Shown: positions 1 to 64,000 of the stretch, one piece after another
Layout of the letters: each line of letters begins with the position of its first letter
Numbering within the stretch: position 1 is the first letter of the stretch
Source: Chiloscyllium plagiosum
Lineage: Eukaryota
Direction of reading: 5' to 3'
Length of the DNA: 64,000 nt
NCBI RefSeq assembly: GCF_004010195.1
Contig: NC_057719.1
Location: 46,542,137 to 46,606,136 of the forward strand
Notes under the pieces: generated by a model
What the model was told of the DNA's origin: nothing
What the model saw: the letters and a program-made list of their open reading frames with translations, nothing else
Databases searched by the model: none
Program-made: the position numbers and the translations under genes

Positions 1-1644
1 ATAATTTTAAATGAACCCAAGAAAAATGTGCTGTTTTCTCAGTAGTTATAAATCCTTCCTTCCTTCATTAAATATACTTTATTATTTGAGCTCTAATTAT
101 AAGATTGGCCTCAGCAAAGCAAATTCAAACTGATCTGATTTTAGATTGACCTTATAAGGAATTTGCATTTAAATACATAAACAACAGTATCAGCTACAAA
201 CTGGGTGTTTGGGGAATTTTCCATAAATTGGTAGAAGGAGTTGGAGCCAAAATCAGTTACCAAAACCAAGGAAACATTTTTCTTATTCACTAGTGGCACA
301 TTTGCATTCCATGAGCAGAACCACTTCAAGCAGAAGCTCTGCGGGCTGATATCCACGCTGTGGGGTGATACCAAAACACCTGTGGCAAGATCCCTGCACA
401 ATTTTCTTGAAAATCTCAGTTACAACTTTAATTTTCTAGCCATAGACCTCCCTTGATGTAAGCAGAAAATTTTATCCAGGCCAGCGATTCAAAAGAAATC
501 ACTAAACCCGCCTGCAGCTCTCGGAAATGAAAGTCTGTGGTATAACGGCTAGCATTTATGCCTGCCCCGGGTTTAATTAGGCTCAATCAGAGCTTCCAGA
601 GATAGGCATTTCTCTTGCACCTCCTTCATATTACAGCTTTGTCCCTGGAGCAGCAAAGGCCACTGTGGTTGTGTTGTATAAGTGAAGCATAATTCATTGA
701 CCATTTCATAGTTTCACACATTTACTTCGAAATGAGACTCTTTTATTTTCAATAAATTCACATAAATTGTTTGTTATTATGTTGTTTCAAATACGCAGTT
801 GCTGTAAGATTGTTATATTTTGGGACTGAGTCTTTAATTTAGAATAAGATGAAACCAGCTATCTGTTCTGAAGTCTGCACAATAAAAAGCCTGAAGGATC
901 TGCTGATTGGAGACTGAAGGGAGGTCTGGATTCTTTTGCTGGAAAGAAGGTGTAAGGTTTGGAGACAATGGTAGCAGCATTTGGGCCTATAGGTGTTAGA
1001 TTGCTAGTGACCAAAATGTCAAGAAGGCTAATAATGTTGGATTGCGAACGCTGACTCTATGACTTGTCCTTAAAAGCATCTATTTAGTCCCAGTCTTTTG
1101 AAATTTGGATGACAAGCAAGAGGCTAGAGGCCAAAATGCTCTCTCGTACATATTGCAAGACTGCTCAGTTGGAAAAGACAAAATTCATGAAAATTTGGGA
1201 TGAGACTGGGATATTTTTCTACTTTATTGTAGAGGGAGAATATCCATGAAAAACAACCCTTCACTATAAAAGGGAGTTCTGGGGTTCAGAATTACCAGGT
1301 TAGGAAAGGAACAGAACAGAAGTAAACACTTCAGAGTTGAAAATTACTTTGCCTTGGTTTTAGGAGAATTGAATTTCTACCTAAGGGACAATTTAAAGTT
1401 TAATCATGAAATGGGATTTTCAGTTGTGTTAAAAGTGATTGCTCAGTAATTGAAAGGACAAGTTACATATACAAATGGACTTGCTCCTGGTTTGCTTATT
1501 ATAGTAAAAAGTGGTAAATGTGAAATCTTAACATATCACCCTTTCAATTGACAATCAATCGGAAGTTCAGTTTTTCTCTATGGAATTTGTAACAATGGGC
1601 ATGAACGACATAGGCTATAGCAATAAATGTTGCAGATCACACAA

Positions 1645-1757
1645 GAATGGGTATGGGTGGTTTGCGCTTCGGCGGGTCGGTGTGGACTTGTTGGGCCGAA
1701 GGGCCTGTTTCCACACTGTAAAGTAATCTAATCTAAATCTAATCTAATCTAATCTAA
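1645..1757 (+). mobile_element. HE1-type SINE 3' fragment with (TCTAA)n tail
   Basis: gtggacttgttgggccgaagggcctgtttccacactgta matches the 3' end of the fuller SINE at 27421-27737; followed by aatct repeats. Confidence 0.8.
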
Positions 1758-1906
1758 GAAGTTCAGTGAGGCTTATCTTGGTGTCAGGAACAACTTGCTG
1801 TATCTTTTAACTACATTATGGCATCGAGATGACTTTCACGCTCAGCAGCAGTGAGTTGCGTATTAAAGGTTTTTATTGTTTGTGACTGACCATAAGTGCA
1901 CCTCTC

Positions 1907-2884
1907 ATCTCATTAATATGCAGCTTTCTATTGTACGACCTGCCATGAGCAATCTGGACCCTGAGAATTCTCAACATGAACATAATTGTGGACACCTAGA
2001 GACTGCAGCTCACCACTTTGCTCCAAAGGACCTCTACAAACCAGGCACCAATATCTCAGAGCCCACTGTATGGGCACCAGGATACAGGCATCCAACATGT
2101 GCCAGCCTCTAAGAATCCTTATAGAACTACTTACAAACTGTTTTGGCACCTTGAAGTTGCACCTTGGGGGCACAATAGCAACTCTAATTGTTCTGCTGCT
2201 GCAAGGAACACTCAGGGCCATGTGCCTGGCTCATGGACTAAAGCAGACTGCACCTCCAAGCTGTTCACTTGCTCTCTTAGTGCCTAGTCACTTTGAGCCT
2301 AACTAGACACTCACAGCATCCCAGCCTTGCATTACACTTGCTGCACCTTATCCCTTAGCCAGAGGTACCAGGCATACAGGACTGTTGTATCATCTTGTTC
2401 TTTAGCACAGACCCAAAAGCAGGAAGTTGGTCATTGTTGTCAGCGATCCTCAGCCAAGCAAGGGAGATAGCCTTCGGTCAGGGGTTTCTGGGACTATAAG
2501 TCAAGGGCAGCCTCTGATACCAGTCCATGGGTTTGGACATGGTCAATCAGCCACTTGGAATGGCCAGAGTCATGATGCTCTCGTTATAAAGGGTGAGGAA
2601 CTGCCAATTACCTCTCTTGACTCTTTCAAGGCAACTTCAAAGTGCCAAAGCAGTTTGTAAGTAGTGCTATGAGGATTCTTAGAGGCTGGCACATGTTGGA
2701 TGCCTATGTCCTGGAGCCCATGCAGCAGGCTCTGAGATATTGGTGCCTGGTTCATAGAGGTCCTTTGGAGCAAAGTGTTGAGCTGCAGTCTCCAGGTGTC
2801 CACAATTATGTCCATGTTGAGAATTCTCAGGGTCCAGATTGTTCTTGGCAGGTAGTACAATAGAAAGCTGCATATTAATGAGAT
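1907..2884. repeat. ~260 bp inverted repeat (arms 1907-2166 and 2627-2884, ~460 bp spacer)
   Basis: Manual alignment gives about 19 differences in ~260 nt; mirror ORFs 1928..2221(-) and 2642..2863(+) translate almost identically. Confidence 0.95.
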
Positions 2885-2924
2885 CAGACCTGATTGTGTT
2901 TCACTCCTGGAATGAGAGAGAGGC

Positions 2925-3590
2925 AGGTATTTCAGAGGGATCTTGGGGTCCAAGTACATAACTCCCTGAAAGTGACAACACAAGTGGATAAAGTGGTAAA
3001 GAAGGTAGATGGCATGCTTGCTGTTAATGTGTTGAGTTTAAAAGTCAAGACACTGAATATAAAAATTAGCAAGTCGTGTGCAGCTGCATAAAACTTTAGT
3101 AGCACCACATTTAAAATAATGTGCGCAATTCTGGTTACCACACTACAGGAAGGCTTTGGAGGGGGTGAAAAATAGTTTTACCAGGATGTTGCCTGGATTG
3201 GAATGTATTAACCAAAAGGAAAGGTTGGACAACTGGGATTGTTTTCACGAGAGGTTGACAGAAGTGTATAAAACAATGAGGCGTGGATAGGGTGGATATA
3301 TGGAGTCTTTTTCCCAGGGTGGAAAAGTCAAGTATGAGGGGGCATAGGTTTAATGTTAGAGGGGAAATGTTTAAGAGAGTACTCAGAGGGTGATAGGTAT
3401 CTGGAATATGCTGCCGGGGAGGTGGTCAAAACAGATGGATTCGCAAAGCTAAAAAGTCATGAACAGGGAACACAGAGATACAGAGCATGTGCAGTCAGAT
3501 AGGATTAATTTAGAATGGCATCATTGTGGGCACAGACATGGTGGGCCAAAGGGCCTGTTCCTGAGCCGTACTGTTCCACGTCCTCTGTTC
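2925..3590 (+). mobile_element. Decayed CR1 LINE 3' fragment
   Basis: QRDLGVQVHNSLKVTTQVDKVVKK motif, then a CR1-type 3' UTR (gggccaaagggcctgttcctg). Confidence 0.85.
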
Positions 3591-3779
3591 CACTAAGGGA
3601 GATGAAAGTAGGTGGCACAGGTGGGAGGTGCTCTGAGGGAGTGAATAGATAGCAGAGGGCATGTTGGATGAATGGTGTCAGAAGTTAGGGTGAGTGAGGG
3701 CAAGTAGGAGGAGATGTTGCAAGCAATGACGATAGTGATGGAACATGAGCCTTGTTGGGAGGTGGGCCCAGTAGCTGCA

Positions 3780-4010
3780 ACAGAGTGAATGTGAGGTATT
3801 GGACAGAAGAAGATGACACTTCAACTGACAGAGTGGTCTTCTCCCTGCATGGCTGTGCATTCCCTCAGATAGCTGAGACTGCTCTGATCCAGGTGGCAAT
3901 TGCAGACATGGTCTGGCATCATGGCTGCCTAGAAGAAGGGAAATCATGTGTTTGCAGCATCTTGTCCCGCAGGACCTCCAGGCAGAAAGTGGCACCCCAA
4001 ATTCCCCTTG
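3780..4010 (-). mobile_element. Harbinger-like Myb/SANT ORF relic
   Basis: Minus-strand translation LEVLRDKML...AIATWIRAVSAI*GNAQPCREK resembles the Myb/SANT helix pattern (LEVL...VA..VSA....R...QCRKK); contains stops and frameshifts. Confidence 0.45.
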
Positions 4011-4149
4011 CCTGCCATGTCTGAAGCAGATATCAGGTAATGTGCAGGGTATCTGTGGACTGACAGTGCTTCTCCAGGTCCACACCAGCCTTTTAAAAAC
4101 AGTGCCAGGAAACCATTCTAGATTAAAACAATTTGCTCCCCCTCAGTTT

Positions 4150-5310
4150 TGTTTTGCAATGGTGTTAATATATGTCAATTCTTTGAGGAGGTGATGCATG
4201 CTGTGGCTAAAAAGGAACCAATGGGTGTACTGTACTTAGATTACAAGAAGGCATTTAATAAGGTGCCACATCAAAGGCTATTGTGGTAAATATAAGCTCA
4301 TGCTATAGAGGGTACTGGCATGTAAAAACGATTGGCTGGCTAACTGGAAGCAGAGAATAAAGATAAATGGGTCTTTTTCAGCTTTCTAAGATATACCAAA
4401 TATCCCAGGGATTAGTTCTGGAAATTCAACTGTTCACAATGTCTATGATTGATTTAAGGAAAGGACTTCAGGTATGGTTATCAAATTTGCTGCTGACGCA
4501 AAGACAGATGGGAAAGTAAGAAGATGATGTGAGGGCTAAACCAAAGATATTGACAGGTAAATAGAATGGGAAATGATGTGGAAAATGTGAAAATGTGGTT
4601 TATTTTTGTAGGAAGATTATCTAAATGGTGATAGATGACAAAGTTTTGAGATTCAGAGAAATCTGGGTGTCCTTGTGCATGAAGCAGAGAGTGTTGGTAT
4701 GCAGGTGCAGCAGTAATTAGGAAAGCTAATAGAATGTTACTGTTTATTGCAAAAGGAATCGAAGGGAAAAATATATTTCAGTTGTACAAGGCATTGGTGA
4801 GATAACTTCCTTATTTAAGGAAGGATGTAAATGTATTTAAAGCAGTTCAGAAAACCTTTACTGGACTAATATCAGAAATGCACATTGTTTCTTATGAGAA
4901 AAGGTGGTTGGACTAGGTTCGTATCTGCTAGAGTTTAGAAATAAGAGGTAATTCAACTGAAACATGCAAGATCCCGAGTGACCTTAATGAAATGTATGTG
5001 GAACGGAGGTTCCTCTTGTGGGAGATTTGAGAACTAGGGCTGATTGTTTCAAAATAAGGTGCTGTATGTTTAAGACAGATGAGGCAATTTTTTTTCTTAC
5101 AGTGTTGTGATTCTTTGAAATTGTTATGATTCTTCAAAAGGCATAGGAAACAGTCTTTTAATATTTTTAAGGCAAAGATAGATAAATTCTTAACAAAGTG
5201 TTGGGAAAGGTTACTGCAGGAATGTGGAGTAATCAGATTAGCAATGACGTTGCAGAATGGTATAGGAAACTCAAGGAGCCAAATGGCCGACTCCTGTTCC
5301 TAATTTGCAT
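4150..5310 (+). mobile_element. Old CR1 RT-to-3' end fragment
   Basis: FFEEV...VLYLDYKKAFNKVPH and KFAADAK motifs, decayed; 3' end ggagccaaatggccgactcctgttcct. Confidence 0.8.
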
Positions 5311-5549
5311 GTCCACCTGCAAACCTTGAATTTCTTTCCTCCTCTCCCAAGTCCAAGTTATTGATGTATAAATGCATCACCTTATCTTTAATTTAAAATC
5401 TAACAGTACTCTGATTCAGATTTTGTTCCCTAGGGTGTTTCCTTTCACAGTTTATTACACGAATTGTCACTTTTTGATATAGACAAGGTCATGTGCAAAC
5501 CAAAGCATTAGTTTTGACATTATCCTTGGTAGACATTGCTGTTTATTCC

Positions 5550-6450
5550 TACAGCAAAAAATAACCTGTTAGGCATTACTTCTGTCCTTTTGTCAAATTC
5601 CTATCTATGCTGTCACCTTCCACTCTCCATGACACAATTATGTATCATATTAACTACTTCCCGCACTTCCTTATGTTCAACTCAAAATATGTTGGGTTGT
5701 CATCAACTAGCCTCTTCAGGTAATGGTTTTAGAAGATGGTTTGGATTTATGTTTGCATGTTGCTATGTCACTTTGCAGACTCATATGGTTTATAAGTTGC
5801 GAGGGAGGACAGGAATTATTTTGGCCTACTTTAGAATCTCCAAAGACATGTCTAATCGGTGTAAATCCAGAGTTATCTCTGGCTTCCCTAAGGGATTCCC
5901 TAAGAACTTCGCTATTGGAAGGAAACTGCACCAGGAAGTCAGGAATATTCACCCCTTTATTAAAATGCTACCACTAGGCCAAATCTACATTGGATGTGAA
6001 TGATGGCCTATACCAAATCTTTGAACTGGGAGCACCTCAGGAAATCTCGATTAAGTGCAATGGAGTAGGAGGAAAATACTATGAACGGAATTTTCATTTT
6101 GTATTAGAACCCTGATATTAGGAGTATTTCCAGGCCCCAGGCCTACATTGCGTTAGTACCTGACACTTGACACAATTTTCAGAAAGGTGGCTGGTGCATT
6201 CATCATTCAATTAAGGACGGACAGATCAATAAGAGATTCTCCAGCACTGAAACAATAGCAGACCCACTTTCACAGTTACTCAATGCAATGTAGAGAGGAG
6301 AAAGAATGAACATCTCATGATGGAGTATTGGGTGCCAGTCTGTAGGCAGGTTGTCTCTCCTGAACAATAAGGCTTTGGCCTCCTGGGAGTTCTGCACGCT
6401 GACTGGAAAGTTTTGTCTGCTATCTGCAGTGCATTCAAAGGGCCATTTGG
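5550..6450 (-). mobile_element. Possible highly decayed Harbinger (HARBI1-like) transposase
   Basis: Minus-strand peptides IALSNCESGS and VQFPSNSEVLRESL...VFGDSK occur in the order expected for AL.F.ASGS / ARFPGS.HDS.VLRES / LLGDSGY; similarity is weak. Confidence 0.35.
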
Positions 6451-7973
6451 TTGGCATAACTAACTATCTGCTCCTTGGGTAAGTAGTCATCACCACCCTC
6501 CATTTGCACATACTCTCACTTAAGGCAGCCTCTTGCAAAATAGTCTGGATACACCAGATTGCCAGCAGACAAACATTTTTCTCTCCACTACATCTTTTCC
6601 AACTACCCACTCATCCCTATTGGGTTTCACCTCCTGAGTTCAACTAAATCCAGTTCTATAGATCTCTCCTTTTTATTAATAAGAATAATATCTTATTTAA
6701 GAAGCATGGTTGTAGCCTTAAATATGAATTGTATATGACTTTACATTGAATAATTCAAATACAGACTAAATAATAGGATAAAAACATACAAAGACGTAAC
6801 AATGAAGCAGCAACTAAAAGTGACATACAAATTTAGCAGGTAACAGGAGATTGATTGGTGGGATAGTAAAGAGTTAAATTGAAGCTATTTTCAAATGACA
6901 AACAAATACACCATTCCATATCGCTGGCACTGAAGAACAGAAAAGTTTAATCATTAAAGTAATTAATTGCGGCTTGAATCATGTAATAAATAGCATTACA
7001 TCACTACCTTTTCATCCTGCATTTTATGGTGTGAACTTAGTTAAATATCTAGGTGTGGTAGGGGGAATCCTTTCTGAAACTGGATAAATTGCAAAACAGA
7101 TCTACCAAACCGAGTACAAATATGATTCCTCATTTTTGTAGGGTTTTTTGATCTTTGAAGGGCTTGTCGTATAGCTGGTACTGACAGCCTCATACTAATC
7201 GCAGAGGTTCTTCTGTATTCCCTAACTGCTCAAAGTAGAATCATTTATTTCCCCTCCTCCTGCATTATTTTGTAGTCCCTACTCCCTTCTCTTCCTTTCC
7301 CCAGCAAGTTAAGTTCTTTTTTGCTCTAATTAGTTTGTGGTTTTGAATGAGAGGATGCGGCAGTAGAACATGGGGGAGGCTCCTCTTCCCAGTCTCATGT
7401 GGCCTTGTCCTCCACACCATCCATTTCCAGAGCAGCATCTTCATTGCCCACAAGGAAGAATCTATTTTCTTTTTGTTCTTCCTCCTCCTCATCTTTTTGC
7501 CACAATCCACCCTATTGTACTGCTAAACTTGGAGGAGAGGCTGGCAATAGGTGATTATCTTTGATTTTGTACAAAGTGCTAAGACTGTGCAGAAGGAAGG
7601 AGTCAGATAGTGTTCTGAACTAAAGAACAATCATCACAAAGCAGAAATAGGTTCCATACCAGAAACCACTCAAACAATTGGCAGCATATTGATTTACAAC
7701 GGAAGCTCACAAAAAAACAGCAAGTAAATTTGGAGCTAACATTTTAAGCAGTAAAGCTAAATTTACACTGTTTGCAATTGGTCCATTGCTTGTAAAGTTT
7801 TACTGACCGCTAAAATTGACTTTTGCATTCACACGTCATCACCACACTGATGAAGTGTGGATATTATCAGAAACTACAAACAATAACTATGGAGCAACTT
7901 TTCAGCATCTGGAGAACAATTGAGCTCAAAAATTTATAATTTCAATAAAGATTATTTCCTATCATTTATCATG

Positions 7974-8455
7974 TTTACAAGGATGTTGCCAAGGTTGGAG
8001 GATTTCAGCTATAGAGAGAGGCTGAACAGGCTGGGGCTGTTTTCCCTGGAGTGTCGGAGGCTGAGCGGGTGACCTTATAGAGGTTTACAAAATTATGAGG
8101 GGCATGGATAGGATAAATAGACAATGTCTTTTCCATAGGGTTGGAGAGTCCAAAACTAGAGGGCATAGGTTTAGGGTGAGAGGGGAAAGATATAAAAGAG
8201 ACCTAAGGGGCAACATTTTCACACAGAGGGTGGTACATGTATGGAATGAGCTGCCAGAGGAAGTGGTGGAGGCTAGTACAATTGCAACATTTAAGAGGCA
8301 TCTGGATGGGTATATGAATAGGAAGGGTTTGGAGGGATATAGGCCAGGTGCTGGCAGGTGGGACTAGATTGGGTTGGGATATCTGCTCAGCATGGATGAG
8401 TTGGACCGAAGGGTCTGTTCCATGCTGTACATCTCTATGACTCTATGACTCTATG
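7974..8455 (+). mobile_element. Young CR1 (HER1-like) 3' end
   Basis: ORF 8095..8367 (TRGHRFRVRGERYKRDLRGNIFTQRVVHVWNELP) and a (ctctatga)3 tail. Confidence 0.95.
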
Positions 8456-10414
8456 TGATTCGTATTTCATCCTATTGTAGTTTTTAATACATAGCTATTA
8501 CAGATAGACTTTAGTGTCATATATATATATAATTCCAAGCAAAAGAAAAACTGGAGGTTAAATAGTTCCATGCAGTCATCCACTAATAATTTGTAAAGTA
8601 ACAAATTTAATAGATGTTATCTCGTTTTTACACTCGTTCCTCTATGTTCCCTTTAAGTGCCTATTCATTTTAATAAAGGCATCCAAGCCTGTGTTTTTGA
8701 ACGGAAGCATTAACTTGAAATGCCAAAGGCAGTTAGTTTGAAAAAAGGCAATATTGTTTAGCTTAAATAGCATAGAATTTTTTTATGGCCCAAATACTTC
8801 CCTTATTATATACAGATGCCAGATGAACGTCATTGTCATTGACGGGGTTTTGCAGCTTTGCTGCAGTAATGAGCTCCAGAATGGCCCATTATGTGGGTCA
8901 AACACAAGCCTGAAGCAGGATAGTTTTCCAGGTCTGGTTAAAGGTTAATGCAGCATGTTTCTATTACATTATTTTTCATTCTTCCAACCCTTCTAGTGCT
9001 AATTTCCATTAAAGACATACTATCTATATTTGATAATTAGAATTCTGTTTAATGATAGATTTATTAATATGAAGTTGAAGTAATCAAACAACAAAGGGTC
9101 TTTGTTGTATATTTCAGGCTCCTGAATTTTCAGGTATCCATATTTTTTAAAGTGATGATCAATGTTGGAAATAGATTGAACACTTTCTTTCCATTATCTG
9201 GAAGTAGACATGACATTGCAATAGTTCAGCCAAATATGAATAGAAGCTGCCCGAGGATTGATGTCCAGTGAAACTTGTTGCTAAAGGGATTCCTCTTTGG
9301 CCAAGGTTACTGCAACGTAAATAAGAAACAGTCCAAATGGTCATCAATCAGACAAGAGTGCTCAAGGGAGCAATTAATATTCCATGTAATACAGTATTAC
9401 AAATGCAAGGGTTTTGAGAGAAAGGTACTGTGCTTTTGCAAAGTGAATGATGTCTACAGCAACTAAGCAATTCAGAAAGCACAAACAAAATGTTCACAAA
9501 TTCTAAAAGCTTTTGACTCTGTATTTGCGTTAACTCACAGCACAACCATGTTGTAATGTATTCATATGGGAATGACCCATCTCCCCACATTCCACATCAA
9601 ATTATTACACTGCTATTTAACTGGTGGTTAAGCACCACTAAAACATAGCAAGGCACTTAAGAGGCCATTTTCTTTTGACCATGACATTACTTAACAATTC
9701 AAATCACTTGCAATTTTGATATTTTGTCAGGACCATAACTGGTACTTTCATATCAGCTCTACACAACTGTAGTTCTGGATGGGGAACACAGATTTCATAA
9801 TGGGAATCCTTTTATTCCTATTGTTGTATCTATCTAATGTTTAAAAGATCAATATGTTTTGGAATGTCTCTTTAGTTCAAGGTAAAAGTGTTAATGAGAG
9901 TCATGTAACCTGCTATCAGCTCTGCCTGACAACTATCTTGTATGGCTCAGTTAGCAGGAAGTGGGGGGGACCCAGGTTGAGACTTACTGAGAGCAAAATG
10001 TTCACAGGAGCAGTTGGGCTGATTCTGGACATTTTTGGACAGAGAGAGAGATCATTCAGGGATAGACACTGCAACTGAAGGGGAGAAAGCTTTTGGTCCC
10101 TTTGAGCTACAAGCAGAATGCAGGAAGGAGGAAGGTCATTGCGTGGAAAGAAATAACTCAGATTTGTTCTGGCAAAGTCAGGAAAAGAAAGCACTAATGT
10201 AAGCCTTACTACTAATAATTGTTATGAAACTGGAGGATGTACCTTTGATGGCCAGTAAATTAACCAGCATTATGTAGGTGCTCACATGTATTTGAATACT
10301 TTATCCAGTAGTATAAAGGTCCTTTTTGTTGATAGGTTTGGATTTGATCTTTAATAACTTGGCTATTTCACACAAAGGATAGCTCTAGAATTCTCCCCAT
10401 CCAAAACCTGAGAT

Positions 10415-10594
10415 TGTTCACCACCAGGTTATAGTCTAACAGGTCCACCTGGAAGCACCAGCCCCCAAAGCGCCGCTCCTATCCAAGGCCCCTTTCGAAA
10501 GCCAGTGCTTCCAAACAATCCCTCTGGACTGCAACCTGGTGCTGTGCGATTTTTAACTTTGTCCATCCTCGTCCAACGCTGGCTCCTCCACATC
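10415..10594. mobile_element. Palindromic PLE-derived element, family A, hypermutated
   Basis: Homologous to 29566-29752 and 33821-33998; TSD aaacctgagat at 10404-10414 and 10595-10605. Confidence 0.85.
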
Positions 10595-12154
10595 AAACCT
10601 GAGATCCAAAGCCTTAAACTAACAAAAGAATCAGTCAAGGTATTAAAGGTGCATAAGATCAGTTAAAGGTAATCCATCATTTAATTGAATGGTACAGCAT
10701 GCTCTTGCAGTCAAATGATTTTGTATGTTTCAGTTTGCTAGCCAGGACATCTGACTCCTAGTTTTTTGATCGACTAATTGTGCTGTGCCGTTAAAATTGA
10801 GTGAAGCACAGTTTATAGCCTGCGGCTCAATGAATCTTTAAACCTGTCTGTTTAATGGCGCCCATTTTAGCCCTGTCATACGTACATGGCACACCTCAGA
10901 CAGCATTTTGGCCATGTTTGTGTCTGAAACACAGGGAGACAGCTTTTGTTGGTGGAAGGGAGAGGCAGAGCAGCAGATGAGGCCACTATCCAGAGGGGAT
11001 AGCAATAAAAGTACTCTTATGTGTTTAACAGTTCTGAAAATCCGTTATGGTTTGCTTTAATTTGATTTACTATTGTACATGTACCTAGCTATAGTGAAAA
11101 GTTTCATATTGTGAGCAGTACAGGCAGATCATACCATACAAAGTGCATTAGGGTAAAAGAACAGAGCAAATAATACAACGTTACCGCAACATTATTATCG
11201 TATTAAATGGGTCATGTTGACACTGTGGTTTAATTTTAAATTGAGTTAAAATCAGGACCTGTTAAATTTTGAAAAGGTCCTGAACAGATTCCAGACTTCT
11301 AATTCAGAGATTATTTTGAGCATGTCAATGAAAAGAGTAGATAGTTGAACATTTGGTCTGGCAGCATCAAAAATTATACTGTATTGAGCTTTATAGGTTC
11401 TGTTAGTTTAGCAGTCCAAATTTAACCCAATTATGAATTGGTGGCTGAGTTCCAAAACCACACGAAATTACGTAGCTCACCCAGGGTAAATGACACAGCT
11501 TTTGAGGGCACTGTGCACTTTGATTGACAGGTCTATGAGCACATAATAGGATTAAAAGTTTCAAAGAGATTTTTGAATGGGAATTTATTGTTAAAGACTA
11601 ATGAGCAGTTGAGAAGAGAGCATAGTTTCCACAGATTTTCAATGGTTGCATTTCATTGATAATCCTGAGTTTCTAACAGGCAAATTTTGAATGGTGCTTG
11701 AATGGTGGATTTTCTTTTAATGATTTATGAACATTTCAAAGACTTCTCTGTGTTACTGTATGAACCATGAGATCAATGCATTATGGATGCAGAATGAGTG
11801 AGTATGGAGGTTATATGTTGGGGAGGGGTGCATAAAGGATGTACAAGGGGCATGGAGGGGGAGTGAAGAGCTGAGGGTGCATTGGGGAAATGAGAGGGTG
11901 AGGAGTACATGCTGAAAGGTCCACAAGTCATGTAGAGAACAGGGGCTGATCCGCCAGTGAATGGAGGAGGTTTGCACACCTTCATTCCCTGTTCAGCATT
12001 TCTTCAGGAGGGGGCGCTTATAACAACAGCCTGCTCCATATTTAGAAGATGAAAATTCTGTGTGAATTTTGCTTTCAGCAGTCAGGAACATGGGATCAAG
12101 AAATGGCTAAACTTGGGCTTTCAAACTCAGAGGGGTGGAAATCCAAAACCAGAA

Positions 12155-12395
12155 CTGTAAGCATGGTTTAACAAAAGTTCTGTACCAGTTTAACATAACT
12201 TCTCTGTTTTTCAATGCTATTTATCTCAATATGCATCTCTATGGTCTGCTTACATTCTGTTGGTATTAGTAACCTGAAACACTACATTCAGTGATTTGTA
12301 TACCTGTACCTCTAGATCTCTCTATTCTCTATTTCTCCGTTTAGACACTGATTTTTCAAATGGTGTTATATCTGTCAAAATGCATCACCTCATAG
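12155..12395 (-). mobile_element. Old CR1 RT fragment
   Basis: Degenerate reverse copy of the CEVMHF...RDL.VQV..SL...LYRT segment. Confidence 0.55.
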
Positions 12396-14084
12396 GAATG
12401 ATTATTTTATGATGGGAGGAAGAATACATTTTAAAAGTCAAAGTATTCTACAATTTGTGCAGTAAACATTTCAAAAATGGATTTATGTTGAGATAAATTA
12501 ACTCTACTTGGAACTTTTCAAGAAGACTGAATTTTGCTAAGAAATACTTTTATTTAAATAGATAATCATCAAATTCTTATTTTTTTCTGAACCATCGTAG
12601 GATGATCGTCTAACTAGCAACTTTTCACTGCAATGAAAGCAACATTGCATCCATTTAGTGAAGCCTAGGTAATATGAATCTGAGAAAATATAAAAACCTA
12701 CTCTTGATAATGTTGCTTGGTTACTGTATTTGTGAAATTATAAACCATGTGTCTATTTGAAAGTATCTTCACAAAGCCACCATTTGCTTACCTCAAGAGT
12801 TTCACCATGATGTAATTGACATCTGACATCACCTGCCCCTTGCTATTTATTCAGTAATTTACCACACATGTGCCAACTGATTTCACTCATGTGAGTGGCC
12901 CCTGCTATGAAATATAATGCAAAAAGGACCACAAGCAGGCAATATTAAAATCAAAGTGGAATGTTAAGCAGGATGAGGGGCCAGCCAGGTTATGAAAATG
13001 AGCTTTAAAACGATACAGTCCTCTGTGAAATACCCTCTATGTAAACATGGTCCAGCAAGCAGACAGCATCATAAACTGTGAGAGCAAAGCTTAAGTGGTT
13101 TCTCCAATCCTCAAACTCCCTAAATTAAGTTATAACCTGCACTTACTTGTAGCCAAATATATAGACAACTTGTTTCATTTCCCCCATAAATTGAAGATGA
13201 TCATAAAACAGTGAAGTAGACAGTAAGATTTCAGCCACAGGTCTCTGTGAACAGCAGCAAGTTTTCTGATTAAAACATAAATCATTTTCTTTGGCTAAGT
13301 GTAAGTTTTAATTACTTGATCTATGTTACTGCCCGGCCTAAATGCAACCAGACAACTGTCTTCTTCTTCCCAATTTGTAATGATTTTTACTTATCTCGAG
13401 TGTTTTATCAAAAGGAGACTGCAGTACCATTAACATTAAATTGAAAGCAATGTTTGCTTTCAATTAAATAGATATTTATTTACAATATATGTGAACACAT
13501 TATTAAATTAATGAACAGTGAATTGACTTAAATCAAGGAAACCAGCTTGTCTAACCACTTCAGTAGAAAGTTATTAAAATCAAAGTCCAATAAAAAATGT
13601 GGCCCAGGTTTTTCAGCTCCAGTAGACATCACAGGTATGTCGGTCTGATCCTGTCCTCATTCAGCTTGGTATACATTGGTGTAATGCATGTATAGGCCCA
13701 TTTAGTCTCTTGAGCCTGTTTCACCATTCATTTAACTCAGGGCTGATATGTACCTTAATTTGAACTGGCCTCATTTCACAACTTTTAATACCCTTGCCTA
13801 ACAAAAATCAATCGCTCATGGTATTAAAAACATTAATACATTTAGGGCCAGATTTTTATGGAATTGGAAAGACTCTACAGACTTCTTACATATTGCAGGT
13901 GGTACCCAGATATGGATGTTTCTCAGTATTTCCAACTGGTTAAAGTTTGCTGACAAGCTGATAAGAAATAGGGTGTAACTCAAACAGGACGGAAGCCCAA
14001 ACTCAGCATGGATATTTGAATCTAGTGCTACATTCCAATAGACTTTATTTTAACTGTTACAAGAGCCCAATTGTGGGAGGCATA

Positions 14085-15480
14085 TGGAAACATGGAGACT
14101 AGGAGCAAGAGTTGGCCATTAGGTCTAGTTAACCTGATCCTCCATTCAATAGGATCATGTCTGATCCTTTATCCCAATATCAAACTCTCACTCTTTCCCC
14201 ATACCTCTTGGCATAGGGAAGGATTTACAGAGTTAATGGTAGGACCCTGGGGACTGTTGCCAAACATAGAGATCTCGGGATGCAGGTACATAGTTCCTTG
14301 AAAATGGAGTCGCAGCTGGACAGGGTGGGGAAGAAGGCGTTTGGCATACTTGCCTTCATTAGTCAGAACATCGAGTATTGGAGTTGGGATATCATGATGC
14401 AGCTGTACAGGACATTGGCAAGGTCACTTTTAGAATACTGCTTATAATTCTGGTCGCCCATCTATAGGAAGAATGTTGTTAAACTTGAGACAAGATCTAC
14501 AAGGATGTTGCTGGAACTGAAAAGTTTGAGCTGTTGGGAGAAGTTGAAGAGGTTGGGGTTATTTTCTCCTGAAGCATCGCAGGCTGAAGGGTGACTGTAC
14601 AGAGATTTATAAAATCATGAGGGGCACAGATTGGGTAAATAGCCAAGGTGTTTTTTCGCAGGGTAGGGGTGTCCAAAACTAGAGGGCATAAGTTTAAGGT
14701 TAGAAGAGAAAGATTTAAAAAGGACCTGTGGGGTAACTTTTTCATGCAGAGGGCGGTGTGTGTATGGAACGAGCTGCTAAGAAAGTGGTGTGTCCAATTA
14801 CAACATTTAAAAGGTATTTGGATGGGTATATCAATGGGAAAGGTTCAGTGGAAGATGGGCCAAATGCTGGCAAATGGGCCTAGGACAGATTGCAATGACT
14901 GGTTAGCATGGACAAGTTGGACTGAAGGGCCTGTTTCCCTGCTGTATGACTCAATGACATCTTTAAGGTTTAGAAATGTGTGACTTGGCCACCATTACAT
15001 GTGGTAAAGAGTTCCAGGGGTTCACTGCTCTCTAAGTGAATATATTTCTCCACACCTCAGTCCAAACTGGCCTATTGCATATTCTGGAATCATGCCTTCT
15101 TGTTCAGGATCCCCCTAACATCTCTAAACTCTGTCAGAATTGTATTTATTTCAATGAAATTCCCTCTCATTTTTCTAAACTCCAATGAATGCAGGTGCAG
15201 TTGAACCTATTTCACCTCATACAACAAACCTGCCACCTGAGGAATCATTCTCTGATGCACTCTGTCTATGGCAAGTATATGTTTTCTTAAGTAAGAAGAT
15301 CAAACTTGCACACAGTACTCCAGGTGTGGTCCCAAGAAGACACTGTCCAAGACATCTTTACTCAAACCCTCTCTCAATGAAGGCCACCAGACCATTTGCC
15401 TTCCTAACTCTTGCCTTCAGTGACTAGTTTACAAGGATAAGCAAGACACTTTCTTTATATCAACCATCTTTAATCTATCA
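14085..15480 (-). mobile_element. Old CR1 3' fragment, interrupted by a younger CR1
   Basis: Reverse 3' UTR (taggagcaagagttggccatt) at 14085-14210 resumes at ~14960. Confidence 0.65.
14211..14960 (+). mobile_element. CR1 3' fragment, nested
   Basis: ORF 14648..14983 KTRGHKFKVRRERFKKDLWGNFFMQR; tail ctgtatgactcaatgac. Confidence 0.9.
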
Positions 15481-15499
15481 CCATCTGACTGCATTCCCC

Positions 15500-15850
15500 T
15501 GAGAAACCATTTCCCCCAGCAGTATCCAAAACCGGAAATGTTACAGAGGGAGATGGACCCAAGAGGGGCTCCTATACTAGACAGAGCTTTTACTCCATCT
15601 GGTAGTCACCCATTCCTTTTCTGCATGAGCAATATTTATCTGCCATGTGACCACCTCACTGTACGTACTATCCTCAAAGGTCTCAGTGCTACGGATGCTC
15701 CACAGCCACTATTCCAGTGTCAAAATGAGAATTTTGAGTAGCTACATCAGGAGACATTTCTTGTCACCCTAAACATCGGATGTGTCCCTGGTTTTCCACA
15801 TCACACAGGAGGAAGATTCTATCTGCCTGAGCTATGTTACCCTTAAATTA
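15500..15850 (-). mobile_element. Possible CR1 ORF1 N-terminal relic
   Basis: Minus-strand SSCVMWKTRDT..KKCL resembles CSSCDMWEI at ~34390. Confidence 0.4.
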
Positions 15851-16984
15851 CTCCCTTCCCAATTATTTAATATAGCTTAAAGCATATTAAAAATATGAGT
15901 GTCCTTACCTTACTTGTTATATATTAAATTCTCCTTTATCTAAACCAAATCTAAACTAAAAACCATGTTTTCACTCTAAATCCTGTAAAGTAGAAATGCT
16001 CATGCATGTGCTGCTCACTGCTAGGTTTCTCTGCTGTCTGCTCCTCAAGCAATGAACTTGTGGCTTTCTTGTGATGTTTCAAACTCAGCCCTTTCCCAAG
16101 TAGAAGTGTTTCTGTAGGTCTCGGGTTCTCTCAGTTTCCTGGAAGGAAGATGTTCCAAACAGAAGGTGCTTCTTTCATTTGTCCTTCAAAATGATGCTGA
16201 CTGTCTTTGGTTCCTTTTATTGCCAGCTCTTCATGATTGAGAGAGTAGATTTACCATTTTTTAAGAATGGATGTAGTCTGTTTCAGTGTTATGGTCTGGC
16301 ATTTTTAAAATTCCCACTATCTAAGCATAAAAAGCACTCCTTTGATTGACTGACCATTTCATGTAGGTTATATAAAACAAAATCACCATCTCTACTAACA
16401 CCATTGTTATTTTCCCAAGGGCTATTATTATGTCATAATGAACACGTGGCTGAGTTTCAAACACTACAATTATCTCAGAGAGAGTTCTGAATTCACAGTT
16501 GGACCATTTAGAGAGCTATTAAAGTATTAAATGTCTTTGAAATGGGATCTGAAAAGGAGTTTGCTTCTTTTTATAAGAGACTAACTACTTGAGGACACAT
16601 ACATTTTGAATAGATGTCTTGAATAGGAATTCTTTAGTCTATTAACTGTGTGTGAAACAAACTGCATGAGATTGTCAGATTTATGTTTTTCATCTCTCCA
16701 TGGCTCCTGAGGTCATTCTAAGGTGGATCATGGGTGAGTGGCTATTGGGGTAATATGTAGATATGAGGTGACATGGGAGTGTGTGGGGGGTAGACATGTG
16801 TGGATGTAATGATTGCATGGGAGTATGACAGGCTATGACATGTGGGTGGGAGTGTGAGGGGTAAAGGATAAAGAGAGTAACAGCATTTTTAAAACCTGAG
16901 CTAAAATTCCACAGCTGGCCTTCTAATCAGGCTGTTTGGACATTTGACTTTGTGACCATCCAGGTTCTTTTTCCAAGGCATGGC

Positions 16985-17451
16985 ATAGAGTCATAGAGAT
17001 GTACAGCATGGAAACTGACCCTTCCCAGTCCAACTCATCCATGCCGATCAGATATCCCAACCCACTCTAGTCCCACTGCCAGTACCCGGCCCATATCCCT
17101 CCAAAATCTTCCTATTCATATACCCATCCAAATGCATCTTAAACGTTGCAATTGTACCAGCCTCCACCACTTCCTCTGGAAGCTCATTCCATACACGTAC
17201 CACCCTCTGTGTGAAAAAGTTGCCCCTTAGGTCTCTTTTATATCTTTCCCCTCTCACTCTAAACCTATGCCCTTTAGTTCTGGACTCCCCGACCCCAGGG
17301 AAAAGACTTTGTCTATTTACCCTATCCATGCCCCTCATAATTTTGTAAACCTCTATAAGGTCACCCCTCAGCCTCTGGCGCTCCAGGCAAAACAGCCCCA
17401 GCCTATTCAGCCTCTCCCTATAGCTCAAATCCTTCAACCCTGGCAACATCC
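16985..17451 (-). mobile_element. Young CR1 3' end
   Basis: ORF 17048..17449 MLPGLKDLSYRERLNRLGLF...; reverse tail catagagtcatagag. Confidence 0.95.
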
Positions 17452-19921
17452 TATCCCACCTCCAGTTCCCAGAGCAAAAATTGGATCTTTAAATGAGATA
17501 CGTCTGTACGTTTCCAAACTGAACTATCTGCCTTGAAATCCAGCCCCTAATCTCCAAATATTTTGGTGCTGAGATGGTCAGGAATGTTGTGGAGGGGAGG
17601 AGGGGCAAGAGTTCCAGATATAACTTTATAAAAATAAGCGTTTTTGATATCACTCCTAAATAGATCAGCTCTAATCTATGTCCTCTAGTTTTGGGATTTC
17701 TAACACAGAAAATTGTTTTGAAAGTATGTTCTCTGCAGGAAACAAAAAGAACACACTGGACTTTAAAATCAAATGACAAATGATATGGAGAAATTACTTG
17801 TTTTGATACTGGAATAGCTATCTTATGTTCAATTCTGCCTATGAAATATTATAACATTATAAAATAAATTATAAAATTGAAAATTCTGTTCATTTGTGAG
17901 CTAGTATGAGAAACACTACTGCTTCCATTGTTATGAAAATATAACTGATTCACAAATATCTTTCCAGAAAGGAAATCTGGTACCTCTACCTGTTCATCTG
18001 TCACTCTCTTTCCACACTCTTATTAAATCTTAATACCCTCAGGGTAATTTGTAATAAGAAATAAATACAGCCCCCATCAGCATTTACCATTTGACACAAC
18101 AAGTAGAAAAAAAAAGTGGATGTTTTAGCATTACTTTGGGAAATGTATCACAGACAAAGTCTGTATTACTTCACATGCAGCCTTATTTATGGTCCAAAAG
18201 AGTCAAGATGATTTGTGTTCTGTTGCTGCACTGTAACTTTATGCAACACTGTATTTCACAAAAATACATTTTTGTGTAAGATATTTCATGATGCAACACA
18301 GGTGCAAATTACTAGCTGGTCACTGCGGAAGGAGATATTGCAGAAATGCCTGACTGTTGTGAAATAACTACTGTTCGATGGTTCAGACTACACAGAATTT
18401 TGAATGTGTAGAGATTGTATTGCTCTTCATTGCTTAATATGGGTAGAAATTCTTCTAAATTATTGTCAGCACATGTTTCAAAATATTAATGTATATTCTC
18501 ATTGATAAGTGTACTCCAGCACTAGTTTACAATCCTTAAGTATGTAATCCTTATTTGATTATGATGTCCTCTTCCAAAATATTCAAATAGAATCTGACTA
18601 ATGTTTTCTTTTCCATCTTCTGAAAGAGGAAGCCATGATGGGGTAAGAGATTATTTTCTAATCGCATCTTGAGCAAACATATTGAACTAAAGAAGACAGC
18701 TCATTTTCTCACCCTTATGATTCTCTACAAGTGCTTGCTATTGACCTTTTTTTCCCTACACAGAGTTTGACACTTCAGAACTAACAAAAACCTTGTCACA
18801 TTTTGATCAGCCTTGCTTTGTAGCCTTGAACTTGCTCCTTGAACTTACTCCATTGCCTCACAATAAAGTGCTCATCGCCTGTGGGAAAATGTTAACTCTC
18901 TCGCGGCTTGTGTTTGGATATATGAGCAGAAATAATATGGAGGCTTAACTGGACCAACACATACTTTTAAACAGGGTTTTGATAGACAGATTGTACTTAG
19001 TTTCTATCTCCTGGCACTAAAAGACAACCAGGGACTCAATTTCTCATTAAAAACCTGAGAACAATTAGATGCATTATCCTGCTATAGCAGACACCTGGCG
19101 ATCTCGGACTTCCACATAAAAATGCAATTCATCTTTCATATCAGTTAACAGCATTGACTCACTGCCTTTATATCAAACAGTTATGGAAGGGGGCATGGGT
19201 GCAAAGTGTTGCAGTGGTCTTTCAGTTTTTAAAGATAAAGCTGCTGTTAGACATGAGTATTTTCGTAAAACCATGATTTTTAAAAAATCTGCTTCTGGAA
19301 CAAGGCTAGTACTTAGAAATAAATGTTTGATCCACAGACAATACAATCTAGCAGAATTGGTTTCACTTGAAATATTGTTGTCTCATGAAAGATGACTTGA
19401 AAGCAGTGCAGGTAAATTCCCCAACAAAATTTTCAACCTGGGGTGTAATTATAACAATATTTCTATAATGTGCCTTGATATTCTGTGTCTAACGGAAAAG
19501 TTTAGAATTCATTTTAGCTGATTCTCCTTTACTGTTTAAGATAAAGATCAAAAAACTCTCCAAATGATTTCATCTGGACAGTAGACAAAACAGATATAGT
19601 CTTTCAAGATTTCAAGCTTTTGAACCCCGAATTATAATAAACATGGTTCCTAATCATAAAGTGAACAGTAATTAAGGTTTCACAACCCCTACTTTATATT
19701 CTCATCTGCTTCCCCTTTGTGGACTATTTTCTTCCAAAAGAGAGTTGCTGCTTCACAATTAATAAACACATTAGATCATTTTCTCTTTATATGTATTTAG
19801 TTATTTAATTAATATATCTCTTCATATGCCATTTTCAGAGAAGGCTGCACCACTATTTTAAAGACATTTTAATTATTAAACATGTTACAATTCCAGACGC
19901 AGCACAACTCAAACCCCATAG

Positions 19922-20300
19922 AAATAAAGGCAAAATACTGTGGATGCCAGAAATCTGAAACAAACACAGAGAATGCTAGGGAAGCTCAGCAGGTCAGGGG
20001 CAGCATCTATGAGAGAGAAACAGTGTTAATGCATTGAGGCTGGTATAACTCTTCTTCAGAATGATTTCAAACTGTTCCTGCCACAACTGAATGTAATTCT
20101 TCCTATCTCAACTTTATTTATCCCCTCTTGTTCAGTCTTTCGTCACTTACATTCTTCTGATGCCTTACGTCAGTTCCATAATTTCCAGTTTTCTTGCTAG
20201 GAGTTTTGTAAAGTTCATACCAGACTTGAAATTTTCACTGTTTCTCTTTCTGTGGATGTTGCCGAACCTGTTGACTTTCTCCAGCGTCCTCCATGTTTGC
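19922..20300. mobile_element. Old PLE-derived inverted element, family C
   Basis: Left arm gctcagcaggtca..gcagcatct..ctcttcttcagaa; right arm ctgtttctct..gatgttgccgaacctgttgactttctccagc; decayed hammerhead core. Confidence 0.7.
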
Positions 20301-21044
20301 TTAAGGCACATGGAGATTATGTGTTTTGTAAAGGTTTTCATCTTCCAAAGTATGACGGAACACTGATTATTGGCCACAAACAGTGAGAACAATAGATGAC
20401 TTGCTATATTTGCAGAAAACAAAATCAAAATCTGTAAAGAGAAAGGACATTTCAGGGAAAGGAAATAACATTTATGTGTGTGTGTTTCAGAAGAAAATGG
20501 TGTAATGTCTTCATTTGTTGTTTTTCCCTTTGCAGGATAACTAAGTTGTTGTGTAATTCTTCCAGTTTCTGCCCCTAATGCACATTGGTATTTGTTCTGC
20601 CTTTCCTTTTGCCTGGCTATCTCAGTGCTATCTAGTGGTGCTCAGCCCAATTATTTTTGACAGCAAGATCAGCTAACACTGCAACAGATAATCAGTGATC
20701 TGTAGCTCCCAATTACCCTATCCATCAGCCTGTGTATTCAGCCTCACTGGCATGGTAGTTCATTTAAACTGGCAAGCTCTTTATTTCTTTTAAAATCTGG
20801 AGTTGAGCTCAGATAAGCACTGTGTAGCTTGCCAATGAGATCATTAGAAGTGTATACACATTGGGATAGAATTTAATTTTGTGCAACAGTGTAAAGTAAC
20901 TGATAGCTAATCATCAATCTGCTTTCCATCATGCCTGATTAAAAATGGGAGAGATTTGCTATTACACAAGTGTACAAAATCAGAATCTACTTCACTGAAT
21001 TTTGAACTGATCTGTGTTACTGAGGAGTTGGCACGGGAAAACAT

Positions 21045-22230
21045 ACAGCAGAATAGGACCAGGAGCAGACTAATCAGTCCCATCAGGCTTCTTCAATTAT
21101 TCATGCAAATCGTTACTACTCATGAAGTCTTAGAGCCGTAGAGTCGTACAGCATGGAAACAGACCCTTCGGTCCAACTTGTCTGTGCTGACCAAACATTC
21201 CATTTTGACCTAGTCCCATTTGCCAGTATTTGACCATATCCCTAGAAACCTTTCCTGCTCATATACCCAAATGCCTCTACAACTTCGCCCAGCAGCTCGA
21301 TCCATACGCACACTGCCCACCTCCGTGAACAAGTTATCCATCAGGTCTTTTTAAATCTTTCCCCTCTCACCTTAAACCCATGCCTTCTAGCTTTGGACTC
21401 CCCTAATCTAGAAAAAAGACTTTGGCTATTCACACAATCCATACCCCTCATGCTTTTATAAACCTCTATAAGGTCACTCCTCAGCTCTGTATTTCAATTT
21501 CCATTATCCAGCTTTGTTCCATATCGATTAATATTTTTACCTAACAAAAGCTGATTGACGCCCTCTGAAAATTACAACTGATTCATCATCTACTGCTTTG
21601 TGAGACAGCTAGTTCCAGATTACCACTACATTTTATATGCAAGGTCTTCAATTTATTCATAAGTACCTTGACCTAATGTAGGGATTATACCTCTACATTC
21701 TGGTTTCTTCAGGCAGGGGAAAGATTTTTTTGCAGTTATTTCTGTTGAAACACTTTATCATTTCAAGCACATCAGTTATTTGTAACCTCCTAAACTCAAA
21801 GGAACACAAACCAAACCTATGCAGGCTCTCATCATATTGCCTTTCAACTTTATTAACATTCTGCTGAACTGTGCAGTGCCCTTTCCAAGACCAATAGCTT
21901 TCTTAAAGTTCCATAGTAAAACAGAGCACAGATCTCCAAAAGGAGCCTGGCAGAGGCTCTGAACAACTGAAGAGTCACTTCTTCATTTTTGGATTCCAAC
22001 CCCCATGAAATGAACACCAATATTCCATCTACCTTTCTGATTATTTTTGTAGCTGTATTAGCTGACGAGGATATTTGAACATGGCCACCCATATCCCTCT
22101 GTTTGTCACAGTGCCTAATCTCTCATCATTGATATTTTGATTTGTCTTTATCAGATCCTAAATGAATAAATAAGCACTTTTTGCATTGAAGATTATCTGC
22201 CTTAGTGTTACACACTTGCTAAGTAAGTCT
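21045..22230 (-). mobile_element. Old CR1 fragment with nested CR1 3' end (21130-21486, -)
   Basis: ORF 21853..22092 IIRKVDGILVFISWGLE..LQLFRA..LLEIC; nested tagagccgtagagtcgtacagcatggaaacagacc. Confidence 0.75.
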
Positions 22231-22559
22231 TTGAATGAATTTTAATGCTGTCCATTGTGGAAAGTTGAGTATTGGGTGTCAAGAGGGTGGGAGTGTGGGG
22301 GCAGGTAGAGGAATTAATCAGGCAGGATGCAGGGACATGGGGCTTGTTGCTTTTTCACCGCTACTCTGATTAGGTCTGTGGACCACCAATGCTGTTATGC
22401 ACCCAATTGTAGGTAGGGGAATCATCCTGTAGGAAGTGTACCTCATTGCTAGGCTTTCAGTGTCAGATTGAAGGATCCAGCATAGAATCATCCCAGCACC
22501 TGAAAAACATGGGCTTTAGCAAGAAAGTTTGGAAAATAGATTGAGATCAGCAAGAATGA

Positions 22560-23880
22560 AATTCTCAACTTGGAGAGAAAAAAGTTCTATACTCCATGTT
22601 GAATGGTGAGAGGAGAATCTCGCTAGTTGCATTGAGAGGCTCATTTTCATTAATTTGCGTGCCTTAACATCTCATTGCTATCTAATCTCACCTCATTTAT
22701 AAGTAGATTCGCATTCTCTCCCACGTATGATAGAAACTAGAACTGACAATTCCCAACATGAAAGTCAGAACGGTTATGTGGCCATTCCAGCTCTGCTTGA
22801 TCCTCTGAGCCCTCATCTTGGTTACACAGTGAACAACACAGGGGTGCTGCCTGGCCACGATGGAGGGACAGTGCAACCCGATGGATGGTGTGACTAAGCT
22901 ATAGGGTTGGAGCTCAGGGGGGAATGTTAAGAGGTGAAGTCATGATTTAAAGAGGTTTGCAGGCATGTGTGGAGGATCCGTACCAATGGACTCAATTGGA
23001 GTACAAAGAAGAAAGGAACATGGAGATTCAGGAAGGCTGTTTAATTAACAGGCTGAGCCTGTGACTTGCAGCACCCAGCACAAACTGCATTGTCTGCCAT
23101 ACTCATGAAAATCACAAATGCACACTGGAAACGGAAAATGGCTGCCACACCACAGTCAGAGCGGATGGAGTAAGTTTTTATTTCTGGCTGAGCAGGCAAG
23201 CTGAACTCATGAGTGATATGGACTTCAAAAGTAATTGCAATGATCAGGCACATTCACAGTAAAAGGACTACCACTGTAGTCCACAGGGAGAGACACCAAC
23301 AAGCTGTGGGTCACCATGCCTCAGGCAAAGTGGAGAAGGTGGGACCTTCAGGTGTTGTTGAATGAATGTGAATGGGAGTGATTGTTTGGAACTATTTCAT
23401 TATGTGATGGTCCCACACTGAACTATGAGAAGATGTTTGGTGACATTGGGCATTGTGGAAACAGTAACGCTCTGTTAGTCAGGGTTCTAAGATGGAGAGA
23501 TGCTAAGGGCGGTTAAACTATGGAGCTTCTTTCTTGAATAGCAATGCATTTATGAATGTCCACTTGTATTTGCAAAGACGTGTCAGCTGTGGAACTGTAT
23601 ACTCTGAGAGGAGTTGCCTTTGGCCACTGTGTGCATGTTGAAGGGCAGCCCTTGACTGGCAGGGATTGACTGGGTGCATGGCTGGGCTTTAAATATTTCC
23701 AGTACCAAGACTCCCCGAGAGGTCTCAACAGTGGTGAGTCATTCCACCTGCAACAAAGAATGAGGATCAGGGCACCATATTAGGCAAGGTACACAGTTAC
23801 TAAAGCAAGTTTAAGGGAACAATATGAGAAAACACACTAGGCCTCATGGAGAGAAAGCCTTCATGAAACTTGCCAGCATT
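22560..23880 (+). mobile_element. Possible decayed Harbinger-type element
   Basis: Weak peptide ACDLQHPAQTALSAILMKITNA resembling the GDL.GISQ....I..VT.A segment of HARBI1-like transposases; non-coding now. Confidence 0.3.
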
Positions 23881-24769
23881 GACACTTAGTTGATTTCTGG
23901 TAAAATTCATTCCCCAAATTGGGAAGAAAGGGGCCTGTTAAGAACCAGCACTGATTTGCTGCTCCTCCTCCATGCTCTTTATCCCATGAGCTGCCATCTC
24001 TCACCCATGCCTGACTTAATGATGATCCTGGGCTTCAGGAAGATGTAGTTCTAGCAGCAATCTCTTGGTGGCGCTCTCAAGCCACAAAGAGTTGCCAGCC
24101 TTTGCTTGTCTGAGAATTTTTGGCAGGAGGGGCTACTTCCGTTTGATCCCAGGGAAGGTTGCTGCTGCCAGGTTAAGTATCTGATTTGCACTTAATGGTG
24201 AAGGCGTTCCTCAAAAGAGACAAAGTGCAGTCCTCACCAGCTCTCTGTGTGGCAGTCATAACCACCGTCACTTCCAGTAGATATGAAGGAGTTGACCTTG
24301 ACTGAGTGGTGCAGACTGGCACATTCCAAAGTCCAGGAGTATGTGCCAAGGATGTGCTGAAACTTGGGGCAGCTGCAGTCCAAGATGCAGTGGGGAAAGA
24401 CCACCATGTAAGGTACTTCTGCCAAAGAATATGGGAGTCCATTCAGTAACTGGGCTTTGCTGACACCTCAGCTAAATGCCAAGAGGTTGATTGTAAACAT
24501 AAAGAATTGTAAACATCTACAACTCAATTTGTTCTGTGCAAGTAAAGACAATATATGTCTGAACGACATCAACAGTACATGTACCAAAGATTTATATGAA
24601 TAAAGTATATTTTTGAAATACAAAATAATTGCCCAATGTTGCCTTATGACTTCCTGCTTCCATCCATACAACCTATTTGTTGCCTTCTGAGGTGTGATCT
24701 GAAAACTTGGATATATTTAAATCAAGTAATTAATATTCGTGGTGAAATGCTAAGGTTTATGTTCAGATC

Positions 24770-25300
24770 GCTGGTGAATGCTAGTTGTCACATCCCCCAC
24801 TAACAGAACTAACTCTTTTTCCCTACTGTCTCCAGCTTCCCAACTAATTATCGACCCATGTCACAAGGTTACCTCCAATTCTGTACACTCTCATTTGTTT
24901 TAATAATCTCTTTTGCAGACTCTTTTCAAATGTCTTCCGGAAGTTCATGTAGATAACATCCATACACACTCCCCTATCAACTATGCTAGTGACCTTGTTA
25001 AGAAAAAAATCAATTAGATTAGTCAGCTATGACCTCCCCTTGACAAATCCATGCTGACTTTCTTTGATCAACTAATACTTGTCCAAGTGCTCAGTCACTC
25101 TGTCTCTGATGATTGATTCCAGCAACTCCCATAGAATTGATGTTAAACTGCCAATTCTGCAGCTATCTGGTCTCTCCTTCCCTCTTTTCTTAAATCATGA
25201 AGTTATGTCGCAGTTTTTCAAACCAAAAATAGGTTTACTGAATTGAGACAGCTGTAGAAAATTATAACGAATGCAACTTCAAACTTCTCATCCTTTGAGA
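24770..25300 (-). mobile_element. Old CR1 RT fragment
   Basis: Reverse SQHGFVKGRS.LTNLI and VDVIYMNFRKTFEK. Confidence 0.8.
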
Positions 25301-25732
25301 CATTTTGCCAATTCCGACAGGTCTTTAACTGGGACTCTCAGTGACAACTTTGGGCACAAACTGCACATTAAACTGTAGCCTGAGTTGGGAAGCCGCTGGC
25401 TTAACCAACCAAGTGAAGACTGGGGGGCTGGGAATCCAGAGTGAGAGGAATTCCAAACAGGTAATTTTATTTACTTTCACCTCTCAAAATCTTCCCTCAC
25501 CATGAAACTGCATGTGTTTCCTGTGCATACTGCCTGCATTTTAAATATCAATTACAATTGCATAGGAAATGTGGAAAAGTAAAAGAGTGGAAGTCACCCC
25601 AATAATGGGAATTGTATACCAGAGGTCAAATTCATGTCTTTTGCTTCCTGGAGTGATTGATCAAGCAATCCCTTAAATCACAAGTCAATAAATATTCTGG
25701 TAATCCAAGCATAAGAAACCTAACAGGAGTTT

Positions 25733-25835
25733 GGAAATCAGAAACAGAAATTGCTGGAGAAATTCAGCAGGTCTGGCCACATCTGTGAGGGAAAGCGGAG
25801 TTACCGTTTTGGGTCCAGTGACTCTTCTTCAGAAC
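25733..25835 (-). mobile_element. PLE terminal fragment, family C, with decayed hammerhead
   Basis: Reverse gttCTGAAGAagagtcactggacccAAAACGGTaac. Confidence 0.7.
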
Positions 25836-25996
25836 TTTAACTTGGCAAATACCTGGTCAAACACTAGAAATGATAGCAAAATGAGTGATGGTGAACAACA
25901 AAAAAGATTAGAATGGAAATCCTGTCAGAGAGTGGAGCAAAACTTCTACAAGGTGGTCATACCTGGAAAAGTTGTGGCACTTCCAGATAAATACTA

Positions 25997-26130
25997 GACA
26001 AAAAAACTGCAGATGATGCTGAAATCAGAAGCAAAAACAAAAATTGCCAGAGAAGCTCAGCAGGTCTGGCAGCATTGTGGAGAAAAAACAAATTTAATGT
26101 TTCAGGTCCAGTGACCCTTCGTCAGAGCTG
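25997..26130 (-). mobile_element. PLE terminal fragment, family C, with hammerhead-like core
   Basis: Reverse CTGACGAa-gggtc-actg-gacct-GAAACATT. Confidence 0.75.
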
Positions 26131-26142
26131 ACAAGAATTTGG

Positions 26143-26349
26143 TGTTGTAATTGTCTTGGGATCTGATTACCTGAATAGCTTGACAATTGCCCAAGCTTTC
26201 ATTCTAGATGGAGTGAATCCTTGGTCCAATCAGGGAGCCCTGGCTGACAGGTATAAACAGTCATGTTGCTGGACCAGTGTCAAGCACCACACATGTGTAA
26301 GTAAAGGGTGACTTGGTGACAGGATACGGGCCTCTGAGGAGTTACTTCA
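26143..26349 (+). mobile_element. Short LTR-like sequence
   Basis: TG...CA ends, CCAAT, TATAAA and AGTAAA motifs; homologous to 42345-42510 (gagccctggctg.cag.tataa); no TSD found. Confidence 0.5.
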
Positions 26350-26354
26350 AATAC

Positions 26355-26710
26355 CATTAACCAAAAGAAAATTATCTCAATTTTGAATCTGTCGATTGAC
26401 CCCAAGCCTCAATAGCTTCTTAAAAGGAGAGGTTTCTAAACCTTTATCGTCCTTTTTTCTGAAGAATTTCTTGCAGTCATCCTGGCATCAATTTCTTTCT
26501 TATGTTCTGTTTTGCTGCTCTGTGAAATCTCTTAATCATCTTAAACACATCAATCATCTTAATCATCTACCCTCGAGGGAATAGAAGCCTATTCTGTCCA
26601 ACCTTTCCTCATCATTTTATCCTTTTTAACCCTAATATTGTTTTAGTGAATCTGTATTGAGGTCCCTCCAGCAACAGTACATCCTTCCGAAGGTGCATTG
26701 CCCAAAACGT
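26355..26710 (-). mobile_element. Old CR1 3' fragment
   Basis: Reverse gaaattcttc, gaggaaaggttggacagaataggc and ggaaggatgtactgttgctggaggg segments. Confidence 0.6.
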
Positions 26711-26994
26711 TAATGAGCTCTGACTCACAATCCCTTCGTGAATCGAGTCTCATTCACTCCAGCAGGCTAAATGTCACCCAGCCACATCCCTCCACTTTAA
26801 ATGATTGTTTAAGGTTGGAAATAGTGTAAATTATTTGCCATTGCACTATTTGCCAGTCGCAAAGTTACCATTGAATGAGGTGGCTTTTTTGAGCAGAGAC
26901 CAAGGTTTTCAATGAGCAGTGACCACTCTCCCTCATGTATTCAATCTCACAAGTTAGCTCCTTTCTGGAAATCTGTTCCGACATTACCTCACAA

Positions 26995-27370
26995 AAACAG
27001 CAACAACTTGCAGTCATGTAGTGCCTTTAACCAGTCACACCACCCCCTCAATACTACAGAAGTCTGATTTTTGATAGAAATGGAAACTGGTGCAAGGGGA
27101 TATCAGGGCAGTGAGCATGAGGTGCAGGTGGACCACTTTGATCCAAAATGTAGGTTTTTAAGAGCAAGAGGGAAAGGAGAGATCAAGGTAAAGGGGTTAA
27201 AGCGGGAACTTCAGAGTATAGGGCTCAGATAGTTCAAAGTGCAGCCAGTGAAGGTTAAAAATAAGGCCACCGAAGAGGATATAGAATTTGAAGAGTGAAG
27301 ATATCCCAGAGAACTGGCAGAGGCTACAGAGACAGGGCGAGAATAAAGTCATGAGGGACTATCGCTTGGT
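26995..27370 (-). mobile_element. L2-like LINE 3' fragment
   Basis: aacaacttgcagtcatgtagtgcctttaac resembles a reversed L2-type 3' terminus; the rest is decayed. Confidence 0.5.
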
Positions 27371-27420
27371 CAGCTGGATCACACAGGAAGAGAGTACACC
27401 ATCAATCCACTGAAACAAAC

Positions 27421-27737
27421 AGCATGATGGCTCAGTGGTTTGCACTGCTGCCTCACAGCATCAGGGAGCTAGCCTCAGGCAACTGTCTGTGTGGAGTTTC
27501 CACATTCTCCCCATGTCTGTGTGGATTTCCTCCCACAGTCCAAAGATATGCCGGTCAGGTGAATTGGCCATGCTAAATTGCCCATAGTGTTCAGGGATAT
27601 GTAGGTTAGGTCCATTAGTCAGGGGTAAATGTAGAGTAATTGGGTTGGGAATGAGTCTGAATGGAATATTCTTTGGTGGGTCAGTGTGAACTTGTTGGGC
27701 CAAATGGCCTGTTTCCACACTGTATAGATTCTATGAT
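27421..27737 (+). mobile_element. HE1-type tRNA-derived V-SINE
   Basis: A-box-like tggctcagtggtt, V-domain-like gtggagtttccacattctcccc..cacagtccaaaga, and a CR1-like 3' tail. Confidence 0.9.
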
Positions 27738-27949
27738 CTTCTGTACCTAATTGAGAAAAAGCTCGAATCTCTAGACAAAACTGAAACTACTACAATCACA
27801 AACAGTGTTAGTACGATACCAATCCAATGCCCTTTCCTTGTTGCTTGCCTCTGCGGCAATGACTGACTGTCACTCCCTCTGAGTTTAGTTTCACGAGAAT
27901 GGTTCCCTGTTTGATGAACCACAATTATGGGGAGGGATTGGAGAGACTT

Positions 27950-28549
27950 ACAGGAGTTGGGAGGTCACGTTGCGGTTGTACAGGACATTTGTTAGGCGAC
28001 TTGTGGAATATTGCATGTAATTCTGGTCTCCTTTCTATCGAAAAGACGTTGTGAAACTTGAAAGGGTTCAGAAAAGATATACAAGGATGTTGCCAGGGTT
28101 GCAGGATCTGAGCTATAGGGAGAGGCTGAACAGGCTGGGGCTGTTTTCCCTGGAGTGTCGGAGGCTGAGGGGTGACCTTATAGAGGTTTACAAAATTAAG
28201 AGGGGCATGGATAGGATAAATAGACAAAGTCTTTTCCATGAGGTCGGGGAGTCCAGAACTAGAGGGCATAGGTTTAGGGTGAGAAGGGAAAGATATAAAA
28301 GAGACCTAAGGGGCAACGTTTTCATGCAGGGGATGGTACACGTATGGAATGAGCTTCCAGAGGAAGTGGTGGAGGCTGGTACAATTGCAACATTTAAGAG
28401 GCATTTGGATGGGTATATGAATAGGAAGGGTTTGGAGGGATATGTGCTGGGCGCTAGCAGGTGGGACTAGATTGAGTTGGGATATCTGGTCGGCATGGAT
28501 GGGTTAGACTGAAGGGTCTGTTTCCATGCTGTACATCTCTATGACTCTA
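27950..28549 (+). mobile_element. Young CR1 3' end
   Basis: ORF 28051..28470 and ctctatgactctat tail. Confidence 0.95.
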
Positions 28550-28730
28550 TTACACAAATAATCCTATATTTGTATCCATTTCAGAATTTGTTTCATATGG
28601 ATCTCTTCATGTTAATCTAAATTTGGTTTAATCCAGCATGGAGGATAATTTTGTTGTACAGATCCAGAAAAAATAAATAAAAAAGTATCTTTAACATTCA
28701 AATTTAACACAAAACAACAGACTGTGTGAA

Positions 28731-28853
28731 TGAAACAAAGAACTACAGATTCTGGAAATATGAAACAAGAACAAAATTTGCTGGAGAAATTCAGCAGGTC
28801 TGTGGAGAGAGAGAACAGTCAACGTGTTGAGTCCAGTTACCTTTCTTCAGAAC
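28731..28853 (-). mobile_element. PLE terminal fragment, family C
   Basis: gctggagaaattcagcaggtctg...ctttcttcagaac, homologous to the 25733 copy. Confidence 0.65.
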
Positions 28854-28924
28854 TCTGTGAATGGCTTCTTCATTTTTATGGCCTGTTTCTTATTCTGGAA
28901 TGTCAGGATTTTAATCTGCTACTG

Positions 28925-29420
28925 CAGCCGCTGCTCGTCACTGCTCCTGCTAGGTGGTCTGCTCTTATGGTCTGCTACAGTTGTGGGTCTTGTACCATCT
29001 TCACCCATCCACTGTAGACTGGTGACAACTACTCTGTAACATCCATTAACCAGCGACGCCGAGGTTCATTCCTTGTTTTGCTGCCCACACTTTGTCGCAA
29101 GAAGAGATATCTGTAGCTTTTCAGCTTCGATAAAATGGCCAAAATAATGACCCTTCGTTTCATGCAGGTCACTTTTAGCTGTTCTTTTTGATTTTGCAAT
29201 TTCATGTAGTTTTCCATGCGTCCTTTGATTTGTATATGGAATTTTTAACATGCTTCCTCGCATCCACATTGCAAAGGCCTCTGCTTTCTTCCATAAACTT
29301 GTACTCATTGTTCAGGTTTCTGGGGCATGTAGGAAATTGCATAAACGGTAGCAACTTTTGAGTACTTTACTTGTCACAGCCTTGAGTTTTCCTGTTGCTA
29401 ACATCTTCCATTTCCACAAG
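28925..29420 (-). mobile_element. RTE-clade LINE 3' fragment
   Basis: Minus-strand KVLKSCY..FLHAPET*TMS..LWKKAEAFAMWMRGSMLKIPY...KGHYFGHFI...PRRRWLMDV matches the RTE C-terminal pattern (ETWT...LEAFEMW.YRRML.I.W...YFGH...GRPR.RW). Confidence 0.8.
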
Positions 29421-29565
29421 GTATTTATTACAATCAAATCACTTAATGCTTATGAAAATAATTCTATAGAACAATTAATTTTTAGATACTGAAAATTTAA
29501 CTTGTCAAGAACAGAAAACATTTTCTCGATGGTTTGTTACTTTTTTGAATAAGTAATACAAAGCA

Positions 29566-29752
29566 AAAATCACACAACACCAGGTTATAGTCCAACAAGT
29601 CTAATTGGAAGCACCAGCTTTGTCACAACCACCTGATGAAGGAGCGTCGCTCCGAAAGCTAGTGCTTCCAATTAAACCTGTTGGACTATAACCGAGTGTT
29701 GTGTGATTTTTAACTTTGTACACCCCAGTCCAACACCGGCATCTCCAAATCA
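29566..29752. mobile_element. Palindromic PLE-derived element, family A
   Basis: Inverted arms aaaatcacacaacaccaggttatagtccaac / gttggactataacc..gttgtgtgattttt; TSD taatacaaagca at 29554-29565 and 29753-29764. Confidence 0.92.
29630..29664 (+). ncRNA. Minimal type I hammerhead ribozyme motif (family A, intact core)
   Basis: cac-CTGATGA-a-ggagc-gtc-gctcc-GAA-AGCT-A-gtg: stem I cac/gtg, 5-bp stem II, palindromic stem III. Confidence 0.8.
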
Positions 29753-30864
29753 TAATACAAAGCAGAGCATGTATCACAGATTAAAATGTTTAGATCTAAT
29801 CAACTTATCTTTAAGCAAATACACAAGTCCCCTGAGCCTCAGAGAAAAGGAGACTGAAGTCAAATACGGTCAACCTGGTTTCAATGCACAAAGTGGATCA
29901 CTTTGTGATGAAAACACTTTATTTGAAGAATTAGCTGCATTTGTTTTGAAGCAACCTCTTGTGTTACATTGAAATTTGTTATTTCCTCAGCTATACAACA
30001 ATTACATGCAAAGTGGAAAGCCTATGGGATTAATTTATGTAATTTTGTACCAGTGAAACAGTGAAAAACTGGAAGGATCAAGAATGAAAAGATTAAGGAT
30101 TAAAAAGCTGAAGCAAATCACTTTTCTTCTGAAATTGTGCAACTTACAAATAGATGTTTTCTTGTTGAAAGGTAAGAAAAATAAAAACTGCAAAAGGAGA
30201 TACACAAATGGAAAATTCTTTAAAATAATACATAGACATTGTTTGTACTAAACTATTCTAAGATGAGATGAGATGTTAAGATGAAACCCTGCTTACTGGA
30301 TTTATATAAGGCCATTACACATAGGTAAGACGAAAGAAATATGTTGAAAAGTGAAATCTGGACAGTGAAAGAGTTATCGCTAAATTTAAAATCTTGTCCT
30401 AACTAATGGAAAGTGTAGTAAGAGGACTACTCTAAAAGTTGAATTATGACAAATCCGTTGCCATACCAGCTTTGTTACTATCTAATTTTATTTTAATTAC
30501 ATTTTTAATTTTCTTTCTTCACTGCATAGTTCAGCTGGAAGGATGGATCAATCCATTTTGGCATATACTCTTCTGTTTTACTTTTATTGAATATATAAAT
30601 TAGTGTTATTTTGGTTTAAGACTGATAATAGAGATTAGAGGAAAATGTATTAAATATCATTATTTCCACAAATTTTAATTTCACTGGGTAATCAGACAAA
30701 ATATGTAAATGTCACAGGGAGACTAACCATCAATTCATACTTTCTTCTCAACACTGAGTTTGAACAGTAGCACAAATTAGATACTGAAAATTTAACCTAT
30801 CAAGAACAGAAAACATTTTCTCTATGGTTCATTCCTTTTTTGAATAAGTAATACAAAGCAGAGC

Positions 30865-31548
30865 TGTTTTATTCATTTGCAGAATGTGGGTATTGCTGGA
30901 TGGCCAACATTTATTACCAGTCCCTAGTTGCCCTTGAAGCGATTGGTAGAACTGAATGGCTTGCTAGGCCTTTCAGAGGGCAATTGAGAGTCAACCACAT
31001 TGTACTGGAGTTATGTGTAGGCCAGAGCAGTTGAGGGTGGCAGATTTGCTTCCCTGAAGAGCATTAATGAATCAGATCAGTTTTTCAGACAATTGACAAT
31101 GATTTCATGGGCACTAGTAGATTCTTAATTTGAGATTTTTTCTTATTGAATTTCCCCAGGGCAGGATTGACTGTCACGAGGAGTCATAGTTTGAAGATAT
31201 TAGGAGGAAGGTAGAAAGGAGACGTCAGAGGTAGGTTCTTTACGCAGAGAGTTGTGAATGCATGGAATGCGTTGCCAGCGGTGGTGGTGAAAGCAGAGTC
31301 ATTAGGGATATTTAAGCGACTGCTGGACATGCACATGGATAGCAGTGAGTGGGGAGTACGTCGGTTAAGTTATTATATGTTAGATTATGATTAAATCTCG
31401 GCACAACATCGTGGGCCAAAGGGCCTGTTCTGCGCTGTGCTTTTTCTATGAATTTAAACTCCAGTATCTAACTTGGATCCCCAGAACATTAATTGAGTTT
31501 CTGGATTCATAGTCTAACAATAATACCACTAGGCTATCGCCTCCCCAT
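30865..31548 (-). mobile_element. Deu-domain-like (SacSINE1-type) SINE, split by a CR1
   Basis: ggcagatttgcttccctgaagagcattaatgaa core and reverse head aataataccactaggctatcgcctcccc; homologous to 34655-35236. Confidence 0.7.
31153..31450 (+). mobile_element. CR1 3' end nested in SINE
   Basis: TRSHSLKI..G.FFTQRVVNAWNALP; gggccaaagggcctgttctgcgctgt. Confidence 0.9.
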
Positions 31549-32298
31549 AGTTCGTAGATGGGAGTAGATTTTCATAATTACTTTTTGTGCATCTATTATT
31601 CTTTAGACCTTTAAGAATAATATTGGAGACTATAATCCTATTGTGACAATAACAATTTATATCCTTGTACGCGATTACAATGGTCATACTTGTGTTTTAT
31701 AAGTAAGACACATGACAGTTCCTGTACGTGAAGGTGTTTAGCCTTTCTTTCTAACCCTAATTCGATAAAAAGGGAATCCAAATATTTTCACACTGACTTC
31801 ACAAAAAGTGAACACAAAGTTGTACAAAATATTCCAATTTCAATATCACCCTCACTGCTTTTCTTGGAATGCTCCTCACCTGCGACAGCAGTATTTGATG
31901 AAGATAGGAGAGAATCATTGAAATTTTCAATTGATTGCGACCCTTTTACCAGTATATGAGTGTCACCAATTTAAAACTGGTAGGCAACTTGGCCACCTCA
32001 TTTGCTACCAGGACACATCTGATAAAATGTGAAGGAAAATATAAAGACCCAGGACCAAGAAGAAAACTGGAATGCCAAAGCTGTTGGAAGAGAACAAAGG
32101 CCATAGTTTCTGCGTGCCAGCAAACCACTGAGAAATGCATTTGTTGAATTATTTGCCGTCCCTCCCTCACTTCACAGAAGCAACAATTACTCTTACCAGC
32201 AGGACCTAGTTTTTCATCACCTCCCACTCAGCCTAAGATGACTGTATTCTGATTATAATTGAAACATCACGATCAACAAACACTTATCCAAACAATCA

Positions 32299-34450
32299 GA
32301 ACATAGAACATAGAACAGTACAGCGGTTTGGCCCTCCGTGTCTCTGCCAACCACAATACCATTCTAAACTGTTCCCATCTGCCCGCACATGAACCATATC
32401 CCTCTATTCTCTGCTCACTTATGTATCTGCTTAAATGCCCCTTAAGTTTTGAGAATGTATCTGCCTCTACCACCTCCGCTGCCAATGCATTCCATTCAGC
32501 TACCACTGTCTATGTAAAACAAAACTTTCTATGCAGATCTCCTTTCAATTTACCCACCTCTCATCTTAAACCTTTGTCCCTCGTATTTGGTATTTCCACC
32601 CTGGGAAAAAAACTCTGACTATTCTCCCTATTCAAGCCTCTCATAATTTTTATCTATTTCTATCAGTTCGCCCCTCAGTCTCCAACACTCTAATGAAAAC
32701 AATCCAAATTTGTCCAGCCTCTCCTTATGGCTATTACACTCATTCCAGGCAACATCCTGGTAAACCTCTTTTGCACCCTCTCCAAAGCCTATATATGCTT
32801 TCTGTGGTGTGGGGATCTGAACTGTGGGGATCTGAACTGCACACAATACTCTAAATGTGGCCCCACTAAAGTTTTATACAGCTGCAACATGACTTACCAA
32901 CTTTTATGCTCAATGCTCTGATCGATGAAGATAAGCACGCTGTACACCTATTGGAATCACTTTGAGGGAGCTAGGGACTTGCACCCGAAGACCCCTCTGT
33001 ATATCAATGCTCTTAAGAGTCTTCCCATTTACTGTATACTTTCCTCCTGCATTTGACCATCACCTCACACTTGGCTGGATTAAACTCCATCTACCATTTC
33101 TCAACCAATGTTTCCAACTGAACCATATCCTGCTGCATCCTTTGGTAATCTTCCTAACTAGGCTTACCTACATTAATAATTTTCAAAACACCCAATATTC
33201 TTCCTTCTTAATGTCAACGTGTTCTAGAATATCAACAAACCCCTCCTTAATCTTACAATCATCTCCATCCTTCTCATAAGTGAATACTGATGCAAAGTAC
33301 TCATTTAGGACTTCACCTACTTCCTCTGGTTCCTCATGTAAATTCCCTCCTTTGTCCTTGAGTGGTCCTACCCTTTCCTGAGCCACCCTCTTGCTCCTAA
33401 TAGTCAGAAGAAATGCCTTGGGATTCTCCTTAATCTGACTTGTCAAGGACATTTTGTGGCTCCTTTAAGTTCTTCCCTGCTTCCTTTATTCTCCTCAAGG
33501 GTCTTATTTGATTTCAGTTTCCTAAATCTTACATATGCTTTCCTTTTTCTTTTTGACTGAACTTCTGTTATCCCGCATCACCCAGGTTTCCTGGATATTG
33601 CCATCTTTATCTTTCATCCTCACAGGAACATCTTGGTCCTGAACTCTGTTCAACTGGACTTCGAAAGACTCCCACATGTCAGATGTGGACTTACTCTCAA
33701 ACCGCCACCCCAATCTAATTTTGCCAGTCTCTGTCTAATACTATTGCAATTAGCCTTCCCTCAGTTTAGCACTTCTACCCGAGGACCAGTCTTATCCTTA
33801 TCCATAACTCTATTTTTAAAGTTAAAAATCACACAACACCAGGTTATAGTCCAATAGGTTTAATTGGAAGCACACTAGCTTTCGGAGCGACACTCCTTCA
33901 TCAGTGTGCTTCCAATTAAACCTGTTGGACTATAACCTGGTGTTGTGTGATTTTTAACTTTGTACACCCCAGTCCAACACCGGCATCTTCAAATCATGTC
34001 TATTTTTAAACTTATGGAATTATCATCACTGTTCCCAATGTGCTCCACCATTAAAAACTTTGATCACCTGGCCAAGCTCATTCCCCAATACACAATCTAA
34101 TATGATCCTTCTCTCATTGGATTATCTACATATTGTTAGGTGCATCCTTCTGCATCGCCTGTCTGCCACTCCTGCCAGTCACCCACCTATCTAGCTGATC
34201 ACATCCCTGAAACTCCTACTTAGAAAACTTTCTTGCTTCCTGTATGGTGTTCACTGAGTCTAGCTTCCTGCTCCAACTGATCCATGTGGTCTGAGAGGAG
34301 CTGTGGGCGGAAACACTTCCTGCAGATGTAGCTGTCGGGGCATTTGATATCTCTCCGATCTCCCACATGTCACAGGAGGAGCATACCACTCCACTAACTG
34401 CCATTTCCATCCCTCTAGTGATTATGGGATTAACTTTACCATACATTAAT
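32299..34450 (-). mobile_element. Long, internally deleted CR1 (ORF1 start to 3' tail)
   Basis: Tail gaacatagaacatagaac; ORF2 peptides IKENPKAF..GPLKDKGG..EVLNEYFASVFT; ORF1-like CSSCDMWEI at ~34390. Confidence 0.85.
33821..33998. mobile_element. Palindromic PLE-derived element, family A, nested in CR1
   Basis: ~55 bp near-perfect arms; the loop is a minus-strand hammerhead core; TSD tctatttttaaa at 33809-33820 and 33999-34010. Confidence 0.92.
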
Positions 34451-34713
34451 GCCGCTTGTCCTCCTCAGCAACACCTGACTCTCAAAAAAGCCTACACTTT
34501 GACCTCAATAGCTGCACTTTGACCCTAACAGCCCATCTCCAAAATGGCAGCTTCCACTAAAACTTGAGCTTTAACCACTATCGGTTTGAAGGAAAATCTT
34601 TCCCAGAATCCTCCTCCTTCTCATTACTGCCCTCTGTTAGATTTTTGACCAATTTCTTTATTTTATTCATTAGATATGGGTGTTATCAGCTAGGCCAGCA
34701 TTGTATTGCCTAA

Positions 34714-34922
34714 GGTAAAAACAATGACTGCAGATGCTGGAAACCAGATTCTGGATTAGTGGTGCTGGAAGAGCGCACCAGTTCAGGCAGCATCCGAGGA
34801 GCAGTAAAATCAATGTTTCGGACAAAAGCCCTCTGATGAAGGGCTTTTGCCCGAAACGTTGATTTTACTGCTCCTCGGATGCTGCCTGAACTGCTGTGCT
34901 CTTCCAGCCCCACTAATCCAGA
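34714..34922. mobile_element. Palindromic PLE-derived element, family B
   Basis: ~80 bp inverted arms; TSD attgtattgcctaa at 34700-34713 and 34923-34936. Confidence 0.92.
34833..34860 (+). ncRNA. Minimal hammerhead core (family B)
   Basis: CTGATGA-a-gggc-tttt-gccc-GAA-ACGT-T; the 5' strand of stem I is disrupted by the inversion junction. Confidence 0.7.
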
Positions 34923-36194
34923 ATTGTATTGCCTAACCCTAATTACCCAAAGTTTTAAGAGTCAAACACATTGCTGTGTGTCTGAGTCACATATCTGTGG
35001 CCTCACCAGATAAAAAGAGCGGTCTTTCTTCCCTAAAGGACATTATTGAACCAACTAGGTTTTTATAACAACCAACATTAGTTTCATGGTCACCATTAGA
35101 CTTTAAATTACCGATTTGTTATTGAATTAAAATTCTACCATCTCCCATAGCAGGATTCAAACCTGGTTTCCCAGAACATTATCAGGGTCTCTGGATTAAT
35201 AGTCCAGCTATAATACCACTACCCATTGCCTCTCCTGTTATTCCCAATAACCACAACTTTGTATAAATACAAAAGAATTTGATTCAATAATCTAATGTTT
35301 ATCTTAATGGCTTTTCTATTTTTTACTAACCCAGTCACTAGAAGATTCTGTCCCCGTGTAAGGTGCAAGAACAAAATCATTCTTTCAGTACTGAAAATGG
35401 AAAACTCCTATGTGACTAATATTCTTGAGCAGATTGAAGACCACAAAAAAATCCTCAAAATCTGTGATCTTACGTAAAATGCAATTTTACATCAGTCACA
35501 TTTTCCTTAGACAAATTTGATCTTCTCAATCTTCATTTTTTTGAATATGCCTCCATGTTTTTGTGCTGGCACTCATGCGGTTGCTGAGAGTTATATTTAA
35601 CACTAAGCAAAATACTATGAAATGACAATGGAGACCACTTTGACCTTATGTCAAGTCTAAAACTATTAGACAGAGGTCCCAAGTTATATTCCTCACAATT
35701 CTTATTACATTCCTTTAAAGTGATCAAAGTTTGCCAATGAACGAGGAGGAAAAAGAAGTAAAACCAAGGTGGCAATACCCCTAATGTGCCCTCACAAATA
35801 ACTTGCACGCTGAGTGGCCTCCTTTCCAAAAATAATAATGTTGTGAATTGGTGTACCATGCAAGATGCAATTTGTGTGTCCTCCTCTCAATAAGAGTTCT
35901 TAAGCCATGAAGGATTAGACTCAATCACCCTGTCAATGCTGCATTAATAGATCACTCATCATAACGTTATTGACCATCAATAAACTTTTATCCCTCAATG
36001 TGAAATAAGGTTAAAATGTCATTTAAGTCGGGATTTTAATACAAAGCACTTCCATTTTTTGTAGCAAAATATGATCAAGACCTTACTTAAAAAGGTTGCA
36101 ATTGTACAGTATGTTGCCATTTATCCAATGATAGATTTATGTTTAAGTCTGATGTGAATAATTAGGATATGTCATCAAAATTACTGCTACAACA

Positions 36195-37501
36195 CATAAG
36201 AGGGGAAAAACGTGACTTGAGATATCTTTGGCAAATAGGGTGAAGGAGAATCCAAAGAGATTCTACAAATGCATTAAGGGAAAATGAGTAACTCGGGAGA
36301 GAATAGAGCCCCTTAAAGATCAACAAAGCCTTATATGTGTGGAACCACAGGAGATAATAAACGAGCATTGTGTGTCAGTATTTATGGTGGAGAAGGATGT
36401 GGAAGCTCGAGAACTTGAGGAAATCAGTGATGTCTTGAAAAGTGTTGAGAGTGTGGTGCCAGAAAAGCACAGCAGGCCAGGCAGCATCCGAGGAGCAGGA
36501 AAATTGACATTTTGGGCATAAGCCCTTCATCAGGAATGAGGCTTGTGGACCGGGAGTTACTGAGAGATAAATGGGAGGGGGGGAGGGTGGGGTTGGGGGG
36601 AAAGTAGCTGGGAATGTGATAGGATAGGTCAGAGAGGAGGGTGGAGTGGATAGGTGGGAAAGGTGATGGACAGGTTTGGTGATGGGAGGTGAGGTTGTGG
36701 TTGAAGGGACAGTAGGTCCATATTACAGAAGAAGACGTGCTGGTCGTCTTAAGATGCTTAAACGTCGATAACTCCTTGGTACCTGATCAGATGTATTCTG
36801 GAACTTCGTGGAAAGCTAGGGAAAAGATTGCTGGGCCCCTTACTGAGATATTTTCATTCCTTGATGGTGGATAGGATAATGAAGAAGGCATGGCACACTT
36901 GCCCTAATTGGTCAGTGCACTGAGTATATGAGCTGGGATGTCATGTTACACTGTACAGGACATTGGTGAGGCCACTTTTGCAATACTGCGTTCAATTCTG
37001 GCCTCCCTGCTATAGGAAAGATGTTGTTCAACTTGAAAGGATTCAGAAACGATTTACAAGGATGTTGCTGGGATTGAAGGGGTTGAGCTATAGGGAAACA
37101 CTGAATAGACTGGGGCTGTTTTCCTCAGAGGCTGCGGGGTGACCTTATCGAGGTTTATAAAATTTTGAGGAGAATGGATAGAGTGAATAGCCAAGGTCTT
37201 TTTTCCCCGAGCAGAGAAATCGACACTAGAGGGATTTGGTTTAAGGTGAGAGGGGAAAGATTTTAAAGGGACATAAGGGGCATCATTTTTACACAGAGGG
37301 TGGTGCATGTATAGAATGAGCTGTCAGGTAGAGGCAATTACAACATTTAAAAGGTATCTGGACAGGTACGTGAATAGGAAGGGTTTAGAGGGATGTGGTC
37401 CAAATGCTGGCAAATGGGTCTAGATCAGTTTAGGATATCTTGTTAGCATGGATGAGGTGGACTGAAGGGTCTGCTTCTCTGTTGTATAACTCTATGACTC
37501 T
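36195..37501 (+). mobile_element. CR1 ORF2/3' fragments with internal deletions
   Basis: KENPKRFYKCIK..EPLKDQQ..LCVEPQE; ctctatgactctaa tail. Confidence 0.85.
36446..36715 (-). mobile_element. PLE 3' fragment, family B, nested in CR1; decayed hammerhead at 36503-36537
   Basis: Reverse attcCTGATGAagggcttatgcccAAAATGTC; splits CR1 text gaaaagtgt^gtccatattacag. Confidence 0.8.
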
Positions 37502-38114
37502 AAGATGTTATCTATCACAGTGGAAATCAGATAAGGTCATATCGCGAGGATAGAGGGAAACTGTCATCACAACTGGAACAAGTGATTTAGGATAACATGT
37601 CAATTGTTATTGGTGAGGTCCATTCATAAGCTGGTACTTTCACTGTTTCTGTGACTTCTTATACATGGACAACAAAACAAGTACATACATTTGTAGAATT
37701 CCCAACAAATAACTCCACAGACCATTGCTGCCCTCTCCCCACTACCCATCATGAATAGTTAACCTCACTATTTTCTCCCTATTGACTAATGGGTCACAAT
37801 TTGCTAAACAGCCATTCAGTAACAGCCATCTTACATACACTTGATTGTTGTGGGCTATGTTGGGGCAGAATTGGGTGAGATGTTCTTCGAGGCTTATCTT
37901 TACATTGGGACCAACTCACGGCAGTTTGTAACTAACTTTCAAGCATCGCACTCAGCAACAGCAAGTTGCCTATTAAGGGGGAATTATTGCTGGTTAATGA
38001 CCTTATTAACTGTAGATTTTGCCTCAATAATATTCAGTTTCCTATTCGACCACCCGGCACAAAAAATGCGCACTGAGAATTCTCAACATGGAAGTCAGAG
38101 CTGTAACTGGTAAC

Positions 38115-39938
38115 TGAGGAAAATGAGAAGTTGGTGGCAGATAGGATCAAGGAAAACCCTCAGGCCTTCTACAAGTATATCAGGAATAAAAAAATGACTA
38201 GAGTAAGATTAGGGCCAATCAAAGATAGCAGTGGGAAGTTGTGTGTGGAAACTGAGGACGTAGGGGAAGTGCTTAATGCATACTTTTCATTAGTATTCAC
38301 ATTGGAAAAGGGCAATATAATCTACTAGATTAGATGGGATTGCGGTTGACAAAGAGGAGGTTTTAGCAATTTCGGAAGATCTGAAAATAGATGAGACCCC
38401 TGGGCTGGATGGGATTTATCCTTGGATTTTTTGGGAAGCCAGGGAGGAGATTGCAGAACCTTTGGCTTTGATCTTTATGTTATCGTTGTCGATAGGAATA
38501 GTTCCAGAAAACTGGAGGCTAGCAAATGTTGTTCCCTTGTCTAAGAAGGCGAGTCGGGTCAACCCTGGTAATAATAGGCTAGTGAGCCTTACTTCGGTTG
38601 TGGGTAAGGTGTTGGAAAAGGTTGGAAGAGATAGGATTTATAACCATCTGGAAAGGAATAATTTGATTAGGGATAGTCAACACGGTTTTGTAAGGTTAGA
38701 CCGTGCCTCACTAACCTTATTGAGTCCTTCGCGAAGATGACAAAACAGGTGGATAAAGGTAAAGTGGTTGATGTGGTGTACATGGACTTCAGTAAGGTGT
38801 TTGATAAGGTATCACACAGTAGGCTCTTGCTTAAAATGTGGAGTTTCAGGATTGAAGGTGATTTAATGGTTTGGAAATTGGCGAGTTGAGCAAAGACAAG
38901 AGTGGTTGTTGATGGGAAATGCTCATCCTGGAGCTCAGTTACCAGTGGTGTGCCGCAATTATCTACTTTGGGGCCACTGCTGTTTGTCATTTTTATAAAT
39001 GTTCTGGATGTGAGCATAGAAGGACGGGTTAGTAAATTGGTGGATGTCTTTAAGGTAGGCAGTGTTGTGTATAGTGCCAAAGAATGTTGTGGGTTACAGA
39101 GGGTCATAGATAAGATGCAGACCTGGGCTGAGAAGTAGCAAATGGAGTTTAATGTGGAAAACTATGAGGTAGTTCGCTTCAGAAGAAGTAACAGGAATGC
39201 AGAATATTGGGCTAATGGTAAAAATCTTGACAATGTAGATGAACAGAGAGATCTCGGTGTCCAGGTGCATAAATCCCTGAAAGTTGCCACCCAGGTTGAT
39301 AGGGTTGCTAAGAAGGCATTTGTTATGTTGGCGTTTAATGGTAGGGGGATTGAGTTTCGGGGCCACGAGGTCATGTTTTAGCTGTACAAGACACTGGTAA
39401 GGCCGCACCTGGAGTATTGTGTACGGTTCTGGTCACCGCATTATAGGAAGGATGTGGAAACTTTGGAAAGGATTCAGAGGAGATTTACTAGGATGTTGCC
39501 TGGTATGGAGGGAAGGTCTTACAAGGAAATTCTGAGGGAACTCAGGCTGTTTTTATTGGCAAGAAGCAGGTTGAGAGGTGACTTAATCGAGATGCATAAG
39601 ATAATTAGAGGGTTAGATAAGGTGGACAGTGAGAGCCTTTTTCCTTGGATGCTGAAGGCTAACACGAAGGGACATAGCTTTAAATTGAAGAGTGACAGAT
39701 TTAGGACAGATATTAGGGGTAGTTTCTTTACTCAGAGAATAGTTGGGGTGTGGAATGGCCTGCCTGCAATGGTAGTAAACTCACCGACATTAAGGGTGTT
39801 TAAACAGGCATTGGACATACTTATGGATAATAATGGAACGGTGTATGTTAGATGGACATCCATCAATTTCACGGGTCGGCGCAAAATCAAGGGCCAAAGG
39901 CTCTGTACTGCGCTGTAACGTTCCATGTTCTATGTTCT
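38115..39938 (+). mobile_element. CR1 ORF2 (RT) ~1.8 kb fragment, frameshifted
   Basis: WRLANVVPL..RLVSLTSVVGKVLE..SQHGF; SGVPQ..LGPLLFVIFIN; (ttctatg)-type tail. Confidence 0.95.
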
Positions 39939-40070
39939 AAATTCCATTTGCCACTCCTCAGCCCATTGGCCCATCTGATCAAGGTCCTGTTGTATTCTGA
40001 GATAACCTTCTTTACTGTCCACAACACCGCCAGTTTTGGTGTCATCTGCAAACTTACAAACGTTCCTCCT
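39939..40070 (-). mobile_element. Short CR1 RT fragment
   Basis: Reverse KFADDTKTGGVVDSKEGYLRIQQDLDQMGQWAEEWQMEF. Confidence 0.85.
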
Positions 40071-40079
40071 ATATTTCAT

Positions 40080-40960
40080 CAACATAGTATCCTAGGTCCA
40101 AACATCTTCAGCTACTTCATCAATGACTTCTTCCATCATTATGTCAGAAGTAGGGATGTTCATTGACGATTGCACAATGTCCAACAACATGCATGACATC
40201 TCTTTGTAGCCATCCATGTCATATGCAACAAGACCTGGACAACATTCAGGCTTGGACTGTTAAATGGTAATTAACCTCAAAAGCTCCAGGCAATAACCAT
40301 CACCAACAAGAGAGAATCCAATAGTCATCCCTTGACATTGGAATGGCATTACCAACACTGAAAATCGCACTATCAACATTAGAGGGGTTACCATTGATCA
40401 GAAACTGAACTGAGCACCAGTCATTTAGACTGTATCTACAATAGGTAAGTAAGAAGCTGAAAAGTCTGAGGCAAGAAACTCAATTCACAACTCTGCAAAG
40501 CCTCAAAACCATGTGAAAAGTACAAATCAGGAATGTGATGGAATACCCTCCACTTGCCTGGATGAATGCAGTTCCAATCATAATCAAGAAACTTGACACC
40601 ATCCAGGAAATGTTGCTCACTTAGTGGGCATGCCATCTAACACCTTAAATATTCATTTCCTCTGCCCTTGATGTACAATGGCAACAGTGTGTATCATTCT
40701 GAAGATGCTTTGCAATAACTAATGAAGGTTATTTAGTTAAGATTCCTTAGATAATACCTCCCACTTAGAAGAACAAAGGCCCTGGATCCATGGGAATACC
40801 ACTATCTGCACATCTGCCAGACACCAACCTGACTTGGAACTATAACACAGTTCCCTCACTAACATTGACACTAGAAATCCAATCTTAACAGCATTGTGGG
40901 TCTACCAACACCACAGCAGTATTCAAGAAGATAGCTCACCACCATCTTTCCAAGGGATGG
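40080..40960 (+). mobile_element. Second CR1-group LINE family, RT-to-3' fragment
   Basis: SILGPNIFSYFIND..SEVGMF.DDC; related to the minus-strand element at 43830-47085. Confidence 0.75.
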
Positions 40961-42344
40961 TAAACTCCAAAAATCCCAGATCTGAATGCTTTAGGACTTC
41001 ACCCTGAGATACAGCCTCAAATAGAGCAGAACACCATTGTTAATTGTGGAATGAAATGTTTGTTCTATTTGATTTGATGAACATTTTTGGTTCATGCTTT
41101 TCCATCCTAATATCTATCTTCATGGACAAGGTAGGACATATTCCTTCATAAGTCTGAATAGTTTTTGTTTGCAATAAAAAAAACCAATGTTTAGTTCTGA
41201 ATTTCATTAAATATGACATTGGTTTTAATAATGTAAAAATAACTTTCATGTTGAATTTGAACAAGTCTGGAGATTATTAAAAGTGGGTATGGAACTTATT
41301 GTTGTTATACAGCTAAGATGACCCCACAGGGGCATTTTCAGTAATAGCCACTGTTTAATCCAACTGCAAAAACAATGTTGTTTAACAGAAAGAGATCTAA
41401 GAAATAAGCAATAAGTCCAGTATCCATTACTGTCTGATTTTGCAGATAATCCAAAACCAATTTTTACATGAACAGAAATGCTCATCAAAATAAAAAGAAG
41501 ACCATAGCAGAAGTGAATAAATGTGCCATACGTTAGAAGTGATGTTAATTATATAAATGTTATTCACTGTAGAACTATAATACACCCCACTTGTCAGATG
41601 TGAATGCAATTGCAATGGAAATTAAATTCAGTGAATATAATGCTTGTACGTGACTTACTAAAGCAGTTAGTCTATTTAATGCAAAGCTAGCCCTTACATA
41701 ATAAATAAGATTTTAAGAACAGCTGTGGCTTTGAAAACACTACAAATCTGATTAATCTAACATCTAGGTGATTTGGAACCCTCTCTAAAATATTGCCTGC
41801 TGCAGCTACCACTGTATATATCATGGGAAACAAAAACTGCAAACAAAACCTTTAGGGATGATTTTATAGTGAAAGGATATCTTTTGAACAAATTGAGATT
41901 ATTCTAATGGGCAAGAAATATCACCATACGAAGAGACAAAATGCAATGAGAAATCTTAACCTAATAGATTCCTCCTCAGTTCAAAAGTTACAGGTTCATT
42001 AAGCTTTATAATTTACTGGGTTAAATTGTTGGGGATACTTATATGATGGAATATTTGTGCTTTAAGGCAATATTATTGCAAGTGGCTTGTTTTAATGTGA
42101 CAAAAAGTGAGTTAACCCCTTCCTTCCCATCTCTTCCAAAGATGGGGTGATATACATTCAAAAGTGGAACATGAGACACATTGAAAAGTCATGAGAAGTC
42201 GGGATTGGATGATGTTTGGCATGAGGTAACTGATGGCAGGTAAAGTGGGGGGCAGCAGTTGTAAACAGTATTCTGCAGATCTGTGAGTGAAAGTAAGATA
42301 AATGACCTCCAACAACTATATCCATTTTCCTTTGCGATAGCATT

Positions 42345-42510
42345 TGTAGTGATGATAACAAGGTCAGCCAGGTTGACCTCATAGATAATGAGTTCCTTGA
42401 TCGGGGCTGTTAATCTGGTTCAGTCAGAGAGCCCTGGCTGCCAGATATAAGCAACAGTGTCAGAGGTTCTGTTCACTCTGAGAGCTGGATCAGTGTCAAT
42501 GACACTGACT
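42345..42510 (+). mobile_element. LTR-like fragment
   Basis: Homologous to 26143-26349; TG start and TATA-like motif. Confidence 0.45.
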
Positions 42511-42609
42511 GCTGACACGTCAGCCTCAGGACTCTGGTATTGCAGTCCCTACCTCTGGACCAAGTATACCTGCTCCAGAGATATAATAACACCGCTGAAC
42601 ACGTTGATT

Positions 42610-42865
42610 AGAACATTTCTGGCACAGCTGCATCACAACACTGTGGAGCTCCTTAACAGGAAGGGCTTCCATTCACACATAATCTGCAATCACTTTTCGT
42701 ACGTGCTTGACTGCTAATGTAGCAACCATTCCTCTATCCTGGAGCACTCTTAAGTACCCACTGCATTTGAGGGTCCAGTGGCTAACAAGGTTGTTTTCTG
42801 GGTGATAAAGATTGCCCCACTGTGACCGTTACTGATGATATCATTGTGCAAGACCCTGACTGACG
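42610..42865 (+). mobile_element. Harbinger (HARBI1-like) transposase relic
   Basis: LNRKGFHS..ICNH motif, then SILEHS..PTAFEGP and LGDK. Confidence 0.7.
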
Positions 42866-42869
42866 TGGA

Positions 42870-43830
42870 GCACAGATATAGAAAGGGAAAATGCAACAAT
42901 TGTAAAAGGGAAACCATTTGTAACCAATTGTAGTTCCTTGAAAGAATAACATTTTCTGTGGATAAAGGGGAGAGTTTAGACATGCTGTATTTGATTTTCC
43001 AGGAAACATTTGACAAGTTGTCTTATAACAGGTTCTTGCAGAAAGTGGATACTCTTGTAGAGTTTTACAGTTTAGAACAGGTAGATTAGCTGGTGGGCAG
43101 GAATTAGAAGTTGTACATAAATACATATTTTTCTGATTGGCAAGATGTGGCAGATTGTATCCACTGGGGTCTGTATTAATGTCTCTGCATGTTACAAATT
43201 ATATCAATGACTTAGATGAGGACGGTGAAGGCATTGTAACTCATTTTGCAGATTATACAAAGATAGGTAAGAAAATATGTTGTGAAGGGGAAACAAGGAG
43301 TTTGCAGATGGATATGGATAGATTAAGTGAGTAGGCAAAAATCTCTCAGATGGAATACAATCTGGGAAAAATACGAAGTAGTTAACAATAAAGACTGCAG
43401 ATGCTGTAAATCAGAAACAAAAACAGAAATTATTGGAAAAGCTCAGTAGGTCTGGGTGCATCTGTGGAGCGAAATCAGAGTTTTGGGTTGAGTGATCCTT
43501 TCTCAGAAATCCCATAAAGTTCACTTTGGGAGGAAGAGTGAACAGACAGAGTATTACTTAATGAAAAATGCAGAATTTCAAGGTTCAGAGGCATTAAGGT
43601 GTTCTAGTGCATGGTTTACTAAATATTGGGTTGCCAGTACAACTAATAATTAAGAGGAATTAATGGAATGTTACCTTTTATCACAAGAGAAATGGAACAT
43701 AAAAGCAAAAATGTTATGCTTCAGTTATGCAGGGCATTGGCGAGTCCACACCTGGAGTATTGTGTAAAATTTTGATTTTCTAATTTGAGAAACAATGTAA
43801 ACACAACTGGAGGCAGTTGAGAGAAGGATT
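42870..43830 (+). mobile_element. Old CR1 RT fragment with nested family C PLE piece (43385-43510, -)
   Basis: YINDLDEDGEGIVTHFADYTKIG; PHLEYCV. Confidence 0.8.
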
Positions 43831-44120
43831 TTGTTTTATTCATTCATGTGATGTCTGCACCATTAGATAGGCCAGCCCTCATTGTTCTTGAAACAGTGGT
43901 GGTGAGTTGCTTTCTTGAACTGCTGCAGTCCCATTAGAGTAGGGACAGCACAATGTTGTTATGGATGAAGTTCCAGGATATTGAGCCAGTGACAGTGAAG
44001 GAATGGTAATACGTATCCAAGTCAGATTGGTGTGTGGTTTGAAGGAGAACTTACAGGTGGTCATGTTCACAGACAACTGCTGCCCTTGTCCTTCAACTTC
44101 TTCTGGTAGAGGCTGTGAGT

Positions 44121-45630
44121 TAGAACATAGAACATAGAACATTACAGTGTAGTACAGGCCCTTCGCCCCTCAATGTTGTGCCAACCTGTGAAACCAATCT
44201 GAAGCCCATCTAACCTACACTGTTCCATTATCATCCATATGTTATCCATTGTCCATTTAAATGCCCTTAAATTTGGTGGGTCTACTGCTGTTGCAGGCAG
44301 GGTATTCCATACCCTTATTACTCTCTGAGTAAAGTAACTACCTCTGATATCTGATCTATATCTATCACCCAGGAGAAAGTGAGGACTGCAGATGCTGGAG
44401 ATCAGAGCTGAAATGTGTTGCTGAAAAAGCGCAGCAGGTCAGGCAGCATCCAAGGAACAGGAGAATCGACGTTTCGGGCATAGGCTTATGCCCGAAACGT
44501 CGATTCTCCTGCTCCTTAGATGCTGCCTGACCTGCTGCGCTTTTCCAGCAACACATTTTCAGCTCTATATCTATCACCCCTCAATTTAAAGCTATGTGCC
44601 TCGTGGTAGCCATCACCAGCTGAGGAAAAAGGCTCCCACTGCTCACTCTATCTAATCCTCTCATCATCTTGTATGTCTCAATTAAGTCTCCTCTCAAACC
44701 TTCTTCTCTCAAATAAAAATGCCTCAAACCCCAACGTCTTTCCTCATAAGACCTGCCTCCATACTAGGCAACATCCTGGTAAATCTCTTCTGCACCATTT
44801 CCAATGTTTCCACATCCTTCCTATAATGTGACAATCTGAACTGTAGGCAATACTCCAAATGTGGCTACACCAGAGTTTTGTGCAACTACAACATGACCTC
44901 ATGGCTTCAAAACTTAATCCCTCTACTAATAAAAGCTAACACACTGCACAACTTCTTAACAACCCTATCAACCTGGGTGACAACTTTCAGGGATCCATGT
45001 ACATGGACACCAAGATCTCTCTGCTCATCTATACTACCAAGAATCTTACAATTAGCCCAGTACTCTGTATTCCTGTTATTCCTTCCAAAGTGAATCACCT
45101 CACACTTTTCCTCATTAAACACTATTTGCCACATTTCAGCCCAGATCTGCAGCTTATTTTTGTCCCTCTGTAACCTGCAACAGCTTTCCGCACTGTCCAT
45201 AACTCCACCAACCTTAGTGTCATCTGCAAATTTATTAACCTATCTTTCTATGTCCTCATCCAGGTCATTTACAAAAATGACAAACAGCAACAGCCCCAAA
45301 ACAGATCCTTGGAGTAACTGAATCCAAGACGAACACTTCTTATCAACCACCACCCTCTGTCTTCTTACAACAAGCCAATTTCTGATCAAAACAACTAAAT
45401 CACCCTCAATCACATGCCTCCATATTTTCTGCAATAGCATACAGTGGGGAACCTTATCAAATCCCTTTCTGAAGTCCATATACAATACATCAACTGCTTT
45501 ACCCTCATCTACATGCTTGGTCACCTTCTCAAAGAACTCAATAAAGTTTGTGAGGCATAATCTACTCTTCACAAAACCACGTTGAATATCCCAAATCAAA
45601 TATTCCTTTCTAGATGATTATAAATCCTGT
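44121..45630 (-). mobile_element. CR1 RT-to-3' fragment, nested
   Basis: Tail tagaacatagaacatagaac; ORF 45240..45599 LTNFIEFFEKVTK..YMDFRKGFDKVPH. Confidence 0.92.
44371..44563. mobile_element. Palindromic PLE-derived element, family B (CUGANGA lost at the junction)
   Basis: TSD tctatatctatcaccc at 44355-44370 and 44564-44579. Confidence 0.92.
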
Positions 45631-46088
45631 ATCTCAGTCAAGTTAAACCTTGATGCCAAGACCAATCCTTCTCACCATTCGCTCTACGATTCAACTCTTT
45701 ACCCTACATTCGAACCAAGGCTGTAATGAAGTCAGGAGTTGAGTGGCCTAGCAGAACCCAACTGGGTATCAGTGAACAGGTGATTGGTAAGCAAGTACAC
45801 CTTTCAACACTTACTGATGGTTGAGAGTAGACTGAAAGACCAGGAAATTACTGGCTACTTTCATGCACAGGTCATACCATAGCAAGTTTCCACATTGTAC
45901 GGGTATTGTGACTGTTGTGAACATGGCTAGTCTGGGAGACAATTTGTCAATATTATTGAAGGACCATCATCAGAGCCCATAGTCTTTGTGGTATCTAGTG
46001 CTTTCAGCCATTTCTTGATATCATGCAGAGTGAATCTATTTGGCTGCAAGCTGGCATCTGTGATGTCGGATATGTCTGAAGGCAGCTG

Positions 46089-46458
46089 AGAGTCATAAAG
46101 TCATAGTGATGTACAGCACAGAAACAGACCTTTGGTCCAACTCATCCATGCCAACCAAATATCCCAACCCAATCTAATCCCACCTGCCAGCACCCAGTCC
46201 ATATCCCTCCAAACCCTTTCTATTCATATATCCATTCAAATGTTGCAATTGCCTTTTAAATGTTGCAATTGTACCAGCCTCCACCACTTCCTCTGGCAGC
46301 TCATTCCATACACGTATCACCCTCTGCATGAAAAAATTGCCCCTTAGGTCTCTTTTATATCTTTTCGCTCTCACTCTAAACCTATGTCCTCTAGCTCTGG
46401 ACTCTCCCACCCCAGGGAAAAGACGTTGTCTATTTACCCTATCCATGCCCTTCATGAT
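46089..46458 (-). mobile_element. Young CR1 3' end, nested
   Basis: ORF 46174..46503 RGHRFRVRAKRYKRDLRGNFFMQRV. Confidence 0.92.
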
Positions 46459-47085
46459 CCATTCAGGAATTCTAGTTGAAGGTGCAAGGTTGATGTCATC
46501 CATTGTTCAGGATGGGAATATTTGTGGAGATTCCATGTATTTTTAGTTCCTTAATTGCTCACCACCATTCACGACTGGATGTGGCAGGTCTGCAGAATTA
46601 TGTTTAGCCTCAGTAAGTTAACCCCTCATTTTTAGGCATGACTGGCACTGCTCCTGGCATTCCCAACTGAGTTCCTCATTGATCCAGTTTGGATCTCCTG
46701 GCTTGATGGTAATGAGTGAGTGAGGCTTAAGCCGGATAATGAGGTTACAATTAAAAACAATTCGGCTGCTTTCACGACAGTGCATCATGGATACCTGGCT
46801 TTGAATTCTTAGATCTGCTTAAAATTTGTCTGATTTGTAATGGAGATACTGCCACACAACATGATGGAGGGTCTCCTCAACATGAAGATGAGAATTTGTC
46901 TCCACATGAGATGTCTGTCAATTAATCCTAATGGTATTGTCATGGGCAAATCCATCAGTGACAGGCTGATTGCTGTGGACAAAGTCATGTAAGCTTTCCC
47001 CTTTGTTGGTTCCCTTATTACATGCTATAAACCCAGTCCAGCATCTGCGTCCTTCTGGAATTGGCATGCTTAGTCATCAGTGGAC

Positions 47086-47423
47086 AAAAGATAGAAAAAC
47101 TGGCGATGTTATTAATCAAAAACAAAAACAGAAATTGATGGAAAAGCTCAGCAGGTCTGGCAGCATTTGTGGAGAGAAATCTGAGTTAACATTTAGGGTC
47201 AAGTGACCCTTCCTCAGAACTGGTCAGTTTATGTGCAGAAAATGGGGTGGGGTACAAAGTAAACGACAGTGGGGATAGACCCAAAAGAGAGAGAGAAGAA
47301 CAGTGCACGAAGGAGTGGAGAACAATCTGGCTGGAAGGATGAATAGCTAATAATGGGGACTGTTAGTGGCTAACAATTGGTTGTGTGTAGTAGCAGATTT
47401 ATGAGGAAGGGTCACTCGACTAG
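47086..47423 (-). mobile_element. PLE 3' fragment, family C, with an inverted hammerhead stub at ~47402
   Basis: Reverse gttCTGAGGAagggtcacttgaccctAAATGTTaac; forward TGAGGAagggtcactcgac. Confidence 0.75.
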
Positions 47424-47454
47424 AACCTATTTATCTCTGTCTTAAATACACTCA

Positions 47455-50004
47455 TAGAGTCATAGAGATGTACAGCATGGAAACAGACCCTTCGGTCTAA
47501 CCCGTCCATGCCGACTAGATATCCCAACCCAATCTAGTCCCACCTGCCAGCACCCGGCCCATATCCCTCCAAACCTTTCCTATTCATATACCCATCCAAA
47601 TGCCTCTTAAATGTTGCAATTGTACTAGCCTCCACCACTTCCTCTGGCAGCTCATTCCATTAACGTACCACTCTCTGTGTGAAAAAGACCCCAGGGAAAA
47701 GACTTTGCCTATTTACCCTATCCATGCCCCTCATAATTTTGTAAACCTCTATAAGGTCACACCTCAGCCTCCGACGCTGCAGGGAAACAGCCCCAGCCTG
47801 TTCAGCCTTTCCCTATAGCTCAAATCCTCCAACCCTGGCAACATCCTTGTAAATCTTTTCTGAACCCTTTCAAGTTTCACAACATCTTTCCAATAGGAAG
47901 GAAACCAGAATTGCACAAAATATTCCAACAGTGGCCTAACCAATGTCCTGTACAGCCACAACATGACCTCCCAACTCCTGTACTCAATACTCTGACCAAT
48001 AAAGGAAAGCATACCAACGCCTTCTTCACTATCCTATCTACCTGCAACTCCACTTTCACAGAGCTATGAACCTGAAATCCAAGGTCTCTTTGTTCAGCAA
48101 CACTCCCTAGGACCTTACCACTAAGTGTATAAGTCCTGCTGAGAATTGCTTTTCCAAAATGCAGCACCTCGCATTTATCTGAATTAAACTCCATCTGCCA
48201 CTTCTCAACCCATTGGCCCATCTGGTCAAGATCCTGTTGTAATCTGAGGTAACCCTCTTCGCTGTCCACTATACCTCCAATTTTGGTGTCACCTGCAAAC
48301 TTACTAACTGTACCTCTTATGCTCGCATCCAAATCATTTATGTAAATGACAAAAGGCAGAAAACTCAGCATCGATCCTTGTGGCACTCCACTGGTCACAG
48401 GTCTCCAGTCTGAAAAACAATCCTCCACCACCACCTTCTGTCTTCTACCTTTGAGCCAGTTCTGTATCCAAATGGCTAGTTCTCCCTGTATTCTGTGGGA
48501 TCTAAACTTGCTAATCAGTCTCCCATGGGGAACCTTGTTGAACGCCTTACTGAAGTCCATATAGATCACATCTACCGCTCTGCCCTCATCAATCCTCTTT
48601 GTTACTTCCTCAAAAAACTCAATCAAGTTTGTGAGACATGATTTCCCATGCACAAAACCATGTTGACTATCCCAAATCAGTCCTTATCTCCGGCACCTCA
48701 CCTGTGACTATCAATGATGCAAATATCTTAGCAAGAGGCCCAGTAATCACTTCCCTAGCTTCCCACAGAGTTCTAGGGTACACCTGATCAGGTCCTGTGG
48801 ATTTAGCCACTTCTATGCGTTTCAAGACCCCAATGTAGACAATGACCTCCTGCTGGCCCCTCTCCCCCGTGAGAACATTCTGCACCCTCTCTGAGACATA
48901 CTTGATCCTGGCACCAGGGAAGCAACACACCATTCTGCTTTATCGCTGCTGGCCACAGAAGTATCTGTCTGTATCTTGAACTAGAGAATCCCCTAACACA
49001 ATTATTCTCTTGGAACCCCATCTACCCCTCATTCCATTAGAGCCAGTCTCAATACCAGAAACTTGGCTGTTCGTGCTACATTCCCCTGAGAATCCATCAC
49101 CCCCTACATTTTCCAAAACAACATACCTGTTTGAAATGGGTATATTCACAAAAGACTCTTGCACTAGCTGCCTACCACTCTTACCCTTCCTGGAGTTAAT
49201 CCATCTATGTGACTGTATCTGAGACATTCCCCCCTTCCTATAACTGCCATCCATCACATACTGTTGCTGTTGCAAATTCCTCATTGCTTCTGTCACTCCA
49301 ACCAATCCATTCGATCTGATAAGATTTGCAGCCAGCAGCATTTATGACAGATACAATCCACAGTAACCCTTAAACTCTCTTTAAACTCCCACATCTGACA
49401 AGAAGTACATATCACTCTATTAAAGGCCAGTTTTGCTCCTTCACAATCTACAGATCCAGAAAATAACACCATCTTATTCCTCTACAAACACTGGCTCATA
49501 TTTTAAGTTTAATCAAGAGACATATCTCCAAAAATATATAATCAAGAAAGAACCCACTCTACTCACTGCTGCAGATTCCCTGTAGGCCACACTTAAAACA
49601 ACAATTAACTTATCTGATTCTGTGCTGTGAACTTCGTCCAACAGTTCCTCCAAGATTAGTTGTGAATTTCACTGTTGTTATTTTCCCAGATGCACTCTGA
49701 TGCCCAGCGATACACGAATTCAAACAGCAAAGGCAGTAACTGTGCAGGTTCTCTCTCTCTCTCTCTCTCCTGCACTGTCCTCACCATGTGCTTCCTTTGT
49801 CTGTTCTTCTCCCTTTTAAAATTGCTGTTGGTTTGACTTTTTTTACCAAAGTTCCAAAACAATGCGACAGCATATAAAACAGTAATTGCTGCTGCTGGAA
49901 TTCGAGGAAATCATCTCCAGCACCTAAAATACCTCAATAAAGGAGCAGCTGTTACAGTCAGAAATTTTTCCTGTCCTCCATCTTGGATTACCCAGAATCC
50001 TCTC
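47455..50004 (-). mobile_element. Internally deleted CR1 with 5' UTR, ORF1 esterase part, RT and tail
   Basis: TSD aatacac(t/c)ca at 47445-47454 and 50005-50014; IVLGDSLV..CCFPGARI..IVYIG fused to ORF2 KSTGPDQVYPRTL. Confidence 0.9.
47877..48653 (-). pseudogene. CR1 reverse transcriptase segment (258 aa ORF), probably inactive
   Basis: YMDFSKAFNKVPH and GVPQGS present; catalytic FADD reads FAGD; frameshift downstream. Confidence 0.9.
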
Positions 50005-52881
50005 AATACACCCAATGACTTGGCCTCTACAGCCTTCAATGACACTGAGTTCCACAGATTCACCACCTTCTGAATGAAGAAATTCCTCCTCATCTCTGTT
50101 CTAAAGGGCTGTCACTTCACTGTGAGGCTATGGCCTTAGGTCCATGTCTCTCCTACGAGTGGAAACATTTTCTCCATGTCTACTCTATATAGTCTTCTCA
50201 ATATCCTGTTAGTTTCAATTAGATTCCCCCCTTATCCTTCCAACTCCATTGTGTACAGACCCAGAGTCCTCAACTGCTCCCCATAAGCCAAGCCCTTCAT
50301 CCCCAGGATAATTCTAGCAAACTTCCTCTGCAGTCCCTCCAAGGCCAATCCATCCTTCGTCAGTTATGGGGCCCAATACTATGGTCTGACTAGAGCTTTA
50401 CAGAGCCTCCGCAGTAGATCTCTGCTCTGGTATTCTAGATGTCTTGAAATGAATGCCTTCCTAACTGCCAAATGAACCTGCAAGTTAAAAGAATCCTGAA
50501 CCAGAACTCCCAAGCCTCTTCAGATTTCTGAAGTCTTTCCTTGTTTAGAAAATGGCCTTTTCTTCCTATCTCACTTCTGGGGGGTAAAATACAACTGATG
50601 AAACCATTCTTCTCAGGAGTTCGGCCATGAGTATCATTGGATTGTGCTAAGTCTAGAAATAATGGGTGAAAACTGGGAGGGTGGGAATATTGATTTTTCT
50701 CTCTCAGAATTCTTACATGATAATTTAAAATATATATATATATATTTCAACATTAGAGATATGAAACTACAAACAAAACAAATAGCTTTCAGCATAGATT
50801 ATATGGCTAATGCAACTCATTGTGGATACACTTTCATATTTGCTTGGCCCTCTCTTTTCATTATGCCGTTGCAACACTGCAACAAGTCAATGATTTACAA
50901 TTAAACATTTTCTCATTTCCTATTGTGTTTTTATAGAGACTGTTTTGCGTTGTCAGCTGGGACAGACATTATAATGTGCTTCCCACTTCAAAAATGGGTG
51001 GCTTGAATCCAGAATGATCATGATTTCAAGAGCTAACCATGAAAGTGTGTTAGCCCCCCTTTCCAATGTTACTGTTGAAATCAAGCATCTATCAGGCTGA
51101 CTAAAGAAACTGATTAGCTGCAACCTGCTGTACTAGTAGATATTTCAACTAACACAGAATGCTGTGGTTGATGCCAACTGTGCATAGATGTTCATGATAT
51201 ATACTGAAAAATGCATGGACTAGCAATTGTAAAGTTAGCTAAAGCATTAACTTTTGGTCTTTCTGAATAATTTGAAGGGGGCCATGGCAGCAACACAGTG
51301 CCATGGTTATAAAGACATGAACGAAGTAGAAAATATGTCAAAAGATTATAATCATTTGACTTGGAGTTCGGGTTTTGAAAATGTTTGGTTTAAGAATATT
51401 GTAAGACTGATTGAGAAGGGACACTCGAGTATTTTACAATTAGGAGATCTTGTGAAAGAATGAATTAGTGTATGGTAAGAAGGTTGTTTAAAATATTACA
51501 TTCAGAGAGCACTTTAACGATATTAGTTAATGAATATGGTGTCATGAAATAATTGCAGATTTTTGTGTAGGCCATGGTTGAACCAGTAAAAATTCAAATG
51601 CAACAACTCTTGCATTTCTAGATAATTACTTACAAAATAGTAGCAACTTTTATGATACCACATCTCTTTCCTGGCTGGCTAGACACAGAAAGACAATTTG
51701 GAAGAATGAAGGAAAAATCTGAACAATGGAAAAAGTTTGCAAAAAAGTCACAAAAAATAGTTATATATCTTAGAAATTACAAATTCTCTTTATATAATGA
51801 TTTGAACACAGTAACTTTCAGGGCATGCATTCCTTAGTGTTTTATTTTAGGATTGAGCCTTCTGATTGACTTATTTACTTTAGAGCAACTGGAATTGAAT
51901 TGATAACTTCAATAAACTTTATAACAATTCCTTAATGAGCATCCTTTCAAGCTTACCCTATTAAAAAGCGTTTCATTCTTAAGAGTCTGACTAATCCCAA
52001 GGGATCATGCAAATCCTCATTCTAAGTGGCCTGGGAAATACAAATTCTTTTCAAAAATCATATCAGCCATTGTAAATTATTCATTTTGAATATTTTCAGA
52101 CATCTGTCATATGCAGGTGCGAGAGGGATTTGTTCAGAGGATGCCTGGAATACTTCTATAAGTAAAGAGTGATTATTAACTGCTGGTGTGAGCCCTTTAT
52201 GCCACTACCAGCTATTAGTTGTTGGCTCAAGTCCAGGAACATCCACTTTGCAGTGGATTCTGCCACCAAGGGAAAGGTCATGAAGGGCTACTCTTTATTC
52301 CTGTTAGTACGTTCCAACATAATTAGCAGAAGTTGTTCTCCAGATGGTTTCCTTCCTGTCAGCAAGTACCTATGGTTTAATGATCTGTCTTGGATTCCTC
52401 ATTTCATTGGGTGAGGTTTAGAGCAAAATTATACACTTTGATCCACCCTAATTCTTTCCTAAGAATTCATGAGATTGTGAGAATTAATAGCTGATGTAGG
52501 AAGAGAAAGCGACTGCACAGCTCTCATTGCAAACAAGTTCTTTTGACATACAATAGTTCTTTATAAAAATAGTGTGCACACAGTATCCATTCATTAATCC
52601 TGGCTACAAATTCTTATCAAACCAATTCGAGAGTTTTAACACAATGAAGTTTTGGAAATGCTGTCTGTGCTTTCCAAGGGATCTCAAACTCACTCTTCTC
52701 CTTGTGCTCACTACTCCTCTTGGGTAAACTGGTAACCCTTCAAAGTCAAAATGTATTCAGCAAGCATCAAACGCAATCACATTTTGCACTTTTAAAATCT
52801 GCATTGAATATAAAGTTTTTATAGTCTGCTAATTATTTTGAAAAAACTATAAATGCCTTGATATAATTTGAATTTTTTTTT

Positions 52882-53663
52882 TGTTACGACCAGGAGTTTC
52901 ACCAAGTTGCTATATTTCCAGCTGGGTTACCCCAATTTGTCAAGCTGCTTCTTTATGTCCCTGCTTCCTTGGTTGGTTACAATAAGATTCATTTTTGGAA
53001 GGATCCCCTCTCTTGTCAATACCTTTCACCCGCATGAAATGAATTTATGTTTCAAAAGGGAACCAGTTTAACCAACTGAATTAATGAGAGATAGCGAGTT
53101 ACTAAACACAAGAAGAAATGTTAAAATGAAATATATTCACACAGCTTAGAATTAAGAATTAAGTCCAAAAGCAGATGAAAGTTAAAAGATATGCAGAACA
53201 GTCTCTATGGGCTATTCATGAAGAGTAGGTAGTGAAATGTTGAAAGTTGAACTTTGCAATTCTTGTCATTTGAAATCATTTTATTCTCTTTTCTTTTGAT
53301 GGTAGCTGGTGGGCAGCACCCAGAGTGAGAGTCCTTTACCTACAATGCAAGGCTGACTAGTGATCTGTTCTTTGACTGTGACCTACACAGCATACTAGCA
53401 CTCAAAGCCAGGTTGGTGTGTACAAATATCTCAGTCCACTGGCACACATGAGCAGCTGAGCTGATTAACACATTCATTCACTAGCACACTTCGCTAAAGG
53501 TTGAAAAGGCTCTTAACCACTTTTCTAATGCATTCTTGAAAGGGGAAGACAAAACATTTTTCATTTTCCATTCGACTGACTTGTTTTCCATCATGTTTGC
53601 AATCTGAGATAATATTTAAGTCTGTCACTTTGAAGCTTCCTTGGCAGCTCATCATGCGTAACA
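52882..53663. mobile_element. Candidate solo LTR
   Basis: Ends TGTTACG...CGTAACA (7-bp inverted termini); flanks tttt/ttct. Confidence 0.5.
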
Positions 53664-55525
53664 TTCTACACAGCCACTGAATTTATATCCACAATCATCT
53701 TTTGGCTGAATATCCTTTTTATTTGAAAAGAAAAAAATTCAATATGCTTGTAAGAACTTTGGGATTTCTCTGACGTCATGAGATTTTACTTTAAATACAT
53801 TCAAATGAGATGGAAATTTGTGGAATATGGCCAGCCAGTAACTCAACACCAATAGGATACGATTGAAAGAGAGAACAGAGAAGTTAGAGGAAAACTTTTT
53901 CACATAAAAGTTAATAAGGTATGGATACATCATTTCTAGCTATTTAAACCAAGATTATAACATAACTTGAAAAGAAAATGAAACTTGAAAGAAAAATGAA
54001 TAAACATTTTGAAATGAAAGAAAGGGTAGTGAAATAAGATTAATTTGGGTGGCACTAGTTGAAAACTTAGCATCTGCAACAGCTCAATTCTCCAAATGCC
54101 TTCCTTTTGTGCTGTAAAATCTATTTCCAAGGAGCTTCTATATCCTTCTTTAACATAGATATCTTCAGTTTCAAAATGCATCCTTTTGACTTTGAGTATA
54201 ATAATTTCATGATGGGCACTTAATTCCTGAAAAGTTGAGCTCAGAAGCCCAAAGCCTTAAGTGTGCTTGAGATTCTCAGTATATGCTTGTGCAGGTGATG
54301 AGCACAAAAAGAGGCAGGACCTGTGCACAAGCTGTGCACTTTGCTCATTAGACCCTTTACATCTATGTTCATTAACCAGCTGTCCTGTAACATAGCTGGA
54401 ATGTTTAAGCAGCACTGCAGCTGCACATTGCCAGTTTGGAATAGGTCCTGAAGGGAAGGCCAGCATTAAAATGAAAAGCTTAAAACTGAAACCTTTGCTG
54501 TTTGTCCCCATTGCCTCCTAGTACAAATGTGCACAATGCACACATGCCTATTATTATCCCTCAACACAGTCACCGGTGTCACATCATACACCTGAAATCT
54601 TCTAGTCTACAATCAAAAGCCAGGAGTCCTTTACTCAGTTGTTGCTGCTCAGTAACTATTCTCCTGCCATACTGTGATACATCCAGAATGTGCCAGTGGA
54701 TGACCTTGTCTGATTTGTTGCTTTGCTGTTTAATACCGAGCTCCAATACAAACAAAATTATTACCTGTAAATTTCTATGTTTTTTCAAGAATGCTGGACC
54801 ACAAACCAAAAACAGTGATCAGGATGTACTCTCATTTAATTTTGTTAGGTGTCGCACACTCTTTTGATTATTATACTCCCAAGAAGTGTGCTTTTGAAAC
54901 TTACTTTCCAGTTTCTTCCATCTTCCATCTGAAGGGTCCACATCTGAAGAAAACATGCCATTTAGTCCATTGAGCATGCATTTGTTGTGTCATTAGGCCT
55001 TTGGCTGTATTGTACCAATTTTATTGCTGTCCTTTCTTCTTATGTGTAATGTTCTTACATCCATGGGCCCATCTCCCTTTTTATAGCCAGGAATGATTGT
55101 GCATCCATGAACTTGTAGTATTTAACCATTGTATACTTTGTGTGAAACTGTTTGAATTTTTGATTCCATTTAAAATATTATAGTAATTGGTCTGCAATGC
55201 ACCCGTATTACAGTACTGACAGCCTGTAGTCCAGGAACCTATTTAAAGACATCCAACCTGATCGTAGATTGAACAATTTTTCAGGTATCCAGGGTGCCAC
55301 ATAGCAGTTATGGGTCCTTGCATATATTAATCCTAGGGTTAATGCCAGATTTCAGACCCCTCTGATTTTGGCAGCCCCAAGACTGCCCAAGCACTCTCCT
55401 CTATGTTTTATTAACACGAATCTATCCAAGCAAACAATTGCCATCAAAAAGGTTAGCGAAAACTTCTAAAAATAAATTTAGATGAGGAGCCAGGAAGAGC
55501 AGAATTTTTTCTTTCAACTCTGCAG

Positions 55526-55591
55526 CACTCCTGAATACAACCACCAGTTCAATCACGACCACTCCCTGCTCCTTTCCTGAGGCTGATCTAA
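55526..55591 (+). other. Candidate 66-nt symmetric (phase 1-1) exon
   Basis: ttttttctttcaactctgcAG acceptor, GTAAGA donor, single open frame LLNTTTSSITTTPCSFPEADL; no homology recognised. Confidence 0.2.
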
Positions 55592-56278
55592 GTAAGATGG
55601 CAAGGCTCAAAGTGATATCTGTAGAAAAACATATTGTCTATCAGACCATCGCTAGTTGATCACTCTGAATGTTAGATCTGGTCCAATTTCAATCAGCCTT
55701 AGACCTTGGGCATGTAAAGTTGCTTCCCTGCCTTCACTCCCAGAACCTGGTTCTAAGCAGAAAGGAGATACTCAGCAAGTTTGGCATCATGTGTGGAAAT
55801 TGAAAGAGAGCATGAAACCTATATGATTCTTCTTCAGAACTGAAGAGAGGTGGAGCATGATGGGTTTTATGTTGTTGAAAAGTAAAAGAGGAACAAATGG
55901 AACAAAAGGGAAGGTTGGGTAAATGTTAGAGGGTGAGGGAGACTTGAGATCAAAGATATCATAGAACTAAAGGCAAAGGGAGTGGTAATGGTTGTAGGAA
56001 AATGAAAAGCATTAGTCCAGAGTAGGTGTTAATGCCAGAATAAAGCTCAGCTCTGTAACTGAAATCCAAAATGTGAAAACATGGTGCAGACATGTTGGTG
56101 AAAAATAATGTCAAAATGGAGGACAATGTTCAGTGCCTGAAGCTGTTGAATGCAATGTTAAGTTAAGAAGGCTATAAAATGTCACCACCAACATGGTGCT
56201 ATTATCGAACACATCTTCTATTGCGCTCACTGTCTGCATTCTGAAGAGACAGTTTAGTTCTGGGTTACTCCTCTATCA

Positions 56279-56512
56279 GGAGAAAGTGAGGTCTGCAGAT
56301 GCTGGAGATCAGAGATGGAAATGTGTTGCTGGAAAAGCGCAGCAGGTCAGGCAGCATCTAGGGAACAGGAGAATCGACATTTCGGGCATTAGCCCTGAAG
56401 AAGGGCTAATGCCCTGATTCCTGAAGAAGGGCTAATGCCCGAAACGTCGATTCTCCTGTTCCCTAGATGCTGCCTGACCTGCTGCGCTTCTCCAGCAACA
56501 CATTTCCATCTC
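56279..56512. mobile_element. Palindromic PLE-derived element, family B, nested in an older PLE
   Basis: TSD ttactcctctatca at 56265-56278 and 56513-56526. Confidence 0.93.
56416..56453 (+). ncRNA. Minimal type I hammerhead ribozyme motif (family B, intact core)
   Basis: gattc-CTGAAGA-a-gggc-taat-gccc-GAA-ACGT-C-gattc; GUC cleavage triplet; stem I pairs at 4 of 5 positions. Confidence 0.8.
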
Positions 56513-58756
56513 TTACTCCTCTATCATCCCAGCACTTCATCCTTATCCATAGCAATGTTTGTTACAATTACTCAAGGTGTAACACATGTCCTTTTACATG
56601 TCCAAGGCCCCAAACACTCCATCTGGGTGAAGCAGAAAATTGCTTGTACATCTTTCAATCTAATTTACCATATTCATTGCTCACCATCTCTATGCTGGGG
56701 CGTCCAAACACAGACTGAGTGACTACTTTGTCAAACACCTCTGACCTTCCAGTCACTTGATGTTTCAGTGCGCAATTTTGCTTTCTGTATGAAGTCTGAT
56801 GCAGTGTTCCAGCACAGATCAAGGAATAAGGTCTCATTTTCCAATCTGGCATGTTAGATACCTTAATTGGTTCATTTTTAAGTCCCTTCACCTCCAAACA
56901 AATATAACTCCATTATATCCAATCTCTCATCAGAATTCTTCGCGAGAAAACTAATTTTTCCTCACTACCAGATCTATATTACATACTTAATTCATCTGTA
57001 TCCCAAATGCACAGAGATAATTTTCGTGATTATTAAACAGTTGATTCTTGTATAATTCTTGTGCAGAAATGTTTGACATTCTCAGTCACCCATGTGACCA
57101 CTTTAAAAAGTGCTAATGGACTATCTATTTCCTTTTGCACTATGGATGTTTGCACCTCGAATAGCAAAATGAAAATACTATACATAGATTTCTTACTGCC
57201 ATAGCAGTTAGGTATTAGATATGTTCAGACCTCGCTGCTGTGCAATAGTTAGTTCATTTGCACATTTTCTCATTTGTACGTAGCCTGCAATCTGGCTCTG
57301 CCCTGGTTTTATGACAGGAACTTGACACATAGCTGCAAATCTCACCCAATGAAACCTGATCTTCTTTGTAAATGTTTTTTATTGACTGTTGAGTTTACTA
57401 GCTTACCTTATTCTAATAAATTTCTACATACAGGATCTCCTATTTATTTTAATTTCCATTTCCCTTCCCATAGTCATTTGCCACCATTTCAATTATTCAT
57501 GTTTACATTTCAATGTTTAATTGCAATCAAAAAATGTGAATTAGCAATTTGCTATTCAGATGGAAATATGTTGCCTTATGTGAGTTTAATGCTCTCAGTA
57601 AAATAGTCTTTAAAAAGCTGCCAGCGAATCATGCTTGCTTCAGTCTCCGATGCCTTATGACCTGGTAGCCTCCTTTTCTCAATTCTGTGCCATTGCTGAT
57701 TAAACGGGGCACTAGGAGGTGCCACAGAGCTATGTGGGTTCTTTTTTTCCCCTCACTCTGGAGAAGTATCTCATACCTGTTTATATGAGCTGTCTCCCTA
57801 TGTTGCTGAACAGAGATGGGCATGTTCTTGCACCTCACTGCTCCTTATATACACCACAGCATAATCACAAGCTGCTTTTAAAACAGCTTCATCTCTTGTT
57901 TCTCACGTTAACCGGATGCACCCAACCCTTTAAAGGCTAAATGTTTACTTTGCAATACCTGAAGACAGAGCTCTATATCTTTTTCAGAACTCTTTTCGAC
58001 TTTCGCCACACAATGAAATGTTTGCCTTTCCCCAACAGAGGAATAAATGCCTTTGTAAGTGATAAATGTTTAGAAAGCAAAATTGGGATTTCAATATTTC
58101 AAAACATAATTATCACTAATAGTGTATTTAGACTAAATGTCATCAATTGTGGTTGTCCCAGCAGTTTTCACATAATTATTTTACCAATGCTGACATTACA
58201 TGGGGGGGTGAGGGGAGAGGTAGGGGTGATAACAATATTGCAATCAGGCCCAGAATCTTAACCACAATAGTATCACACTCAATATTCAGAGACAGGCACA
58301 CCCATAAACTGAGATCTGCACATGTCCTGACTTAACAGATTCAGAAATAACATAGAATATTAATAGTAGTCCAAGCAACTTGAGCCTATTATACTCTCTT
58401 GATTTAGTGTGGTTTAGATAGCTGGCTACACAGACCACATTGTGTTCTGTCTGTGAATTGTAACAGAATAGGATTCAGTGGCTCGACAATTATAGAGTCA
58501 TAGAGATGTACAGCATGGAAACAGACCCTTGGGTCCAACCCGTCCATACCGACCAGATATCCCAACCCAATCTAGTCCCACCTGCCAGCACCCGGCCCAT
58601 ATCCCTCCAAACCCTTCCTATTCATTAAATGTTGTAATTGCACCAGCCTCCAACACTCTCTCTAGCAACTCATTCCCTACACATACCACCCACTGCATGA
58701 AAACGTTGACCCTTAGATCCCTTTTAAATCTTTTGCCTCTTACCCTAAACCTATGC

Positions 58757-58845
58757 TCACATGGTGATGAAGGGCTTTTGCCCAAATGTTGATTTTCCTG
58801 CTTCGCGGATGCTACCTGACCAGCTGTGCTTTTCCAGCAAACAAC
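58757..58845 (+). mobile_element. PLE family B half element with decayed hammerhead
   Basis: gTGATGAagggcttttgcccAAATGTTgattttcctgc..cttttccagca. Confidence 0.8.
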
Positions 58846-60128
58846 ATAGAACCTTGAACTATACAGCACAGAAGAGGCCCTTCAGCCCTTGATGTTGCGC
58901 CTACCAGTGAACTAATCTAAGCCTATCCCCCTACACTATCCCATTATCATCCATGTGTTTAAATCCCCCTAATGTGGCTGAGTTAACTACATTGGCAGGT
59001 AGGGCATTCTATGCCCTTACCACTCTCTGAGTAAAGAACCTGCCTCTGACATCTGTCTTAAATCTATCACCCCTCAATTTGTAGTTATGCCCCCTTGTAC
59101 AAGCTGACGTCATCATCCTAGGAAAAAGACTTTCACTGTCTACCCTATCTAATCCTCTGATCATCTTGTATGTCTCTATCAAATCCCCTTCTAGCCTTCT
59201 TCTTTCCAATGAGAATAGATCCAGTCTTTCAGCCTTTCCTCTTAAGATCTTCCATCTAGACCAGGCAACATCCTGGTAAATCTCCTCTGCACCTTTTCCA
59301 ATGCTTCCACATCCTTCCTGTAATGGGCGACCAGAACTGTATACAATATTCCAAGTGCGGCCGCACTAGCGTTTTGTATAGTTGCAGCATGACATTACGG
59401 CTCTGGAACTCAATCCTTCTCCCAGTAAGGATTACCTTACTGTTTGCCTTCTTAACAACACTATCAACTTGGATGGTAACTTTCAGGGATCTATGTACAT
59501 GGACTCCAAGATCCCTCTGCACATCCACATTACCAAGAATCTTGCCATTGACCCAGTATTCTGCAGTTTATCCAAGTCCCCCTGCAACCCGCAACATTCT
59601 TCCACACTGTCCACTACTCCACCAACTTTAGGGTCATCTGCAAATTTACCAACCCATCCACCTATGCGTGTGTCCAAGTCATTTATAAAAATGACAAACA
59701 GCAGTGGTCCCAAAACAGATCCTTGAGGCACACCACTAGTAACCGGACTCCAGGCTGAATATTTTCCATCAACCACCACTCGCTGCCTTCTCACAGAAAG
59801 CCAGTTTCTAATCCAAACTGCTAAATCACCCTCAATCCCATGCCTCTGCATTTTCTCTAACAGCCTATCATGTGGAACCTTATCAAAAGCCTTACTGAAG
59901 TCCATGTACACCATGTCAACTGCCCTACCCTCATCCATATGCTTGGTCACCTTCTCAAAAAACTCAGTGGAGTTTGTGAGACATGACCTGCCCTTGACAA
60001 AACCATGTTGACTATCTGCAATCAAATTGTTGCTTGCCAGATTAGTGTAAATCCTTTATCTTATAATCCTTTCCAAAACTTTTCCTACAACAGAAGTAAG
60101 GCTCATTGGTCTATAATTACCTGGGTCA
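58846..60128 (-). mobile_element. CR1 RT-to-3' fragment inserted in the PLE piece
   Basis: ORF 59483..60025 with YMDFSKAFDKVPH, GVPQGSVLGP and KFADD; tail catagaac. Confidence 0.95.
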
Positions 60129-61767
60129 CTGTCGACTCTAAACCTATGCCCTCTATTCCCCCACCCCAGGGAAAACACCTTGTCTATAAACCCTATCCAT
60201 GTCCTTCATGATTTTATAAACCTCTATAAGGATACCTGTCAGCCTCAGACACTCCAGAGAAAACAGTCTCAACCTATTCAGCCTCTCCCTGTATCTCAAG
60301 TCCTCTAACCCTGGCTACATCCTTATAAATCTTTTCTGAACCCTTTCAAGTTTCACAATATCTGTCTGATAGGAAGGTGACCAGAATTGCATGCAATATT
60401 CCAACAGTGGCCTAACCAGCATCCTGTACAGCCGCAATATGACTTCCCAACTCCTGTACTCCATACTCTGACCAGTAAAGGAAAGCATACTAAACACCTT
60501 CTTCACTATCCTAGCTACCTGTGACTACTTTCAAGGAGCTATGAACCTGCACTCTAAGGTCTCTTTGCTCAGCAACACTCCCCAGGACTTTACCATTAAG
60601 TGTATACGTCCTGCTTTGATTTCCCAAAATGTAGCACCTCACATTTATCTGAATTAAACTCCATCTGCCACTCCTCGGCCCATTGGACCATCTGGTCAAG
60701 ATCCTGTTGTAATCTGTGGTAACCTTCTTCGCTGCCCACTACACCTCCACTTTTGGTGTCATCTGCAAACTTACTAACCATATCTCCTATGTTCACTTCC
60801 AAATTATTTACATAAGTGACGAAAAGCAGTGGATAAATTTGATCCTATCAGACATCAATCTTTCTGTTATGACTGTTCACTGAAGCACATCACAGCAGAA
60901 GTAAACTTATAAACTTATAAGTTTAAACTTCTGAATTGGATGAGGGGGGAGTGAAGTACTAATATTTTATTTTACAATTAATGCAATATTTAACAACATG
61001 AAGGACAATTAGGTTCATTGATGTCATCTCCTATAGGGGGTGCTGCTGTCAGATCCTTCGTCCTTAAGCAGACTATTTGACCACTAACATGGTGCAAGTA
61101 CATTAACATTATTGAGAAGTTCTTTTCCTCCGTCCCAATTTTCTGCCCTTGTCAGTCATGTCTGATCTTTATAATGACTTTTTCATTCCAGCATAGTTCG
61201 GAGCTTTATCCTCTGTAGCCCAAATTCCAGGCATGTTTAAGCAGAAAATCAGGGAAAAGGTCAAATAATTATTTTTCTTTAATTGGCTGACATTTTTACA
61301 AGGTACAGTACTAGAAAGCATTGGTTTACTTGTTGCAGACATTGCAAGCACAGCAACTCAACATTGATCCCCTGCACAACTTGTTTTGCATAGATATTTT
61401 GGGGGAGAGGAGTCAGAAATTTTATGTCCTATATTAAATCTAAAAATGATTTGATGAGATTTTATTTTCCTGCTTTGTTGTGCTCTGAGAAACATGCATT
61501 TTCCATTATTCTCTCTGTTGGATGTTTCCCCACATAAAATACAAGTTGTGATTTATTTCATGGCATTGCATACTTCTGAGTGTCATGAAGTTCACCTTAA
61601 ATGGTGCTTGGAAGCCACCCTCTTATGTTTACAGCAGTTTTCCTTGCAATTAACAATAGAAATTAGCAAAAGAAATTGCTGTTAGCAGACCATGACATAA
61701 ATTGCTTGGGAGGCTCTCATCCTCCTGTAAAAACTCACATGTGATTTATTTTAAGATAATGATTTAA

Positions 61768-61888
61768 GTGTGTGTGTGAGTGCACATGTATGTATGTGTG
61801 TGTATCGGTGTGTGTGTGAATGTGTATGTGTGTATCTGTGTGTGTGTATGTGTATGTGTGTATCTGTGTGTGTATGTGTGCGTGCGTA
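61768..61888. repeat. Imperfect (TG)n / (TGTGTA)n microsatellite
   Basis: Visible directly in the sequence. Confidence 0.95.
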
Positions 61889-62814
61889 TAAAAAAACTCC
61901 ATGATGGTTTACTCTGGAAATTTTTTTCTTAATGTAAGTTTGTAGCTCTTTCCCAATTGGAAGTAGTGCTTTATCCTCCACTGTCCACTTCAATTAACAT
62001 AATGGCAACTTATGCAATCCTGTCACCACATTGCAGAAGTATGGAAGGTAAGATTGAGCACAGTTTAGCTATTCTGAAATGAAGTTTATTTGTTTTGTGT
62101 TATATTTCCATTTTCTGTAGTAATTGGTAGCTGGTAATAGCTCATGCATTCTGAGGTTTGAAACAGGTTTTCTGCATTTCCTATGATTTTGCCAAATCTT
62201 AACCACATTTAAATTTCTTTTGAATACAATGTGCCTCTTGCCAACAATGCAGTTGGGTTTGGCAAGCTTTGTTTCTTGAAAAATGAAGAAATTATAAAGA
62301 TTAGTTTTCATCAAAAACATTTTAGTCTAAAGCCTGTTTTTTCTCAATGAACCATTGTGTCCTTCTGTCATTTTTCATTTGAGTTATACTTTAATTCAGT
62401 ACAGACTGGGTAACCATGCTAACATCTCCAGTGTTTGACGGTGGCTCAGATCTTTCTCTTTATTGTGATGGTTTATACTCTAAATCAATCCAATACCACT
62501 TGTTCTCATACCCAAGCTATGTCAATAGTCAAAAGCTGAATCAGTTGTACAGGAAGTTGTACTGAAGGAAAAACCCAGTGTAGTTTTTTTTAACTGACCT
62601 CTCAAGAAAGTGCTGCCATAATTTGAACCAGCCATGATCTCAAGGAGCGAAAAGGACTACACTGGCTCCTATGTCTTTAACCTTTATTAGTTAATCAAAC
62701 GGAAGATATCAACATCAAATGGTTTCAGAAATGGAATTGATTTGTTTTAATTTTGAAGTTGGCTGTTTTTCTTCAATTAATCAGAATTCAAAGTGAAATG
62801 CCAAGATCCAAGGT

Positions 62815-63062
62815 TAGAGTCATACAACATGGACACAGACCGTTTGGTCCAACCCGCCCACACCGACCAGACAGGTCAATCTGACTGCGTCCCATTTGCC
62901 AGCAAATCCCTCCAAACCCATCCAGATGCCTTATAAATGTTGTAATTGTACCAGCCTCCACCACTTCCTCTGGCAGCTGATTCCATACATGTACCACCCT
63001 CTGTGTGAAACATTTATCTCTCAAGTCCTTTCTAAATCTTTCCCCTCTCACCTTAAACCTAC
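62815..63062 (-). mobile_element. CR1 3' end
   Basis: RFKVRGERFRKDLRDKCFTQRVVHVWNQLP; tagagtcata tail. Confidence 0.9.
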
Positions 63063-63069
63063 ATAACGT

Positions 63070-63580
63070 ACCTATAAGTGATCTGGAGAAAAATGGAGGT
63101 GGTCTGATTTGCAAGTTTGAGGATGACATCAAAAGTGGTGGAGTTGCAAATTGTGAGGGGTATTGTCAAAGCATCCAACAGGGATAAAGACAGATTGCAG
63201 ATTTTGGAAGAGAAACGGCAGATAGAGTTTAACCAGACAAATGTGAGGTAATGCATTTTGGAAGATCAAGATTAGGCGCAAATTATACAATAAAAGTTTG
63301 GACCCTTAGGGACATTTAAGTACAGAGGGATCTGGGCACACAGATGCACAGCACTGTGAACGTGGCAACACAGCTGGCCAAGAAGGCAAACAGCACCATT
63401 GCCTCCATTGGCCAGGGCATTGAATATAAGAGTTATTGTTATAGCTGTCAAAAACATTAGTTCGGCCAAATTTGGAATATTAAATGCATAAGGATGAGGA
63501 TGCTTTGAAGAGGGTGTAGAAAATGTTAACCAGGACATTACCTGTCTGGAGGGTTTCAGGTATGAGAAGGGGTTGGATAA
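63070..63580 (+). mobile_element. Decayed CR1 RT fragment
   Basis: ICKFEDDIKSGG..DKCEVMHFG..QRDLG. Confidence 0.85.
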
Positions 63581-63765
63581 TATAACAAGATGGCAGCAGA
63601 GCAAGACGCTCCAGCCAGAGCTCCTCTGCTCCACCCGTTCTGCTGTTTTCGTTCCTTCTTTTTCTCCTTTTCAGGAATGGAGGAGCTAGTGAGCACAGGA
63701 GACCAATCATGGAGCAGTGGCAAGCCTGCGGGAGGGTAAGCAGTCCCGGATCAGTGGCTGGTAGG

Positions 63766-64000
63766 AGTAGCAACTCGCACGGGGAAGCAGTCCCGGAGTA
63801 GCAACTCGACGGGGAAGCAGTCCCAGAGTAGCGGCCGACACAGGGAAGCAGTCCCAGAGTAGCAACTCGCACGGGGAAGCAGTCCCAGAGTAGCAACTCG
63901 CACGGGGAAGCAGTCCCAGAGTAGCGGCCGACACAGGGAAGCAGTCCCGGAGTAGCAGCCGACACAGGGAAGCAGTCCCAGAGTAGCAGCCGATACGGGG
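63766..64000 (+). repeat. 30-31 bp GC-rich minisatellite, at least 7 units, truncated by the window end
   Basis: Unit RGGGAAGCAGTCCCRGAGTAGC followed by AACTCGCAC or RGCCGACAC. Confidence 0.95.

What the first reader, a model, noticed from the sequence alone, without database searches (positions are those of the whole stretch)
10415..10594. Strand-specific T>C hypermutation in a fold-back element: a possible fossil of ADAR editing
Seen: against sibling copies (29566, 33821) I count about 14 T>C changes, ~7 per arm and all on the + strand (aggttt>aggtcc, ctagcttt>ccagcccc, gctag>gccag, gttgtgtg>gctgtgcg). There are only ~2 A>G changes, and the T-run in the unpaired tail (tttttaacttt) is untouched. 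Two sites are CTA>CCA, i.e. UAG on the minus strand. Known: ADAR hyper-edits long dsRNA A>I and favours UAG. Inference: a minus-strand transcript of an already palindromic unit was edited and then reverse-transcribed back into DNA. That would imply these hairpins move as RNA units. The clean 11-bp TSD argues against simple old age.
Basis: partly seen in the sequence, partly recalled or inferred. Interest (0 to 1): 0.7.

Follow-up and report, generated by a model that had tools for sequence, protein, structure and literature searches.

The report
ADAR editing scar in Penelope hairpin
An old hairpin-shaped retrotransposon insertion has half of the adenosines of one strand changed to guanosine in both paired arms but none in its unpaired tail, the mark of the RNA-editing enzyme ADAR written into inherited DNA, and on the strand opposite to the one these elements are thought to copy.

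Summary
10415-10594 is a Penelope-like fold-back insertion (inverted arm, arm plus tail, 11-bp TSD). In the paired arms 16 of 32 T's are C, against 1 of 29 A>G and 0 of 12 tail T's. No change is mirrored in the opposite arm, so the edits came after the duplex formed. The C's are real DNA in two individuals, are shared by orthologues in two related species, and no C-state subfamily shows. So it is neither an artefact, a subfamily nor plain age, but the copy is old: a single burst before the species split. The 50% level, the confinement to the arms and the 5' neighbour order U/A > C > G fit ADAR; 3'-G enrichment is absent. The edited strand is antisense to the element's tail arm. 'These hairpins move as RNA units' is not shown. 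Re-mobilisation of an edited hairpin RNA (about 0.35), in-place RNA-templated conversion (about 0.22) and editing of an RNA:DNA transposition intermediate (about 0.27) all fit. One locus only; the genome could not be searched.

The parts
10404..10414 (+). Left target-site duplication, 11 bp
   Evidence: Exact match here and at 10595-10605 only
10415..10478 (-). Inverted arm: tail-less copy of the Penelope-like pLTR end (element sense on the minus strand), including hammerhead stem II and the GAAA core, which now reads GGGG on the minus strand; 9 T>C of 16 T's (10445, 10446, 10448, 10449, 10459, 10463-10465, 10474)
   Evidence: organism C has 2 more letters behind 10418
10479..10495 (.). Junction loop of unknown origin; organisms B and C carry 14 more letters behind 10494, mostly the lost start of the right arm
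   Evidence: table 4; no convincing source in the window at up to 3 mismatches
10496..10549 (+). Direct arm (element sense); 7 T>C of 16 T's (10503, 10516, 10522, 10524, 10532, 10542, 10547), one A>G (10531), two transversions
10550..10594 (+). Unpaired tail of the element; 12 T's kept, ordinary C>T and other decay; the last base of the canonical end may be shared with the TSD at 10595
   Evidence: paralogue contigs stop fitting at 10594/10595 in all four runs (tables 7, 8)
10595..10605 (+). Right target-site duplication, 11 bp
29565..29752 (+). Sibling fold-back copy with intact hammerhead motif at 29633-29657 (reference and control)
33818..33997 (+). Sibling fold-back copy with hammerhead motif on the minus strand at 33880-33904 (reference and control)

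Best explanation
A fold-back RNA of minus-strand polarity (antisense tail, antisense arm, loop, sense arm) formed a duplex of about 55-60 bp. ADAR deaminated about half of the adenosines on both sides of the duplex and left the single-stranded tail alone. A reverse transcriptase then copied this RNA into plus-strand DNA (C opposite I) in the germ line, once, before the three sampled species split. SHOWN: the pattern, its reality in DNA, its confinement to the arms, the lack of mirrored changes, its age and that it stopped. INFERRED: the enzyme, that the duplex was all RNA, and the route back to DNA. Most likely route (about 0.35 of the 0.57): a read-through transcript of an older fold-back copy was used by the Penelope RT/endonuclease at a new site. 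It was primed at the tail-less start inside the sense arm, and the tail end and TSD were fixed by the element's usual second priming on a normal sense RNA. Next route (about 0.22): conversion in place (first rival). ADAR-type deamination by any of the routes considered: about 0.84.
For: 16/32 arm T>C vs 1/29 A>G vs 0/12 tail. All 13 checkable partners of edited sites keep their A, so nothing was copied arm to arm. Of the 14 minus-strand G.T pairs 13 come from T>C and 1 from G>A (p=0.002), so it is A-specific and not mere tolerance of wobble pairs. 50% conversion matches the 40-50% end point of ADAR on duplexes over about 50 bp, and the 5' order U 5/8, A 7/10, C 3/10, G 1/4 roughly follows U>A>C>G (PMC11019741 passages). 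All-RNA duplexes react at least 20 times faster than hybrids and all-DNA duplexes not at all (PMC5389660 section 12). The minus strand still folds at -71.8 kcal/mol vs -51.6 for the plus strand. Background T>C in window repeats is 19/828. Since the species split the element differs from orthologues at the flank rate: 3/145 vs 7/309 and 6/176 vs 14/307. The Penelope protein extends both target strands and starts at two internal sites that match the ends with and without tail (PMC11167929); pLTRs can mobilise intervening sequence in trans (PMC3846280).
Against: One locus. No donor copy with the same loop and T states could be sought (no genome held). The 3'-G preference is absent and the 5' test is weak (two-sided p=0.07). 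In the anole element the protein needs RNA 3' of the start site, which a minus-strand hairpin transcript would lack. The exact tail end needs a second RNA or a template switch, which is assumed. No transcript was examined, and no host exon was found among 218 of 218 non-repeat ORFs scanned.
Confidence: 0.57

Rival explanations
1. Conversion in place (a sub-case of the best explanation, counted inside its 0.57). A normal fold-back insertion was transcribed on the minus strand, hyper-edited as a pre-mRNA hairpin, and the edited RNA or its cDNA later templated repair of its own locus, for example after a break at the palindrome or a nick by the element's endonuclease. The hairpins then do not move as units.
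For: Explains both canonical ends, the TSD and unedited flanks with no extra assumption. Weak hints of minus-strand transcription in the window: T>C 19/828 vs A>G 10/820 in repeats (p=0.14); the other seven fold-backs give 18 minus-strand vs 11 plus-strand wobbles. RNA-templated repair by Pol theta is reported (PMC8195485, abstract line and outline only). The anole protein may nick its own pLTR.
Against: Needs a germ-line conversion tract of at least 103 bp (10445-10547) from RNA, which is rarely documented (own knowledge). No orthologue with T states among the two other species laid. No host gene found.
Confidence: 0.22
2. ADAR edited an RNA:DNA hybrid during the insertion itself. Either (a) an antisense Penelope RNA self-primed into a covalent RNA-DNA hairpin, as proposed by Arkhipova et al. 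2013, with both halves on the minus strand and the tail unpaired; or (b) in two-strand priming on sense RNA, both the first cDNA and the RNA of the hybrid were deaminated and the RNA was then copied into the inverted arm.
For: One event gives the ends, TSD, unique loop and the same-strand pattern. PMC3846280 argues that head-to-head palindromes need self-priming on an antisense template, which is the polarity seen here. Full-length ADAR2 edits the RNA and DNA strands of a hybrid at equal rates (0.02/min each), matching 9/16 and 7/16.
Against: Hybrids react at least 20 times slower than dsRNA, so 50% editing needs a long-stalled intermediate. In (b) the A-rich tail would also be in the hybrid, yet 0 of 12 sites are changed. 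In vitro the anole element uses a sense template with start sites matching the genomic ends, against (a) as the general route.
Confidence: 0.27
3. A non-ADAR, one-strand process: the RT put G opposite U/T under nucleotide imbalance while making the minus strand, or an unknown adenine deaminase acted on a snapped-back cDNA hairpin.
For: A first-strand cDNA snap-back would have this polarity and anatomy (inference). The neighbour signal for ADAR is only modest.
Against: Misincorporation should hit the T-runs of the tail (0 of 12) and would be mirrored if the second arm was copied from the first (0 of 13). ADARs do not react with all-DNA duplexes, and I know of no animal dsDNA adenine deaminase (own knowledge).
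Confidence: 0.1
4. Ordinary decay with strand-asymmetric mutation, or selection keeping a minus-strand RNA hairpin by G.U-tolerant changes.
For: The copy is old. The window shows a non-significant 1.9-fold T>C over A>G. The minus-strand fold is largely kept.
Against: The chance of 16/32 is 4e-13 at a 5% per-site rate and 1e-8 at 10%, i.e. 8e-8 and 0.002 after allowing for 200,000 copies. Selection for G.U would accept G>A as well (13 vs 1). No excess change since the species split.
Confidence: 0.04
5. A C-state subfamily or an assembly error in a hairpin.
For: The window siblings belong to a somewhat different subfamily, and one of them shares the C at the 10459-equivalent site. One X1 paralogue contig has only 4 differences over 10504-10559, where this copy has 9 changes (record 2; letters not shown).
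Against: At 10471-10475 only the orthologous contig is laid in X1, X13 and X18 (depth 3.77, 8.4, 11) while family depth at 10532-10558 is 3e5-7e5. Loose-end consensuses of paralogues carry the T states. The two arms contradict each other at the changed sites. The bases are present in four runs of three species.
Confidence: 0.02

Closest known systems
Inverted-pLTR plus 'tail' insertions of endonuclease-bearing Penelope-like elements with minimal hammerheads (PMC8557442, PMC3846280, PMC4209133, PMC11167929)
   Same: Head-to-head arms, a tail on one arm only, TSD of about 10 bp, hammerhead motif in the arm.
   Different: Half of the arm adenosines of one strand are converted; no such copy appears in the passages read. 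Family membership rests on anatomy and motif, not on an RT sequence.
ADAR-type A-to-G hypermutation recorded in avian retroviral DNA (Rous-associated virus U3, avian leukosis virus inverted repeat; Felder 1994, Hajjar and Linial 1995, seen only as cited in PMC12925331)
   Same: About 50% of adenosines changed in an inverted repeat and passed into DNA by reverse transcription.
   Different: Those are infectious retroviruses and (by my recall) edits on the genomic RNA strand. Here it is a non-viral element fixed in the germ line across three species, and the edited strand is antisense to the tail arm.
APOBEC 'DNA editing' fossils in genomic LTR retroelements (PMC4866542, PMC2873906)
   Same: Strand-biased clusters of one substitution in single retroelement copies, fixed in vertebrate genomes.
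   Different: G>A from cytidine deamination of single-stranded cDNA. Here A>G confined to double-stranded arms. The word ADAR does not occur in the main text of PMC4866542.

Membership tests
Penelope-like element fold-back insertion | Inverted 5'-truncated copy next to the direct copy, head to head | tested here: met
   Arms 10415-10478 and 10496-10549
Penelope-like element fold-back insertion | 30-40 bp tail on one arm only | tested here: met
   Unpaired 45-nt end 10550-10594; the part absent from both siblings' left arms is 30-40 nt
Penelope-like element fold-back insertion | Target-site duplication | tested here: met
   11 bp
Penelope-like element fold-back insertion | Minimal hammerhead motif in the pLTR | tested here: met
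   Motif with stem II in both siblings; only stem II and the GAAA part survive in this copy; no Rfam match at gathering score
Penelope-like element fold-back insertion | Parent element encodes telomerase-like RT and GIY-YIG endonuclease | not testable with these tools
   No genome held; no family copy in viral, metagenome or prokaryote collections
ADAR hyper-editing footprint | Clustered A>G on one strand, far above other changes | tested here: met
   16/32 vs 1/29, p=4e-5
ADAR hyper-editing footprint | Confined to a duplex of about 50 bp or more, up to 40-50% of adenosines | tested here: met
   Arms 50%, tail 0/12; criterion from PMC11019741
ADAR hyper-editing footprint | 5' neighbour preference U>A>C>G | tested here: inconclusive
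   5/8, 7/10, 3/10, 1/4; U/A vs C/G one-sided p=0.037, two-sided 0.07; G alone p=0.6
ADAR hyper-editing footprint | 3' G preference | tested here: inconclusive
   5/9 vs 11/23, p=1; no enrichment seen, small sample near saturation
ADAR hyper-editing footprint | Substrate was RNA and the enzyme was an ADAR | not testable with these tools
   A fossil in DNA; no RNA run was laid
   The three window copies have three different junctions; genome not available

The most novel reading that the evidence does not exclude
The copy is a fossil of the Penelope transposition intermediate itself: an antisense-polarity fold-back (RNA-DNA or RNA) that ADAR edited before it was integrated. Hyper-edited copies would then read out, copy by copy, which strand Penelope-like elements use as template when they make head-to-head insertions, a question open since the antisense self-priming proposal, and would show ADAR marking germ-line DNA through a hybrid.
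Probability: 0.27. Interest if true: 0.85.

Novelty: new variant of a known kind. Interest (0 to 1): 0.64.

Why it matters
A-to-I editing is normally erased with the RNA. Here about 16 edits became inherited DNA in one step and persisted through speciation. Deaminase fossils in genomes are described for APOBECs, and ADAR marks for retroviruses in culture; seven searches (listings and abstract starts, open-licence papers only) showed no such case for Penelope-like elements. More useful than the single copy is the test it opens. This family is very abundant, so the polarity of edited copies can be counted: fixed to the element's tail means a transposition intermediate, fixed to the host transcript means re-mobilised or converted read-through RNA. 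Either answer bears on how Penelope inversions form and on how often RNA rewrites germ-line DNA.

Tried and rejected
No genome is held for this window, so no genome-wide screen or donor search was possible. Family motif scans found 0 matches in viral and prokaryote collections and 2 chance matches in bacterial coding DNA. Rfam: 0 matches; tRNA scan: 0. No RNA holder was listed for the stretch; no RNA run was laid, so transcription was not examined. Host gene: 218 of 218 non-repeat ORFs of 55 aa or more gave only four weak hits below the curated cut-offs, so the transcribed strand is unknown. Loop origin: best window matches to the 15-nt loop have 2-3 mismatches and do not extend. A first window-wide fold-back scan was too loose (shuffle scores up to 49 against a threshold of 40, and the query was displaced by a chance overlap) and was replaced (8 fold-backs; no other has more than 6 minus-strand wobbles). 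Strand asymmetry of repeat decay was not significant. Sequence look-ups in earlier findings returned nothing. PMC8118290 (passages) and the retrozyme preprint (part 1 of 5) held nothing on edited genomic copies in what I read. Rejected: artefact, C-state subfamily, plain age, G.U-preserving selection, copying of an already edited arm by snap-back (would give mirrored changes), ADAR on an all-DNA hairpin.

Full report
What it is. The stretch 10415-10594 is one of three copies of one repeat family in the window. Each is a head-to-head pair of arms with an unpaired end on the right. Both siblings carry a hammerhead core with stem II (3 matches in the window, 0 of 100 shuffles reached 3). This is the published anatomy of Penelope-like insertions: an inverted 5'-truncated copy, a 30-40 bp tail on one end, a short TSD, a minimal hammerhead in the pLTR (PMC8557442 passages; PMC3846280 passages; PMC4209133 passages). 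Earlier AI notes on this genome read such stubs the same way and call the host a shark; I did not test the host's identity. The plus strand is element sense for the tail arm, judged from the hammerhead's orientation. The parent RT could not be examined, as no genome is held.

The observation. The siblings belong to a slightly different subfamily. Using the copy's own opposite arm and the paralogue consensus, two more sites (10448, 10474) are T>C. That gives 16 of 32 arm T's, 1 of 29 A's, and 0 of 12 tail T's (p=4e-5 and 0.0016; 0.015 if 10585 is counted as a tail change). A test with no consensus agrees: of 19 mismatched pairs in 49 in-register columns, 14 are G.T on the minus strand and 2 on the plus strand (p=0.004). 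A looser boundary gives 14 against 5, p=0.06, because it runs out of register at the left end, where organism C shows an indel. Thirteen of the 14 come from T>C and one from G>A. All 13 checkable partners of edited sites keep their A. The changes therefore arose after the two arms existed, on one strand. Background in the window's repeats is T>C 19/828 and A>G 10/820. The chance of 16/32 is 4e-13 at 5% per site, 8e-8 after allowing for 200,000 copies (the copy figure is a rough ceiling from summed depths, which are not a copy number).

Real, old and unique. Four of the 24 runs listed were laid at 88% likeness. X1, perhaps the source sample, has a contig over 10100-10562 that differs only at 10400. 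X5, another sample and study, matches 10438-10561 with no difference. Organism B (X13, about 89% read) has the element with 3 other letters in 10416-10560, one listed (10515 A>G). Organism C (X18, about 61% read) has it with 6 other letters in 10402-10577; those listed are 10471, 10475 and probably 10449, where C would keep the family T. So at least 14 of 16 C's are shared with B and at least 12 with C; the unlisted differences are hidden under paralogue depth. Flank divergence is 7/309 and 14/307, and the element has diverged at the same rate (3/145, 6/176; p=1 and 0.64). The burst was thus over before the split. B and C also carry 14 letters behind 10494 that the window's lineage lost; by eye they hold the start of the right arm, confirm the partner of 10474, and add one more probable T>C. 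No C-state subfamily shows: at 10471-10475 only the orthologous contig is laid in X1, X13 and X18, while family depth at 10532-10558 is 3e5 to 8e5. In X5 short contigs of high depth also pass at 10471; their letters are not shown. Loose-end consensuses of paralogues carry the T states. One paralogue contig (X1 record 2) has 4 differences where this copy has 9 changes over 10504-10559; it may be chance among so many copies or another edited copy. A clean 11-bp TSD is therefore no sign of youth.

Does it look like ADAR? ADAR converts 40-50% of adenosines in duplexes over about 50 bp and prefers 5' U>A>C>G and 3' G (PMC11019741 passages). Here the duplex is about 55-60 bp and conversion is 50%. 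The 5' counts are U 5/8, A 7/10, C 3/10, G 1/4 (U/A vs C/G one-sided p=0.037, two-sided 0.07). The 3' G is not enriched (5/9 vs 11/23). Two of three UAG sites are edited. ADARs do not act on all-DNA duplexes and act on both strands of hybrids equally, at least 20 times slower than on dsRNA (PMC5389660 passages and section 12). I put ADAR-type deamination at about 0.84.

How did it get into DNA? The difficulty is polarity. The anole Penelope protein uses sense RNA, starts at two internal sites that match the ends with and without tail, and extends both target strands (PMC11167929, parts 1 and 2 of 4). An edited sense RNA would give A>G in the right arm and T>C in the left, or mirrored changes if the cDNA snapped back. 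Neither is seen. The edited molecule ran antisense tail, antisense arm, loop, sense arm. Three routes fit. (B) The insertion was normal and its own edited transcript later converted the locus (about 0.22). Hints of minus-strand transcription are weak, no host exon was found, and RNA-templated repair is cited from an abstract line only (PMC8195485). (C) The edited duplex was an RNA:DNA intermediate of the insertion itself (about 0.27). PMC3846280 proposes self-priming on an antisense template to explain head-to-head palindromes; that intermediate has this polarity and an unpaired tail, and equal hybrid rates fit 9/16 and 7/16. Against it stand the slow hybrid rate and the in vitro sense template. 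The loop has no clear source in the window, so it does not separate the routes. RT misincorporation or an unknown DNA deaminase get about 0.10, and age, selection, subfamily or artefact about 0.06 together.

What is known. About 50% A-to-G in an inverted repeat of avian retroviruses was reported in the 1990s (seen as cited in PMC12925331 passages). APOBEC fossils in genomic retroelements are catalogued (PMC4866542 passages, where the word ADAR does not occur; PMC2873906 passages). Seven searches for a germ-line ADAR fossil in Penelope-like or other non-viral retroelements showed none in listings and abstract starts. The library covers open-licence papers only, and no supplements were read. Two unchecked AI notes from other genomes report ADAR-type fossils in an L1 copy (sense strand) and a provirus, so the general phenomenon may not be rare; they are leads, not support. 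What is particular here is the internal control of two arms and a tail, the proof of age in three species, and the antisense polarity.

Verdict. Observation confirmed; ADAR reading well supported; 'hairpins move as RNA units' unproven. It is one copy, and the decisive genome-wide polarity count could not be run. New variant of a known kind; interest 0.64.

Noticed in passing
window:10402-10408: Organism C has 27 extra letters plus a 5-base repeat just left of the TSD, and organism B's flank contig also stops fitting at 10408 with 37 letters left: probably a microhomology deletion in the window's lineage.
   Followed up: no
window:10494: A 14-base deletion in the window's lineage removed the start of the right arm; B and C keep it.
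   Followed up: partly
window:10400 and 10669: All four runs read C at 10400, and X1 and X13 read A at 10669, against the window: possible assembly errors or private alleles.
   Followed up: no
window:10515: Organism B has A>G here, which restores pairing with the edited C at 10448; a single site, likely chance.
   Followed up: no
window:29557-29720, 44404-44566, 56311-56513: Young fold-backs lean the same way as the query: 5:0, 3:0 and 2:0 minus-strand to plus-strand wobble mismatches, a mix of T>C and G>A by eye; possibly transcription-linked asymmetry.
   Followed up: partly
window:34748-34924, 44404-44566, 56311-56513, 19958-20302: Fold-back stubs of other families; the first three have the extra end on the left, and 34833-34856 holds a hammerhead core.
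   Followed up: partly
window:1903-2888: A larger inverted repeat, arms 258 nt, 93% complementary, 470 nt apart, unrelated to these families; no strand skew (8:5).
   Followed up: partly
window:4122-4286 (+), 4931-5299 (-), 51195-51389 (-), 55425-55637 (-): Weak Pfam hits below cut-off: reverse transcriptase, retroviral envelope, P9 transmembrane, THAP9 transposase C-terminus.
   Followed up: no
window:63717-64000: A 31-base tandem array at the window's end.
   Followed up: no
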